Source: a virus | Direction: 5' to 3' (one strand) | Virus record (IMG/VR): IMGVR_UViG_3300027708_000024 | Length of the DNA stretch: 64,000 bases | Shown: positions 1-64,000 of the stretch, piece after piece | Layout of the letters: every line of letters begins with the position of its first letter | Numbering within the stretch: the first letter of the stretch is position 1 | The notes under the pieces: model-generated | Told to the model about the DNA's origin: nothing | Database searches by the model: none | Seen by the model: only the letters and a program-made list of their open reading frames with translations | Translations under genes and position numbers: made by a program

Positions 1-196
1 TCGTGGTGATGTTGCATATGACTCCAATGAACAAGAAGTAGTCTACGACATGGCACAAGCAAAAGTTAAACTTGCAGAAATGATTGCAGAAGAAACTGCT
101 AAACAAGAAGCACAAGCAACAGTTAAAGAATCAGCAATAGCTAAACTGGCTAAACTTGGCTTAACTGAAGATGAAATTAAGGCACTTATAGGTTAA
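1..196 (+). CDS. Partial small fibre-associated protein (5' truncated)
   Basis: Frame from position 2 reads ...ATVKESAIAKLAKLGLTEDEIKALIG* (TAA 194-196); this C-terminal style is common in small proteins following phage fibre genes. Confidence 0.7.
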   Translation, partial: RGDVAYDSNEQEVVYDMAQAKVKLAEMIAEETAKQEAQATVKESAIAKLAKLGLTEDEIKALIG

Positions 197-238
197 TATG
201 ACTATTAAAATAATAGATATGTTCAAAGAAAGTAGACA

Positions 239-733
239 ATGACAACCAAAATCTCAGGATCAGTATTAGCAAATACTGCGGTTACAGCAGGAGTATATGG
301 CAACACAGCCATAATTCCAAACATTACTGTTGATGCACAAGGAAGATTAACTGCGGCAGCCAACGTCAATGTGTCATCTATGACAGTTGATGGCGTAAAC
401 TCAATTGGGTATTTAAACGCACCACTCAATAGTCAATCTGCTGCATATACGACTGTATTATCCGATTCGGGTAAAATTATCTATCATCCATTAGGAGATA
501 CACTAAGAACGTATACGATTGCCAACAATGCAACTGTAGCGTATGCTCTTGGTACAACATTGTCGTTTGTTAATATGGCAACTAGTGTGATAACTATTTC
601 AATTGCAAATGATACGATGTATTTAGGAGGAACTGGTGCAACAGGCAATAGAACGCTGGCTCAATATGGCATGGCAACTGCTGTTAAACTGACTTCTACA
701 ACGTGGTTAATTTCTGGAACAGGAATAACCTGA
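239..733 (+). CDS. Virion fibre-associated protein
   Basis: GVYG..IPNITVDAQGRLT motif shared with the fibres at 4129 and 7341; Thr/Ala/Gly-rich beta-type sequence. Confidence 0.65.
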   Translation: MTTKISGSVLANTAVTAGVYGNTAIIPNITVDAQGRLTAAANVNVSSMTVDGVNSIGYLNAPLNSQSAAYTTVLSDSGKIIYHPLGDTLRTYTIANNATVAYALGTTLSFVNMATSVITISIANDTMYLGGTGATGNRTLAQYGMATAVKLTSTTWLISGTGIT

Positions 734-2745
734 TGTCCGCAATTATTAATTTGTTGTTAGCCGGCGCCGCAAAAGTAAAAGACGCCTATTTTAATTTGGT
801 TATGTTGTTGTTGAATGCATCAACAACTACCGGCGTAACAAACAATACATTTCAAGATTCTTCAAGTAATAATTACTTAGTTACTCGAAACGGTAGTGCA
901 ACGCAAGGAACATTTACACCGTTCAGTCCGACCGGGTGGAGTAATTACTTTGGTGGTAGTGGAAACTATGCTGTTAGTAGTGCTGCGGTTATTACTACCA
1001 CGACTACAACGTTTACTATAGAGGGGTGGATACATCCAACTGTTGCTGCGATATCTTCAGGTAATGTTCCTGCTATTATTGGAGATATGCAGCCTACAGG
1101 AGCAACAAATGCTTGGAGTTTTGGTACATTAGCTTCAGGTGCCGTTGCTTTTTATTGGTATGATGGAGCAGCAAAAACAGCAATAACTAATGGAACAGTA
1201 TCACTAAATCAATGGTCACATATTGCTATTTCAGTTAATGCAAATGCAATTTCTATTTTTATAAATGGTACTTTGCAAACATTAACAGGAACAACAACAT
1301 TAACAAATAGAAATCAAACCACAAGCACAGTTGCTTTTGGTCAATGGAATAGCGGTACTACTAGTTTATATACCGGTTATATTTCTAATTTTAGCGTGTT
1401 GTCGGGAACAGCTAAATATAGTGTTGCTTTTACTCCAACAATATTACCACTTTCAACATCAACAACAAATCAAACACTATTATTTGCTTCGGGAAATAAC
1501 TTTTCTGATTTAAATACTGCAACAACAGCAAAAACATTTACAATAACAGGTACAACTGCATATGTTCAAGCCTTCTCTCCATTTGCACCAACAAGTGATT
1601 ATAGCACTAGTTTAGTTGGTGGTAGTGGATATTTTGCCAGTGCAACTTCAGATTATTTAACCGTTTCTAATGCCGTACCATTGCAATTCGGGACTGGGAG
1701 TTATGCAATCAGTTGTTGGGTATATAGATCGGTAGCTGGTGTTGTTCATGCTATTGCAGGTAAAGGAGCATCAGGTGTTGGATGGACATTCCAAATAAAT
1801 GCTTCAAATCAATTGGTTTTTATTGATACTGGCACAACACTTCTTACATCAACAATAACAATACCTTCTGGAGTATGGACATATGTCTCGGTGCGTCGGG
1901 ATACTACTGGTGCAGTTGCTCTGTATGTAAATGGTAATATATCTGGAAGCTCTACATCTTCTACCGATTTTAATCAAACGAATACACTGGTTATTGGTGC
2001 AGACAGAACTTCTGCCAATTTTTTCAATGGATTTATAGCAGGATTTGAATATATAAAAGGTCAAACGGATATCAATGGATCAACCATTAATGTTCCTACA
2101 TTACCACCAACAACATCTAATAGTCCATCATTACTACTCAATTTTACTAACTTTGGTATCTATGATGCTACTTCTAGAAATAATTTTATAACTACTGGTA
2201 CTGCACAATCAAGCACAACTCAGTCTCAATTTGGTGGAAGCGCAATATATTTTGATGGTGGTAGTCAGTTAAGTTATCTATATAGAACACCATTTGATAC
2301 AGACATATCTCAACTATCGGCATTCACAGTTGAATGTTGGGTTTACTTAACTTCAATTGCAGCCAGTGGTGGAATGGCAATTATAGGTACTAGAGGAACT
2401 GGTGCTGCAGGATTTGAATTTCGAGTTCAAGCCGCCACTGGTGCTTTACAATTTTATAATACAGGCGGCGCAACTCTTACTACCACTTCAACTTTAACAG
2501 TAGGAACTTGGTACTATATTGCTGCTGTAAAAAATGCAGGTGTTGTAACTATGTATATTAATGGCGTTGATGCTGGAGGGAGCGGTGCAATCGGTGCAGC
2601 TACGGCTTCTGGATTCCCATTATATATTGGTGCTGGCAATAGAGCTGCCTCTTATTTTCCCGGATACATTGATGAACTTCGCATCACACGAAATGTTGCA
2701 AGAGATGTTACTACTGTACCAATCGCACCTTTCCCAACTCAATAG
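733..2745 (+). CDS. Multi-LamG (concanavalin A-like lectin) virion protein
   Basis: Three LamG-like repeats (FTIEGWIH..WSHIA..YISNF; YAISCWVY..WTYVS; FTVECWVY..WYYIA..YIDELRIT); ATG at 733 overlaps the upstream TGA. Confidence 0.8.
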   Translation: MSAIINLLLAGAAKVKDAYFNLVMLLLNASTTTGVTNNTFQDSSSNNYLVTRNGSATQGTFTPFSPTGWSNYFGGSGNYAVSSAAVITTTTTTFTIEGWIHPTVAAISSGNVPAIIGDMQPTGATNAWSFGTLASGAVAFYWYDGAAKTAITNGTVSLNQWSHIAISVNANAISIFINGTLQTLTGTTTLTNRNQTTSTVAFGQWNSGTTSLYTGYISNFSVLSGTAKYSVAFTPTILPLSTSTTNQTLLFASGNNFSDLNTATTAKTFTITGTTAYVQAFSPFAPTSDYSTSLVGGSGYFASATSDYLTVSNAVPLQFGTGSYAISCWVYRSVAGVVHAIAGKGASGVGWTFQINASNQLVFIDTGTTLLTSTITIPSGVWTYVSVRRDTTGAVALYVNGNISGSSTSSTDFNQTNTLVIGADRTSANFFNGFIAGFEYIKGQTDINGSTINVPTLPPTTSNSPSLLLNFTNFGIYDATSRNNFITTGTAQSSTTQSQFGGSAIYFDGGSQLSYLYRTPFDTDISQLSAFTVECWVYLTSIAASGGMAIIGTRGTGAAGFEFRVQAATGALQFYNTGGATLTTTSTLTVGTWYYIAAVKNAGVVTMYINGVDAGGSGAIGAATASGFPLYIGAGNRAASYFPGYIDELRITRNVARDVTTVPIAPFPTQ

Positions 2746-2752
2746 GTGATAT

Positions 2753-2995
2753 ATGCTTTATTCTAAAAATGGTTCAATACCACAAATTCAAACTGATGAG
2801 TCAGATGGATGGATTGAAGTTCCAGATCAACCCGACTGCCCTGAAGGAAAAGAAGTTGTTTGGTGGTATCCACCAGGGTGGGTTATTCGTGATATACAAC
2901 CAGAAGGTGATTGGAGTTGGAGCCAATCACAAGAACGATGGATTGAGGTTATAGCAGAGCAAAACGATAATAGTCAGACAGACAATCAAAACTAA
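2753..2995 (+). CDS. Small Trp/Pro-rich partner of the LamG protein
   Basis: 80-aa ORF directly downstream of the LamG gene, with SD-like AGGTGA. Confidence 0.65.
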   Translation: MLYSKNGSIPQIQTDESDGWIEVPDQPDCPEGKEVVWWYPPGWVIRDIQPEGDWSWSQSQERWIEVIAEQNDNSQTDNQN

Positions 2996-3022
2996 ATACT
3001 ATGAAATTCTAGGAGAATTAAA

Positions 3023-3370
3023 ATTAGTGCCGGATATCAAGAATTATATGTAGAGCAAGGTGCATCATTTGCAACAACAATCACTATCAATGATGTGGTT
3101 GGTTTGTCATATAACCTCTACAACTTTAATATTTCTAGTCAAATAAAAAAATCATATTATACATCTAATGTGACCGCATCATTTTATGCATTTGCATCCG
3201 ATGCAGCAAATGGTGTAATTACATTGTCATTAGATGCACCAACAACTGCAAACATTTATCCAGGTCGATATGTATATGATCTGAAAATAATTTCGACCGA
3301 TGATGGTGCAAATAATACATTCCGTGTTCTAGAAGGAATTGTAAATTTAGCACCTCAAGTTACAAGATAA
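3023..3370 (+). CDS. Conserved T4-like virion structural protein; probable ATT start
   Basis: SD AGGAGA 3011-3016, then ATT-AGT-GCC-GGA-TAT-CAA (xSAGYQELYVEQGASF...GRYVYDL...RVLEGIV); in-frame TGA at 3002 and no upstream ATG. Confidence 0.65.
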   Translation: MSAGYQELYVEQGASFATTITINDVVGLSYNLYNFNISSQIKKSYYTSNVTASFYAFASDAANGVITLSLDAPTTANIYPGRYVYDLKIISTDDGANNTFRVLEGIVNLAPQVTR

Positions 3371-3374
3371 TTTT

Positions 3375-3382
3375 TATAAATA
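3375..3382 (+). promoter_or_regulatory. T4-type late promoter
   Basis: Intergenic TATAAATA; gp55 is encoded in the window. Confidence 0.75.
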
Positions 3383-3438
3383 GAGAAATAAATTAAAAAT
3401 TTATCTAAGTCTAAGAATAATAAAAAAAGGACTAAAAA

Positions 3439-4059
3439 ATGCCAACAATTGGTAGTATTACAGTTCGCCAATCAGGTTATGTAGGAGTTCGGGTAGGAAA
3501 CGCCACCGGCGTGTCACAAACCATCATCAATCAAATCAACAACATATATCAAGAAGCAAATAACGCATACGAACAAGCAAATGCAGCGTTGATTCTTGCA
3601 CAGGCATCATATGATTATGCAAACACAATAAGTGCTGGTGGAGGTGGTGGTCCGGATCAATACGCAAGAGATACCGCAAACACAGCATTAATTATTGGTC
3701 AATCTTCATATAACTATGCAAACACAATTGGTGCAGGTACTATTGACCAAACAGCAAGAAATGCAGCAAACGCATCATTTCAAAAAGCAAATACAGGAAG
3801 TCTTACTGCCAATAGTGCATTTAATAAAGCAAATTCAGGATATATTCTTGCTCAAGCATCATTTAATTATGGAAATACAGTAGGAATTACAGCACAAGCA
3901 GCATTTAACTATGCAAATACAATAGGAATTATTGCTCAAGCAGCATTCAATACAGCAAATAATAAAGTAGCAAAATCTGGAGATACCATGTCAGGCACAT
4001 TGACAGTAACAAGACCTTCACAAGTAGTTGCAACAATTGATGGTGGTGAGTTTTCATAA
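3439..4059 (+). CDS. Short fibre protein with AFxxAN heptad repeats and C-terminal DGGEFS
   Basis: AQAAFNYANT-type repeats as in the 7341 fibre; KSGDTMSG knot motif. Confidence 0.7.
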   Translation: MPTIGSITVRQSGYVGVRVGNATGVSQTIINQINNIYQEANNAYEQANAALILAQASYDYANTISAGGGGGPDQYARDTANTALIIGQSSYNYANTIGAGTIDQTARNAANASFQKANTGSLTANSAFNKANSGYILAQASFNYGNTVGITAQAAFNYANTIGIIAQAAFNTANNKVAKSGDTMSGTLTVTRPSQVVATIDGGEFS

Positions 4060-4060
4060 T

Positions 4061-4068
4061 TATAAATA
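4061..4068 (+). promoter_or_regulatory. T4-type late promoter
   Basis: TATAAATA upstream of the 4129 gene. Confidence 0.75.
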
Positions 4069-4128
4069 GAGAAATGAACACGTAGTAAATTCAAAATCGA
4101 ATAACAATAATAATAAAGGATTAAAAAC

Positions 4129-6498
4129 ATGGCATCTAATACACAAATTCTTATCAAAAGAAGTTCGGCTAATACCAAGCCAACCGACGGAACAATAAAG
4201 GCAGGTGAATTAGCATATTCGTACTTATCGAATACTCTGTTTATTGGTACCAATGATGGTGCCAGCACACTAGAGATCGGTGCATGGTCTAACCTTGCTA
4301 ATCTATCAAATGGTACATACGGTAGCACTACAGCAGTTCCAGTTATTACTGTTGATCAACACGGTAAAGTAACTAACGTATATACACAAGCAATCGCAAC
4401 ATCATTTAATATCTCTGATGGTACTCATAGTAACACAGTTGCTGGTGGAACTACACTAACATTCTCTGCAAACAACAACTTTGGTATTAAAACATATGTT
4501 GATGCTAATACAGAAACAGTTTACATTGGTCTAGATAACACAAGAGTTATTCTTGCAAACACAACTGCAAATCAAACAATTGATGGTGTATTGAATATCT
4601 CTGGTAACTTGAATGTTACAGGTAATATTGCTTACACTGATGTAGAGACAATCGTTTCACAAAATTCGTTAATCAAATTAGCAAACAACAATGTTCTTTC
4701 TGATGTTGTTGATATTGGTTTCTACGGACAATCAAACAACGGTACAGGAATTACCTACACTGGTTTGTTCCGTCATGCTGGTGACAGTGGTAAAGACTAC
4801 TACTTGTTTGATAATTACACAAAAGAAGATCCAGATACAACCTTTGTAATCGATCCAACAGATGCAAGTTTCAAAGTATCGACATTACACGCTAATCTAG
4901 TTTCGCAAAATGTACAGTCAACTAGATTCTTAGCAGGCGAAAGTGTTGATACAACTGGTGGATATGGATTCTACCAAGATAGCTCACAAGACACTGGAAT
5001 GTATAGCAGTGGCAATGGTAACTTAGAATTCAAATCAAATGGTTCTAACAACTTCACAATTACATCTAGTTCATTCACACATCAAACTGACGTAACACTG
5101 CAATATGGTGCTACATTAGGCGACAATAGTTATAATGCTGTATACTTTGGTTTAGATGCAGGTACCACTGGTAATAACACAGTATCGATTGGTAGTGCGG
5201 CAGGACAAACATCGCAAGGTAGTGGCTCTGTTGCAGTTGGTCATGGTGCTGGTAATGCATCGCAAGGTTCACTCTCTGTTGCAGTTGGTGTACATGCTGG
5301 TGAACAAACTCAACAACAAGGTGCAACTGCTGTTGGTCACTCCGCTGGTCAAGTAAGTCAACAAACTAACGCAACCGCAGTTGGTAATCTTGCTGGTAAG
5401 TATACTCAAGGTACTAGAGCAGTCGCAGTTGGTTATCGTGCAGGTTATGGTGATAACACATCACAAGGTGCTAATTCAGTTGCAATTGGTGCTCTTGCTG
5501 GTTATAGTTCACAAGCAGCACATAGTATTGCAATCAATGGTTCTGGTGTTGAATTAAATCCTTCCGAAGCAGGTTTCTATGTAGACCCAATTCGTGCTAA
5601 CAATGCAGTTGGTGGTTACGTTACTGCATACAATACAACAACTAAAGAACTCGTTTCTACTGATGTTGCAATCGACAATGGTGGTATTACACTTGCCAAC
5701 GGTACAGTAATCTCTGACACTACATCCGGTGGATTGTATGTTGATTCGTTGAATTATGGTGAAACAAGTAATGTCGTATTCTATAATGTTGCAACAAAAG
5801 AAGTAACATTTGGTACTATGGCAGATTTACGTCCAGATAGAATCGCAAATGGTTCTTTCAGTTGGACAGTTAGTGGTGCTGATGGCCATCTGTATACGGC
5901 ACGTGGTACACAAATTGCTGACTCAGCAAACAGTGTTGTTATTGGTCAGAATGTTGATGTAACTAATAATAACCCAGGACGTGTTGCAGTTGGTGAATAT
6001 GCTGGTGCCACAAGTCAAGGACAACACGGTATTGCAATTGGTTCTTATGCTGGTAATGACACTCAATCATATGCTTCAATTGCTATTGGTGAAGAAGCAG
6101 GCAAAATAACACAAGGATACAGTGCAATTGCTTTGGGTCGTTCTGCTGCTGAAACAAATCAAGGTAATGACTCTATCGCAATTGGTCGTTATGCTGGTGC
6201 AAATAACCAAAGTAATCATGCAGTTGCATTAGGTCACTATGCTGGTAGAGGAACAACAACTGGTCAAGGTGAATACTCTGTAGCAATTGGTGCCTTTGCT
6301 GGTCAACAGTCTCAAGTTGGTTACTCTATTGCTATTAATGCATCTGGTAATGCATTGAATCCTCTATATGCTGGATTGTATATTGATCCAATTAGATATA
6401 CAGCAGCACAAGATGCAACATATGATGGTATCGCATTCTACAATGCAAGCACCAAAGAAGTTAGATACTCATATGTGTTAGATGGTGGTTCATTCTAA
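4129..6498 (+). CDS. Tail fibre/adhesin with YadA-like head repeats
   Basis: N-terminal ILIKRS...GELAYS fibre domain; two arrays of ~14-aa (S/A)(V/I)A(V/I)GxxAG repeats; ends LDGGSF. Confidence 0.8.
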   Translation: MASNTQILIKRSSANTKPTDGTIKAGELAYSYLSNTLFIGTNDGASTLEIGAWSNLANLSNGTYGSTTAVPVITVDQHGKVTNVYTQAIATSFNISDGTHSNTVAGGTTLTFSANNNFGIKTYVDANTETVYIGLDNTRVILANTTANQTIDGVLNISGNLNVTGNIAYTDVETIVSQNSLIKLANNNVLSDVVDIGFYGQSNNGTGITYTGLFRHAGDSGKDYYLFDNYTKEDPDTTFVIDPTDASFKVSTLHANLVSQNVQSTRFLAGESVDTTGGYGFYQDSSQDTGMYSSGNGNLEFKSNGSNNFTITSSSFTHQTDVTLQYGATLGDNSYNAVYFGLDAGTTGNNTVSIGSAAGQTSQGSGSVAVGHGAGNASQGSLSVAVGVHAGEQTQQQGATAVGHSAGQVSQQTNATAVGNLAGKYTQGTRAVAVGYRAGYGDNTSQGANSVAIGALAGYSSQAAHSIAINGSGVELNPSEAGFYVDPIRANNAVGGYVTAYNTTTKELVSTDVAIDNGGITLANGTVISDTTSGGLYVDSLNYGETSNVVFYNVATKEVTFGTMADLRPDRIANGSFSWTVSGADGHLYTARGTQIADSANSVVIGQNVDVTNNNPGRVAVGEYAGATSQGQHGIAIGSYAGNDTQSYASIAIGEEAGKITQGYSAIALGRSAAETNQGNDSIAIGRYAGANNQSNHAVALGHYAGRGTTTGQGEYSVAIGAFAGQQSQVGYSIAINASGNALNPLYAGLYIDPIRYTAAQDATYDGIAFYNASTKEVRYSYVLDGGSF

Positions 6499-6513
6499 TT
6501 GTAAGTAGTAAGT

Positions 6514-6553
6514 AAAAAAAGCACCGGTTATTAAGTTAGCCGGTGCTAGTTTT
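6514..6553. terminator. Intrinsic terminator hairpin, probably bidirectional
   Basis: AGCACCGGTTA/TAGCCGGTGCT stem 6520-6547; A7 tract on the 5' side and AGTTTT on the 3' side. Confidence 0.65.
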
Positions 6554-6620
6554 GCGTAAAAAGTAGTGCAAAATTCGTTGTCTATATACTATGTAATTGT
6601 TTATTAATAGGAGAATTGAT

Positions 6621-7337
6621 ATGAGTCAAGAAAAATATGTAGGTCATTATGTCGAAATTTTAAAAAATCAATTAAATGAAACTTCTTTAAAAAATGTTTC
6701 ATTGCAGGCAAATCTAAAAACATACGAAGAAATTGTTTTGGATTTAACAAATGCCAATAAACTTTTAAGTGAACAAAACGAATCAGCAAAACAAGAAGGA
6801 ATGGATGCCGTAGGACAAGAATTACAACAAAAAATAAATGAAATTGAAAATTTAAAAAAGCAAGTTAATGACGCACGAGCGGATGAGCAAAGAAAAAAAG
6901 TAGATGAAATTAATACATTGAAGGCTAGAGTAAACGATTTGCAAAGCAAAGCAAGTGAAGGTGCAAGATCAATTTCCGAAATGGAAAAATTAAAAGATCA
7001 AGTATCGCATTTGAATACTTTCAGAAATCAGTTAATTCAGGCACAAGCAGAGTTAAGTAATAAAGAAACAATTATTAATTCATTGAATGAAACTATTCTT
7101 ACTCTAAATCAGAATATTAATGCATTAACTGGTAATAATAATGATTTATCTGCACAAGTAGAAAACTTATCAAAAATTGTTGAAAATTTAAGTTCAAATA
7201 TAGAAGAAATTTCCACTCCGACTAAACGTAAAACCAAAAAGGCGCAAAGTATACCGGTAGAAGCACCGATTAAACAATCTGTGCAACAAGAGGAAACTAA
7301 GCAATTAGCAACGTTAGAGGACGGCGGAAGTTTCTAA
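6621..7337 (+). CDS. Coiled-coil protein ending EDGGSF
   Basis: SD GGAGA then ATG at 6621; long heptad-rich region. Confidence 0.75.
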   Translation: MSQEKYVGHYVEILKNQLNETSLKNVSLQANLKTYEEIVLDLTNANKLLSEQNESAKQEGMDAVGQELQQKINEIENLKKQVNDARADEQRKKVDEINTLKARVNDLQSKASEGARSISEMEKLKDQVSHLNTFRNQLIQAQAELSNKETIINSLNETILTLNQNINALTGNNNDLSAQVENLSKIVENLSSNIEEISTPTKRKTKKAQSIPVEAPIKQSVQQEETKQLATLEDGGSF

Positions 7338-7340
7338 TAA

Positions 7341-10300
7341 ATGTCGAACACAAAGATCCAACTAAAAAAATCTGGAGTATCAGGGAATGTACCGGTTGAC
7401 CTACAATATGGTGAACCGGCACTAAACTATGATGATGGACGATTATATTACAAGGCGGCCGATGAGTCAATTGGATATATTAGTTCAACGGACTCATTCA
7501 ATACAATCAATGTAGATTCAACATTATTATTTGCAACATCAAATACAGATATATTAAGTATTAATTCTGCATTTGGTATTAGTGTTTCTGGATCAGGTAA
7601 AACTATTACAATTGGTGACGGTGCAACAAGTAATACTGCACAAGGTGCATTCAATCATTCCAATACACGTTTTAGTGCAAACGGTGGAACACTCTATGGT
7701 AATATAGATATACTTGGTCATGCCAATGTGCAAAATACTATTGTTGTAGGTACAGGTGCATACACCATTCTTCCAAATCTTGTTGCTCAATTTACAGGCA
7801 ATACAGAATTATACTCACAAGTTAATCAACAAAATATTAATGCTAACGGTACAGCGGATTTTGTTGTAACTGCTGATAATGGAACCGATGAAATCAATTA
7901 CCTAGACATGGGTATTGCTGGTTCCACGTATGTCAATAGTAATTACAATTCATGGCATTTTGTTAATCCAAATGATGGTTATCTGTTGATGCAAGGTAAT
8001 GCATCTCAGAATTTTGGTGGTAACGTTTTCTTTGGAACATCAGGTTCTGGTTCTGGTGGCAATCAAATTGGTGATATTGTATTCGTCCAAGGTTCAGATA
8101 CAGATAATGAAGTTGCTCGATTTGTGCTACATGAAGGTTTAGTAGTCAAAACAAAAACAGCATCAACAAGTAATTCAAGTGGTGCATTAGTTGTTCATGG
8201 TGGTATTGGTGCAAACGGTTCAATATACGGTGATGCAGTATATGATTCTAACATCAGAATTCTAGACAGAGCAAACACCGCAAATATAACTGCACAGGCA
8301 GCGTTTGATTATGCAAACACAATTGGTGCAGGTACTATTGACCAAACAGCAAGAGATACAGCAAATGGTGCATTTGATACAGCAAATACAGATGCTAATA
8401 ACATAGTAATAGTTGCTTCTTATGCTAACTCTGCATTTACTCAAGCAAACACCGCAAATATAACTGCACAGGCAGCGTTTGACTATGCCAATACATTAGG
8501 TAATGGTACAGTAGATCAAACTGCAAGAGATACAGCAAATGGTGCATTCGATACAGCAAATACAGGCGCAAACAATATAATAATTGTAGCATCCTATGCA
8601 AATTCAGCATATACTGAAGCAAATAGTGCCAACTTAACTGCACAATCTGGATTTGATAAATCCAACACTAATGCTACAGATATAACAATAACTGCTTCAT
8701 ATGCTAACTCGGCATATGCTAGTTCCAACACAAATGCTGACAATAATACGATAACTGCATCTTATGCAAACTCTGCGTATAGTGAAGCAAATTTGGCACA
8801 ATCGTATGCAAACAGTGCATTCACTAAATCGAATACCAATTCAGATAATATTGTAATAGTTGCTTCTTATGCAAACTCAGCATTCACCCAAGCAAATACA
8901 GGAAATACTACTGCTCACGCATCGTTTGATAAATCAAATACAAATGCCAATGATATTACTATTGTTGCTTCATACGCCAATAGTGCGTACACCCAAGCAA
9001 ATACAGGAAATATAATAGCACAAGCGGCATTCGATAAAGCAAATACAGATTCTACCAATACTAGTATTGCAGGTTCTTATGCAAACTCGGCATACACCAA
9101 AGCAAATACAAATGCCGATGATATTACTATTGTTGCTTCATATGCAAACAGTGCATTTAGTAAATCAAACACCAACGCTACTGATATTACTATTACGGCA
9201 TCGTATGCCAATAGTGCATACACTAAAGCAAATAGTGCCAACTTAACAGCACAAGCAGCATTTGATAAAGCAAATACTGATTCTGATAATTCAACGATTG
9301 CGGGTTCTTATGCTAACTCTGCATATAGTGCCGCAAACTTGGCGCAATCATATGCCAACTCCGCATTTACGAAATCGAATACAAATGCAACTGACATAAC
9401 AATTGCAGGTTCTTATGCTAATTCAGCATATAATGAATCAAATACAAATGCAACTGATATTACCATAACGGCATCGTATGCCAATAGTGCATACACTAAA
9501 GCAAATAGTGCCAACTTAACAGCACAAGCAGCATTTGATAATTCTAATACAAAATTCAGTTCTTCTGGTGGAACAATATCTGGTCCAGTTACTATCTCAG
9601 GTAACAACAGTTTAACTGTTACAGGTAACTTAATCGTTCAAGGTTATACAACTACAAGTTACACTAATAGTTTGACATTATCAAATGCGATGTTTAGTTT
9701 GCATACGTCAAATACATTCGCACCACTAACTACCAATGATGGGCTAAACATTGGTATTGCGTTTCATTACTACGATACTGCTGACCATCAAGCAATTCTA
9801 GTAAGAGAAAATTCAACTGGGTATTTGACATGGTATAATACTTCTACTAATATTGGTGGTAATACAGATAGTAAAGGTATTACGATGGGAACATTCCAAA
9901 CGAATGCTCTTATCGCAAACTCAGCAACCATTAATGGTATAGAATTAGGTGCATATTCAAGTTCTGCATATGCTACTGCAAATAATAATGCGGCAGTTAA
10001 TTTAAATCAAAATACAAATATTACTATTGTTGGTTCGTATGCCAACTCTGCATATAGTGAAGCAAACAGTGCAAGTGCAACTGGTCAGGCAGCATACAAT
10101 ACTGCAAACACAAATGCTGACAATAATACTATTACCGCATCATATGCTAACTCAGCATACACAGCGGCCAATCTAGCACAGTCATATGCTAACTCAGCAT
10201 ATACATCTGCAAATACAAATGCAACTAATGCAACGATTGCTAGTTCATATGCAAACAGTGCTTATATTGCCGCCAACTTAGCACAATCATATGCCAATAG

Positions 10301-13300
10301 TGCTTATACAAAATCAAATACAAATGCCACTGATATCACTATTGTTGCTTCTTATGCCAATTCTGCATATACTAAAGCAAATACTGATGCAACAGATATT
10401 GTAATCGTAGCATCATATGCCAATAGTGCTTATACTGCGGCCAATTTAGCACAATCGTATTCAAATAGTGCATTTACAAAGTCGAACACTAATGCCACTG
10501 ATATTACTATTACTGCATCATATGCGAACTCGGCATATACACAGGCGAACAGTGCCAACTTAACTGCACAATCATCGTTTGATAAATCAAACACCAACGC
10601 AACAAATGTTACTATTGTTGCTTCTTATGCTAACTCTGCGTATGCTCAAGCAAATACAGGAAATACAAGAGCGCAATCTGCATTTGATAAGTCAAATACT
10701 AATGCAACAGATATCACTATTGTTGCTTCTTATGCCAACTCTGCATATACAAAATCAAATACAAATGCAACTGATATCACTATAGCAGCATCATATGCAA
10801 ATAGTGCGTATACAACTGCTAATGGTGCCGTTGGAGTTAATACTACACAAAATACTAATATTACTATTGCAGCATCTTATGCTAACTCTGCATACACACA
10901 GGCGAACAGTGCTAATCTAACAGCACAAGCAGCATTTGATACTGCAAACGGTGCCGTTGGAGTTAATACTACACAGAATACCAATATAACAATAACTGCT
11001 TCATACGCAAATAGTGCATATACACAAGCAAATACAGGAAATAATACTGCACAGGCAGCATTCGATAAAGCAAATACTGGTTCTGGTACTTATGCAAACT
11101 CTGCATACACGGCAGCCAATTTAGCACAATCGTATGCCAACTCCGCATATACATCTGCGAATACCAATGCAATTGATATCACTATTGTTGCTTCTTATGC
11201 CAATTCTGCTTATACTAAAGCAAACACGGGTGCTAACAATAATACTATTACGGCATCATATGCTAACAGTGCTTATACCGCAGCAAACTTAGCACAGTCA
11301 TATTCTAATTCAGCATACACTAGTGCTAATACGAATGCAACCAATATAACGATTGCTGGTTCGTATGCTAACTCGGCATATACTGCTGCCAATGGTACAT
11401 CAGCATATGCAAACAACACATTCTATTCTAAGAGTGGTGGACTTATTTCCGGTGATGTTAGTATTACTGGTAACTTAGTAATTAATGGTACAACTACCAC
11501 AGTCAATACAACAACTGTTTCTACTGTAGATTCGCTGATTAAACTCGCATCTAATAATATAGTTAGTGATTCATTAGATATTGGTTTTTATGGTGTTGCG
11601 AATACAGGAACAACAGTAACATACCATGGTTTAGTAAGACAGGCAGGGACAAATAATTTCTTGTTGTTTAGAGGATTAACACAAGACCCATCAGGTAATA
11701 CATTGCCTGCAGGTTCTGCAACTGCTGCAAACACGGCAACGTTGTATGCTAACTTGAATGCATACTCTGCAACAGTAAATGGATTTGATATCTATGCACA
11801 TGCCAATGCCGCATACACTAAAGCAAATACTGGTGCTACAGATATTACCATTACGGCATCGTATGCTAATAGTGCATTTACAAAAGCAAATAGTGCTAAT
11901 CTGACGGCACAAGCAGCATTTGATAAAGCAAATAATGTAATTATTTCTTCACTTGATACATTTACATCAAGTGGTGGATCAACAGTCACATTAAGTGTAA
12001 CACCAACAACAAAAAATCTAACACAGTTGTACATTAATGGTGCATATCAGAATAAAGATCAGTATAGTTTGTCTGGTTCTACAATAACATTTACTACTGC
12101 GCCACAGTCTGGTGATGTAATTGAGGTTACAACATATACTGCAAACACCGTTGGACTTTATTATACATCTCAAGGAAATGTTGCATCAATAACAGTAAAC
12201 AATACTACCAGATTGACTCAAAGTGCCACTACAGGTACAATAACAATGGATCTTGCGGCCATTTCAGGATTGGCGGCAGGAACATATTCGTACCCATCAT
12301 TGCAAGTTGATTCTTATGGTAGAATAACAACAATTAGCAATCAAACACCTGTAACATCATTTAATGGAATGACTGGTGCAGTCACACTATCAAGTGCAAA
12401 CGTAACTACTGCTTTAGGTTTTACTCCACTATCAGATACAACAACATATTCGTTAATTACAGCAAATGCTGCATCTACAAATGCTTATGTGAATTCTGTA
12501 ATTACTGCTAACGTTGCTACAATTAATGGATATATTACAGCAAATGCGGCAAGCACCAATACTTATGTTTTTAGTTTAATTACAGCAAATGCTGCATCTA
12601 CAAATGCCTATGTGAATGCTATTGTTACAGCAAACGCTACATCCGCAAACTCAGTAATCAATACTAGAATTACTGCTAATGCCGCATCTACAAATGCTTA
12701 TGTAAATTCGGTTGTTACCTCAAATTTAGTTAGCATTACCGATGATACAACTACTGCAACAGCACATTATCCATTATTGGGAATCGTGACAACTGGTGCT
12801 CTTACTGTAGCAAATACATCAAGTACCAAATTAACTTATGTTCCATCTACTGGAACATTGAGTGCTACCTCATTTACTGGATCAGGTTCAGGTCTGAGTG
12901 CATTGGGTACGTCAACATCATATCAAGTGGGATCATTTGGTGTTGGAACTGCTGCATCAGGAGTTAGTGGTGAAATTAGAGCAGTTAATAATATTACTGC
13001 TTATTATTCATCAGATATATCACTAAAACAAAATATTCAAAATATACAGAATGCTCTCGATGCCGTGGAAAAAATTGGAGGTAAGACGTTTGAATGGACA
13101 GATGACTATATTGACTCTAAAGGTGGTGCAGATGGATATTTTGTAAGAAAAGAAGATTTTGGTGTTATTGCTCAAGATGTTTTAGAAGTATTTCCATTAG
13201 CAGTTCGTGAAAGAGGAGATAAACTTCTTGCTGTTGACTATGAAAAATTAGTTGCTTTGGCATTTGCAGCAATCAAAGAATTAAAACAAGAAAACGAAAA

Positions 13301-13343
13301 TCTACAAGATCAACTTGATGAGTTAAAACAAAAAATCAAGTAA
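7341..13343 (+). CDS. 2000-aa long tail fibre with C-terminal peptidase S74 intramolecular chaperone
   Basis: N-terminal KIQLKKS..GEPALN; many ASYANSAY repeats; C-terminal YSSDISLKQNI...FGVIAQD...AVDYEKLVALAFAAIKEL. Confidence 0.85.
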   Translation: MSNTKIQLKKSGVSGNVPVDLQYGEPALNYDDGRLYYKAADESIGYISSTDSFNTINVDSTLLFATSNTDILSINSAFGISVSGSGKTITIGDGATSNTAQGAFNHSNTRFSANGGTLYGNIDILGHANVQNTIVVGTGAYTILPNLVAQFTGNTELYSQVNQQNINANGTADFVVTADNGTDEINYLDMGIAGSTYVNSNYNSWHFVNPNDGYLLMQGNASQNFGGNVFFGTSGSGSGGNQIGDIVFVQGSDTDNEVARFVLHEGLVVKTKTASTSNSSGALVVHGGIGANGSIYGDAVYDSNIRILDRANTANITAQAAFDYANTIGAGTIDQTARDTANGAFDTANTDANNIVIVASYANSAFTQANTANITAQAAFDYANTLGNGTVDQTARDTANGAFDTANTGANNIIIVASYANSAYTEANSANLTAQSGFDKSNTNATDITITASYANSAYASSNTNADNNTITASYANSAYSEANLAQSYANSAFTKSNTNSDNIVIVASYANSAFTQANTGNTTAHASFDKSNTNANDITIVASYANSAYTQANTGNIIAQAAFDKANTDSTNTSIAGSYANSAYTKANTNADDITIVASYANSAFSKSNTNATDITITASYANSAYTKANSANLTAQAAFDKANTDSDNSTIAGSYANSAYSAANLAQSYANSAFTKSNTNATDITIAGSYANSAYNESNTNATDITITASYANSAYTKANSANLTAQAAFDNSNTKFSSSGGTISGPVTISGNNSLTVTGNLIVQGYTTTSYTNSLTLSNAMFSLHTSNTFAPLTTNDGLNIGIAFHYYDTADHQAILVRENSTGYLTWYNTSTNIGGNTDSKGITMGTFQTNALIANSATINGIELGAYSSSAYATANNNAAVNLNQNTNITIVGSYANSAYSEANSASATGQAAYNTANTNADNNTITASYANSAYTAANLAQSYANSAYTSANTNATNATIASSYANSAYIAANLAQSYANSAYTKSNTNATDITIVASYANSAYTKANTDATDIVIVASYANSAYTAANLAQSYSNSAFTKSNTNATDITITASYANSAYTQANSANLTAQSSFDKSNTNATNVTIVASYANSAYAQANTGNTRAQSAFDKSNTNATDITIVASYANSAYTKSNTNATDITIAASYANSAYTTANGAVGVNTTQNTNITIAASYANSAYTQANSANLTAQAAFDTANGAVGVNTTQNTNITITASYANSAYTQANTGNNTAQAAFDKANTGSGTYANSAYTAANLAQSYANSAYTSANTNAIDITIVASYANSAYTKANTGANNNTITASYANSAYTAANLAQSYSNSAYTSANTNATNITIAGSYANSAYTAANGTSAYANNTFYSKSGGLISGDVSITGNLVINGTTTTVNTTTVSTVDSLIKLASNNIVSDSLDIGFYGVANTGTTVTYHGLVRQAGTNNFLLFRGLTQDPSGNTLPAGSATAANTATLYANLNAYSATVNGFDIYAHANAAYTKANTGATDITITASYANSAFTKANSANLTAQAAFDKANNVIISSLDTFTSSGGSTVTLSVTPTTKNLTQLYINGAYQNKDQYSLSGSTITFTTAPQSGDVIEVTTYTANTVGLYYTSQGNVASITVNNTTRLTQSATTGTITMDLAAISGLAAGTYSYPSLQVDSYGRITTISNQTPVTSFNGMTGAVTLSSANVTTALGFTPLSDTTTYSLITANAASTNAYVNSVITANVATINGYITANAASTNTYVFSLITANAASTNAYVNAIVTANATSANSVINTRITANAASTNAYVNSVVTSNLVSITDDTTTATAHYPLLGIVTTGALTVANTSSTKLTYVPSTGTLSATSFTGSGSGLSALGTSTSYQVGSFGVGTAASGVSGEIRAVNNITAYYSSDISLKQNIQNIQNALDAVEKIGGKTFEWTDDYIDSKGGADGYFVRKEDFGVIAQDVLEVFPLAVRERGDKLLAVDYEKLVALAFAAIKELKQENENLQDQLDELKQKIK
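8240..11940 (+). repeat. Degenerate 21-nt-periodic coding repeat region of the fibre
   Basis: 7-aa blocks (ASYANSA / YTKANTN / ATDITIV); exact 74-nt duplicate at 9195-9268 and 9468-9541. Confidence 0.85.
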
Positions 13344-13345
13344 GG

Positions 13346-13353
13346 CATAAATA
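13346..13353 (+). promoter_or_regulatory. Late promoter variant
   Basis: CATAAATA upstream of gp13. Confidence 0.65.
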
Positions 13354-13373
13354 TACCATCATAGGAGAATGTT

Positions 13374-14153
13374 ATGCCGGCAATTACAAATAGACAATCA
13401 TTTAAGGAATACTGCCTAAGAAGATTAGGTTTTCCTGTTATCGACATCAACGTTGATGATGACCAAGTTGAAGATCGTGTAGATGATTCTTTACAGTTCT
13501 ATCAAGACTATCATTTTGATGGCACTCAAAAAGTATACTACATCAAAAGACTAGATCAAACAGATTTAGACAATCGGTATATCAATCTCGATCCTGCCGT
13601 AACTATTGACACTGGTAACAATCAAATTGAGATTATTGGTGTCACTCGAATATTCCCTATCAGAGATTCTCAAGCAACTGTTAATATGTTTGACTTGAGA
13701 TATCAATTACGTTTAAATGAGTTGTACGACTTCACATCTGCGTCATACATCAATTATACAATGACACAGCAACACTTGCGTTCATTAGAAATCATGTTCA
13801 CTGGTGAGGTTCCTATTCGATATTCAAGACATCAGAGAAAATTATTCGTAGATTGGAATTGGGGAAGTGCTGCTGCACCATTAGGTACTGTTGCCATTTT
13901 AGAATGTTTTGCTATTGTTGATCCAGAACAATATAATAATGTATGGAATGATCGTTGGTTAAAAGAATACGCAACATCAAAAATCAAATCACAGTGGGGA
14001 AGCAATCTTAAAAAGTTTGGTGACATTCAATTGCCAGGTGGTGTCGTATTGAATGGTCAAAAAATCTTTGATGAAGCAGAGGCAGAAATTAAAGACTTAG
14101 AAGAAGAAATGCAAAGTAAGTATGAAATTCCTGTTGATTTTTATTTGAATTAA
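13374..14153 (+). CDS. gp13: Neck protein gp13
   Basis: YCLRRLGFPVIDINVDDDQVEDR; WLKEYA..K.QWGSNLKKF..IQLPGGV; T4 synteny. Confidence 0.92.
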   Translation: MPAITNRQSFKEYCLRRLGFPVIDINVDDDQVEDRVDDSLQFYQDYHFDGTQKVYYIKRLDQTDLDNRYINLDPAVTIDTGNNQIEIIGVTRIFPIRDSQATVNMFDLRYQLRLNELYDFTSASYINYTMTQQHLRSLEIMFTGEVPIRYSRHQRKLFVDWNWGSAAAPLGTVAILECFAIVDPEQYNNVWNDRWLKEYATSKIKSQWGSNLKKFGDIQLPGGVVLNGQKIFDEAEAEIKDLEEEMQSKYEIPVDFYLN

Positions 14154-14154
14154 T

Positions 14155-15051
14155 ATGCCAACAAGTACCTATTTTAATTTCTATAAGAATAGACCAGAGC
14201 AAAATCTTATTGAAGATTTGATGGTTGAGTCCATTAAACAATATGGATTTGATGGGTACTATATTCCATTGGAAAATGAAGCAGCAAGAGATTTGTTGTT
14301 TGGTGATGACCCATTAAAGAAATTCAAAAATGCATGGCCATTAGAGTTATACTTGTCTAATCCAACTGGCGACTTAGGTGAACAAGAGTTTTTTTCTAAA
14401 TTTGGTTTAGAGATTAGAAACGTCAGCAATGTTATTTTGTCAAAAAGAACATTCTCTCAAATGTTACCACAAGGTTTGTATGAACGACCAAGAGAAGGTG
14501 ATTTAATATACATTCCATTTAGTGGCGGTCAAGGTGATTTGTTTGAAATTAAATTTGTAAACGCAAACAAAGATAACTTCATATTAGGAAGAAAAAATCC
14601 ATATTTCTATGAATTATCATTAGAGAACTTCAAATATTCACAAGAACTCATCGATACTGGTATACCAGATATTGACGTTGTTGCTGGCGATGCATACACA
14701 TTGACATTCTTAATGGATGTATCTTCAGGTTACGGTGATTACTTGTTTAGAGAAGTGGTATATCAAGGAACTGATGTTGCTAATGCCACATCGAGAGCAG
14801 TTGTGACTTCGTGGACAATATCACAAGAATTTGATAATACCGGAATATTGCAAGTATCAAATATTTTTGGAGAATTCACTAACGGGTTTGATATTATCGG
14901 TGACACCACAAAAGCACATTATAGATTAGTCAATTATGATCCAATATTAGATCAACAATATCGTGAAGTATATGATAATAAAGTTATTCAAAATGAAGCA
15001 AATACTGTTGTCAATTTTAGTGAATCAAATCCATTTGGAAGTCATGTGTAA
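14155..15051 (+). CDS. gp14: Neck protein gp14
   Basis: EQNLIEDLMVESI; FFSKFGLEI; RPREGDLIY; FSESNPFG. Confidence 0.92.
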   Translation: MPTSTYFNFYKNRPEQNLIEDLMVESIKQYGFDGYYIPLENEAARDLLFGDDPLKKFKNAWPLELYLSNPTGDLGEQEFFSKFGLEIRNVSNVILSKRTFSQMLPQGLYERPREGDLIYIPFSGGQGDLFEIKFVNANKDNFILGRKNPYFYELSLENFKYSQELIDTGIPDIDVVAGDAYTLTFLMDVSSGYGDYLFREVVYQGTDVANATSRAVVTSWTISQEFDNTGILQVSNIFGEFTNGFDIIGDTTKAHYRLVNYDPILDQQYREVYDNKVIQNEANTVVNFSESNPFGSHV

Positions 15052-16424
15052 TGGCAGCAATTCAATATAACGCAATCATACGAAAACTAGTTATTGGATT
15101 TGGTAATTTATTTAACCAGATTCAAATTGCTAGGTTTGAAAGTGATGGAACAGAAGCAGAACGATTCCTTGTTCCTATCGCATATGCTGGTAAAGAAAAT
15201 TACCTATTAAGACTGCAAGGTGATCCTGATTTGTACAAAAAAGTACAGATTACATTACCAACAATGTCATTTGAAATGACAGGTATGAAATATGATGCAT
15301 CAAGAAAACAAACAACAAACTTTAAAAATTTCTCAAATTTAAATGGTCAAACAATTGCACAGTACAATCCTGTGCCGTATGATTTTGATTTTCAGTTATA
15401 TGTTTATGTAAGAAATACAGAAGATGGTACGCAAATTGTAGAACGAATTGCTCCATATTTTACTCCAGATTACACAATAAAATTAAATTTAATTCCTGAA
15501 ATGGGAGTCACAAAAGAAGTACCTATTATATTAAATGATATATCTCAAGATGTTCAGTACGAAGGAGATATGACATCAAAAGTAAGAATTATTGTTTGGA
15601 CATTAAGTTTTACTGTTAAAGGATTCTTGTATGGTCCACATTCAGAAATAGGTAAAATTATTAAAACAGTGATTACGAATATTCTTGATGATTCAAATCA
15701 AGGAGTATATTCATTAGTTGCACACATGGATACAGGAGTAGGTAACTATCAAGAGGGTGAGCATGTCTATCAAGGTGCATCAGGTGATATATCATCGGCC
15801 ACAGCAATAGTTATTAGTTGGAATCCAGATACAAATAAACTCATACTGAAAAATTTGCATGGCAACTTTATGGTTAGTCATCCAATTATTGGAAAAAACA
15901 CAGGAACAACAAGAACATTTGGATCATATGTACTTCAACCAATAGAAGAAGCAAAAATTACTGTTAGACCTAATCCATTTACTGCAAATGTTAATGATCC
16001 ATATACTTACACAACAACAATACAAGAAATTCCAAACATAACACCTACTGTTCCACCTGTTCTGCATTTAGGTGATGACAATCCTGCTAATGCTGCTGAA
16101 CCTAATTCAAGTGCATGGGTGTTGATTGATGGTCCTTATTATAATGTAACTGGAGATCCAACATCAGGATTTATTGATGGTTATAGTTGGCGCAAAATGG
16201 CACCTGCAGGAGTTAATGCATTTAATAAAATGACATATAATTATGGTACAGATCATATATACTGGAATGGATCTAATTGGGTATATGAAAGCGACCTTAG
16301 AGGCATAGTGGCAACTGGTATAAATGGACAGTGGCCGTGGGAAGCAACATGGACAGATGATTATAAGGCAGCAAAAATTATAGGCAGTTATAACAAATCA
16401 ACTAACTATCCGGCAGTGCCGTAA
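15051..16424 (+). CDS. gp15: Tail sheath stabilizer/terminator gp15 with extra C-terminal domain
   Basis: IRKLVIGFGNLFN; VPIAYAGKE; LPTMSFEM; PVPYDFDF; QIVERIAPYFTPD. Confidence 0.9.
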   Translation: MAAIQYNAIIRKLVIGFGNLFNQIQIARFESDGTEAERFLVPIAYAGKENYLLRLQGDPDLYKKVQITLPTMSFEMTGMKYDASRKQTTNFKNFSNLNGQTIAQYNPVPYDFDFQLYVYVRNTEDGTQIVERIAPYFTPDYTIKLNLIPEMGVTKEVPIILNDISQDVQYEGDMTSKVRIIVWTLSFTVKGFLYGPHSEIGKIIKTVITNILDDSNQGVYSLVAHMDTGVGNYQEGEHVYQGASGDISSATAIVISWNPDTNKLILKNLHGNFMVSHPIIGKNTGTTRTFGSYVLQPIEEAKITVRPNPFTANVNDPYTYTTTIQEIPNITPTVPPVLHLGDDNPANAAEPNSSAWVLIDGPYYNVTGDPTSGFIDGYSWRKMAPAGVNAFNKMTYNYGTDHIYWNGSNWVYESDLRGIVATGINGQWPWEATWTDDYKAAKIIGSYNKSTNYPAVP

Positions 16425-16438
16425 AGAAAGAAAAAGAA

Positions 16439-16852
16439 ATGACAACAATAACAGGTGGTTTGATAATAACCGGCGGATTAAGAATTACCAAACCAGGAAT
16501 AGGTAGCGATAATAAAGCTAATCAATTCGAGCCTAACGCAACTGCATGGGTCCTAATGGACGGCCCATTGTATAATACGCTAGGATATCCACCAAGTGGA
16601 TTTTCAGGTGGTCAAAGTTGGAGAAAAATGGCACCAGCAACTATAACTAATGGTAAAACAGACTACATATATGGTGATGAACGTGTATATTGGGATGGTG
16701 CAAACTGGTTATATACAAACGTATATCGAGGAATAATTTCAGCAGGAACTGGTGGAAATTGGCCATGGGAATCACATTGGTCAGACGATTTTACTGGTGC
16801 AAAAATCTTTGCTAGTTATGCTAAATCAACTAACTATCCAGCAGTACCGTAA
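16439..16852 (+). CDS. Stand-alone paralogue of the gp15 C-terminal domain
   Basis: Shares EPN..AWVL.DGP, SWRKMAP, WPWE and the terminal KSTNYPAVP with gp15. Confidence 0.8.
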   Translation: MTTITGGLIITGGLRITKPGIGSDNKANQFEPNATAWVLMDGPLYNTLGYPPSGFSGGQSWRKMAPATITNGKTDYIYGDERVYWDGANWLYTNVYRGIISAGTGGNWPWESHWSDDFTGAKIFASYAKSTNYPAVP

Positions 16853-16863
16853 AGGAAAATAAA

Positions 16864-17382
16864 ATGACAAGAATAGCAGGCGGATTAAGAATTAATGGTG
16901 GATTAAAAATAACTGACCCAGCACCAGCTGTTGGCGCATCATTTACAATATTAGATACAGACTTTCCTTTTGCAGCATATGTTGGTCCAGGTATTATAGA
17001 TTTTGGTCAATCTATTGGAATGTTAAGTGACGGAACACATGCTACGGATACTGCTCAATATACAATAGCATTAAGTAGTTTTTCTGCTCCAAAATTAGCA
17101 GAAATTCAAGCATATTTTTTCACAAATGCGTTAGTAAATAATGGAACTCTTGGTTATAATTTTACCGTTACTGGAAGTGGTGGTACAAATATTACCAAAG
17201 TAATATTAGGTTTAGATGGTAGTAATTTTATTATTGCGCCAGCGAATCTTGCAGCAAGTCCAAATTATACAGTTGATACAAGCCCAATGTCCTCTATTGT
17301 AAATGCAAATGGTATTTTGGCTTTCCCTGTTACCTTTACTTTAGATTCTCCATTGATTACTCATCCTGGTAGTTGGTGGTAA
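16864..17382 (+). CDS. Hypothetical virion protein with GGLxIxGGL N-terminus
   Basis: N-terminus matches that of the 16439 ORF. Confidence 0.7.
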   Translation: MTRIAGGLRINGGLKITDPAPAVGASFTILDTDFPFAAYVGPGIIDFGQSIGMLSDGTHATDTAQYTIALSSFSAPKLAEIQAYFFTNALVNNGTLGYNFTVTGSGGTNITKVILGLDGSNFIIAPANLAASPNYTVDTSPMSSIVNANGILAFPVTFTLDSPLITHPGSWW

Positions 17383-17396
17383 AAAAATAAAACCCT

Positions 17397-17819
17397 ATGA
17401 ATACGTTTGATAAGAATATGGAAAAAATATTTGATGTGATACCCAAAGAAGAAACTCTACCGGTTGAAAAGAAATCATCAGTACCGGTAGAGTTTGATCC
17501 TGATTTGAAACAAGATTTAAATGATGCCTATGAGCAGTCAAAGGATAATCTGCAAGATATTATTGATCAAGGAAAAGATGCATTAGAAGAAATATTGAAT
17601 ATTGCAAAAGCAGGACAACATCCTAGAGCATTTGAAGTATATGGTACTATCATGAAAAACATGGTTGATGCCAATAAAGAGTTGTTGAATATACAGAAAC
17701 AAATGCGTGAAATGGATAAATCAAATAAAAAAGATGGTACCAGCACAACAATAGATAAAGCAATTTTTGTTGGTAGTACATCAGAATTAAATAAGTTACT
17801 AAAAGGTAAATCTGAATGA
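17397..17819 (+). CDS. gp16: Terminase small subunit
   Basis: HPRAFEV; IFVGSTSEL motifs. Confidence 0.9.
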   Translation: MNTFDKNMEKIFDVIPKEETLPVEKKSSVPVEFDPDLKQDLNDAYEQSKDNLQDIIDQGKDALEEILNIAKAGQHPRAFEVYGTIMKNMVDANKELLNIQKQMREMDKSNKKDGTSTTIDKAIFVGSTSELNKLLKGKSE

Positions 17820-18457
17820 AATCATTTAGACATTTAAGAGAAGAACAGCAAGAACGTAAAGATCCAAAATCAAAAACACTTCATGCGTTTGATATGGATG
17901 AAGTGCTGTTTCATCATGACCATTCAAAACTCAAAGTACATGTCAATGATAAAAGTGGTAAAAGAGTAAAGTCGTTAACCAATACAGAATACAATAGCCA
18001 TAAATTAGAACCAGGTCATCATTATGACTACAGTGATTTTAGATCACACAAAGTGTTTCAGAAGTCTGCTCATCCAATTCACAAGATGATTAATAAGTTG
18101 AGAGCAATACACAAGAATAATAAAAATGTTGAGATTGTTACTGCCCGTGCAGATATGGATGATAAACATGGTTTTATGAAAACATTAAAACATCATGGTA
18201 TTGATACACATCAAGTGCATGTTCGTAGAGCAGGTAATGTAGGTGCATCATCACCAGCAGAAGCAAAGCACAAGGTTATTGGTGATTTAGTAAAGAAACA
18301 TGGATATAAAAAAGTTCATTTGTATGATGACTCGCATGATAATTTAAAGAAATTTAAAGAGTTAAAAAAAGATCATCCAGATGTGGAATTTAATGCTCAT
18401 CATGTACACCATGATGCAGATACAGGCAAAGTGAAGATAACTACATCTAAAGCATGA
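17816..18457 (+). CDS. His/Lys-rich HAD-superfamily phosphatase
   Basis: AFDMDEVLF (motif I), IVTAR (II), K (III), LYDDS (IV). Confidence 0.75.
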   Translation: MKSFRHLREEQQERKDPKSKTLHAFDMDEVLFHHDHSKLKVHVNDKSGKRVKSLTNTEYNSHKLEPGHHYDYSDFRSHKVFQKSAHPIHKMINKLRAIHKNNKNVEIVTARADMDDKHGFMKTLKHHGIDTHQVHVRRAGNVGASSPAEAKHKVIGDLVKKHGYKKVHLYDDSHDNLKKFKELKKDHPDVEFNAHHVHHDADTGKVKITTSKA

Positions 18458-20136
18458 TATCAAATAAAGATTCTTACCGTGACAATTTACTTTTAAAAAA
18501 AGTAGGTGTCGAACTTAACTTTACGCAAGAGCAAGTCGAAGAATATATCAAATGTTCTAAAGACGTAGTATATTTTGCCAAAAAATATATGAAGATCGTC
18601 AACGTTGATCAAGGTTTAATTCCTTTTCAAATGTATGACTTTCAAGAAGATATGATCAGAACATTCAATGAGAACCGTTTTGTCATAACAAAATGTCCTC
18701 GACAAGTTGGTAAAACAACAACATCAGTTGCCTATCTGCTTTGGATGACGTTGTTTAATGATTCTCAAAGTATTGCCGTTCTTGCTAACAAAGGTTCTCT
18801 TGCTAGAGACATTCTTGCCAAATATTGTTTAGCATATGAAAACTTACCTATGTGGTTGCAACAAGGTGTAGTCACATGGAACAAAGGTAATGTAGAATTA
18901 GAAAACGGATCAAAGATTATTGCATCATCAACGTCAAGTTCAGCAGTTCGTGGTGGATCATTTAATCTAGTATTCCTTGATGAATTTGCGTTTGTACCTA
19001 GCAATATTGCTACAGAATTCTTCAACTCAGTCTACCCTGTAATTTCATCTGGTAAAACAACAAAGATTATTATTGTTTCTACGCCAAATGGTATGAATCT
19101 ATTCTATAAACTATGGATGGATGCAATTAATAATAAAAATGGATATAAACCATTTGAAATTCATTGGTCACAAGTGCCCGGTCGAGATGAGGCATGGAAA
19201 GAAGAAACAATCAGAAATACAAGTCAGAGACAATTTTCTCAAGAGTTTGAGACTGAATTCTTAGGTTCCAGTAATACTCTTATCTCTGGTTCTAAACTTC
19301 AGATGATGACATATATTGATCCAATATGGTCTAAAGATTTATTTGATGTATATGAACAACCAATTAAAGGTAACAAAGACGAAACAATCAAAGATCATCT
19401 TTATGTTATGACTGTTGATATTGCAGAAGGTCGTGGTTTAGATGCATCTGCTTTTTCAATATTTGATGTATCTACAACACCATATAAACAGGTTGCTAAA
19501 TACAAGAGTTCATCAATATCACCTGTATTATTTCCTACCGTAATTTATAATGCAGCAAGATTATATAATAATGCATATGTGTTAATAGAAATTAATAACA
19601 CTCCTCAGATTGCAGATATTCTACATAGTGATATGGAGTATGAAAATATACTCAAAGTTCAAACAGGAAACAAAAAAGCACAACAACTATCTGCTGGATT
19701 TGCAAGAGGTGTTCAGTTAGGTGTTAAAATGTCTACTCAGGTAAAAAGAATTGGTTGTTCAAATCTTAAAACATTAATTGAGTCTGACAAATTATTCATT
19801 AACGATTTTGATACCATATCAGAGTTGACTACATTTGTAGCAAACAATACTACGTTTGCGGCCGATGAGGATGCAAATGATGATATGGTAATGACTTTGG
19901 TTCTATTTGCTTGGTTAACAACCAACAGACTGTTCAAAGATATAGTAAACCATGATGTTCGAAAACAACTGCAACTGGAACAATATAATCAGGTAGACGA
20001 TGAAATGTTGCCAATTGGAGAATTAAGTGATGGGTTAGATTCACCTTTTGTTGTGGAAGACGGCGATGTGTGGGAAACCACTAGTGGGTCTGAAGTATAT
20101 TCGGGATATTTTAAAGAGATTGCAAGAAACATATAA
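18454..20136 (+). CDS. gp17: Terminase large subunit
   Basis: PRQVGKTT Walker A; VFLDEFAF Walker B; STPNG; nuclease VDIAEG and DDMVM. Confidence 0.97.
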   Translation: MISNKDSYRDNLLLKKVGVELNFTQEQVEEYIKCSKDVVYFAKKYMKIVNVDQGLIPFQMYDFQEDMIRTFNENRFVITKCPRQVGKTTTSVAYLLWMTLFNDSQSIAVLANKGSLARDILAKYCLAYENLPMWLQQGVVTWNKGNVELENGSKIIASSTSSSAVRGGSFNLVFLDEFAFVPSNIATEFFNSVYPVISSGKTTKIIIVSTPNGMNLFYKLWMDAINNKNGYKPFEIHWSQVPGRDEAWKEETIRNTSQRQFSQEFETEFLGSSNTLISGSKLQMMTYIDPIWSKDLFDVYEQPIKGNKDETIKDHLYVMTVDIAEGRGLDASAFSIFDVSTTPYKQVAKYKSSSISPVLFPTVIYNAARLYNNAYVLIEINNTPQIADILHSDMEYENILKVQTGNKKAQQLSAGFARGVQLGVKMSTQVKRIGCSNLKTLIESDKLFINDFDTISELTTFVANNTTFAADEDANDDMVMTLVLFAWLTTNRLFKDIVNHDVRKQLQLEQYNQVDDEMLPIGELSDGLDSPFVVEDGDVWETTSGSEVYSGYFKEIARNI

Positions 20137-20147
20137 AGACTGTATTT

Positions 20148-20155
20148 TATAAATA
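20148..20155 (+). promoter_or_regulatory. T4-type late promoter
   Basis: TATAAATA upstream of gp18. Confidence 0.8.
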
Positions 20156-20209
20156 GATTCATGGTATTAATCAAAGCCATGATAATCATAATAAATTAAG
20201 GAGAAAAAA

Positions 20210-21895
20210 ATGGCATTTCAATTGTCTCCAGGCGTAAATGTATCGGAAGTCGATCTAACTACGGTTGTTCCTTCGGTTCTAACTACTGCCGGTGCTGTTG
20301 CTGGACAATTCCAGTGGGGCCCAGTAAACAAAAGAATTTCTGTCGATAGTGAAATCACTCTCGTAAATCGCTTTGGAAAACCAAACGGAAATACTTACAC
20401 ATCGTTTTTCACTGCTTCAGGATTCTTGTCATATGGCAACAATCTTAAAGTGGTTCGTGCAGCAAATACAGCAAGTCTTAATGCATCAGAAACTGGTTCA
20501 ATTTCTGTTCCAAACGAAGATGTGTTTGAGGTAACGTACCTACATCAAAACAATGCAAACACATATGGTTCCTTTATTGCTCGTTATCAAGGGGCATTAG
20601 GAAATACATTATCAGTTTCAGTTGCTGATTCGGCAAGTTATAGTACATGGGAGTTCAAAGGTTATTTCTCAACAGCACCAGGAACGTCAGCACAAGCAGC
20701 GGCAGCAGGTGCAACCAATGATGAATTGCACATTATTGTTATTGATGAAGGTGGTATAATTACTGGCACACAAGGTTCTATATTGGAACAATTTGCATAT
20801 GTTTCAAAAGGTAGTAATGCATTAGATTCATTAGGTAATTCAAATTATTACAAAAATGTATTGTTTAATCAATCTAAGTATGTTTATGCTATTGATCCTC
20901 CAGATTATTCAAATACAAACGCAACATGGGGAAATGCATTAGCAGGTACCTCATATGCAACATTAGCTGCAGCATATCAAGGATATCTAGTAAACGGTTC
21001 AGATAAAGAAGTTCAAGACGGCGATATTACTAATGCATATGATTTATTTGTAAACTCAGACGAAGTTGATATTGCTTTAGTTATGGCAGGCGATGCATCT
21101 GTTCCAGTTCAACAATATATCATTGATAATATTGTCACTGTTCGTAAAGATTGCGTTGCAACAATTTCTCCACCGTCAGCATCAGTTGTCAATAATGCAG
21201 GTAATGAAGTAACAGATATTACAGCATGGACAGCAAGTCTTGCTCGTTCGACTTCATATGCAATCGCAGATTCAGGCTGGAAATATGTGTTTGACAAATA
21301 CAATAACACATACCGTTGGGTACCACTAAACGGTGATATTGCTGGTCTATGTGTATACACAGATTATGTGCGTGATGCTTGGTTCTCACCTGCAGGTATT
21401 AATCGTGGTAATATTAAAAATGCTGTTAAATTAGCATGGAATCCAATACAAACAGATAGAGATGCAATATATTCACTGGGTGTCAATCCAGTTATTACAT
21501 TGGCTGGTTCTGGGACTGTTCTGTTTGGAGACAAAACACTACAAACTAAACCATCAAATTTTGATAGAATCAATGTTCGTAGACTATTCATTGTACTAGA
21601 GAAAACAATTGCTCGGGCAGCAAGATCATCGATGTTTGAATTTAATGATGACTTTACTCGGTCACAGTTTGTTTCTCTTATTACTCCATTTTTGCGTGAT
21701 GTTCAAGGTCGTCGTGGCATTTATGATTTTAGAGTTGTATGCGATGCAACAAATAATACATCACAAGTTATTGACTCGAATCAGTTTGTTGGAGATATTT
21801 ACATTAAACCAGCACGTTCAATCAACTACATCCAATTGAATTTTGTTTCAGTTAGAACTGGTGTTGATTTTACTGAAGTCGTTGGTAAGTTCTAA
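20210..21895 (+). CDS. gp18: Tail sheath protein
   Basis: MAFQLSPGVNVSEVD; WFSPAG..RG; FDRINVRRLF; IKPARSIN. Confidence 0.97.
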   Translation: MAFQLSPGVNVSEVDLTTVVPSVLTTAGAVAGQFQWGPVNKRISVDSEITLVNRFGKPNGNTYTSFFTASGFLSYGNNLKVVRAANTASLNASETGSISVPNEDVFEVTYLHQNNANTYGSFIARYQGALGNTLSVSVADSASYSTWEFKGYFSTAPGTSAQAAAAGATNDELHIIVIDEGGIITGTQGSILEQFAYVSKGSNALDSLGNSNYYKNVLFNQSKYVYAIDPPDYSNTNATWGNALAGTSYATLAAAYQGYLVNGSDKEVQDGDITNAYDLFVNSDEVDIALVMAGDASVPVQQYIIDNIVTVRKDCVATISPPSASVVNNAGNEVTDITAWTASLARSTSYAIADSGWKYVFDKYNNTYRWVPLNGDIAGLCVYTDYVRDAWFSPAGINRGNIKNAVKLAWNPIQTDRDAIYSLGVNPVITLAGSGTVLFGDKTLQTKPSNFDRINVRRLFIVLEKTIARAARSSMFEFNDDFTRSQFVSLITPFLRDVQGRRGIYDFRVVCDATNNTSQVIDSNQFVGDIYIKPARSINYIQLNFVSVRTGVDFTEVVGKF

Positions 21896-21928
21896 TAAAT
21901 AATTCAACGATATTAAGGAGAAAAAACA

Positions 21929-22513
21929 ATGGCTTTTAACGTACAAGATTTCAGAACTTCAATGCAATTTGACGGCGCTCGCCCAAATCTATTTGAAGTA
22001 GAACTGAGCTTCCCATCAGCAGCACCAAATGGTATCGCAGCGTCTGCCTCTAGATTCATGGTAAAATCTGCACAATTACCAGGATCGACAATTGGAATTG
22101 CACCAGTTTACTATTTTGGTCGTGAAATTAAATTTCCAGGAAACAGAACATTTGCAGACTGGACAGTAACAATTATCAATGACGAAAATTTCTTAATCAG
22201 AAATGCCATGGAAACATGGATGAATGCAATTAATAGTCACGCAGGAAATGTAAGAAATGCAGTTAATCAGACTACATATTCTGCTAATGGATTAGTTAAA
22301 CAGTTTGGTAAAAAAACAGCATCAACAAATCCTGTACCAATTAAAGCATATAGTTTTATTGGTATGTTTCCTGTTGATGTTGCTCCTATCGATTTAGATT
22401 GGGGATCAAACGATTCTATTGAAGAATACACAGTAACGTTTGCATATCAATGGTGGGAATCAGTACCACAAACTGATGGCGTTGCAACACAAGTGGCAGT
22501 ACCACTTAATTAA
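21929..22513 (+). CDS. gp19: Tail tube protein
   Basis: ARPNLFEV; GREIKFPGNRTFADWTVT; IEEYTVTFAYQWW. Confidence 0.95.
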   Translation: MAFNVQDFRTSMQFDGARPNLFEVELSFPSAAPNGIAASASRFMVKSAQLPGSTIGIAPVYYFGREIKFPGNRTFADWTVTIINDENFLIRNAMETWMNAINSHAGNVRNAVNQTTYSANGLVKQFGKKTASTNPVPIKAYSFIGMFPVDVAPIDLDWGSNDSIEEYTVTFAYQWWESVPQTDGVATQVAVPLN

Positions 22514-22525
22514 TTTATTATATAC

Positions 22526-22550
22526 AGAGAGAACTTCGGTTCTCTCTTTT
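22526..22550 (+). terminator. Intrinsic terminator after gp19
   Basis: AGAGAGAAC-TTCG-GTTCTCTCT followed by T-rich tract. Confidence 0.85.
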
Positions 22551-22581
22551 ATGTTTTTTTGAATTGAACTAGGAGCACATA

Positions 22582-24273
22582 TTGGCACTATCACTATTCG
22601 GCTTTCAAATATCTCGCAAAGAGACAGAAGATGCACAAGAAGTGCAGCCATCGTTTTCGCCTCCGGCAAATGATGACGGTGCATTAACTATATCGCAAGC
22701 AGCATATTATGGTACATATGTTGATCTAGACGGAACTGCAAAGAATGAAGTTGAGTTAATTTCTCGCTATAGAGAAATGGCAATGCAACCAGAGATTGAA
22801 TCTGCAATTGATGATATCGTCAATGAAGCAATTGTACAAGATGATGATGGCAAATCAATCAAAATCATTTTGGATGATTTGAAGCAACCAGAAAAAATTA
22901 AAGAATCCATTAGAAAAGAATTTGATAATGTTTTAAAATTATTAAATTATACCAATATGGGTCAAGACATTTTTCGCAGATATTATGTTGATGGAAGATT
23001 ATTTTATAATATTATTATCGACAGAGAAAATCCAACTGCCGGTATTAAAGAACTTCGATATATTGATCCACGCAAACTTCGTAAGATTCGTGAGATCAAG
23101 AAAAGAAAAGACGAAAGAACTGGCGTTGAAGTTATGGATGTGGTGAATGAATACTACATCTTCAATGACAAAGTTATTACCGGATCATCAAGTAACTATG
23201 GTCCCGTAGGTATTCGTATTACAACGGATTCAATTATAAGCGTTGTATCAGGGTTAATGGACGCACGTAGAGCAGTTGTGCTGTCATATCTTCATAAAGC
23301 AATTAAACCTCTCAATCAGTTGCGTATGATTGAAGATGCGATTGTTATCTATCGTATCTCCCGTGCTCCAGAACGTAGAATCTTTTATATTGACGTAGGT
23401 AATTTACCTAAACTCAAAGCAGAACAATATCTGCGTGACATTATGGTCAAGTATAAAAACAAACTTGTCTATGATGCAAACACTGGTGAAGTTCGTGATG
23501 ACCGTAAGTTCTTGTCAATGATGGAAGACTTTTGGTTGCCACGTAGAGAAGGCGGTAAAGGTACAGAGATCACTACACTACCAGGTGGACAAAATCTTGG
23601 TGAGTTAGAAGATGTAAAATACTTTGAAAAGAAACTGTATAAATCATTATGTGTTCCAGTATCTCGTTTGAATCCAGAAAGTTCTGGTTTTAGTCTTGGT
23701 CGTGCATCAGAGATTACCCGTGACGAATTAAAGTTCAGTAAGTTTGTCGATAGAATGCGTAATAAGTTTTCTGATATTTTTGATCAGGCAATGCGTGTTC
23801 AGTTGGTACTTAAAGGTATTTGTACTGACGATGAATGGAAAGATTTTAAAGAACACATCTATTACGATTACATCAAAGACAATAATTTTGCTGAGTTGAA
23901 AGAAGCAGAATTGGTTAGAGAAAGATTGAGTTTGTTGCAACAAGTAGATCCGTATACCGGTAGATATTATTCTATGGATTGGATTCGTAGAAATGTTCTA
24001 CGTTTGGATGACAAGGCAATTCAGAACATGGAAGAAGAAATTGTCAGAGAAAGAAAAGAAGGTATAACCTATCCTTCAGATATAGAACAGCAACAGCAAC
24101 AAGCACAATTAGATAATACACAAGCGCAAACAGGTCAGATGGCAGCACAAGCACAAGCAACTGCCAATGATGCTGCAACTGGAGATACTGGTGCAGATAA
24201 TGCTTCTGCACCACAAAAAAGTTCTCCAGCAAAGAGTAACAGTAACAAGGGTGATTTAAATCTTGCCACATAG
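22582..24273 (+). CDS. gp20: Portal protein (TTG start)
   Basis: YRISRAPERRIFYIDVGNLPK; EDFWLPRREGGKGTEITTLPGG. Confidence 0.97.
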   Translation: MALSLFGFQISRKETEDAQEVQPSFSPPANDDGALTISQAAYYGTYVDLDGTAKNEVELISRYREMAMQPEIESAIDDIVNEAIVQDDDGKSIKIILDDLKQPEKIKESIRKEFDNVLKLLNYTNMGQDIFRRYYVDGRLFYNIIIDRENPTAGIKELRYIDPRKLRKIREIKKRKDERTGVEVMDVVNEYYIFNDKVITGSSSNYGPVGIRITTDSIISVVSGLMDARRAVVLSYLHKAIKPLNQLRMIEDAIVIYRISRAPERRIFYIDVGNLPKLKAEQYLRDIMVKYKNKLVYDANTGEVRDDRKFLSMMEDFWLPRREGGKGTEITTLPGGQNLGELEDVKYFEKKLYKSLCVPVSRLNPESSGFSLGRASEITRDELKFSKFVDRMRNKFSDIFDQAMRVQLVLKGICTDDEWKDFKEHIYYDYIKDNNFAELKEAELVRERLSLLQQVDPYTGRYYSMDWIRRNVLRLDDKAIQNMEEEIVRERKEGITYPSDIEQQQQQAQLDNTQAQTGQMAAQAQATANDAATGDTGADNASAPQKSSPAKSNSNKGDLNLAT

Positions 24274-24284
24274 GCAAAATATTA

Positions 24285-24292
24285 CATAAATA
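24285..24292 (+). promoter_or_regulatory. Late promoter variant
   Basis: CATAAATA upstream of the prohead core genes. Confidence 0.65.
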
Positions 24293-24315
24293 TAACACAT
24301 AATTAGGAGAATCCT

Positions 24316-24477
24316 ATGGATGAAAATATTAAAAACGCAATAGAAGCAGCAATTAATGATAATGCAAATGCATATAATGATGCTATTCAGGCAGCATTAA
24401 GTGCAAAAGTTGAATATGCCATTCAAGCAAGAAAACAAGAAATTGCACTGAATTTAATTGCACAACCAGAAGAATGA
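24316..24477 (+). CDS. Small prohead core protein, gp67-like (53 aa; not in the ORF track)
   Basis: SD AGGAGA; MDENIKNAIEAAINDNANAYNDAIQAALSAKVEYAIQARKQEIALNLIAQPEE; gp67 position after the portal. Confidence 0.7.
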   Translation: MDENIKNAIEAAINDNANAYNDAIQAALSAKVEYAIQARKQEIALNLIAQPEE

Positions 24478-24869
24478 AAAGATTAAAAGATTTTCTAGAA
24501 GATAAACACCAGGAGATGAAAAATGCACCTCCTGCAATGTTGGTTATGCATAGAAAATCTATTAGACAATTTCCAGACGGAACAAACGTGGCAATGTATT
24601 ACATTGACAAATTGGATAAATATGTGACGGTACCGTTTACTAACATATTTGCGGCAGAAAATGCTATTGATACATTGAAAACAATAAAAGAAAGCACGTT
24701 AGTGGAATTTGCTGATAATACTGAAATAGGTGTAACACCAGATATGGCAAAAAGTATTATTGAATTGCACAATAAAGTAAACGAAGAAAACAAAAAGAAA
24801 ATAGAAGAAATGCTTGCTGTAAGCACAGAGTATTTTAATAAAGTTTTAGAGTTTGCTAAAAAAAGTTAA
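24474..24869 (+). CDS. Hypothetical head-module protein
   Basis: PPAMLVMHRKSIRQFPDG; translationally coupled; MKRLKDFLE N-terminus. Confidence 0.7.
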   Translation: MKRLKDFLEDKHQEMKNAPPAMLVMHRKSIRQFPDGTNVAMYYIDKLDKYVTVPFTNIFAAENAIDTLKTIKESTLVEFADNTEIGVTPDMAKSIIELHNKVNEENKKKIEEMLAVSTEYFNKVLEFAKKS

Positions 24870-24886
24870 TTAGATAGGAAAACAAA

Positions 24887-25408
24887 ATGGCCGGAAATGT
24901 ATATACATATCAAGTCTTAAAAGATACCACAGAACATGTCATTATCAAACTTACAGGAAAGTTTGACGGTTCTGGACAAGAAGAAAATGTTGCTCGTATT
25001 AAAGCAAATTCATTTTATGGTGCATTAGACGCAAACAATAATTTATTGATTACTGGCAATACTGCAAAACCATATTATGGATTAACAGTACATCGTATTT
25101 GGTATGATACATATAACGGTGCAGGTGGAGATTTAGAATTGTACTGGAGAGCAGATACGCCAGTTACTCTTGCAATGTTATCTGGGAATGCAGAATATGA
25201 TGGTGCTGGTAATTGGGTAACAATTCCAAATAATGCAAAAGGAACATCTGGATGTACTGGTGATATTGGTATTACATCGAGAGCATATGCAGCAAATTGT
25301 TCTTACACAATCGTTATGGAATTGCGTAAAGAAAATGAATACTATCAGCGTGGTCAGTTTAATGATCCAGCAGCATTCAACTACACACCATATGGATTAA
25401 AACCATAA
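24887..25408 (+). CDS. Conserved hypothetical head-module protein
   Basis: 173-aa ORF with SD between gp20 and gp21. Confidence 0.7.
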   Translation: MAGNVYTYQVLKDTTEHVIIKLTGKFDGSGQEENVARIKANSFYGALDANNNLLITGNTAKPYYGLTVHRIWYDTYNGAGGDLELYWRADTPVTLAMLSGNAEYDGAGNWVTIPNNAKGTSGCTGDIGITSRAYAANCSYTIVMELRKENEYYQRGQFNDPAAFNYTPYGLKP

Positions 25409-25836
25409 TGAACTTGGTTGATGCTATCTTATCAGAAAACTGGAACATAGCAAAAGAGTTGATAGAAAAAAGAGTTGCTGAAATAATAGAAGAAAAAACT
25501 CAGCAACTCAAGCAAGAAATTGCTTTTGAAGAATATGGTGATTATGATGAAGAATATTATGAAGAACTAGACGAAGCAAATGTTCAGAGAATGGGTAGAA
25601 CCAAATTGGTTCGTATTCGTATTCGTGGCGGTAAAGTACAAAGAAGAAAAAAGTTTTCTGCGGTAAAAGGATATACAATTCGAGGTGGTAAATTGACTCG
25701 AATGTCATCGTTAGAAAGAAGGCATCGCAAGATGGCCGCAAGAAAATCAAAATTTAAACGCCGTGCTAAATTAAGTCAGTCATTGCGTAAAAGAAGAATG
25801 TCTTTAAGAAAAAGAAAGGCGATGGGAATCCGATGA
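25408..25836 (+). CDS. gp68: Prohead core protein, gp68-like
   Basis: Acidic N-half; extremely Arg/Lys-rich C-half ending RKRRMSLRKRKAMG; directly upstream of gp21. Confidence 0.75.
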   Translation: MNLVDAILSENWNIAKELIEKRVAEIIEEKTQQLKQEIAFEEYGDYDEEYYEELDEANVQRMGRTKLVRIRIRGGKVQRRKKFSAVKGYTIRGGKLTRMSSLERRHRKMAARKSKFKRRAKLSQSLRKRRMSLRKRKAMGIR

Positions 25837-26477
25837 AGCTCATTAAAGAAGTAACAGAAACAGTACAATACATTACCGAAGAAAAAGACGGTAAGAAGAA
25901 TATGTATATCGAAGGTCCTTTCTTGGTATCAGAAAAGAAGAACCGCAACGGTCGTTTATATGAATATGAAACGATGAAAAATGAAGTTGCCAGATATTCA
26001 GAAAACTATATTAACAAAAATCGTGCCTTTGGTGAACTAGGTCATCCTGATACACCAACCATTAATCTGGAAAGAGTGTCACATCTAATCGTAGGATTGA
26101 GAGAAGATGGTACACAATGGATAGGCAAAGCAAAAATTCTTGAGACACCATATGGTGAAATTGTTAAAAATCTTATTGACGGTGGAGCACAACTAGGTGT
26201 ATCTTCTAGAGGTATGGGTTCTTTAGTAAATAAAAATGGTGTTAATGTTGTACAAGGAGATTTCTATCTAGCCACAGCGGCAGATATTGTAGCAGACCCA
26301 TCTGCTCCTGGTGCTTTTGTAGAAGGCATCATGGAGAACAAAGAATGGATGCTAGTCAACGGTGTATGGACTGAACAACACATCGAACAGGCGAAAACGC
26401 AAATTCGTAAAGCATCTCGTAAAGAGATCGAACAAGTAAGTCTCAGCATCTTTGAGAACTTTATCAAAAAATTATAA
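25833..26477 (+). CDS. gp21: Prohead protease
   Basis: KNRNGRLY; GELGHP; GVSSRGMGS; DIVADPSAPGAFV. Confidence 0.96.
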   Translation: MKLIKEVTETVQYITEEKDGKKNMYIEGPFLVSEKKNRNGRLYEYETMKNEVARYSENYINKNRAFGELGHPDTPTINLERVSHLIVGLREDGTQWIGKAKILETPYGEIVKNLIDGGAQLGVSSRGMGSLVNKNGVNVVQGDFYLATAADIVADPSAPGAFVEGIMENKEWMLVNGVWTEQHIEQAKTQIRKASRKEIEQVSLSIFENFIKKL

Positions 26478-26479
26478 TT

Positions 26480-26487
26480 TATAAATA
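26480..26487 (+). promoter_or_regulatory. T4-type late promoter
   Basis: TATAAATA upstream of gp22. Confidence 0.8.
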
Positions 26488-26517
26488 TCCAATATAAAAA
26501 CCTAGGAGACACACAAA

Positions 26518-27840
26518 ATGGTTAAAAAGTTCAATTTATCTGAAGCTGCTAAAGAAATTCTGTCTGCATCAGTTTCGTCAAAGCAATCAGGTCAAGATAA
26601 ACCTGCAAGACTATCAACATCAGTTGCTTATGGTCAACATGATGTGGGTCACATTGGTGATTCACCAGAAGAAGAACATGATGAATTGCCAGATTACACA
26701 AAAGGCACACCAACTGCAACTCCACCTGGTGCAACACCTCCAGTTGGATCAGAGCCAATGAAGAAATTATCAAGTCAACCTGGCGAACACGAAGGTGCAG
26801 AGCATGATGCAGTTCAAGAACCAGCAACTGACTATTCTTCAATCCGTGATCGTATCAAAGCAAAACTTGCTATGCAAACAATGAAACCAAATCCTGGTGC
26901 TCATTTTGATTCATATGGCGAAGATACAGAATATGACGAAGAAATGGTTGCAGAAGAAGAAAACGAAAAACATGAAGATGAAAAGCAAGATAAAGCCATG
27001 ATGAAAAAGATGGTTAAAAAATCTGCTATGAAAGAAGAAGAAGAACACGAAGATGAAAAGCAAGATAAAGCCATGATGAAAAAGATGGTTAAAAAATCTG
27101 CTCTGAAAGAAAAGATGAAAGAAGATATGGATGCACTTCTTTCTGGTGAAAATCTTTCTGAAGAATTTGTTACAAAAGCAACTACAATTTTTGAAACAGC
27201 AGTTCTTTCCCGTGTTGCAGAAATTCAAGAGCAACTCGAAGAAGAAATTATTTCTGAATTTGAAGTAGTTGTAGATGAACTAAAAGAAGATTTTGGTACT
27301 AAGATCGATGATTACCTGAACTATGTTGTTGAAAACTGGATGAAACAAAACGAATTGGCAATTGAAAGTGGTCTACGTGCCGAGATCGTTGAAGATTTCA
27401 TTACTGGTTTGCGTGACTTGTTCGTAGAGAACTATATTGATGTACCAGAAGATAAAGTTGACGTTGTTGAAGAAATGGCATCTCAAGTTGAAGAACTTGA
27501 AGCAAAACTCAACGAAGAAATTGCTCGTTCAATTGAAATGAAAAAAGAATTGAATGAACATAAGAAGTTCGAGGCTGTTCACGCAGTGTGTGAAGGTCTC
27601 ACACAGACACAAGTAGAAAAAATGAAGGCACTCGCAGAGAATGTCGAATACACTACTGAAGAAGAATTTGCCGATAAACTAGTGACTCTTAGAGAATCAT
27701 ATTTCCCTAATGGTATAGTTCAAGCAAATAAGTCTGCTTTGGAAGAAGGCGTAGAAATCGAAGATGAAAAAGCAACTAAAATTGCTGATCCATTGATGGA
27801 AGTATATGCTAAAACTATCTCTAAAACATTAATCAAATAA
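26518..27840 (+). CDS. gp22: Prohead core scaffold
   Basis: LSEEF..KATTIFE; IDDYLNYVVENW; Glu-rich coiled coil before gp23. Confidence 0.92.
   Translation: MVKKFNLSEAAKEILSASVSSKQSGQDKPARLSTSVAYGQHDVGHIGDSPEEEHDELPDYTKGTPTATPPGATPPVGSEPMKKLSSQPGEHEGAEHDAVQEPATDYSSIRDRIKAKLAMQTMKPNPGAHFDSYGEDTEYDEEMVAEEENEKHEDEKQDKAMMKKMVKKSAMKEEEEHEDEKQDKAMMKKMVKKSALKEKMKEDMDALLSGENLSEEFVTKATTIFETAVLSRVAEIQEQLEEEIISEFEVVVDELKEDFGTKIDDYLNYVVENWMKQNELAIESGLRAEIVEDFITGLRDLFVENYIDVPEDKVDVVEEMASQVEELEAKLNEEIARSIEMKKELNEHKKFEAVHAVCEGLTQTQVEKMKALAENVEYTTEEEFADKLVTLRESYFPNGIVQANKSALEEGVEIEDEKATKIADPLMEVYAKTISKTLIK
26971..27111 (+). repeat. 75-nt tandem duplication in gp22
   Basis: HEDEKQDKAMMKKMVKKSA twice, starting at 26971 and 27046, near-identical DNA. 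Confidence 0.9.
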
Positions 27841-27857
27841 AAATAGGAGAATACTAA

Positions 27858-29207
27858 ATGTATTTGACAGAAGAACTACAAAAAAAATGGAACCCAGTTC
27901 TAGAGCATCCAGAACTCGCAGCCATTAAAGATCCATACAAAAAAGCAGTTACCGCAATGATTCTTGAGAATCAGCAGCAGGCAATGCAATCCGAAGCACA
28001 ATCTCTGAATGAGACTGCATACGGTACAGGTGGTCCTACTAACGTTGCAGGTGGTGTTCAGAACTTTGACCCAATCTTGATTTCGTTAGTACGCCGTGCA
28101 TTACCTAACCTGATCGCTTATGATGTTGCTGGTGTTCAACCAATGACTGGTCCTACAGGTCTTATTTTCGCAATGAGAGCTCGTTACACTGGACAAAGTT
28201 CTGGTAACCCAGAAGCATTCTTCAACGAAGCAAACACAATCTTCTCTGGTCAACGTTCCAGCGATCATAGTGGTAACCCATTGCAAGGTTTTGCTAACAG
28301 CACAACTGGTGATACAATCACTAACCCAGTTAATTCATTGACTGCTAACGCATTCACAACTGGTGTTGGACTAAACACTTCTGATGCTGAGAACCTAGGT
28401 TCCGATACAACTACTCCATTCCAACAAATGGCGTTCTCTATCGAGAAAGTAACTGTTACTGCTCAAAGCCGTGCGTTAAAAGCAGAATACTCACTAGAAC
28501 TTGCACAAGACTTGAAAGCAATTCATGGTCTTGACGCTGAGACAGAATTGTCGAACATTCTTTCTACAGAAATTCTTGCTGAGATCAACCGTGAAGTTAT
28601 TCGTACCATCTATTCAACTGCTGTTGCAGGTGCTCAGTACGGTACAACTAACGCTGGTACTTTTGACTTAGATACAGATTCGAATGGCCGTTGGTCAGTT
28701 GAACGTTTCAAAGGTCTGATTTTCCAAATCGAACGTGATGCTAACGTTATTGCCAAGCAAACTCGTCGTGGAAAAGGTAACGTTCTGATCGTTTCTTCAG
28801 ACGTTGCTTCTGCAATGGCTATGGCTGGTGTTCTGCAATATACACCTGCTCTGTCTGCTGATCTGCAAGTTGACGACACTGGTAATACATTTGCTGGTTT
28901 GTTGCATGGTCGTATCAAAGTTTACATCGATCCATACTTTGGTGGTTACACAAGCAATCAAGAACTCGTTACTATCGGATATAAGGGTACTTCACCTTAC
29001 GACGCTGGTCTGTTCTATTGCCCATACGTTCCTCTCCAAATGGTTCGTGCTGTTGACCAGTTTACATTCCAACCAAAAATTGGATTCAAGACTCGTTACG
29101 GCATGGTTGCAAACCCATTTGCACAAGGTCTGACACAAGGTAATGGTGCGTTGAACCCACGTACAAACGTTTATTACAGAATTTTCCAAGTGAAAAATTT
29201 GATGTAA
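27858..29207 (+). CDS. gp23: Major capsid protein
   Basis: GVQPMTGPTGLIFAMR; SRALKAEYSLELAQDLKAIHGLDAE; QPKIGFKTRYG. Confidence 0.98.
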   Translation: MYLTEELQKKWNPVLEHPELAAIKDPYKKAVTAMILENQQQAMQSEAQSLNETAYGTGGPTNVAGGVQNFDPILISLVRRALPNLIAYDVAGVQPMTGPTGLIFAMRARYTGQSSGNPEAFFNEANTIFSGQRSSDHSGNPLQGFANSTTGDTITNPVNSLTANAFTTGVGLNTSDAENLGSDTTTPFQQMAFSIEKVTVTAQSRALKAEYSLELAQDLKAIHGLDAETELSNILSTEILAEINREVIRTIYSTAVAGAQYGTTNAGTFDLDTDSNGRWSVERFKGLIFQIERDANVIAKQTRRGKGNVLIVSSDVASAMAMAGVLQYTPALSADLQVDDTGNTFAGLLHGRIKVYIDPYFGGYTSNQELVTIGYKGTSPYDAGLFYCPYVPLQMVRAVDQFTFQPKIGFKTRYGMVANPFAQGLTQGNGALNPRTNVYYRIFQVKNLM

Positions 29208-29247
29208 TATCCCTCACGGGACAAGAAGCACCAATAAGAGTGCGTTT

Positions 29248-29279
29248 AAAGAGAGAGTAGAAATACTCTCTCTTTTTTT
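29248..29279 (+). terminator. Intrinsic terminator after gp23
   Basis: AAAGAGAGAGTA-GAAA-TACTCTCTCTTT followed by TTTT. Confidence 0.9.
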
Positions 29280-29283
29280 GGTT

Positions 29284-29291
29284 CATAAATA
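29284..29291 (+). promoter_or_regulatory. Late promoter variant
   Basis: CATAAATA upstream of gp3. Confidence 0.65.
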
Positions 29292-29321
29292 GTAGTAGTA
29301 TACACTTTTAGAGAAATCAAA

Positions 29322-29816
29322 ATGACAGCAATAGCAAGAACACCAGTTAATACCAACTTGTTGCAATCAACAAAGTTTCAGTTAATATTTCCAAATATAA
29401 AGAATATGACATTCTTTTGTCAAGATGTTAGTATACCTGGTGTGAGTATTAATGAATTACCGCAGACAACACCATTCGTAAATCTTGCTAGGCCTGGACA
29501 AAAAATAACGTATGATGAGTTTACCGTGCGTTTTATGGTAAGTGAAGATTTAAGTTCGTGGTTGGATATTCATAATTGGATTCGTGGTATGGCAGATCCA
29601 GTAACTTTTCCGCAACTATCAACAACTGAAAAATATACAGATGGTACATTGTTGATATATTCGAATTTAAACAATCCAAAATTCAAAGTGGAATTCAAGA
29701 ATATGTTTCCACATACGTTATCTGAATTAGAGTTTAGTACAAAGAATTCGGCAGATGATATTATGACTGCCAGTGTAACTTTTAGGTATGATTACTATGA
29801 TTTTGTTGCCACTTGA
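29322..29816 (+). CDS. gp3: Tail tube terminator / tail completion protein
   Basis: FFCQDVSIPGVS; VRFMVSEDL..WLDIHNW; VTFRYDYY. Confidence 0.85.
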   Translation: MTAIARTPVNTNLLQSTKFQLIFPNIKNMTFFCQDVSIPGVSINELPQTTPFVNLARPGQKITYDEFTVRFMVSEDLSSWLDIHNWIRGMADPVTFPQLSTTEKYTDGTLLIYSNLNNPKFKVEFKNMFPHTLSELEFSTKNSADDIMTASVTFRYDYYDFVAT

Positions 29817-29841
29817 CAAATCCAATTCGTTATGATATACT
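29813..29841 (+). promoter_or_regulatory. Sigma70-type (early/middle) promoter for uvsY
   Basis: TTGACA-17-TATACT with TG extension. Confidence 0.8.
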
Positions 29842-29871
29842 AAGAATATAACATTATTGTGAGTTTATATT

Positions 29872-30306
29872 ATGGAAAACTTAGAACAAATATTAAAGTA
29901 TTGGGAAAAAGATTCTCAAATCGATCAAACCGAACCAAGTAAAGAATTGATTCGTATACCAATACTTCACAGTCAATATCTCAATATACTAACTAAACAT
30001 CGAATTGCTGTCAAGAAGGCAACATTTGATTACCAGCGTATGCGTAAAACCAAGTGGGAATACTATACAGGTAAGATGTCTCAAGAAGAATTGCAAGAAC
30101 ACGGTTGGTTACCTTTTGCATTTACATTGAAATCTGATGTGTCTACATATCTAGAAGCAGATAATGATTTAATTAAATTTCTCGAAAAGAAAGCATATCA
30201 TGAAGAAGTGGTTGCGGTAGTTGAATCTATTATGAATGAGTTAAAACAAAGAACTTGGCAATTGCGTGATTATATCTCTTGGGAGAAATTTGTTGCAGGA
30301 CAATGA
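29872..30306 (+). CDS. uvsY: Recombination mediator UvsY
   Basis: IPILHSQYL; KWEYYTGK; ISWEKFVAG; upstream of uvsW. Confidence 0.9.
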   Translation: MENLEQILKYWEKDSQIDQTEPSKELIRIPILHSQYLNILTKHRIAVKKATFDYQRMRKTKWEYYTGKMSQEELQEHGWLPFAFTLKSDVSTYLEADNDLIKFLEKKAYHEEVVAVVESIMNELKQRTWQLRDYISWEKFVAGQ

Positions 30307-31786
30307 TATATTAATTACCAAAGTAAATGAAGCATATGTAAAAGTTCATTGTGAACGACATCTTGCACAAGAACTTTCAGAATACTTTACTTTTACAGTT
30401 CCTGGTCATCAATTTACTCCAGCATTTCGCAATCGTATATGGGATGGAAAGATTCGTCTTTTAGATTTACGAAATAACCAAATTACACATGGTCTCATTT
30501 CATACATTGAACAATTCTGTATAGAACGTGATTATAAATTTGAATATGGTGAACCAAGAGCAGATTTAACTGAAGAATTCAGTGTGTATCTTGCAAAGAA
30601 GTTTATTGAAGAATTAAATTTAAAATTAGAAGTTCGTGACTATCAAGTTGACGCATTTGTACATGCCATAAGAAACAAAAAAGCAGTATTACTTTCACCA
30701 ACTGCATCTGGTAAATCACTCATCATATATCTACTAGTAAGACAATTTATTGATTATCGTTGCAAGAAAGGTCTTATCATTGTACCGACAACATCACTTG
30801 TCGAGCAATTGTATACTGACTTTGCAGATTATGGTTGGAACGTTGCAGAACATACTCATCGAATATATCAAGGTAAAGATAAAGTAACAGATTTACCTTT
30901 GACTATATCAACATGGCAATCGTTATATAAGTTACCCAAAGAATACTTTGAGCAATTTGATTTTATTATTGGTGACGAAGCACATCTATTTAAAGCACAA
31001 TCATTAACTACCATTATGTCAAGTTGTATTAATGCTGGTTATAGAATAGGATTAACAGGAACATTAGATGGCACAAAGACTCATAAACTTGTTTTAGAAG
31101 GTTTATTTGGTCCGGTAGAGCAAGTAACTACAACCAGAAAATTAATCGATTCAGGTAAGGTTGCAGACTTTGAGATCAAATGTTTGGTACTAAAGCATGA
31201 TGATGCAATATGTAAAGAGATGAAAGGCAAAGAATATAAGGATGAAATAGAGTATTTGGTTCTCAATGAGTCTAGGAATAAGTTCATCAAGAACTTAGCA
31301 TTATCACTTGGTACAAATACCTTAATTCTTTATCAATATGTTGACAAGCATGGTAAGATCCTGTATGATCTAATTACCGGTGCCAAAAACATCAAAGATA
31401 GAAAAGTCTTTTTTATCCATGGTGGTGTAGATGCCGAGATGCGTGAAGAAGTTCGTAGAATAACTGAAGGTGAACAAGATGCTATTATTGTTGCTAGTTA
31501 TGGAACTTTTTCTACTGGAGTCAATATTAAAAATTTGCACAATATTATATTTGCAAGTCCTTCAAAATCAAGAGTGAGAAATCTACAATCGATTGGTCGT
31601 GGTTTAAGACAATCTGAAGGAAAAGAAAAAGCAACATTATATGATATAGCAGATGATATGAGAGTAGGAAAATATATGAATTTTACATTAAGACACTTTG
31701 TCGAAAGAGTAAAGATATATAATGATGAGAAGTTCGATTATAAACTTTACAAGATAGGACTCAAAAATGTATCAACAGGAAATTAA
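30293..31786 (+). CDS. uvsW: SF2 DNA helicase UvsW (start probably TTG 30293)
   Basis: SPTASGKS; GDEAH; GLTGT; QSIGRGLR; SD GGAG 30282-30285. Confidence 0.93.
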   Translation: MQDNDILITKVNEAYVKVHCERHLAQELSEYFTFTVPGHQFTPAFRNRIWDGKIRLLDLRNNQITHGLISYIEQFCIERDYKFEYGEPRADLTEEFSVYLAKKFIEELNLKLEVRDYQVDAFVHAIRNKKAVLLSPTASGKSLIIYLLVRQFIDYRCKKGLIIVPTTSLVEQLYTDFADYGWNVAEHTHRIYQGKDKVTDLPLTISTWQSLYKLPKEYFEQFDFIIGDEAHLFKAQSLTTIMSSCINAGYRIGLTGTLDGTKTHKLVLEGLFGPVEQVTTTRKLIDSGKVADFEIKCLVLKHDDAICKEMKGKEYKDEIEYLVLNESRNKFIKNLALSLGTNTLILYQYVDKHGKILYDLITGAKNIKDRKVFFIHGGVDAEMREEVRRITEGEQDAIIVASYGTFSTGVNIKNLHNIIFASPSKSRVRNLQSIGRGLRQSEGKEKATLYDIADDMRVGKYMNFTLRHFVERVKIYNDEKFDYKLYKIGLKNVSTGN

Positions 31787-32144
31787 AATAGTCCGTTTTA
31801 AATCAGGTGAAGATGTGGTTGCGGAATTAACAGAAGGTGAATACGGTAAAATTGTTATGAAGAATCCAATGGAAGTCAAAATTATTCCTGATAGAAAATT
31901 AGGTAAAAATATTGTTTATATGCAACAGTGGTTACCAGTTACTATATTAGCACAAAATCAAACTGAGGTCTTTGAGACTGATATCCTGAGTGTGATGCAT
32001 CCAAGTGATGAGTTTACTACGTATTATATTAATATGGCATTAAATGTAGAGACGTTATTAGAATCAGATGAAGAACTAGACGACGATGATGGTGACTTAC
32101 TATCACAAGTAGAAGAAGCTAAGATACTAAATCAGATACATTAG
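31767..32144 (+). CDS. Conserved Sm-like hypothetical protein between uvsW and gp55
   Basis: IKIVRFKSGEDVVA N-terminus; acidic tail. Confidence 0.7.
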   Translation: MYQQEIKIVRFKSGEDVVAELTEGEYGKIVMKNPMEVKIIPDRKLGKNIVYMQQWLPVTILAQNQTEVFETDILSVMHPSDEFTTYYINMALNVETLLESDEELDDDDGDLLSQVEEAKILNQIH

Positions 32145-32171
32145 ATTTATACTTTTATAGGGTACATACTC

Positions 32172-32200
32172 AATATACACATATGTCAAGCAACTGTCAA
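32172..32200 (-). promoter_or_regulatory. Antisense sigma70-type promoter upstream of gp55
   Basis: Minus strand TTGACA (32200-32195)-17-TATATT (32177-32172); second TTGACA at 32189-32184. Confidence 0.55.
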
Positions 32201-32229
32201 CAACAAATTATGGTAAACATGAATAATAT

Positions 32230-32781
32230 ATGAAAATAAAACACTACGTTAATAATGCCGATTTTCTTGCTTCGTTAATCAAGTACAAAGAAGATTGTGC
32301 CATTGCAAAAAAAGAAGGTAAGATCAAACCTCAGATACCAAATTATATTGGTGAGTGTTTTATGAAGATTGCAGAAGGTCTATCTCACAAACCCAACTTC
32401 ATCAATTATACTTATCGTGATGAGATGATTGCCGACGGTATTGAAAACTGTTTAATGTACTTTGAAAACTTTGATCCGGCAAAGAGTAATAATCCATTTG
32501 CATATTTCACTCAAATCATATATTATGCTTTCTTGAGGCGAATTCAAAAAGAAAAGAAGCAGATGTATGTGAAGTACAAGGCTACCGAACAATATGGTAT
32601 ACTTGATGAATTTGAGATGTTAGAATCAGAAGATGGTAAAACTAGACAATTTGAATTGTATGATAATATATCAGAGTTCATTGAAAATTATGAAGAATCA
32701 CGCAAGAAGAAAAAAGAAAATACCAAAACTAAAATTGTTGGTATTGAAAAGTTTCTTGATGATGAGGATGATGAAGTATAA
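32230..32781 (+). CDS. gp55: Late-transcription sigma factor
   Basis: HYVNNADF; YIGECFMKIAEGLS..PNF..Y; NPFAYFTQI.YYAFLRRIQKEK. Confidence 0.95.
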   Translation: MKIKHYVNNADFLASLIKYKEDCAIAKKEGKIKPQIPNYIGECFMKIAEGLSHKPNFINYTYRDEMIADGIENCLMYFENFDPAKSNNPFAYFTQIIYYAFLRRIQKEKKQMYVKYKATEQYGILDEFEMLESEDGKTRQFELYDNISEFIENYEESRKKKKENTKTKIVGIEKFLDDEDDEV

Positions 32782-32803
32782 ATTTTGAAAGAAGGTATTT
32801 GAA

Positions 32804-33886
32804 ATGAAAGTAGCAATAATCACCGACCAACATTTTGGGAGTCGGAATGACTCAATACATTTTTTAGATTTTTATCAAAAGTTCTATGAACATACTTTTT
32901 TCCCTACTATTGATGCAGTGGGTATTGATACTGTTCTTATTCTTGGCGATACTTTTGATAGAAGAAAGTATGTGAATTTTTATTCACTCAAACGAACAAA
33001 AGAAATGTTCTTTGATGAATTAGTAAAACGTAATATTCAAGTGTATATGCTGGCAGGTAATCATGATACGTATTTTAAAAATACGAATGAAGTGAACTCT
33101 GTTGAATTGCTATTGCGTGAATATGAAAATATTACAGTCATCGATTCACCACAAACAATCCATTTAAACTATGAAGATATCAATTACGATATCTGTATGA
33201 TCCCATGGATATGTGCAGATAACTATGATACCAGTTTATCAGAAATAAAAAATACTTCTGCACAGATTTGTATGGGTCACTTTGAAATTGCAGGATTTGC
33301 AATGTATCGTGGTATGCCTTCTCATGAAGGATTAGATCGTAGTATGTTCAAACGTTTTGATATGGTATTCAGTGGTCACTATCACCATCGCAGTAGTGCT
33401 GATGGTATATACTATCTAGGTAATCCATATGAACTCACATGGCAAGATTATAATGATACCCGAGGTTTTCATCTATTTGATTTATCCAATCGTGAACTAG
33501 AGTTTGTACCAAATCCAAATGTGATGTTCCATCGTATCATATATGATGATAAGACAGAATCGATTACCGAAATTAGCAATAAAGATTTGAGTGTATACAA
33601 AGACAAATACGTCAAAGTGGTTGTGGTAAATAAAACAAATCCATTTTTGTTTGATACCTTCATGAATAATCTATACAATTCAAACCCTATCGATATTACC
33701 ATTGCCGAAGATGTTATTGACTTGACAGAAGAATCAGAAAATGATATTATTGATGAAGCTGAAGATACTATGACTATCTTAAACAAGTACATAGATGCTG
33801 TCACACCAGAAAATATCGATAACGATAAACTCAAAAGTATTATGCGTGAACTATACGTTGAGGCACTAAACACTGAGAACGAATGA
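32804..33886 (+). CDS. gp47: Recombination endonuclease subunit (Mre11/SbcD-like)
   Basis: TDQHFG; GDTFD; GNHD; SGHYH. Confidence 0.95.
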   Translation: MKVAIITDQHFGSRNDSIHFLDFYQKFYEHTFFPTIDAVGIDTVLILGDTFDRRKYVNFYSLKRTKEMFFDELVKRNIQVYMLAGNHDTYFKNTNEVNSVELLLREYENITVIDSPQTIHLNYEDINYDICMIPWICADNYDTSLSEIKNTSAQICMGHFEIAGFAMYRGMPSHEGLDRSMFKRFDMVFSGHYHHRSSADGIYYLGNPYELTWQDYNDTRGFHLFDLSNRELEFVPNPNVMFHRIIYDDKTESITEISNKDLSVYKDKYVKVVVVNKTNPFLFDTFMNNLYNSNPIDITIAEDVIDLTEESENDIIDEAEDTMTILNKYIDAVTPENIDNDKLKSIMRELYVEALNTENE

Positions 33887-35598
33887 TAATATTTGAAAAA
33901 TGCAGATGGAAGAATTTTCTTTCAACTGGAAACTATTTTACAGAAGTTGACTTTACTAGATCAACAAACACACTAATTATCGGACAGAATGGTGCAGGTA
34001 AGTCTACTATATTAGATGCGTTGTGTTTTGGTTTGTTTGGTAAACCATTTCGTAAAATTAATAAACCGCAACTTCTAAATTCTATCAATCAAAAAGATGG
34101 TGTTGTTGAAGTTGAGTTTACTATTGGCACAAAGAAATATAAAATCATTCGTGGTATCAAACCAAATGTGTTTGAAATCTATTGTAATGGAACAATGGTT
34201 AATCAAGATGCAGCAGTCAAAGATTACCAAGAACATCTTGAACGATTGATTCTCAAATTAAACTACAAATCGTTTACACAAATTGTTATTCTTGGGTCTG
34301 CATCATTTGTTCCATTTATGCAGTTATCTGCAAGTGATCGTAGAACAATTATTGAAGATTTGCTTGACATTCAAATATTTTCTTCCATGAATGGTTTAGT
34401 TAAAACTAAATTATCGGAAATAAAAGATTCAAACACAAGAGTCAAATATTCATTAGAGTTGACTGGTGAGAAGATTACACTTCAGAAACAAAATATAGAA
34501 GAACACAAGAAACACAATGACGCAGAAATAGAAAAGAAAAGACAAGAAATACTTAACAGCGAAACTCAAGTACGCAAGTTGCAAACTGATATAGAATTGA
34601 TACAAAAACATATCAATGTATTGAACAGTAAAATTAATGATTCGGTAGCAATGCAAAAGAAAAGTACCAAGTTGTTACAACTAGAATCGAAGTTGGAATC
34701 AAAAGTTAAAAAGATCGATAAGGAAATTACTTTTTATGAAGAAAACGACAATTGCCCAACCTGTAAACAGCATATCGATGACACGTTCCGACATGGAGAG
34801 CTTGCTAGAAGCAATCAAACAAAAGGAGAAATTGGCGTTGGCCTTAAGGACATCGAAAAAGAAATCGAAAAAACAAACAAACGCATTGAAGAAATCCAAA
34901 AGATAGTTAAACATATCCAAGAACATAATAACGAAGTAGTAAAACACAATTCAACTATTTCTGCCGTTAATAAGTACATAGGAAAAATTCAACAAGAAAT
35001 TAGTGAGTTATCCAATCGTAAAGACAATCTTGAAGAAGAAAATGCCAAACTAAAAGAACTGAAAAAACAACTTGGTGATATTTTAAAAGAACAAGAAGTA
35101 ATATCAACAGAAAAGCAGTATTATGATTTTGCATCTGCTCTATTGAAAGATGGTGGTATTAAAACTAAAATCATCAAACAATATTTGCCTGTGATGAATA
35201 AGTTGATTAACAAATATCTTGCGGCAATGGACTTCTTTGCAAACTTTAATATCAATGAAAATTTTGAAGAAATTATTAAGAGTAGACACAGAGATGAATT
35301 CTCATATGATAGTTTCTCTGAAGGTGAAAAGATGCGTATCGATTTGGCACTATTGTTTACATGGCGTCAAATAGCAAAATTAAAGAATTCAACAAACACG
35401 AATCTGCTTATTTTAGATGAAGTATTTGATAGCAGCCTAGATACAGTAGGTACGGATGAGTTTTTAAAATTGTTGCATAGTCTAGATAACGATACCAACG
35501 TGTTCGTTATTAGTCATAAAGGTGACCAGTTATTCGATAAATTTAGATCGGTAATTCGGTTTGAGAAAAAGAATAATTTTTCAAGGATAGCAAAATGA
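33883..35598 (+). CDS. gp46: Recombination ATPase subunit (Rad50/SbcC-like)
   Basis: GQNGAGKS; CPTC zinc hook; FSEGEKMRID; LILDEVFD. Confidence 0.96.
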   Translation: MIIFEKCRWKNFLSTGNYFTEVDFTRSTNTLIIGQNGAGKSTILDALCFGLFGKPFRKINKPQLLNSINQKDGVVEVEFTIGTKKYKIIRGIKPNVFEIYCNGTMVNQDAAVKDYQEHLERLILKLNYKSFTQIVILGSASFVPFMQLSASDRRTIIEDLLDIQIFSSMNGLVKTKLSEIKDSNTRVKYSLELTGEKITLQKQNIEEHKKHNDAEIEKKRQEILNSETQVRKLQTDIELIQKHINVLNSKINDSVAMQKKSTKLLQLESKLESKVKKIDKEITFYEENDNCPTCKQHIDDTFRHGELARSNQTKGEIGVGLKDIEKEIEKTNKRIEEIQKIVKHIQEHNNEVVKHNSTISAVNKYIGKIQQEISELSNRKDNLEEENAKLKELKKQLGDILKEQEVISTEKQYYDFASALLKDGGIKTKIIKQYLPVMNKLINKYLAAMDFFANFNINENFEEIIKSRHRDEFSYDSFSEGEKMRIDLALLFTWRQIAKLKNSTNTNLLILDEVFDSSLDTVGTDEFLKLLHSLDNDTNVFVISHKGDQLFDKFRSVIRFEKKNNFSRIAK

Positions 35599-36200
35599 GT
35601 AATAGTGACGTAATTACATTTGATACTGAAAGTTGGATGAGAGAATCGGTTAGAGTCGAACCAACATTCACTATCTATAACTTAGTTAAGAGTTCAGATC
35701 CAATTCTGACTACACCAATCATTGATTTTGATTTTACTAATCCACCAATCAATCCAAATACTCTTGCAAGTAATCTTGTAGAAACATGTAAGAAATATAA
35801 TGGTATTGGTCTATCTGCAAATCAATGTGGTCTACCATACAAAGTATTTGTAATTGGTGCGAATGATGAATACGTTGCATTCTTCAATCCAAAAATTGTT
35901 ACCATATCAGAAAATATGGTGAAGATGGAAGAAGGTTGCCTTTCTTTTCCAAATTTATTCCTAAATATAAGCAGACCAGATAGTCTCACAGTAGAATACA
36001 AAGACTTTAATGGCATATCAAGAACAACAACTCTTACCGGATTAACTGCACGTTGTTTCTTGCATGAGCTTGACCACATGAATGGTATCGTGTATACTAG
36101 CAAAGTTGGTCCAGTTTCGATGCAGATGGCAGAAAAGAAAAGGAAAAAATATGAAAGATTGGCAACAAGGTTACGAACTGGACTATCTAAAATCAATTGA
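35595..36200 (+). CDS. def: Peptide deformylase
   Basis: GIGLSANQ, EGCLS and HELDH motifs. Confidence 0.93.
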   Translation: MSNSDVITFDTESWMRESVRVEPTFTIYNLVKSSDPILTTPIIDFDFTNPPINPNTLASNLVETCKKYNGIGLSANQCGLPYKVFVIGANDEYVAFFNPKIVTISENMVKMEEGCLSFPNLFLNISRPDSLTVEYKDFNGISRTTTLTGLTARCFLHELDHMNGIVYTSKVGPVSMQMAEKKRKKYERLATRLRTGLSKIN

Positions 36201-37242
36201 AGCACTTTATAGTGACTACAACAAGTTTTCACTTTCACCATTTGCAGAATACAAGAAAAACAATATTGCTGCCGACTTGCATGAAGGCAAACTCATCTTA
36301 GAAGATGAAGGCAGTTATGTTATCACAGAAGCAAAAGTAACATCACCAATCACATTATATCAAAATGTAGAAATTGGTTACAAACTACCTGGCGACAAGA
36401 TCATTACAAAATTAAGAGGAACACCAGACTTCATTGAGAAGGTTCTTTTTAATTGCGGTGGTAATGTTTGGAGTTATTGCTGGGCAGAAGATAAAGAAAC
36501 AAAAAAATATCTCAACAAATATTTTAGATATGTTGGTAGCAAAATAACTACGTTTGGTGAAATCTATGCCATTTATTTTAAAGGCGAAAGAACTCATCCG
36601 TATATTGATTCAGTTGAGCATATTGGATTAAAACAAGTTGGCATATGTAATATTGATCTGATTGAAAGTATCAATACTAAGTTGACCACACTCAATCTAA
36701 ATTTTAAAAATCACTATAGTAACTACAATAAAAAGAATGCATGGTCTGCACTTTCATTGCGTGGGTATTATTCAGATATATCTCGTATTGAAAAACCTAT
36801 TGAAATGAGTAAGAAGTGGAAAGAGGAACATAAAGATGAAGAATCTTATTTACAAGATACAGTCCTTCGCAATCAATTTCCAGAAGTTGATGAACTACTC
36901 AGAGACTTTGATGGGAACATGCATCGCATCCGTTTTATGCGTCTTACTCCTGGTGGCGGTGAATTAGAAAGACATACCGATCAAGTTGATCCAGATTCAG
37001 GTGGCACACTAGGTAAATTGGCACGTATTCATTTTCCAATTAAAACTAATCCAGATGTTAAGTTTACCGTGTGGGACTTGACAGGTGATGCAAGAACTGA
37101 TAATATGAAAGTTGGAGAGTATTGGTTTCTAGATACTCGTAAACCGCATCAGGCAATTAATGGTGGTACTGAAGAACGTATTCATTTGGTTATTGATGTT
37201 GAAGTGACAGAAAGTATTAAGGATATGATATTACATGGATAA
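36151..37242 (+). CDS. Two-domain protein with C-terminal Asp/Asn beta-hydroxylase-like 2OG-Fe(II) oxygenase
   Basis: RFMRLTPGG..ERHTD..RIHFPI..H.AING..RIHLVID; ATG at 36151 with SD AAGGA. Confidence 0.75.
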   Translation: MKDWQQGYELDYLKSIEALYSDYNKFSLSPFAEYKKNNIAADLHEGKLILEDEGSYVITEAKVTSPITLYQNVEIGYKLPGDKIITKLRGTPDFIEKVLFNCGGNVWSYCWAEDKETKKYLNKYFRYVGSKITTFGEIYAIYFKGERTHPYIDSVEHIGLKQVGICNIDLIESINTKLTTLNLNFKNHYSNYNKKNAWSALSLRGYYSDISRIEKPIEMSKKWKEEHKDEESYLQDTVLRNQFPEVDELLRDFDGNMHRIRFMRLTPGGGELERHTDQVDPDSGGTLGKLARIHFPIKTNPDVKFTVWDLTGDARTDNMKVGEYWFLDTRKPHQAINGGTEERIHLVIDVEVTESIKDMILHG

Positions 37243-38803
37243 TTATTTCTATGAAAAGAATCGAGAGTTATTAGAATCACCAGTCAATAAAACATTTGAA
37301 GAAGTTTTATGGATGTGTAAAGGTGACTTTAGAGAATGGGTCATCGACTTGCGTAAAACTGTTGTTGATCTATGGGATAACAAAGGTTTACCACCTCGTG
37401 TTGGTTATACTAGAGATGATATTATCGATCAATTCAATCAGATGGAATCTTTTCCTGTCTATAAGTTTGAAACTGTAGATGAACTGACTGGTGAGAAAGA
37501 TGTAATTCGTAATACTAGTGTTATTGGTAATGCAGTCAATCAATGGTTTCCTACCATGATGAAAACTCGTATCAACTATACTAAAAAAGATGATGGTAAA
37601 TCCATCTACGATTACTTTGCAAAAGATGAACTCCTTGATACATTCGTTACTTATGCTACTCGTCATTTCAAGCGTGATTCTTTCTATCATTATTCTAACC
37701 CGATAAAATCAAATGATAAATCGACTTATGGTAGTTTACCTGTTGCTAGTTCAGCAGTAGAATGGATAAAACAATTTGAAGAATCGTTTCGTCAAAAAGA
37801 TGAGTACGACTATTGGTTGAATCCAATCAATGTAGAAAAAACATACACTGGTTATAATGAAGAACTGAAAGGCAAAGTATACCTGACTTTGACTAAAGAT
37901 GAAATCGAAAGTTTGAATATACCAGATAAATGTAAGACCAATGTTGACTATTTAAAATCAGAAACATATCATATTCGACCATTCAAGTTTGGTCAGAAAT
38001 TATTTCCTGTAGGGCTAAAAGCATTCAGAGTTTCATTCTGCCAATATGCTGTAAATTTTCCACCATTAACTGCAAAATATCTTTATGAAAAATACACTGA
38101 ACATCTTATTGGACAAGATACTATCCGCATCTACGATCCTTCTAGCGGGTGGGGTGGTCGGCTTCTTGGCGCTATGTCTATCAGCGATAACCGTAATGTG
38201 GTTTATATTGGTACTGATCCTAACACCGATCATTGTACTGGGACAAATCGTACAAAATATCACGAAATTGCTGACTTCTACAGGGCGAACATCAACAGAG
38301 GCGGACTCTGGGAATCAAAACACACAGACACAGAAATCTACCAACTTGGATCAGAAGTAATACAATTTGATGAGAATTTCCAAAAACATAAAGGCAAATT
38401 GGATCTAGTATTTACTAGTCCTCCATATTTTGCAAAAGAAGCATATTCGGAAGATCCAGAACAGTCATATAAGAAGTTTGGTCAGTATGAAGAATGGCGT
38501 GAAGGATTTCTAAGACCAACTTTGGAAACTGCCGTTGAGTGGTTAAGAAGTGACAGATATCTTCTTTGGAATATTGCCGATGCTGTCTTTGGTGGTGATA
38601 TGTTACCATTGGAAGAAGATAGCAAAAAGATTTTAGAATCTCTTGGTATGCAATACCGTGGGAAACTAAAAATGTCTCTGGCACAGATGCCTGGTGGTAA
38701 CAGGATCGATGAGGAGACAGGACTACCTAAAGCAAAGAACTTTTGCAAGGTGGATGGTATGTGGTTGAAATACGAACCGGTATTTGTTTTCTATAAACCG
38801 TAA
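37235..38803 (+). CDS. SAM-dependent amino (N4C/N6A)-type DNA methyltransferase-like protein
   Basis: YDPSSGWGGRLLG (motif I) and FTSPPYF (motif IV). Confidence 0.75.
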   Translation: MDNYFYEKNRELLESPVNKTFEEVLWMCKGDFREWVIDLRKTVVDLWDNKGLPPRVGYTRDDIIDQFNQMESFPVYKFETVDELTGEKDVIRNTSVIGNAVNQWFPTMMKTRINYTKKDDGKSIYDYFAKDELLDTFVTYATRHFKRDSFYHYSNPIKSNDKSTYGSLPVASSAVEWIKQFEESFRQKDEYDYWLNPINVEKTYTGYNEELKGKVYLTLTKDEIESLNIPDKCKTNVDYLKSETYHIRPFKFGQKLFPVGLKAFRVSFCQYAVNFPPLTAKYLYEKYTEHLIGQDTIRIYDPSSGWGGRLLGAMSISDNRNVVYIGTDPNTDHCTGTNRTKYHEIADFYRANINRGGLWESKHTDTEIYQLGSEVIQFDENFQKHKGKLDLVFTSPPYFAKEAYSEDPEQSYKKFGQYEEWREGFLRPTLETAVEWLRSDRYLLWNIADAVFGGDMLPLEEDSKKILESLGMQYRGKLKMSLAQMPGGNRIDEETGLPKAKNFCKVDGMWLKYEPVFVFYKP

Positions 38804-38820
38804 GTTCACCAACATATCTA

Positions 38821-38849
38821 TTGACTACACGCATATATAATGTTATGAT
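38821..38849 (+). promoter_or_regulatory. Sigma70-type promoter
   Basis: TTGACT-17-TATGAT with TG extension. Confidence 0.7.
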
Positions 38850-38910
38850 GTGTGTTCTCGCAGTAAAAACAAATGCGAGTTTTTTTATTTTATATTATAG
38901 GAGTTTTATT

Positions 38911-39180
38911 ATGACTAAATTGTCTGCTAAAGAAAAAATGTTGAACGCCCTGAAACAAACTTCAGGTTATAACACCTTCACAGTTGCACAAGGACAACGC
39001 CGTTTTGGTATTCAAAACGTTTCTCAACGCATTGAAGAATTGCGTAAAGAAGGTCACTGCATCTACACCAACACCCGTACACTTGAAAATGGTCGTAAGA
39101 TCAAATTCTATCGCCTAGGCACACCAACTAAAGCACTAGTTAAATCAGCAATTGCTGCTGGTTACTCCTTCGCTGCTTAA
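38911..39180 (+). CDS. Small winged-HTH DNA-binding protein
   Basis: FTVAQGQRRFGIQNVSQRIEELRKEGHCI...YRLG; SD AGGAG, ATG at 38911. Confidence 0.7.
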   Translation: MTKLSAKEKMLNALKQTSGYNTFTVAQGQRRFGIQNVSQRIEELRKEGHCIYTNTRTLENGRKIKFYRLGTPTKALVKSAIAAGYSFAA

Positions 39181-39196
39181 TTTGCCTTAATCTGAG

Positions 39197-39230
39197 AGGG
39201 AGTTCTGCATAAGCAGTTCTCCCTTTTTTT
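39197..39230 (+). terminator. Intrinsic terminator
   Basis: AGGGAG-TT-CTGC-ATAA-GCAG-TT-CTCCCT followed by T tract. Confidence 0.75.
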
Positions 39231-39247
39231 GTACCCATGGAGTAAAA

Positions 39248-40045
39248 ATGGAAATAACAATTAAAAAAGAAGAATTGCAAAAGAAAAGTTTGTTTATTGC
39301 AACACCAATGTATGGTGGCATGAACCATGGTTTGTACATGAAGGCATGTCTTGACTTGCAAGGTTTATTGATTGCATATGGTGTTCAAGTTAAATTCTCA
39401 TTTCTTTTCAATGAATCTTTAATTACCCGTGCAAGAAATTATCTTGTTGATGAATTTTTGCACCGTTCTGACTGCACTCACTTTTTGTTTATCGACTCTG
39501 ATATTAACTTTGATCCTCGTGACGTTGTTGCACTATTGGCACTAGACAGAGATATCATTGGTGGTCCGTATCCAAAGAAAGCAATCAAATGGAAATCTGT
39601 TAAGACTGCAATCACAAAAAATCCTGACATTGATCCACAAATGCTTGAAAAAGTTGTTGGTGATTATGTTTTCAATCCAGTTAAAGGTACTGCACAATTT
39701 AGTGTATCTGAACCACTTGAAGTTCTAGAAATTGGAACTGGTTTTATGATGGTGAAACGTGAAGTATTTAAGAAGTATGAAGATGCTTATCCAGAGTATC
39801 GCTATAAACCAGATCATGTAGGTCAAGCAAACTTTGATGGTACTCGTTACATTCATGCATACTTTGATACTATCATTGATCCTGATTCGCAACGTTATCT
39901 TTCAGAAGATTATATGTTCTGTCAATGGGCACGTAAGATAGGTATTCAGATTTGGTTGTGTCCATGGATGCGTACAGAACACATTGGTACGTATCACTTC
40001 AAAGGTGATATGCCTGCTGTTGCTAACTATGTTGGTGAGATGTAA
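39248..40045 (+). CDS. GT-A fold glycosyltransferase-like protein
   Basis: IATPMYGG; ESLITRARN; FIDSD (DxD); GTGFM; SEDYMFC. Confidence 0.75.
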   Translation: MEITIKKEELQKKSLFIATPMYGGMNHGLYMKACLDLQGLLIAYGVQVKFSFLFNESLITRARNYLVDEFLHRSDCTHFLFIDSDINFDPRDVVALLALDRDIIGGPYPKKAIKWKSVKTAITKNPDIDPQMLEKVVGDYVFNPVKGTAQFSVSEPLEVLEIGTGFMMVKREVFKKYEDAYPEYRYKPDHVGQANFDGTRYIHAYFDTIIDPDSQRYLSEDYMFCQWARKIGIQIWLCPWMRTEHIGTYHFKGDMPAVANYVGEM

Positions 40046-40710
40046 TGATTATTGGATTTGTCGGATTCATTGGTTCAGGTAAAGGAACTGCTGGTGATAT
40101 TCTGAAAGACTTAGGTTTTATTCCTATAAGTTTTGCGGGGCTAGTTAAAGATGTAACTGCTGTTATGTTCGACTGGCCTCGCCATTTACTTGAAGGTGAT
40201 ACCGACGAATCCCGTTTATTCAGAGAAACACCAGATGCATATTGGTCATCAAAGCAAGGTTATGATTTTACTCCACGTGAAGCATTACAGAAGATAGGAA
40301 CAGAATGTGGTCGTGATGTATTTCATAAAGATTTTTGGATTCTTGCACTAGAGAAACAAATAGACAAGAATAAAAATTATGTCATTACCGATGTTCGTTT
40401 TCCAAATGAAATAGAATGGATACAAAAAGAAGAAGGTTTTGTTATTGAAATTCAAAGAGGTGACAATCCTTTTTGGTATGACAAATTGACTGATACTTTG
40501 TTTGATAAAAGTAAAACCGAGTATATGTCTACATTTGATGTACACTATTCTGAATGGGCATGGGTAGGAGAAGAAATTGATGCTATAATCCTAAACAATG
40601 GAACTGTGGAAGATTTAAAAAATAATATTGTTGTAGTATTGACAAATTATCTAGGTAAGTCTATAATGAATGAATTATTACATAATGGAGAACAAGATGA
40701 AATTATCTAA
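40045..40710 (+). CDS. Deoxynucleoside monophosphate kinase (T4 gp1-like)
   Basis: GFIGSGKGT; TPREALQKIGTE; ITDVRFPNE. Confidence 0.88.
   Translation: MIIGFVGFIGSGKGTAGDILKDLGFIPISFAGLVKDVTAVMFDWPRHLLEGDTDESRLFRETPDAYWSSKQGYDFTPREALQKIGTECGRDVFHKDFWILALEKQIDKNKNYVITDVRFPNEIEWIQKEEGFVIEIQRGDNPFWYDKLTDTLFDKSKTEYMSTFDVHYSEWAWVGEEIDAIILNNGTVEDLKNNIVVVLTNYLGKSIMNELLHNGEQDEII
40639..40667 (+). promoter_or_regulatory. Consensus sigma70 promoter for gp45
   Basis: TTGACA-17-TATAAT. Confidence 0.85.
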
Positions 40711-41377
40711 TGATACCATTGATGTGTTGAAGAACTTTTCAAGCATCAATTCTGGTATATTCTTTAAACAAGGTACTAAACTCGCAACAGTATCTTCAAA
40801 CAAAAACATTCTTGCTGAAGCAGGAATTAAAGATGAAATCCCATCTGACTTTGCAATCTATGACTTAAACAATTTACTTCAATTGTTGAGTTTGGAGAAA
40901 GATTGTCCTGATTTGGAATTCGATGACAAAAATGTCATTATCAAAACATTGAATGGTCGTAGTAAAATTAAATATCGTTTTGCCGCAAAAGAAATGATTG
41001 TTACTCCACCAGAAAAAAGATTGACATTACCTACGGTTGATGTTCAGTTTACTCTGAGTGAAGGTGACTTTGGTTGGATCATGAAAACTGCATCTATTCT
41101 TTCCGCACCACATATCATGATTGAAAACTCTGGTACTGGAATCAAATTGACTGCATGTGATGCAAAAGATGATTCTAAAAGCACAAACTCAATCGGTGTT
41201 GGTGACGATGATGGTAAAAAATACAAGTTTACTTTTTCTACAGAGAATCTTAAAATGGTTCCTGGATCATATGATGTTGAAGTCTGTGCTAAAGGTCTAG
41301 CACATTTTAAAAACAAGGCAAAAGACATTCAGTATTGGATTGCACTTGAACCTAAATTCTCAAAATTTGAAGGATAA
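40697..41377 (+). CDS. gp45: Sliding clamp
   Basis: MKLSNDTIDVLKNFSSINSGI; FAIYDLN; YWIALE. Confidence 0.95.
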   Translation: MKLSNDTIDVLKNFSSINSGIFFKQGTKLATVSSNKNILAEAGIKDEIPSDFAIYDLNNLLQLLSLEKDCPDLEFDDKNVIIKTLNGRSKIKYRFAAKEMIVTPPEKRLTLPTVDVQFTLSEGDFGWIMKTASILSAPHIMIENSGTGIKLTACDAKDDSKSTNSIGVGDDDGKKYKFTFSTENLKMVPGSYDVEVCAKGLAHFKNKAKDIQYWIALEPKFSKFEG

Positions 41378-41379
41378 TT

Positions 41380-41577
41380 ATGTTACTATATTTCACTGAT
41401 GCAAACACACAACGTTCAGTTGCAGTTAATCCTGCTTTTGTTGCAGTTGTTTATGAAACAAAATTGAATGAAGAATCCGAAACGTTGATTACTGTTATCA
41501 ACACCACAACGGGTAATATTCCTGTAGATTTGCCTATGATTGAAGTTGTTGGTAAGTTGAACGGAGAATTAAAATGA
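41380..41577 (+). CDS. Hypothetical protein
   Basis: 65-aa ORF with SD AAGGA. Confidence 0.65.
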   Translation: MLLYFTDANTQRSVAVNPAFVAVVYETKLNEESETLITVINTTTGNIPVDLPMIEVVGKLNGELK

Positions 41578-41852
41578 CAACTGTCCAAACCTTGTTTGGA
41601 ACGTTCGATGAGAATCAATTAAAAACACTTGCAGGTGCCATCGATGAGATGGTACTTGTAATGCATAGAATGGATTCAGAAAAAGAATCAATGAAAGATA
41701 TCATCGATGCCACTTATGATAACTTGAAATTACCTAAGAAGATTATTCGTAAAATGGCGAAAGTCAAATACAAACAATCTTTTCAAAGTGAAGTTGCAGA
41801 ACATAAAGAATTTGAAGCATTATTTGAAGGTATTAGTGAAGTAAAATCTTGA
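41574..41852 (+). CDS. dsDNA-binding protein, T4 DsbA/GapR-like
   Basis: Helical 92 aa; KDII...PKKIIRKMAK..KQSF..E...FEALF pattern. Confidence 0.6.
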   Translation: MTTVQTLFGTFDENQLKTLAGAIDEMVLVMHRMDSEKESMKDIIDATYDNLKLPKKIIRKMAKVKYKQSFQSEVAEHKEFEALFEGISEVKS

Positions 41853-41877
41853 TAGTTTGATGTGCGTGATGTATAAT
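41849..41877 (+). promoter_or_regulatory. Sigma70-type promoter for gp44
   Basis: TTGATA-17-TATAAT. Confidence 0.7.
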
Positions 41878-41902
41878 TATGTTTTTATTATGGAGAATGT
41901 GA

Positions 41903-42841
41903 ATGAACCAAGAATTTTTGTGGGTGGAGAAGTATCGCCCAAATAAAATTGAAGATTGTATTCTTCCGGATGCAATCAAAAAATCATTTCTTGAGTATGT
42001 CAAACAAGGTGAAATTCCAAATCTTCTTCTCGCAGGCACAGCAGGCGTAGGTAAAACTACAATTGCCCGTGCCTTGTGTGAAGAAATTGGTTGTGACTAT
42101 ATCATCATTAACGGTTCTGATGAATCTGGAATTGATGTATTAAGAAACAAAATCAAAAACTATGCTTCCTCCATGAGTTTAACGGGCGGAAGAAAGGTTA
42201 TTATTTTAGATGAAGCAGACTATCTAAATCCCAATTCAACGCAACCAGCACTGCGTGGAGCAATCGAGGAGTTCTCTTCCAACTGTTCTTTCATCTTTAC
42301 TTGTAACTATAAGAATCGAATCATCGAACCATTGCACTCTAGATGTGCTGTCGTTGAATTCAAAATTCAAAATGGTCAAAAAGCAAAGATGGCATCACAG
42401 TTCTTCAAACGTGTCGAATGGATCCTTGCACAGGAAAACATTCAATACAGTAAAGAAGTTGTTGCTGCCGTTATCACAAAACACTTTCCAGATAATCGTA
42501 GGATTCTAAATGAGTTGCAACGATATGCTGCATCAGGTGTAATTGATGAAGGTATTCTTGGATCGGTTGCTGATATTCAAATTTCAGGTCTAATCAAAGC
42601 AGTAAAAGAAAAAGACTTTGGTTCAACACGCAAATGGGTTGCACTCAACTTAGATAATGATCCTGTACGAATCTATCGTAAGATTTATGATGCACTCTAT
42701 GAGTTTCTAAAGCCTAACTCTATTCCTCAAGCAGTATTAATTCTTGCAAAATATCAATATCAAGCAGCATTCTGTGCTGATCAAGAAATCAATCTTGTTG
42801 CATGTCTGACTGAATTCATGATAGAATGCGAGTTTCTATGA
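41903..42841 (+). CDS. gp44: Clamp loader large subunit
   Basis: LWVEKYRP; GTAGVGKTT; IILDEAD; SRC. Confidence 0.96.
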   Translation: MNQEFLWVEKYRPNKIEDCILPDAIKKSFLEYVKQGEIPNLLLAGTAGVGKTTIARALCEEIGCDYIIINGSDESGIDVLRNKIKNYASSMSLTGGRKVIILDEADYLNPNSTQPALRGAIEEFSSNCSFIFTCNYKNRIIEPLHSRCAVVEFKIQNGQKAKMASQFFKRVEWILAQENIQYSKEVVAAVITKHFPDNRRILNELQRYAASGVIDEGILGSVADIQISGLIKAVKEKDFGSTRKWVALNLDNDPVRIYRKIYDALYEFLKPNSIPQAVLILAKYQYQAAFCADQEINLVACLTEFMIECEFL

Positions 42842-43128
42842 ATCCGATTATTATAGGTATTATAGATTGGATTAAAGATGATTGGAAATCAAATTCATTT
42901 CGTTTCTGTGTAGAGTTATTTGTTTGGTTATTGAGCATTACATGTTCACTAGTGGTGGCAATAACTGTTCCTACTCCACCTTTTTTCATATTGTATCCTA
43001 TTTGGATTACTGGATGTGCCTTATATACATGGGTGGCATATAGTAGAAAATCTTTTGGTATGTTAGCAAATTATCTTTTGTTGACTAGTATTGATCTTTT
43101 AGGATTTGTGAGGTTACTCAATGCCTGA
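42838..43128 (+). CDS. Small membrane protein inserted between gp44 and gp62
   Basis: Three hydrophobic segments; ATGA overlap with the gp44 stop. Confidence 0.7.
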   Translation: MNPIIIGIIDWIKDDWKSNSFRFCVELFVWLLSITCSLVVAITVPTPPFFILYPIWITGCALYTWVAYSRKSFGMLANYLLLTSIDLLGFVRLLNA

Positions 43129-43507
43129 TCTATTCAAAGAGATTATTCCATCAATCTTACAAACCAAAAAAAGTGTCATTAACGATGAAATAGATGAAAA
43201 AGACTACGCTCCTTTCATAGTTAATCGTGCATTGTCTTACCATATGGATTGCATTCTTTATGCAAATCAAATGAATATGTCCCATAATGTTGATAAAAAA
43301 CTACAATATTCGTATCTTCTAAATAGTGTCAGACCCATGAAAAGAAAGTTTCAATCTTGGATTAAACCTGAAAAAGAGACAGAATTAGAATATATCAAGA
43401 AATATTATGGTTATTCAAATCAAAAAGCCAAAGAGGCTTTGCGTATTCTAAATCATGAACAAATTTCTGCTATAAAAGAAAAACTACAAATAGGCGGAGT
43501 GAAATAA
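43121..43507 (+). CDS. gp62: Clamp loader small subunit
   Basis: YAPFIVNRALS; YYGYSNQKAKEAL. Confidence 0.92.
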   Translation: MPDLFKEIIPSILQTKKSVINDEIDEKDYAPFIVNRALSYHMDCILYANQMNMSHNVDKKLQYSYLLNSVRPMKRKFQSWIKPEKETELEYIKKYYGYSNQKAKEALRILNHEQISAIKEKLQIGGVK

Positions 43508-43912
43508 ATGATAAAAATAGAAAATATGGTAGAAGTAACTTTGAATGAAAAAGATGATTTTCTCAAAGTTCGTGAGACCCTAACACGTATTGGTGTTGCA
43601 TCAAAAAAAGATAAAATACTCTTTCAATCTTGCCATATACTGCACAAGCAAGGTAAGTATTATATTACTCATTTTAAAGAGTTATTTGCACTTGATGGAA
43701 AACCAACAGACATTACAGAAAACGATATTGCTCGTAGGAACACAATTGCCAATTTACTAGAAGATTGGGAATTGATTACTATTCTTGATCCAGAAAAAAC
43801 AAAAGAACCAGAAGTTTCTTTGTCTCAGATTAAAATCATTGCTTTCAAAGAAAAGAATGATTGGCAATTAACTCCCAAGTATAATATTGGCAAAAAACCA
43901 CAAAGAGATTAA
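43508..43912 (+). CDS. regA: Translational repressor RegA
   Basis: DFLKVRETLTRIGVAS; QSCHILHKQGKYYITHFKELF. Confidence 0.96.
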   Translation: MIKIENMVEVTLNEKDDFLKVRETLTRIGVASKKDKILFQSCHILHKQGKYYITHFKELFALDGKPTDITENDIARRNTIANLLEDWELITILDPEKTKEPEVSLSQIKIIAFKEKNDWQLTPKYNIGKKPQRD

Positions 43913-43919
43913 ATTCTCG

Positions 43920-43927
43920 TATAAATA
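43920..43927 (+). promoter_or_regulatory. T4-type late promoter for the hsp20 leader
   Basis: TATAAATA. Confidence 0.75.
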
Positions 43928-43933
43928 CTATTA

Positions 43934-44061
43934 TTCTCAACGGGATGGGAAGACTTCACCTTAGGACCGCTATGGTACGAAGCGTTATTAAATCGGACAC
44001 AACGATATGGTGTCACTGGAATCCGTAACCAGTTTTTACATGCTATGCCTTCGGGGTAGCA
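43934..44061 (+). ncRNA. Structured 5' leader RNA of hsp20
   Basis: Several hairpins with complementary loops, plus a CUUCGG hairpin at 44041-44061. Confidence 0.5.
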
Positions 44062-44070
44062 AAATTATTA

Positions 44071-44097
44071 ACTTGCTTATTTAAGGAGTCAATTATG
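44071..44097 (+). promoter_or_regulatory. ROSE-like RNA thermometer hairpin
   Basis: ACTTGCTT pairs with AAGGAGT (SD) with a bulged G; UUGCU signature. Confidence 0.55.
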
Positions 44098-44538
44098 ACA
44101 AAGCAAATCACCTCCACATTTAACCCATTTTTTGACATGAAGCGTCTTGATCCATTTTCAATTGGATTCGATAAGATGTTTGAACAACTGGTTTTAGAAA
44201 CCTCAAAAACAGTTCCAACATATCCACCATATAATATCAAAAAAGTAAAAGATAACAAATATGTCATCGAGATGGCAGTTGCTGGTTTTTCACAATCTGA
44301 TATTGAAGTTACTGTTGAAGGTAACACATTAGTTGTTCAAGGTAATGTTAATGATAATGATCCAAAAGATGGCACAATGTTATATCAAGGTATCGCAAAC
44401 CGTGCATTCAAACGTACATGGACACTTGCAGATAAAGTAGAAATTCAAAATGCCGAGATGGTAAATGGTATGTTGAAAATCTGGTTGGAAAACTTGATTA
44501 AAACACAAGAAACTATCAAAAAGATAAAAGTTAATTAA
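44095..44538 (+). CDS. hsp20: Small heat-shock protein (Hsp20/IbpA-like)
   Basis: YPPYNI; IEMAVAGF; YQGIANRAF; NGML. Confidence 0.93.
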   Translation: MTKQITSTFNPFFDMKRLDPFSIGFDKMFEQLVLETSKTVPTYPPYNIKKVKDNKYVIEMAVAGFSQSDIEVTVEGNTLVVQGNVNDNDPKDGTMLYQGIANRAFKRTWTLADKVEIQNAEMVNGMLKIWLENLIKTQETIKKIKVN

Positions 44539-44549
44539 CTTTGGCAAAC

Positions 44550-44581
44550 ATGGTGGGTTGATCTTGACCCACCATTCTTTC
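44550..44581 (+). terminator. Terminator after hsp20
   Basis: ATGGTGGGTT/GACCCACCAT stem followed by TCTTT. Confidence 0.65.
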
Positions 44582-44592
44582 TGTGATATACT
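44564..44592 (+). promoter_or_regulatory. Sigma70-type promoter overlapping the terminator
   Basis: TTGACC-17-TATACT with TG extension. Confidence 0.65.
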
Positions 44593-44601
44593 GTTTACAT
44601 C

Positions 44602-44802
44602 ATGAAAAAACATTCAATAAAACCTACAGTCCAAACGGTTCGGAACAGACTGAACCCTGAGGATATCTATTACACTTGGAACAATTGGGAACCAAGGAGT
44701 ATCGACGGCGTATTATTTTTGCCCGTAGTCAAAAAATATCCATCTAATCAAACACAACAAATACATTATGTCAAAAAAGACAACATGGAATTTATAAAAT
44801 GA
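44602..44802 (+). CDS. Hypothetical protein
   Basis: 66-aa ORF, near-leaderless after the promoter. Confidence 0.6.
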   Translation: MKKHSIKPTVQTVRNRLNPEDIYYTWNNWEPRSIDGVLFLPVVKKYPSNQTQQIHYVKKDNMEFIK

Positions 44803-45605
44803 AAATTGCTGTTTGTAGTGATCTGCATTTGGAATTTGGTACTGTCAATCTCGAAAATACAGAGAATGCGGATGTCCTGATTCTTGGTGGTGATATTTGT
44901 GTTGCCGCAGATTTGAATATGAAAGATGAATATGCAATTGACTCAAGTTCTAATCGCTCTGAAAGACTTCATGAATTCTTTGATAGATGTTGTGGAAGAT
45001 TTTCCCACGTTATTTACACCACCGGAAATCATGAACACTATCACGGTAATTTTAGCAATACTTATCGAGTTCTCCTTGATAGGCTTGGCTATCTACGGAA
45101 TCTACATATCCTAGATAAGGAAACATTTGTATTGGATGATATTACATTCATTGTTGGTACATTATGGACTGATATGAATAAAGAAGATCCTATCACCCTA
45201 ATGCAAATGCCAAAAGTGATGAATGATTTTCGTTATGTAAAAAATGGTGAAGTAACATTTACACCAAGAGATGCCGTTGCTGACCATAAAAAAATGCTAG
45301 ACTGCATCAAGACTACAATCGAAGGTCGAGTTGATGAGAAATTTGTTGTAGTTGGTCATCATGCACCAAGTAGAATGTCTACGCATTCTGTGTATGCAAA
45401 AGAAGTAATTATGAATGGTGGTTATAGTTCTGATTTGAATGATTTGATCTTATCTAATCCACAAATAAAATTATGGACTCATGGCCATACTCACCATGAA
45501 TTTGATTACATGATTGGTGATTGTCGTGTGGTATGTAATCCTCGTGGTTACAAGAATTATGAAGATCGTGCTGATAATTTTGAATTGAAATTTGTAGAGG
45601 TTTGA
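44799..45605 (+). CDS. Calcineurin-like metallophosphoesterase
   Basis: SDLHLE; GGDI; GNHE; HHAP; HGHTH; CNPRGY. Confidence 0.9.
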   Translation: MKIAVCSDLHLEFGTVNLENTENADVLILGGDICVAADLNMKDEYAIDSSSNRSERLHEFFDRCCGRFSHVIYTTGNHEHYHGNFSNTYRVLLDRLGYLRNLHILDKETFVLDDITFIVGTLWTDMNKEDPITLMQMPKVMNDFRYVKNGEVTFTPRDAVADHKKMLDCIKTTIEGRVDEKFVVVGHHAPSRMSTHSVYAKEVIMNGGYSSDLNDLILSNPQIKLWTHGHTHHEFDYMIGDCRVVCNPRGYKNYEDRADNFELKFVEV

Positions 45606-45606
45606 T

Positions 45607-45885
45607 ATGGAAAAAAAATTATACTTAGTTGAAACCGTTTCAATGTTTCGTATGCGATATGTTGTTGAAGCAAAAGAAGCAGAACATGCTACTGATGAAG
45701 TAGTAATGCGTACCGATCAAATAACAGAATTCTCACAACATCATGTTGATGAGAACATTCTCTCGGTTCGTGAATTGAGTAGATTGGATTATCTTGATCT
45801 ATTTGATAAAGACAATGACTATTTGTCATCATGGGATGAAGAAGCAAAAATGAATTTTATTAATAAGATTGATTATGATAACTGA
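45607..45885 (+). CDS. Conserved hypothetical phage protein
   Basis: YLVETVSMFRMRYVV; EFSQHH. Confidence 0.7.
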   Translation: MEKKLYLVETVSMFRMRYVVEAKEAEHATDEVVMRTDQITEFSQHHVDENILSVRELSRLDYLDLFDKDNDYLSSWDEEAKMNFINKIDYDN

Positions 45886-46156
45886 TAAAAATGAAGAAGC
45901 ATTAAGAATTCTTCAAGAAGAATGCGCTGAAGTGATTCAAGCAATTAGTAAAATATTTAGGTTTGGTGCAGACATGAGTTACCCAACAAATGATTCACCA
46001 ACCAATAGAAATAAACTTGAAGAAGAAATTGGTGATTTGCTTGCAATGGTAGAAATTCTAGTTGCAGCAAAATACTTAGATGAAACTCATCTTAGCGAAG
46101 CATCAAAAAATAAAAAATTGAAACTATTAAAATGGTCATCCATTTATGAAAACTAA
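45875..46156 (+). CDS. MazG-like nucleotide pyrophosphohydrolase
   Basis: LQEECAEVIQAISK...LEEEIGDLL. Confidence 0.8.
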   Translation: MITDKNEEALRILQEECAEVIQAISKIFRFGADMSYPTNDSPTNRNKLEEEIGDLLAMVEILVAAKYLDETHLSEASKNKKLKLLKWSSIYEN

Positions 46157-46580
46157 ATTTGTTAATGCATATATGAAAGTTGCGGAAACGTTTGCAGAAC
46201 TTTCATCAGCAAGACGCCTTCATGTTGGTGCGGTTATTGTAAAAGATGACCGCATCATTTCTATTGGATATAATGGTACACCAACTGGTTGGGATAACAA
46301 TTGCGAAGATGAATTTCTATCTGAAGATGGTAGTTTCATGTTGAAAACTAAACCAGAAACCCTTCATGCAGAAACCAATGCAATTGCTAAGTTAGCAAAA
46401 TCTACAGAATCTGGTGATGGTGCTACTCTTTTTGTTACTCATGCACCATGTTTAGATTGTGGTAAACTTGTATATCAAAGTGGAATTCGTACAGTATTTT
46501 ATCGTAATGAATATCGTGATACTAGAGGAATTGAGTTTCTAAAAAAAGCAGGCGTTACAATAGAAAAAATAAATACTTAA
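46146..46580 (+). CDS. cd: dCMP deaminase
   Basis: GYNG; HAETNAI; PCLDC. Confidence 0.92.
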   Translation: MKTKFVNAYMKVAETFAELSSARRLHVGAVIVKDDRIISIGYNGTPTGWDNNCEDEFLSEDGSFMLKTKPETLHAETNAIAKLAKSTESGDGATLFVTHAPCLDCGKLVYQSGIRTVFYRNEYRDTRGIEFLKKAGVTIEKINT

Positions 46581-46626
46581 CTGGATAATGCATATTTGAA
46601 ATCGGAGTGATTTTAAGGAAACCAAG

Positions 46627-47133
46627 ATGCGTATACAGGTATTTAATTGTCCTGATAAAGAGTTCAAACCTTACATTATTGATGCTGTTGAATTTTATAG
46701 TCAGTCTTTATTTTCTAATAAGATGTTAGAATCAGACTTGAATATTAAAATCAAATTTAATAGTAAATTGACTGTTTATGGTTACGCATCAATTATTGGA
46801 TACAACAAATCGAAGAAAGCCAGAAAATTTTTAATCGAACTGCATCCAGGTATTGGTTCTAGAAGAATACTGGAAACATTGGCACATGAGATGGTTCATG
46901 TAAAGCAGTTTGCATACAATGAGACTAATGAAAAATTAAGCAGATGGAAAGGCACAAAAATCAATCCTGAGCAGGTAGATTACTTTGACCATCCTTGGGA
47001 AATAGAAGCATACGGTAAAGAAGTTGGATTGTTTACCAAATATGCCATACATAATCAATTGTGGCATGTGTTTAGTGATATCAGAAATCCAGATGATCCG
47101 ATAGAAATTGGCAAGATTAATTGGAAAATGTGA
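46627..47133 (+). CDS. Zincin-type metallopeptidase-like protein
   Basis: LAHEMVHVKQ...HPWEIEA. Confidence 0.75.
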   Translation: MRIQVFNCPDKEFKPYIIDAVEFYSQSLFSNKMLESDLNIKIKFNSKLTVYGYASIIGYNKSKKARKFLIELHPGIGSRRILETLAHEMVHVKQFAYNETNEKLSRWKGTKINPEQVDYFDHPWEIEAYGKEVGLFTKYAIHNQLWHVFSDIRNPDDPIEIGKINWKM

Positions 47134-47150
47134 TAAATTTATTAACTTTT

Positions 47151-47168
47151 TGTTGTTTTTTTACAACA
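47151..47168. promoter_or_regulatory. Palindromic operator-like motif TGTTG-N8-CAACA
   Basis: 6 nt upstream of the -35 at 47175; second copy at 47696-47713. Confidence 0.55.
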
Positions 47169-47174
47169 AAACCC

Positions 47175-47203
47175 TTGACTTTATAAAAAAAATACTATAT
47201 AAT
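47175..47203 (+). promoter_or_regulatory. Sigma70-type promoter of the leader-tRNA operon
   Basis: TTGACT-17-TATAAT. Confidence 0.85.
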
Positions 47204-47236
47204 AGCAGAATATTAAATTTTAACTGAAAGAAAAAA

Positions 47237-47332
47237 ATGTTGTCCTTACATAAACCCACAACCAGTCAACCAGGATATCGCACAATTAATTGCGGCGAAG
47301 CGTCATGGTTTGCCTTCGGGGTTCGTGTATAG
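47237..47332 (+). CDS. Putative attenuator leader peptide (31 aa) MLSLHKPTTSQPGYRTINCGEASWFAFGVRV
   Basis: ATG 47237, TAG 47330-47332, GAAAG SD-like at 47226-47230; 30 distinct codons; 3' end complementary to the terminator 5' arm. Confidence 0.7.
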   Translation: MLSLHKPTTSQPGYRTINCGEASWFAFGVRV

Positions 47333-47357
47333 ATAGTAAAAGTTAAACTCTAAACAC

Positions 47358-47388
47358 AAGACCCCTAATCAAAAGTTAGGGGTTTTTT
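47358..47388 (+). terminator. Attenuator terminator preceding the tRNA array
   Basis: GACCCCTAAT-CAAAA-GTTAGGGGTT with T6 tract, 12 nt before tRNA-Ser. Confidence 0.85.
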
Positions 47389-47400
47389 GTTTGTAGTTTT

Positions 47401-47490
47401 GGAAGTGTGCCAGAGTCCGGTTTATTGGAACAGTCTTGAAAACTGTCGTATCGAAAGGTACCGTGAGTTCGAATCTCACCGCTTCCGCCA
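47401..47490 (+). tRNA. tRNA-Ser(TGA)
   Basis: GGAAGTG/CGCTTCC acceptor; ACAGT-CTTGAAA-ACTGT; long variable arm; encoded CCA. Confidence 0.93.
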
Positions 47491-47498
47491 GATTAACT

Positions 47499-47592
47499 GG
47501 AACATTGGCCGAGTTGGTCTAAGGCACTTTCCTGCTAAGAAAGCATCGGGTCAAAAACCTGATCGTTGGTTCGAATCCAACATGTTCCGCCA
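47499..47592 (+). tRNA. tRNA-Ser(GCT)
   Basis: GGAACAT/ATGTTCC; CTTTC-CTGCTAA-GAAAG; long variable arm; CCA. Confidence 0.93.
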
Positions 47593-47601
47593 AAGTTTCA
47601 T

Positions 47602-47677
47602 GTACAGGTGGTCTGAGTGGTTAGGCGGCAGGTTGCAACCCTGTCCTATGCAGGTTCGATTCCTGTCCTGTACTCCA
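47602..47677 (+). tRNA. tRNA-Cys(GCA)
   Basis: GTACAGG/CCTGTAC; GCAGG-TTGCAAC-CCTGT; U73; CCA. Confidence 0.9.
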
Positions 47678-47695
47678 GTTGCAAAAATAGTAACA

Positions 47696-47746
47696 TGTTG
47701 TATAAAAACAACAGCGCTTGACAAAACGATTAATTGGTAGTATAAT
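47696..47746 (+). promoter_or_regulatory. Palindrome plus consensus sigma70 promoter
   Basis: TGTTG-TATAAAAA-CAACA, then TTGACA (47718)-17-TATAAT (47741). Confidence 0.85.
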
Positions 47747-47748
47747 TG

Positions 47749-47930
47749 TTTCTGTTGAGTTGATAAACAAACGGAAATAAACGATCCGTCTCCCTAGTGG
47801 AGTTTAGCAAGGGTTTGGTGTGGTAATGACTTCGGCACCATGTAACAGTCAGTTCCTTGTTAGTTTTCGATCAGATGGTAGGTAACTACCCAATGGTTGT
47901 AGGTGACGATGGGCTTTATAGGAACCTTCA
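47749..47930 (+). ncRNA. Candidate structured ncRNA 1
   Basis: Nested helices with a 5-bp pseudoknot and a GNRA hairpin; no credible ORF; first product of the 47718 promoter. Confidence 0.5.
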
Positions 47931-47939
47931 AGAGTTTAT

Positions 47940-48014
47940 GCACCGTTCGTCTATCGGTTAGGACACTGCCCTTTCACGGCGGTAAGAGGAGTTCGATTCT
48001 CCTACGGTGTACCA
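47940..48014 (+). tRNA. tRNA-Glu(TTC)
   Basis: GCACCGT/ACGGTGT; CTGCC-CTTTCAC-GGCGG; CCA. Confidence 0.92.
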
Positions 48015-48017
48015 TAT

Positions 48018-48246
48018 TGAAACACATTACTAAGAGTCCAGGTTCAGAGCGTGGCATAGTGTGTTTCACTATGTTAGACTTGAGTTGTGGCAAGTATAGT
48101 CCACAAACAGGAGTGTAACCTGATGAATACAGAACATAAGTATTCAACGTGATGAGCCATTTTTGACCGTGGGATTTAGGCAAGAAACACATAATAAAAC
48201 GGCAGACGTAAAACACGACTACAATCGTCTAGGTAGTCAATTTTTT
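48018..48246 (+). ncRNA. Candidate structured ncRNA 2
   Basis: 12-bp hairpin, four further stems and a 3' H-type pseudoknot followed by a T tract. Confidence 0.5.
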
Positions 48247-48266
48247 AACTGATAATGGAGATACAC

Positions 48267-48455
48267 ATGAGTAAAGTTTACTTGGGTCGTTTCAATCAGT
48301 ATAAAGTCGGTACTAGAACTGCTACTGGCATGAAAGAAGCAAAGTTCTATCAACGTGGTTATAAATTACTTAGTGGTAAAGAATACAAGATCAAAAAATT
48401 AAATAAGATTGTGCAAGTATGGCACGATATCGATGAAGGTTTTATTGTAGTATAA
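48267..48455 (+). CDS. Small basic hypothetical protein
   Basis: SD GGAG, ATG at 48267. Confidence 0.6.
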   Translation: MSKVYLGRFNQYKVGTRTATGMKEAKFYQRGYKLLSGKEYKIKKLNKIVQVWHDIDEGFIVV

Positions 48456-48462
48456 AGTCTAT

Positions 48463-48538
48463 TGCCTTGTAGCTCAGTCGGTAGAGCAGGTGACTGTTAA
48501 TCACCCTGTCGTTGGTTCGATCCCAACCTCTGGAGCCA
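48463..48538 (+). tRNA. tRNA-Asn(GTT) with mismatched acceptor stem (possible pseudogene or chimera)
   Basis: Canonical D, anticodon (GGTGA-CTGTTAA-TCACC) and T arms, G73, CCA; acceptor TGCCTTG vs CTCTGGA forms only 3 of 7 pairs. Confidence 0.75.
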
Positions 48539-48577
48539 CTTTTAAGTTTACAGTGTACTAGTTTTAAGTTTACAATT

Positions 48578-48652
48578 CTCGGTGTGGTGTAATTGGCAGC
48601 ACCACGGTCTCCAAAACCGTTAGTTGCGGTTCAAATCCGTACACCGAGGCCA
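48578..48652 (+). tRNA. tRNA-Trp(CCA)
   Basis: CTCGGTG/CACCGAG; ACGGT-CTCCAAA-ACCGT; CCA. Confidence 0.92.
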
Positions 48653-48660
48653 AGTTTATT

Positions 48661-48734
48661 GCGGGATTAGTTTAATGGTAAAACTAGAGATTTCCAATCT
48701 TTCGTCATCAGTTCGATTCTGATATCCCGCTCCA
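48661..48734 (+). tRNA. tRNA-Gly(TCC)
   Basis: GCGGGAT/ATCCCGC; AGAGA-TTTCCAA-TCTTT; U73; CCA. Confidence 0.92.
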
Positions 48735-48751
48735 TCAATTTAAGGAATGTT

Positions 48752-48991
48752 ATGCGACCATTGAATGATAATATTATAGTTGAACGAATTGAAAAAGAGA
48801 ATGTTACTAGTTCTGGTATTCTTTTGAAATCTAGTGATGAAGCAGACAAAGCAAAAGTTACTGCTATTGGATCTGATGTTGTTGATGTCAATATTGATGA
48901 TATTCTATTGATCAATTGGAACAAAGCAAGAAAAATCTCTGACAACATCTATCAAGTAAACATTGAAGATGTTATTGGTGTATTTGAATAG
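48752..48991 (+). CDS. groES: Co-chaperonin GroES (Cpn10)
   Basis: MRPLNDNIIV...TSSGILL...AKVTAIG. Confidence 0.85.
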   Translation: MRPLNDNIIVERIEKENVTSSGILLKSSDEADKAKVTAIGSDVVDVNIDDILLINWNKARKISDNIYQVNIEDVIGVFE

Positions 48992-49012
48992 ATACTGTAA
49001 GGTCTAGTAAAT

Positions 49013-49087
49013 CTGCCCGTAGTTAAATGGATATAACACTAGCCTTCTAAGCTTGCGTTCCAGGTTCGATTCCTGGCGGGCGGACCA
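49013..49087 (+). tRNA. tRNA-Arg(TCT)
   Basis: CTGCCCG/CGGGCGG; CTAGC-CTTCTAA-GCTTG; CCA. Confidence 0.9.
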
Positions 49088-49129
49088 AATATTAAAGTGC
49101 ATAAATATATACTTTAAAGGACAGTCATA

Positions 49130-49435
49130 ATGAACTACTTAAAAGCAGTATTTTTGGCTGTACTATGCACATTCTATGCAGTATCCTACGCCGCAGCACC
49201 TATTCCTTTCGATTTTGAAAAACCAGTAAAGTGCGCCAAGACGGTGGAATTACTTGAGTATTTTGAAAGTGAATATGGTGAAACAGTAAAGTGGTTAGCA
49301 AAAGATGGATCGTCAGATTCATATTTCGCAGTTTTGATGAATGATAACAAACTCACATGGACTATCATGCAGTTTGACACCGAAGTTGCTTGTGTACTAG
49401 GTACTGGAAAACAAGTAAAATTAACTCATCTATAA
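49130..49435 (+). CDS. Secreted/periplasmic hypothetical protein
   Basis: N-terminal signal peptide (VSYA-A); Cys pair; CATAAATA late promoter at 49100-49107. Confidence 0.7.
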   Translation: MNYLKAVFLAVLCTFYAVSYAAAPIPFDFEKPVKCAKTVELLEYFESEYGETVKWLAKDGSSDSYFAVLMNDNKLTWTIMQFDTEVACVLGTGKQVKLTHL

Positions 49436-49441
49436 ATCAAT

Positions 49442-49516
49442 CGCAGGATAGCGCAGCGGTAGAGCACCGGACTCATAATCCGGAGGTCGAAGGTTCGATT
49501 CCTTCTCCTGCAACCA
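49442..49516 (+). tRNA. tRNA-Met(CAT), initiator-like
   Basis: C1:A72 mismatch, G2-C71, C3-G70, A73; CCGGA-CTCATAA-TCCGG; CCA. Confidence 0.88.
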
Positions 49517-49538
49517 TCACATTCTCACCAAAAAATAC

Positions 49539-49567
49539 TTGCAACCTGCAATGGGTTGTGTTATAAT
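49539..49567 (+). promoter_or_regulatory. Sigma70-type promoter for the DNA polymerase operon
   Basis: TTGCAA-17-TATAAT with TG extension. Confidence 0.75.
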
Positions 49568-49597
49568 TATTGAACTTGAGATTATTTAGGAGACATC

Positions 49598-49909
49598 ATG
49601 ATTTTGATATTTAAATTGACAACCGGAGAAGAAGTTCTCGGTGAAATGGTTAATGCCACATTGGGTGATTTTTATTATTCGATTAAAAATCCAGTCGCCG
49701 TTGCAGTTGTTCGTGGTAAAGATGGACAACCTAATGTAGGATTTGCTCCATTCCCAATACACTCAGAACAGAAAAAAGATTTCACTATTGACATTCCTAG
49801 AGAGCATGTAGTATACTCATATACTCCTGCTGAAGATTTTATTAATAATTACAATCAAATCTTTGGTTCTGGTATCGTGCTTCCATCTAAACAACTGATA
49901 ACTGGTTAA
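49598..49909 (+). CDS. Conserved Sm-like hypothetical protein upstream of gp43
   Basis: IFKLTTGEEVLG...YNQIFGSGIVLP. Confidence 0.75.
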   Translation: MILIFKLTTGEEVLGEMVNATLGDFYYSIKNPVAVAVVRGKDGQPNVGFAPFPIHSEQKKDFTIDIPREHVVYSYTPAEDFINNYNQIFGSGIVLPSKQLITG

Positions 49910-52437
49910 TGTCAAACTTCTATACGAATGTTCAAACTTCAGGTAACTATATTCTATATCGTGGTATTCTTGACGGTAAACGTGTCAAACAACGTATAGA
50001 ATATTTTCCTACATTATATGTGCCTTCTAAGAAGGTCACAAAATTCACTTCTCTGCAAGGTGAATATCTTGATGAAATCAAGCCTGGTGGTCTAAGAGAC
50101 GCAAGAGAGTTTATTAAAAGTTACGAACACGTTGATAATTTTCGTATCTTTGGAAACACCAGACATGAGTATTCTTTCATCGCTGATCAACACACTACCG
50201 ATGTTGATTGGGATCAATCACTAATTCTAACAGCAATCATTGATATCGAGGTTGGATCAGAAAATGGATTCCCGCATCCAGAAACTGCATCTGAACCAAT
50301 TACTGCAATCTGTCTCAAATACGTTGGTGGTATAACTTATGTTTTTGGTTGTGGTGATTACAAAGTACAAGGTAAAGAAATCTATGTACAATGTAGAGAT
50401 GAAGCAACACTCATCAAACGGTTTATAAAAGTATGGACAGAAAACTATCCAGATATCATCAGTGGTTGGAACATTAAGTTCTTTGACTTTCCATATATCA
50501 TTAATCGGATTCGTAAAGTTCTAGGTGAAGATGATGCAAAAAAACTTTCACCATGGAACTATATTGGCACACGCAAAGCAATTCTGATGGGTAAAGAACA
50601 CACCGTTTATGATATGAATGGTGTTGCAATGTTAGACTACATCGAACTATATCGTAAATATGCTCCTGGTGGTGCATCACAAGATTCATACAAGTTGGAT
50701 AATATTGCATCTGTAGAGATTGGTCAGAATAAAATTTCTTATGATGAATATGATTCATTGTATGACTTGTACAAACTAAACTATCAAAAGTTTATTGAGT
50801 ACAACATCAAAGACGTTGAGTTGATTGAGAAGTTGGATGATAAACTGAAATTGTTTGAGTTGGCACTAACTCTTGCCTATGATAGTAAAACTAATTTTGA
50901 TGATGTGTTTGCACAAGTTCGTATGTGGGACGTTTTGATTTACAATCACTTGCGTGAGCGTGACATTATTATTCCACCATCAGGTAACAATCGTAAAGAC
51001 GAAGCATATGAAGGTGCATATGTCAAAGACCCACAAGTTGGAATGCACAAGTGGGTAGCATCGTTTGACTTGAATAGTCTGTACCCACATTTGATTATGC
51101 AGTACAATATAAGTCCTGAGACTTTAATTGAACCAGAAAACTACACAGACACACACAGAGACATTTTGGCACAAGGTGTTGATGTAGATGCATTGTTGAA
51201 AAACAAAGTTGATCTAAGTCAATTATCTGCATCTACCATCACACCTAATGGTCAATTCTTCAGAACAGACATTCAAGGTTTTCTTCCTGCAATGATGGAG
51301 AAGATGTATGAAGATCGAAAAGTCTACAAGAAGAAATCAATCGATGCAAAGAAAGCACTTGAGTTGGAATCAGATCCAACTAAACGATATGAAATTGAAA
51401 AGCGTGTTGCTCGGTATAATAACTTGCAACTTGCAAAAAAAGTTTGTTTGAACTCTGCTTATGGTGCTCTTGGTAATCAATTCTTCAGATTCTTTGATGT
51501 ACGACAAGCAGCAGGTATTACATTATCTGGTCAGTTATCTATCCGTTGGATTGAAAACAAGTTAAATGACTACATGAATAAACTGTTAGGTACAAATGAC
51601 GATTATGTCATTGCATCTGATACCGATTCGATCTACTTGAAACTTGGTCCACTCATTGATAAATTTGTAAAAAATAAAGATGCAAAACAAACAGTCGAAG
51701 TGATGGATAGAATTTGTGAAGAAAAGATTCAACCATTTATCGATAAGTCATATGAAGAACTAGCATCGTATGTTCATGCATCTTCTCAGAAGATGCAAAT
51801 GAAACGTGAAGCACTTGCAGACAAAGGTATCTGGACTGCAAAGAAACGTTATATTCTCAATGTCTATAACAACGAAGGTGTGCAATATGCAACACCACAA
51901 AAGAAAGTCATGGGTCTTGAAATGGTGAAGTCATCAACACCCGCAGCAATTCGTGAGAAGATGGGTCAATCGATTGATATTATGATGAATGGAACTGAAG
52001 ATGAATTACATGAATTCATCGATAAATTCCGTGATGAGTTTAGATCGTTACCACCTGAAGAAATTTCTTTCCCACGTGGAGTAAATGGCATAACGCAATA
52101 TAGTGACAAGTCTGCATTATATAAGAAAGGCACACCAATGCATGTTAAGGGTGCAATACTATATAATCACTATCTGAAAGAAAAAGGATTAACAAAGAAG
52201 TATCCAGAAATTAATGAAGGTGAGAAAATCAAGTTCGCCTATCTAAAGCAGCCAAATCCATTTCAATCAGAAACCGTAATTGGTTTCCCTGTCAGACTTC
52301 CAAAAGAATTTGAATTGGAAGATTATATTGATTATGAAACACAATTTGAGAAAGCATTCATTGATCCAATTACTGTTGTTTTAAACTGTATGGGTTGGAG
52401 TGCAGAACGTAAGAATTCAATATTCGATTTATTCTAA
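49909..52437 (+). CDS. gp43: Family B DNA polymerase
   Basis: DIEV exonuclease; SFDLNSLYP; KVCLNSAYG; SDTDS; KKRY; no intein or intron. Confidence 0.97.
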   Translation: MSNFYTNVQTSGNYILYRGILDGKRVKQRIEYFPTLYVPSKKVTKFTSLQGEYLDEIKPGGLRDAREFIKSYEHVDNFRIFGNTRHEYSFIADQHTTDVDWDQSLILTAIIDIEVGSENGFPHPETASEPITAICLKYVGGITYVFGCGDYKVQGKEIYVQCRDEATLIKRFIKVWTENYPDIISGWNIKFFDFPYIINRIRKVLGEDDAKKLSPWNYIGTRKAILMGKEHTVYDMNGVAMLDYIELYRKYAPGGASQDSYKLDNIASVEIGQNKISYDEYDSLYDLYKLNYQKFIEYNIKDVELIEKLDDKLKLFELALTLAYDSKTNFDDVFAQVRMWDVLIYNHLRERDIIIPPSGNNRKDEAYEGAYVKDPQVGMHKWVASFDLNSLYPHLIMQYNISPETLIEPENYTDTHRDILAQGVDVDALLKNKVDLSQLSASTITPNGQFFRTDIQGFLPAMMEKMYEDRKVYKKKSIDAKKALELESDPTKRYEIEKRVARYNNLQLAKKVCLNSAYGALGNQFFRFFDVRQAAGITLSGQLSIRWIENKLNDYMNKLLGTNDDYVIASDTDSIYLKLGPLIDKFVKNKDAKQTVEVMDRICEEKIQPFIDKSYEELASYVHASSQKMQMKREALADKGIWTAKKRYILNVYNNEGVQYATPQKKVMGLEMVKSSTPAAIREKMGQSIDIMMNGTEDELHEFIDKFRDEFRSLPPEEISFPRGVNGITQYSDKSALYKKGTPMHVKGAILYNHYLKEKGLTKKYPEINEGEKIKFAYLKQPNPFQSETVIGFPVRLPKEFELEDYIDYETQFEKAFIDPITVVLNCMGWSAERKNSIFDLF

Positions 52438-53423
52438 TGATATACTTAACATTCCTTTCGGCATTCTTGTTATCAAGCATTGCTGCATATTATTCTGTAA
52501 TTGGATTAGCATCAATATTTGTTGGTGCTTTTTGGCCTGTTGTTGTCATGGGTTCTAGTTTAGAATTTGCTAAAGTTATTACGACCTCATGGTTATATCG
52601 AAACTGGAAAACTATACCAATTTTACTAAAAACATATTTGACGCTTGCCGTTGTAGTATTGATGTTTATCACCTCGATGGGTATTTTTGGTTACCTATCA
52701 AAATCTCATTTAGAGCAATCGACTATGATTGGTCCTATTGCAGATAAAGTAATGCTATATGATGAGAAGATTAGAACAGTGAAGGAGAATATAGATGCAA
52801 ACAAGTTGGCACTTAAACAGCTTGATGCGGCTGTGGATCAAGTCATGGTACGAACAGAAGATGCGAAAGGAGCAGAGCGGTCGGTTCAAATCCGCAAAAC
52901 CCAACAGAAAGAGCGCATACAACTTACTGATGAAATTGCGAGGCAACAAAAAGAAATTACCAAACTCACGGATGAAAAGGCGCCACTTGCGAATGAGCTC
53001 CGCAAGGCTGAATCGGATTTCGGCCCGATTAAATATGTTGCCGAATTAATCTATGGTAGTTCAGATAGAGATATTATTGATAAAGCAGTTCGTGTGGTAA
53101 TTATTTTGATTATGCTTGTGTTTGATCCTCTTGCCGTGTTATTATTGATAGCAGGAAATATGTCATTGAAGGAACAAAAATCTGAGAAACCGTCATCTGT
53201 ACCAAAGAAAACAGAAGTCAATTTAGATATACCGGTATTTGTTCCAAAAGAAAAAGCAAAAGAAACTGATGAAGTCTCAACAAAAATTGAAGTGGAAAAA
53301 GAAAATCTCATAATGATAGATGAAGCGTCAGGAGAAACAATTCCTCCTATAACTAAATCAAAGTATGATGATGATGCATTATCATTTCGTGAGAAACCTC
53401 ATCTTGATGGTGGTAAATTTTAA
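52437..53423 (+). CDS. Membrane protein with coiled coil, ending LDGGKF
   Basis: Three N-terminal TM segments, coiled coil, TM IIILIMLVFDPLAVLLLIAG. Confidence 0.8.
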   Translation: MIYLTFLSAFLLSSIAAYYSVIGLASIFVGAFWPVVVMGSSLEFAKVITTSWLYRNWKTIPILLKTYLTLAVVVLMFITSMGIFGYLSKSHLEQSTMIGPIADKVMLYDEKIRTVKENIDANKLALKQLDAAVDQVMVRTEDAKGAERSVQIRKTQQKERIQLTDEIARQQKEITKLTDEKAPLANELRKAESDFGPIKYVAELIYGSSDRDIIDKAVRVVIILIMLVFDPLAVLLLIAGNMSLKEQKSEKPSSVPKKTEVNLDIPVFVPKEKAKETDEVSTKIEVEKENLIMIDEASGETIPPITKSKYDDDALSFREKPHLDGGKF

Positions 53424-53432
53424 AGGAAAACT

Positions 53433-54503
53433 ATGAGCGTACTTGACAAAATCAAAAAGAACAGTAGCATCAAAGAGTCTGCTGTTCTATCAAAATCTAA
53501 ATTCTTCTTAGAAAAAGATTTTATTCCTACTGCAATTCCAGCAATAAATATTGCATTGAGTGGAAGAATAGATGGTGGCCTAACGCCTGGTCTTACCATG
53601 TGGGCAGGTCCATCAAAACATTTTAAAACTGCCTTCAGTCTACTGATGGCAAAATCTTATTTGGACAAATACAAAGATGCTGCTCTATTATTTTACGATA
53701 GCGAGTTTGGGACTCCTCAATCTTATTTCGATTCATTCGGTATTGATACCGATCGTGTGCTCCATACCCCTCTTACTGATATCGAACAGTTGAAATTTGA
53801 TATCATGCAACAAATCACCAGTTTAGATAGAGATGATAAAATTATAATTGTTATTGATTCTATTGGTAACTTAGCATCGAAGAAAGAAGTTGATGATGCA
53901 CTTGAAGGTAAATCTGTTGCTGATATGAGCCGTGCAAAACAAGTAAAATCATTGTTCAGAATGGTCACACCTCATTTGACAATGAAAGATATTCCAATGA
54001 TTGTTGTCAATCATACCTATAAAGAAATTGGTTTATATCCTAAAGATATCGTTGGTGGTGGTACAGGTTCGTACTATTCCGCAGATAACATTTTTATTCT
54101 TGGTCGTCAACAAGAAAAAGAAGGAACAGAAGTTGTTGGATATAATTTTATAATTAATGTAGAAAAAAGTCGATATGTTAAAGAGAAATCTAAAATCCCT
54201 ATCACTGTATCTTTTGATGGTGGTATTAGTAAGTGGTCTGGTCTCCTTGATATTGCTCTTGAGTCCAAACATGTTGTTAAACCATCCAATGGTTGGTATT
54301 CACGGGTAGATGTTGAAACAGGTGAAATTGAAGATAAGAAATTTAGAATTAAAGATACCGACACAAAAGAATTCTGGTTACCTATCTTAGAAAAAAAATC
54401 ATTCAAAGATTATGTTGAAAGTAGATATAGTATTGCAAATGGAAATATTATGCAAGAAGATATAGATGACGCATTTTCTGTAGAAACTATGAATGGAGCA
54501 TAA
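53433..54503 (+). CDS. uvsX: RecA-like recombinase UvsX
   Basis: GPSKHFKT; YDSEFG; IDSIGNLAS; VNHTY; GGGTG. Confidence 0.96.
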   Translation: MSVLDKIKKNSSIKESAVLSKSKFFLEKDFIPTAIPAINIALSGRIDGGLTPGLTMWAGPSKHFKTAFSLLMAKSYLDKYKDAALLFYDSEFGTPQSYFDSFGIDTDRVLHTPLTDIEQLKFDIMQQITSLDRDDKIIIVIDSIGNLASKKEVDDALEGKSVADMSRAKQVKSLFRMVTPHLTMKDIPMIVVNHTYKEIGLYPKDIVGGGTGSYYSADNIFILGRQQEKEGTEVVGYNFIINVEKSRYVKEKSKIPITVSFDGGISKWSGLLDIALESKHVVKPSNGWYSRVDVETGEIEDKKFRIKDTDTKEFWLPILEKKSFKDYVESRYSIANGNIMQEDIDDAFSVETMNGA

Positions 54504-54504
54504 A

Positions 54505-54828
54505 ATGATCGAAGGTATTGATTATTGTTTTATTTACCCAAAAGGAAATGAAACCGATGTACATATCAAATTACTAAAAGGACAATATACCGACACCACT
54601 TTTAAATACGGTAAAGTAAAATTTAAAGAAGAAAGTGATGGTGTTCATTTACTTTTTGCTTACGATGTGTTAGAATCTACAGTTGATAAACCAAAAAAAT
54701 TAGAGAAGGATAAGGCCTTCAAAAATTATCTTGGTGATTTTCTTGTAGAACTCATGTCGGGAAACTTAGAACAGGATATTATTGATGAATCTGGAAACGA
54801 CGATACTGAAAAATTTGATTTACAATGA
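54505..54828 (+). CDS. Hypothetical protein at the gp40 position
   Basis: Between uvsX and gp41; SD GGAG. Confidence 0.65.
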   Translation: MIEGIDYCFIYPKGNETDVHIKLLKGQYTDTTFKYGKVKFKEESDGVHLLFAYDVLESTVDKPKKLEKDKAFKNYLGDFLVELMSGNLEQDIIDESGNDDTEKFDLQ

Positions 54829-56158
54829 AGAATATTTAAGAAAAGTTTTACCATTTCTAAAGTCTGAATACTTCACTAATCGAATTGAGAAATTAATTTA
54901 TAATGAGATTTCATCATTCGCAACAAATTACAATACTTCACCAACGACTGAATCACTCGGTATTGCCATCAGAGAAAAGAACAATATCTCGGCTGAAGAA
55001 GTTGAGAAGTGCGAAACTTATATCAAAGAAATTGAGGCATCTAAGGAAACGCAGACCAAGATGGAATGGCTTATTGATAAGTCAGAGTTGTTCTGCCAAG
55101 AGAAAGCAATTTACAATGCTGTATTGGGGTCTATTTCTATTCTCGATGGAAAAGACAAAACTCACGAGAAAGGTGCGATTCCCAAGATACTATCGGATGC
55201 CTTAGCAGTAAGTTTTGACAACTCAATTGGCCATGATTATCTAGATGACTCAGATAGTCGATTTGAATTCTATCATCGTGTTGAACAACGCATTCCTTTT
55301 GATCTAGACTATTTCAACAAGATAACTAAAGGTGGTCTACCTAAGAAAACACTAAACATTGCACTTGCGGGTACTGGTGTAGGTAAGTCCTTGTTTATGT
55401 GCCATGTTGCTGCTGGTTGTATGACACAAGGTAAAAATGTGTTATATATAACATTAGAGATGGCAGAAGAAAAGATTGCAGAACGTATTGATGCCAATCT
55501 ATTGAATGTTACAGTTGATGAATTATCTGAGTTGCCAAAAGACTTATATGATAAAAAAGTAAATAAAGTAAAACAGATGACTACGGGTAAACTTATTATC
55601 AAAGAATACCCAACTGCATCTGCTTCTTCAATTCACTTCAGGACACTATTAAATGAATTACATCTCAAACGTAATTTCGTACCTGACATTATCTTTATTG
55701 ACTATCTCAATATTTGTTGCTCAGCTCGTATTAAGGCTGGCGCAAATGTTAATTCCTATACCTACGTTAAAGCAATCGCTGAAGAACTCAGAGGATTGGC
55801 TGTGGAATTTGGTGTTCCTATTGTTTCTGCTACTCAAACCACAAGGAGCGGTTTCACAAGCAGCGACCCCGGCCTCGAGGACACAAGTGAATCGTTTGGA
55901 CTCCCAGCAACTGCCGATCTCATGTTCGCTCTTATCTCATCTGAGGAACTCGAAGCACTTGGTCAAATAATGGTGAAACAATTAAAGAATCGATATTCTG
56001 ACCCGACATTACATAAAAGATTTGTTCTAGGTATTGACAGATCAAAGATGAGACTGTATGATGTTGAACAACAAGCACAAAATGGTATTGTCGATTCAGG
56101 TAAACCACAAGTTGATAATAAATTCAAAAAGAAATCATTTGACGATATTAAAGTATGA
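54785..56158 (+). CDS. gp41: Replicative DnaB-like helicase
   Basis: AGTGVGKS; YITLEM; FIDYLNI; SESFGLPATAD; KQLKNRY. Confidence 0.96.
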   Translation: MNLETTILKNLIYNEEYLRKVLPFLKSEYFTNRIEKLIYNEISSFATNYNTSPTTESLGIAIREKNNISAEEVEKCETYIKEIEASKETQTKMEWLIDKSELFCQEKAIYNAVLGSISILDGKDKTHEKGAIPKILSDALAVSFDNSIGHDYLDDSDSRFEFYHRVEQRIPFDLDYFNKITKGGLPKKTLNIALAGTGVGKSLFMCHVAAGCMTQGKNVLYITLEMAEEKIAERIDANLLNVTVDELSELPKDLYDKKVNKVKQMTTGKLIIKEYPTASASSIHFRTLLNELHLKRNFVPDIIFIDYLNICCSARIKAGANVNSYTYVKAIAEELRGLAVEFGVPIVSATQTTRSGFTSSDPGLEDTSESFGLPATADLMFALISSEELEALGQIMVKQLKNRYSDPTLHKRFVLGIDRSKMRLYDVEQQAQNGIVDSGKPQVDNKFKKKSFDDIKV

Positions 56159-57423
56159 TTAATGAAGAAATAATTGAGTATTTTTCTAAGAATTGTGATG
56201 ACAGAGGAATACCCGAAGTATCATTTGATGGTTGGCAAAATCTAATTACCACTTATCGAAAAGATGATATCAGAGAATCACTTGCTGAGTATGTTCATAG
56301 AAACAATATACCTTTCCCAATAAAGAGAATACACAAAGATAATTTTGGTAATCTTTTTATTCGTTTTTGTATGAAGTCGCATTTACCTTTATATAAAGAG
56401 TTTGATGACGTACAAGAAAGGTACGATTACAAATACAAGTATAGTGATAAACCTTTGGGTGTAATTGATAAGACACATGCATTCAATGATGTCAGTGATT
56501 ATTTTCAACAAGAAAACAGAATGAAGTGTGGTAGTAATGCCTCATTGGCACCAATGGAAATTTGGAACGATAAAGGTAATCTTTCCAGAATGAATTGGAT
56601 CTTCTGGCGTAATGGTGTTATGGAAGACTCTGGTGTAAATGAGAAAACGTTCCGTTCATCATTTCGACTAGGAACATACACAGCAACACAGTTTAAACCG
56701 TCTGTAGCAAAGGCAATCTATGAGAAACATGAAGCAGTCAATGTGCTAGACACCTCCTGCGGATGGGGTGACAGACTTGCCGGTTTCTATGCAACACCAT
56801 CTACAAAACTATATGTTGGTTGTGATCCAAATCCTGAAGTGTTTGAGGTATATAAGAAACAATGTGTTGCCTATGAAGAATTGCTAGGTGCAACACCAGT
56901 CTTGACTGAATCGGAAGATTACTTTGAGTGCATTGGTACAAAGACAGTTAAGATATGGAGAAAACCATGTGAGGATGTGAATTGGGATTTATACATTGAT
57001 ACGTTTGATTTATACTTCACCTCACCACCATACTTTGATACCGAGACATATGGAACAACAACAAACAAGACTGAAGATCAATCTTGGTCGAGATACAATT
57101 CATTTGATGCATGGAAATATAATTTCTTTTTCAAAGTCACCAATTTGGTTTGGAAAACTATAAAGAGTGATGGTTATATGATGATAAATATCATAGAACC
57201 TAGAAGTCGCCGTGGTGTAAGACTTAAACTATGTGACGATATGGTAGAGACATTTCAGTCATTCGAAGGTTCAAATTACATAGGTAAAATTGGTATGCGA
57301 ATGGTTGCACGACCAAATACCCAAGAACTTAATAGTGTTTTTATTGAACCTGTTTGGGTGTTCAGAAAAAATAACAGTAGTTACATAGACGACGATAAAC
57401 TTACCATAGAGGACTTTTTATAA
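56155..57423 (+). CDS. Second amino-type DNA methyltransferase-like protein
   Basis: LDTSCGWGDRLAG; FTSPPYF; same family as the 37235 protein. Confidence 0.75.
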   Translation: MINEEIIEYFSKNCDDRGIPEVSFDGWQNLITTYRKDDIRESLAEYVHRNNIPFPIKRIHKDNFGNLFIRFCMKSHLPLYKEFDDVQERYDYKYKYSDKPLGVIDKTHAFNDVSDYFQQENRMKCGSNASLAPMEIWNDKGNLSRMNWIFWRNGVMEDSGVNEKTFRSSFRLGTYTATQFKPSVAKAIYEKHEAVNVLDTSCGWGDRLAGFYATPSTKLYVGCDPNPEVFEVYKKQCVAYEELLGATPVLTESEDYFECIGTKTVKIWRKPCEDVNWDLYIDTFDLYFTSPPYFDTETYGTTTNKTEDQSWSRYNSFDAWKYNFFFKVTNLVWKTIKSDGYMMINIIEPRSRRGVRLKLCDDMVETFQSFEGSNYIGKIGMRMVARPNTQELNSVFIEPVWVFRKNNSSYIDDDKLTIEDFL

Positions 57424-58769
57424 TGGCAGCATTATCCGCCGCAGATTTCTTCAAACAACCAACAGCAAATAGACCTGACCGTAAAATGATTATATTGGAA
57501 AAATATAAAAACGGAGAGGCATTTGAGATGGCCATTGGTCCTTCTCCGGTAGTATTTAAATATGAAAAATCTGTTTATGATAAAATTGCTGCTTTGATTC
57601 CTGGTGATAACAAAGGATACAACTCGATTGTATTGAAAGATAAAAATAATAAACAATACTATTTAAAAAATATATCTAAGAGTAAAGATTTAGGTGGTGG
57701 AGGCGGTTCTGGTGCAGGAGCAGAAAACACAAAGATGAATGAATCCTCGGTTTGTTTATGGTGTGCAGTATATACAAAATATGGTGTTGCTGATAAAAAT
57801 GCAGTGGTAAAATATTATAAAGATGTTAAAGACATCTATAATGTAGACGAATCAGATGAGAACATGATATCACAAACTGATGATGCTTGGTTAAAACATT
57901 ATGAACGTACTGCTAAATTTTTAGTTGATGGTCTTTTTAATCAAGGTAATTACATATTTCATCGTGGATCTGACCTTGTTGATATGATCAATAAAAAATT
58001 TTCTGAACTCAACAAGAAAATGGAAGTACCATTTGCAAATATTAATAAATGGTCGCCAGCTGATATATGGGCAGTGAAAAAAGGATTCAAGTTAGATATT
58101 TCTGAGTGTCAAACATTAGACTGTTTGAATCGTGATTTATTAAATGCATTAAAAGATAGAAATTTAGTAGGAATATCTTTAAAGAAAACTTTAAATGGCA
58201 TTCATCAAACAAATTATAATGTTGGTGAAAAAAGACCGCCCATGACTTGGAATGGGTTTAGAGTTAAGGCCGATAAAAAAGATTCTAACATATTATCATC
58301 TAAAGATGTATACATTTATGGTAAAGGCGAAGATGAAATTGCAATGCAGCTACGCTCATTTGCAGATTTATCTGGTTGGCAAGGTGAACTGATTGGTGCT
58401 GTCGCAAAATATGGAAAGATAGCATATGGTCCAATCAATTTAATATTAAAAGATTTAGGTTTAGATCAATTACCAAATCAACAACATATAATCAGTCTAG
58501 CAAGAGTTAAAGATAAAAAAATGATTGATGATTTATATAACACATTCTCAAAGTATGATAGTCCAGGAATGACAAAAGAAGCATTCAGATCGGCGGTACA
58601 ATCTAAAGATACTTCATCAGATAAATTATATTCAAAATACTTAGGTGTAACATTGATAGATATATTAATGTCTACAACAGAAAAGAATAGAAATGCATTT
58701 GTGCAAGGTGCTTTAGGATATGCACTTTCAAACACTAAAAATAGTGCTCCATTTATTAAGGTATCATAA
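57423..58769 (+). CDS. Putative PD-(D/E)XK-type endonuclease
   Basis: NES...WSPADIW...GISLK pattern; translationally coupled to the MTase (TAATG). Confidence 0.5.
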   Translation: MAALSAADFFKQPTANRPDRKMIILEKYKNGEAFEMAIGPSPVVFKYEKSVYDKIAALIPGDNKGYNSIVLKDKNNKQYYLKNISKSKDLGGGGGSGAGAENTKMNESSVCLWCAVYTKYGVADKNAVVKYYKDVKDIYNVDESDENMISQTDDAWLKHYERTAKFLVDGLFNQGNYIFHRGSDLVDMINKKFSELNKKMEVPFANINKWSPADIWAVKKGFKLDISECQTLDCLNRDLLNALKDRNLVGISLKKTLNGIHQTNYNVGEKRPPMTWNGFRVKADKKDSNILSSKDVYIYGKGEDEIAMQLRSFADLSGWQGELIGAVAKYGKIAYGPINLILKDLGLDQLPNQQHIISLARVKDKKMIDDLYNTFSKYDSPGMTKEAFRSAVQSKDTSSDKLYSKYLGVTLIDILMSTTEKNRNAFVQGALGYALSNTKNSAPFIKVS

Positions 58770-59243
58770 ATGACACTAGATGATATTCCAAATTCAATTC
58801 ATAGTGGGTCTGTTGGTATCTCCAATGCTTTTGATTTGGTAGATAAGTATTCAAAAAAACCTGGACTACCTGAACCAAAAGCAAACAAACTTAAATTGTT
58901 ACTTATTCAAACCAAAGATATCTACAACACTATACCTAGTGGATTTTTGAATAGACTATCAATGACAGGCAAACTAAAAGACTATGTAAAAGATTGGGAT
59001 AGTAAACATCTAAAAGATGCATGGGTTGATCCTGAAAATTATGCAATGCAGCTGCGTACTCATGTTGAATATAAGTTGAATATGGATATCATTGCTGCAA
59101 AACAATCAGATACTAAATTGAATCGTCAAAAAGAAAAGAAATGGGTACTGGAATATTTTTATGCAAACCACAATTCTTTTATTCAACTATATAACCTGTA
59201 TAATAATTTTTTAAAAATTAAGGATGTGATAAATGGCAATTGA
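58770..59243 (+). CDS. Hypothetical helical protein
   Basis: 157-aa ORF abutting the upstream stop. Confidence 0.65.
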   Translation: MTLDDIPNSIHSGSVGISNAFDLVDKYSKKPGLPEPKANKLKLLLIQTKDIYNTIPSGFLNRLSMTGKLKDYVKDWDSKHLKDAWVDPENYAMQLRTHVEYKLNMDIIAAKQSDTKLNRQKEKKWVLEYFYANHNSFIQLYNLYNNFLKIKDVINGN

Positions 59244-59517
59244 TTATAATTTTGATAAAGTGTTTGCAGAGTATCAGGATTTATCTGATGACTTTGGATT
59301 TTCTGCCGTAAGTGAAGATGAGTACAACAAAGTTGTTAATGAATCCGAACAGACTGTTGAAACATATAAAGATAAACTAAAAGAAGTAGAAAAGTTAGTT
59401 ATTCCATTTCTACAGAAATTGTACCAAACTGCTGACAAAGAATACATTTACTGGCCAAATCGCAAACCTACCATAGAAAAACAAATAGAGAAAATCCTAA
59501 AACTAACTCGTTCCTAA
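59233..59517 (+). CDS. Conserved hypothetical phage protein
   Basis: DDFGFSAVSE...KEYIYWPNR. Confidence 0.7.
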   Translation: MAIDYNFDKVFAEYQDLSDDFGFSAVSEDEYNKVVNESEQTVETYKDKLKEVEKLVIPFLQKLYQTADKEYIYWPNRKPTIEKQIEKILKLTRS

Positions 59518-59521
59518 TATT

Positions 59522-60247
59522 ATGACTCCTTTGATTACAGTAATAACACCTACGACAGGTGCACCCACCTTTAAGCAAACACTTGATTCTGTCAAATCAC
59601 AAACATATAAAAACATACAACACCTAGTTGTTATTGATGGTGATTATCCTAAAGCAAAATTAACATTACAAGAATATCAAAATGTAGATGTTATTAAACT
59701 ACCATACCCAACAGGTAAAGATCAATACAATGGCCATCGAATTTATGGTGCAATGACTTATATTGCCAAAGGTGATTTCATATGCTTTTTAGATGAAGAT
59801 AATTGGTATGAAGAAAATCATATTGAATCATTAGTTGATGTTATATCAAAAGGAAATACTTGGGCATACTCACTACGCAAAATAGTCAGTCAAGAAGGCG
59901 AATACATATGTAACGATGATTGTGAATCGTTAGGTAAGTGGACTTCGGTAATCAACGATATGTTTGTTGATGTGAACTGTTTTATGATACCAAAACTATC
60001 AGCATTGCAGTTTTCACCATACTGGTATCGTAGAGCAAGGCATCCACAAGAACAACCAGAAGTAGATAGAATCTTGTCACCATTTATGATGCAAACTCAA
60101 GATAAATTTGACACGAACGGTCAATATAGTGTAAACTACAGAGTAGCAAGTAGAGCAGATTCGGTACAGGCAGAATTCTTTATAAGAGGCAATGAGCAAA
60201 TGATGAAGAAATATAATGGAGAATTACCATGGCAAAAAAAGATTTAA
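59522..60247 (+). CDS. Glycosyltransferase family 2
   Basis: VITPTTG; HLVVIDG; FLDEDNW. Confidence 0.85.
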   Translation: MTPLITVITPTTGAPTFKQTLDSVKSQTYKNIQHLVVIDGDYPKAKLTLQEYQNVDVIKLPYPTGKDQYNGHRIYGAMTYIAKGDFICFLDEDNWYEENHIESLVDVISKGNTWAYSLRKIVSQEGEYICNDDCESLGKWTSVINDMFVDVNCFMIPKLSALQFSPYWYRRARHPQEQPEVDRILSPFMMQTQDKFDTNGQYSVNYRVASRADSVQAEFFIRGNEQMMKKYNGELPWQKKI

Positions 60248-61089
60248 TTATTGGTGCATTTAAAAACTACTCATACAACACAATTAAACCTTGGGTAGAA
60301 TCAATACGTGAATGTGGATTTGAAGGTGACAAAGTAATCGTATCTATTGGTTCTAGTGAATCAACAAATCAAAAACTAGCAGACGAAGGATTTCATGTAT
60401 TATCTGGTGAATCACAATCAGGTTCAATGTTTCATATGGAACGATTCATTCACATCTATCAATTTCTAAAACAAAACGCACTAAATTATAGATATGTAAT
60501 CACAACCGATGTTCGTGATGTTATCTTTCAAACGAATCCAATTCCTTATGTAGAGACCATTCTTGATCAAAATCCTCTCACAAAATTGATTGCTGTATCT
60601 GAAGGCATCAAGATCAAAGATGAATCATGGAACAGAGAAAACATAATCAAGTCTTTTGGTCCTTATTTCTATGATGATATAAAAGAATCAGAAGTTTTAA
60701 ATGTAGGTACACTAGTAGGAACAGCAAATCACATTAGAGACTTGTGTGGTATTATTTTTCAGTTGTCGATGAATCGTGCCGATTGGGTTGCAGATCAGGC
60801 AGCATATAATATTCTGATGAATTGGATTCCATACAACATGATTACTCATATTTCAAAATTGAGTGAAGGTTTTGCATGTAATCTACATGTGACAAATAAA
60901 CCAGATCAACTACAAGAATTTGGTCCGTATCTGTTAGAAGAACGTCCTATCTTTGAAGATGGTCTAGTTAAAGATGGAAAGAACAAACAACCATTTGCTA
61001 TTGTTCATCAATACGATAGAGTTCCAGAAATGTTGGATTTCTACAAGAAGAAATACCAACAAGATGAGTATATCACCATCAATACCTGA
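60229..61089 (+). CDS. Glycosyltransferase-like protein
   Basis: TTDVRDVIFQTNP; DQAAYN; IVHQYDR. Confidence 0.7.
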   Translation: MAKKDLIIGAFKNYSYNTIKPWVESIRECGFEGDKVIVSIGSSESTNQKLADEGFHVLSGESQSGSMFHMERFIHIYQFLKQNALNYRYVITTDVRDVIFQTNPIPYVETILDQNPLTKLIAVSEGIKIKDESWNRENIIKSFGPYFYDDIKESEVLNVGTLVGTANHIRDLCGIIFQLSMNRADWVADQAAYNILMNWIPYNMITHISKLSEGFACNLHVTNKPDQLQEFGPYLLEERPIFEDGLVKDGKNKQPFAIVHQYDRVPEMLDFYKKKYQQDEYITINT

Positions 61090-61095
61090 TAGTGT

Positions 61096-61103
61096 TATAA
61101 ATA
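61096..61103 (+). promoter_or_regulatory. T4-type late promoter
   Basis: TATAAATA upstream of the 61148 gene. Confidence 0.7.
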
Positions 61104-61147
61104 CATAAACCAAAGAAGTATAAAAAACTAAATATGCGAGGTGTGAA

Positions 61148-62005
61148 TTGAGTGATATTACCATTGTTACAGCATTCTTTGATATAGGTCGAGGTGATTG
61201 GACTCCAGACAAAGGTCTACCTCATTATCTCGAACGTTCCGTCGATACATATATTGACCGATTCTCTCATCTAGCACAACTTGATAATGAGATGGTTATC
61301 TTCACAACAGAAGATTTGATTCCAAAAATAAAACAGCACCGAGACAAACAAAAACAAAAAACAAGTTATGTTACCTATGATCCTAGAGTTCGTATGGTCG
61401 ATGTTCGTGATAAAATTATCAAAGTTCAAAGTGATCCAGAATTTCAAAAGAAGGTACTAATAAGTCAAAGTAAAAATCCAGAGTATTGGAATCCAGACTA
61501 CGTTCTAGTTACAAACCTGAAAGCATATTTTGTAAATGCATCAATCAAAAATGGAACAGGTTTAGTGTCCAATGATATGGTTGCATGGGTTGACTTTGGT
61601 TATTGTAGAGACTCTAGCAAAATACCATCAAGTAAAAAATGGGAATATGATTTTGATCCAAACAAAATTCATATGTTCAATTATAAACCATATGATGGTA
61701 AACCTATTGAAGATGTTGTTGCAGAAAATGATGTCTATATTCTTGGTGCGAAAGTTGTAGCACATAAAGATAAGTGGGCAGATATGGAACGATTGATGTG
61801 GACAAGTTTCAATGAGTTTCAAAAGAAAAACATTGTTGATGATGATCAGGGTCTATGGTTGAACTCATACATACTTGAACCAGATTTGTTTGAATTACAT
61901 ATGATTCCCGATCATCAAAAAGGTCACGACCCATTTGTTTTATTTAACAAATTCAACTCAACAGTACCACCCGAAGATGATTTAATTAGAATTAGCACAC
62001 TATGA
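61148..62005 (+). CDS. HtrL/YibB (WlaTC)-family glycosyltransferase
   Basis: ITIVTAFFDIGRGDW; AWVDFG; DDDQ. Confidence 0.8.
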   Translation: MSDITIVTAFFDIGRGDWTPDKGLPHYLERSVDTYIDRFSHLAQLDNEMVIFTTEDLIPKIKQHRDKQKQKTSYVTYDPRVRMVDVRDKIIKVQSDPEFQKKVLISQSKNPEYWNPDYVLVTNLKAYFVNASIKNGTGLVSNDMVAWVDFGYCRDSSKIPSSKKWEYDFDPNKIHMFNYKPYDGKPIEDVVAENDVYILGAKVVAHKDKWADMERLMWTSFNEFQKKNIVDDDQGLWLNSYILEPDLFELHMIPDHQKGHDPFVLFNKFNSTVPPEDDLIRISTL

Positions 62006-63372
62006 ATAAATTAGTTATATTTGACCTTGATGGTGTATTGATTGATTCCCGTGAACTGCATTATGATGCACTCAACGATGCATTACGCAAAGTGGATGAA
62101 AAATACGTTATTTCCCGTGAAGAACATCTTTCCGTATTTGATGGTTTAAACACAACCAAGAAATTAGAATTGCTCAGTGAACGTAAAGGTTTACCTAGAG
62201 AATACTATAATCAAATATGGCAAGACAAACAGAAAGCAACGTTTCATTTGATTCCTGATGCACCAAAGAACGTATCTGCACAGTATATAATGCAGCAACT
62301 AAAAATGCGTGGATGGAAAGTTGCAGTTGCATCAAATAGTATTCGTGAAACAGTTAGAATTTCTTTACACTCAATGGGTGTTTTAAATTTGGTAGACTAC
62401 ATTGTCAGTAATGAAGATGTATTTTTTCCAAAACCATTTCCTGAGATGTATTGGAAATGTATGACTGCAATGAAAGCATTGCCTAAAGACACCATTATAA
62501 TTGAAGATAGTCATATCGGTCGTGAAGGTGCAACAAACTCTGGTGCTCATTTATATCCAGTCAAAGATGCATATGAATTAAATGGTAATAAATTTCTTGA
62601 TATGATTGATGAGTTTACGAAAGAAGAAACAAAGAAAAACATACCATGGAGAAATAAAAAAATGAATGTTGTTATTCCAATGGCTGGTGCTGGTAGTAGA
62701 TTTGCTGCCGCAGGTTATACTTTCCCAAAACCTTTGATTGAAGTCAATGGTAAACCAATGATTCAAGTTGTTGTTGAGAATTTGAATGTTGATGCACATT
62801 TCATCTACCTTGTGCAAAAAGAACACTATGAGAAATACAATCTCAAGCAACTATTGAACTTAATTACTCCTGGTTGTGACATTGTACAGATTGATGGATT
62901 GACTGAAGGTGCAGCATGTACAACACTACTCGCAAAAGAGTTGATTAATAACGATGAACCATTGTTAATGGCAAACTCAGACCAGTTTGTTGAGTGGAAT
63001 TCAAATGAATGTCTCTATGCATTTACTGCCGATAGTGTAGATGGTGGTATCGTAACGTTTGAGGCAACTCATCCTAAGTGGTCTTTTGCAAAACTAGGAG
63101 ATGATGGTTTTGTATCTGAAGTTGCAGAAAAGAATCCAATTTCAAATATTGCTACCGTAGGTATCTATTATTGGAAACATGGTTCTGATTATGTAAAGTA
63201 TGCTGAACAAATGATTGACAAAAACATTCGTACTAATAATGAATTCTATGTATGCCCAGTATTCAATGAAGCAATTGCAGACGGTAAGAAAATCCGTGCA
63301 AAGAATATTGCTAAGATGTGGGGCATAGGCACACCAGAAGATTTGAATTACTTCTTGGAGCACTATAAATGA
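62002..63372 (+). CDS. HAD phosphatase fused to a sugar-nucleotidyltransferase
   Basis: FDLDGVL..KPFPE..IEDS; then IPMAGAGSRF..PKPLI. Confidence 0.85.
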   Translation: MNKLVIFDLDGVLIDSRELHYDALNDALRKVDEKYVISREEHLSVFDGLNTTKKLELLSERKGLPREYYNQIWQDKQKATFHLIPDAPKNVSAQYIMQQLKMRGWKVAVASNSIRETVRISLHSMGVLNLVDYIVSNEDVFFPKPFPEMYWKCMTAMKALPKDTIIIEDSHIGREGATNSGAHLYPVKDAYELNGNKFLDMIDEFTKEETKKNIPWRNKKMNVVIPMAGAGSRFAAAGYTFPKPLIEVNGKPMIQVVVENLNVDAHFIYLVQKEHYEKYNLKQLLNLITPGCDIVQIDGLTEGAACTTLLAKELINNDEPLLMANSDQFVEWNSNECLYAFTADSVDGGIVTFEATHPKWSFAKLGDDGFVSEVAEKNPISNIATVGIYYWKHGSDYVKYAEQMIDKNIRTNNEFYVCPVFNEAIADGKKIRAKNIAKMWGIGTPEDLNYFLEHYK

Positions 63373-64000
63373 ACAAAGACTATTCTGATTATAATGTGCA
63401 AAAAGATATATTATTAGAATATTTGCAAGTAGTAATTATAAATCAAGATTGGCATACCCTAAAAAAATTATCTACTATTATAATAGATTTAGAAAAAAGT
63501 ATCAATAATCAGGCTTGTTTTCTTGTACCAGTGCATCGAGATAAATTTGGGTATGCCACAGGATTAGTAGACAGTTATAATAAATTGTATGATCAAGATA
63601 ATATCTATTTAATATTTGGTGATCAATTAGAAGAAACAGATTTCAAAAATTCCAATCCTACATTGAAATATAGAAGTCTGGTATATTCAGGTAAAGAAAC
63701 TTCTGGTATTATAACAAGAAAAAAATTTGAAGGATTGATTCAAATATATGAAAGCACTGATTATATCAATGTTGCTGTTATAGACTGCGATAGTATTTTT
63801 ACAAAAAAATTAAATTATGTTGAACTATTCGATTCATATTTGAAAAAAAATATATTGTATGGAAACATAACAAATACCTCTCAAAATATTGTTCAATCAC
63901 CATATAAGTTTTTTGCGGGTGAAGATTACCACAAAATAAAAGATATTACAAGAGACGGTAAAATTTATTATTTTTTTACTGATATACCTGTTTATCATAA
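63369..64000 (+). CDS. Partial glycosyltransferase-like protein (3' truncated)
   Basis: Open from ATG 63369 to the window end; FLVPVH and VIDCD (DxD) motifs. Confidence 0.6.
   Translation, partial: MNKDYSDYNVQKDILLEYLQVVIINQDWHTLKKLSTIIIDLEKSINNQACFLVPVHRDKFGYATGLVDSYNKLYDQDNIYLIFGDQLEETDFKNSNPTLKYRSLVYSGKETSGIITRKKFEGLIQIYESTDYINVAVIDCDSIFTKKLNYVELFDSYLKKNILYGNITNTSQNIVQSPYKFFAGEDYHKIKDITRDGKIYYFFTDIPVYH

Follow-up and report, generated by a model that had tools for sequence, protein, structure and literature searches.

The window, a stretch of 64,000 nt from the genome of an uncultured T4-like phage, carries at the head of its tRNA array a cassette of about 190 nt that is probably a ribosome-mediated leader-peptide transcription attenuator and that would report on the decoding of all amino acids. 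The cassette consists of a promoter, a short open reading frame (ORF) and an intrinsic terminator, and it is conserved in more than 120 uncultured T4-like phage contigs. Its geometry is the known geometry of leader-peptide attenuators; what sets it apart is the complete sampling of the amino acids instead of codon runs, and the tRNA genes as the target.

All features of the cassette lie on the plus strand. Transcription is predicted to start from a sigma-70-type promoter, P1 (TTGACT-17-TATAAT, 47175..47203), which matches the consensus at 11 of 12 positions and is kept as TTGMCA-17-TATAAT in 36 of 46 elements under a strict pattern. A purine-rich, Shine-Dalgarno-like GAAAG (47226..47230) is placed 6 nt 5' of the ATG of the leader ORF, which comprises 31 codons (47237..47332) with 30 distinct codons and 19 amino acids, Asp being the one missing. 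Folds divided the leader into the segments of an attenuator. Segment 1, the 5' part of the ORF (47240..47257), pairs with segment 2 in ribosome-free RNA; a central hairpin inside the ORF, with UAUCGC and GCG on its two sides, occupies 47265..47313. Segment 2, which comprises the final four codons and the stop codon plus 4 nt on its 3' side (47318..47336), pairs with either segment 1 or segment 3, and segment 3, which contains the terminator flank and 5' arm (47348..47366), is the antiterminator partner of segment 2. The intrinsic terminator (3:4, 47352..47392) has a GC core at 47360-47383, an A-tract/U-tract extension and a T run; the stem proper spans 47358-47386 and is followed by the T run, and the A/U pairs lengthen it to 47352-47392. 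Genes for tRNA-Ser(UGA), tRNA-Ser(GCU) and tRNA-Cys(GCA) follow at 47401..47677. No promoter-like site was found in the window between the terminator and tRNA-Ser, and since the next one does not occur before 47718, these three tRNA genes are accessible only by read-through of the terminator. A preliminary description of this DNA had placed the promoter, the ORF, the terminator and the start of tRNA-Ser (47401) exactly where we found them.

The gene upstream of the cassette (46627-47133) encodes a 168-aa HExxH protein that belongs to PHROGs of unknown function and weakly matches SprT-like/WLM, at a score under the Pfam cut-off. An Rfam scan of 46500-50000 at E values up to 1 returned only tRNAs and one chance, terminator-like match to NsiR1, which was rejected at 21.7 bits against a cut-off of 39. 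An inverted repeat read from the sequence, TTGTTGT/ACAACAA (47150..47169, plus strand), adjoins the -35 box of P1 on its 5' side and could be an operator or a weak hairpin. The same motif (TGTTGT...ACAACA) is also present 5' of the second promoter of the window (47696-47713), and in relatives it recurs, conserved, after the attenuator terminator and next to the -35 box of early promoters.

The window phage has a GC content of 35%, a DNA polymerase about 51% identical to those of cyanophage T4-likes, and no cultured close relative. More than 560 relatives of the upstream 168-aa gene are present in IMG/VR, and a leader profile located the cassette directly 3' of this gene in 45 of the 80 loci fetched. 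A pattern search internal to the ORF, and thus independent of gene context, detected the cassette in 79 further viral loci. A blastn search with the window leader and a type-B leader against 50,697 GenBank phage records gave no match. The pattern scan of bacterial and archaeal genomes returned at least 120 matching stretches, and no fetched locus fitted the profile of the element; the cellular matches are therefore regarded as chance, with no cellular copy among the matches listed.

The pattern of variation among the relatives suggests that the leader ORF is translated. Homologous loci were checked for loss of the ORF, as the preliminary description had proposed, and the frame was open in every copy (41 of 41 distinct ORF sequences, compared with 6 of 41 for the +1 frame and none of 41 for the +2 frame). 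Differences between related pairs numbered 334, 337 and 560 at codon positions 1, 2 and 3, respectively, so that third positions differed 1.7 times as often as first or second positions, and insertions and deletions in the leader ORF kept the frame. The start codon was ATG, GTG or TTG in the homologues, and it either had GGAG, GGAAG or GAAAG in front of it, spaced as in the window, or was located 6 nt 3' of the -10 box, which implies a leaderless mRNA. Four representative leader peptides had no Pfam or PHROG match at E values up to 0.1.

The amino acid content of the leader peptides was highly unusual. All 20 amino acids were present in 43 of 68 distinct peptides and 19 in 16 more (25-44 aa, median 35, initiator counted as Met), and several peptides of only 31 residues were complete (e.g., L004:4591-4683 and L118). 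For any one peptide, a complete set would be expected by chance with a probability of about 1e-4 to 1e-3; in windows of real genes of these phages, complete sets occurred at frequencies of 7e-5 (31 aa) and 1.4e-3 (36 aa). When the columns of the peptide alignment were shuffled, the mean number of distinct amino acids was 17.65 ± 0.17 compared with the 19.18 observed, and the number of complete peptides averaged 2.3 with a maximum of 8 in 5000 shuffles compared with the 20 observed. In a simulation of neutral decay, only 0.1-4% of the leaders derived from complete ones were still complete at 20-30% divergence. Column shuffling and neutral decay together show that shared ancestry does not account for the completeness, and these comparisons indicate that it is maintained by selection. 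Residues lost at one site of the leader reappeared at another; between the window and L004, codon 5 changes from His to Arg and codon 15 from Arg to His, an exchange of positions. Codon runs were absent, and the 19-20 different amino acids held by the leaders resemble the 19-20 covered by the arrays. One leader subfamily contained only 16-18 amino acids.

This 16-18-amino-acid subtype, with 30-aa leaders (L052, L034, L037, L049, L067, and L061), has leaderless starts and lacks Ala, Gly and usually Gln. In this subtype the terminator abuts the first tRNA gene and the arrays do not open with tRNA-Gln. Codons for the visible tRNAs make up 0.48-0.62 of its leader codons compared with 0.30-0.50 in genes, values that refer to truncated arrays.

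The preliminary description had proposed that synonymous codons are sampled in the leader and that the phage tRNAs are represented among them. Codon diversity in the window leader was indeed high when checked against genome usage (P of about 5e-6 for 30 distinct codons in independent draws), and 30 distinct codons were reached in none of 15,533 real 31-codon windows of the window's long ORFs. It also exceeded that of shuffled sequence, with P = 0.0024 when the ORF was shuffled with its dinucleotides preserved. With the peptide sequences taken as fixed, the codon diversity of the leaders was 1143 compared with 1060 ± 10 expected from genome usage. Synonymous sampling as a selected trait did not survive, as it is confounded by a leader GC3 of 0.39 vs. 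0.29; because third positions of the leaders are GC-richer and less AT-biased, synonymous diversity was not counted as evidence. Codons for eight of the nine phage tRNAs do occur in the window leader, as had been pointed out, but their presence is uninformative since cognate codons account for 27% of leader codons and for 25% of the codons in the phage genes. A match between leader codons and phage anticodons was not borne out, with no enrichment overall (0.47 vs. 0.43 expected) and a hint of enrichment for tRNA-cognate codons only in the 16-18-amino-acid subtype and in L060, whose arrays are truncated. Comparison of the relatives strongly supports the core of the proposal, a leader ORF whose sampling of the decoding repertoire is linked to a switch ahead of the tRNA genes; sampling at the level of codons and the anticodon match found no support.

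Alternative pairings consistent with a terminator/antiterminator switch were detected throughout the family. RNAalifold applied to a MAFFT alignment of whole elements recovered the terminator and nothing else; because insertions and deletions in the ORF break this alignment, per-sequence folds, duplex energies and an anchored sub-alignment were used. The antiterminator of the window joins 47317-47334 to 47348-47366 with an energy of -18.4 kcal/mol, and this 2:3 duplex beats 99.8% of background 45-nt windows. A 2:3 duplex was present in all 44 distinct elements (-13 to -25 kcal/mol), each beating at least 98% of background windows, and all 44 had an intrinsic terminator. Segment 3 is composed of an A-rich flank and the C run of the terminator 5' arm. 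The stop codon and the end of the T run were 57-69 nt apart in 43 of the 44 distinct elements and 78 nt apart in L019; the tails of the ORFs vary. Duplexes between cognate partners were more stable than those between permuted partners, with means of -18.5 vs. -15.4 ± 0.36 kcal/mol for 2:3 and -19.8 vs. -17.6 ± 0.46 kcal/mol for 1:2.

The arms of these structures co-vary. In the anchored sub-alignment, on which 2:3 covariation was scored, both sides change in 6 of 11 pairs, and the score was above those of all 500 shuffles and of all slid controls. An exchange of G-C for A-U in 2:3 between L017 and L015 bears specifically on the antiterminator, since the same position is mismatched in the terminator form. 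The covariation score of the terminator was 0.189, compared with 0.121 ± 0.009 in shuffles. The mutually exclusive antiterminator and terminator that had been proposed for the window are predicted across the family, with the pairing found in all 44 distinct elements. The short ORF and the position of its stop codon, which the preliminary description had suggested looking for ahead of the tRNA arrays of related phages together with co-varying arms, were likewise conserved there.

The ORF itself folds into one long imperfect hairpin in every homologue, formed by the 1:2 pairing around the central hairpin, with a mean z-score of -2.3; the z-score of the whole leader was -4.6. The central hairpin survives symmetric, in-frame insertions and deletions of three codons in relatives. 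Residues that appear conserved in the peptides (Tyr-Arg/His, Cys, Asp, and Trp) coincide with the helices of the ORF hairpin, and the nucleotides of segment 2 are conserved though the reading frame across it differs in L017 and L015. Both observations suggest that much of the peptide conservation reflects constraint on the RNA.

Constrained folds distinguished three states: the free RNA forms the ORF hairpin and the terminator, a ribosome in the middle of the ORF leaves the antiterminator, and a ribosome at the stop codon leaves the terminator. In several members, among them the window, the terminator is thermodynamically the more stable of the two structures, and the switch must then be assumed to be under kinetic control. 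On average, 16.5 of the 19.1 amino acids of a leader occur where an A-site stall leaves segment 2 free. This stall-effective zone is itself diverse, containing for example 19 amino acids in 25 codons (P = 5e-5). In the usual case Val lies inside segment 2 and Trp just 5' of it, and because Val usually comes too late in the leader a simple stall model cannot sense it.

These states suggest how the cassette may work. P1 would start a short mRNA whose 31-codon ORF holds almost every amino acid. When no ribosome is present, the ORF would fold into its long hairpin, 1:2 around the central hairpin, and the terminator 3:4 would form. A ribosome that translates smoothly would reach the stop codon and cover segment 2, and the terminator would form again. 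A ribosome delayed within roughly the first 23 codons would keep segment 1 off segment 2, and segment 2, thus freed, could pair with segment 3 as it emerges from the polymerase, with the result that no terminator forms and transcription would continue into the tRNA genes. With nearly all amino acids represented in the leader, transcription of the tRNA genes would increase whenever almost any one of them is decoded slowly. We infer from these predicted folds that translation of the leader controls termination and that the response runs in this direction. As the composition of the leader mirrors that of the array, the arrangement would close a feedback loop and provide homeostatic control of decoding capacity.

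The tRNA genes behind the cassette are consistent with such a relationship. A tRNA array was found 3' of the cassette wherever enough sequence follows, and in these loci the arrays provide for 17-20 amino acids. In five near-complete relatives (157-180 kb), 23-27 tRNAs for 19-20 amino acids are located behind a single cassette, which holds the only GGG-plus-T-run site in a region of 8-11 kb. Because the arrays of relatives supply tRNAs for 19-20 amino acids, the complete leader seems to have its counterpart in a complete tRNA set. Within the cassette family the window phage is a reduced form: its array has 9 tRNAs for 8 amino acids behind a leader with 19 amino acids, and the match between leader and array has been lost with this reduction. 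The ninth of these tRNAs (anticodon GTT, Asn; 48469-48528) scored 48.3 bits with the Rfam tRNA model and was missed by ARAGORN. The gap between the T run and the first tRNA is 2-14 nt, with no promoter in it, in the window and about ten other subtypes. In the remaining relatives this tRNA begins about 90 nt past the T run, and a second consensus promoter precedes tRNA-Gln; a promoter between the terminator and tRNA-Gln was found in roughly two thirds of the relatives. Where this bypass promoter is present, the gate may control only part of the transcription of the array, or the cassette may be autonomous.

A leader that reports on nearly all amino acids could also serve surveillance of the host tRNA pool, in which depletion or cleavage of almost any tRNA would stall the leader ribosome and induce the complete tRNA set of the phage. 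Counter-defense had been proposed in the preliminary description, and we regard this role as speculative and unlikely. Starvation, host shut-off or an anticodon-nuclease defense might, speculatively, be the cause of such stalls, and the cassette would then act as a general inducible counter-measure. A leader matched to a complete tRNA set is a simpler rationale than counter-defense, since the arrays of relatives supply 19-20 amino acids.

Sensing of individual aminoacyl-tRNA supply is not the only function that this architecture would permit. An identical arrangement could report general coupling between ribosome and RNA polymerase, with the availability of ribosomes, the progress of host shut-off or the stage of infection as possible signals and with a varied peptide that merely avoids bias. 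A general sensor of this kind would fit the location of Val, and often Trp, where a stall could not free segment 2, as well as the leader codons that are not matched to phage anticodons; avoiding bias, however, does not require completeness, which is kept against decay and parallels the complete tRNA sets of the relatives, and we consider the general sensor rather improbable. The question whether the leader is a translated sequence at all arises from its structure, as the long ORF hairpin and the z-scores of the ORF and of the whole leader would suit an untranslated structured RNA, either a small RNA or a processing element, that has its own terminator and in which the ORF is incidental. Such an RNA would be very hard to reconcile with a frame that stays open in all diverged copies while the other frames are closed, with third positions that vary most, with in-frame insertions and deletions and with conserved start signals; amino acid completeness would be meaningless for it, and no Rfam family matched.

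Alternatively, the cassette might be a small gene in its own right, complete with promoter and terminator, whose 25-44-aa peptide or terminated RNA acts in trans and whose position reflects gene order. Many relatives do have a separate array promoter right after the terminator, and the loci of the first search were all found through the same upstream gene, so that synteny was to be expected among them. Trans-acting attenuator RNAs and leader peptides are known, such as rnTrpL/peTrpL (bioRxiv 10.1101/606483). A role of the peptide itself would nonetheless leave unexplained why about 35 residues contain all 20 amino acids, the seemingly conserved positions are those of RNA helices, and the frame across segment 2 differs in L017 and L015. 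A product acting in trans would also leave unexplained why the 3' end of the ORF co-varies with the 5' arm of the terminator, the representative peptides matched no Pfam or PHROG family, and in the window and about ten other subtypes the tRNA follows the T run closely, with no promoter. We judge an independent gene to be improbable. An attenuator that reports on decoding and acts in cis on the tRNA array remains the reading that we prefer.

Several known systems resemble the cassette in part. The classical attenuators of E. coli and Salmonella (trpL, hisL, leuL, and pheL, and the multivalent thrL and ilvL) share with it a short leader ORF followed by an intrinsic terminator, four segments with 1:2, 2:3 and 3:4 pairings, and a stop codon placed so that the terminating ribosome masks segment 2. 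They differ in that regulatory codons there occur in runs, whereas here nearly every amino acid occurs once or twice, and in that they control biosynthetic enzymes, while the phage cassette precedes tRNA genes; there is no sequence homology. By analogy of function, the nearest precedent is the upstream ORF (uORF) of whiB7 in mycobacteria, for which experiments showed that the starvations sensed follow the residues present in the uORF (PMC10274678). In M. smegmatis this uORF lacks only Cys (PMC10274678). As in the phage cassette, a longer and varied uORF is followed by a Rho-independent terminator, which is read through when ribosomes stall on the uORF (PMC10274678). The whiB7 uORF is, however, enriched in Ala, varies between species and is often several amino acids short, and completeness was not reported as a conserved trait (PMC10274678). 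It is chromosomal, occurs in actinobacteria, controls a transcription factor and is not homologous to the phage cassette; assignment of the cassette as a whiB7-type attenuator was rejected given the tRNAs downstream, a peptide that is not Ala-rich and a phage genome with a T4-like DNA polymerase.

The toiL uORF of the E. coli topAI-yjhQ operon is likewise a multipurpose sensory uORF in which the position of the stall changes the downstream RNA structure (PMC12121999). In contrast to the cassette, it acts by occlusion of a ribosome-binding site and by Rho-dependent termination, it was characterized with the aid of antibiotics, and the operon encodes a toxin-antitoxin system (PMC12121999). T-box riboswitches are similar in being cis-acting terminator/antiterminator switches that report the state of tRNA, but they bind uncharged tRNA directly, do not need translation and control synthetase or amino acid genes. 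A T-box was rejected for the cassette, as there was no Rfam T-box match at E values up to 1. A full-text literature search found no account of attenuation of tRNA genes or of a conserved leader containing all amino acids.

Phage tRNA genes are usually viewed as constitutive, either supporting codon usage or replacing host tRNAs that have been degraded. To our knowledge, essentially nothing is known of how their expression is controlled. The cassette suggests that tRNA synthesis in the phage is probably tuned to the ease with which ribosomes decode. If this is correct, the cassette would be the first case described in which attenuation controls tRNA genes, and a natural sensor of overall decoding capacity. 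With its portable-looking sigma-70-type promoter and intrinsic terminator, the cassette could serve as a reporter of translation stress. Completeness kept in a peptide of 31-44 residues is also an uncommon form of selection for a coding sequence to be under.

Differences between close relatives were also seen around the cassette. In L001, whose upstream protein is 99% identical to that of the window, the cassette and the genes for tRNA Ser-Ser-Cys are both absent (L001:4495-4881 vs. window 47134-47940), and this joint absence suggests that the cassette and the first tRNAs are gained or lost as one block. Between the second promoter of the window (47718-47746) and tRNA-Glu lies an RNA-like sequence of about 180 nt (47747-47926) with a UUCG-type hairpin, for which we found no credible ORF and no Rfam match. 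This segment is absent from L001, where the promoter leads almost directly into tRNA-Glu. A sister clade carries a different unit at the position of the cassette (L035:4518-4640; L013, L018, L032, L046, and L050). Its first elements are a consensus promoter and an RNA of about 75 nt, without an Rfam match, whose terminal stem is GCGG/CCGC and whose 3' end, UCCA, is like that of a tRNA acceptor. The unit continues with a Lys-rich ORF of 54-58 aa, which is followed by tRNA-Thr.
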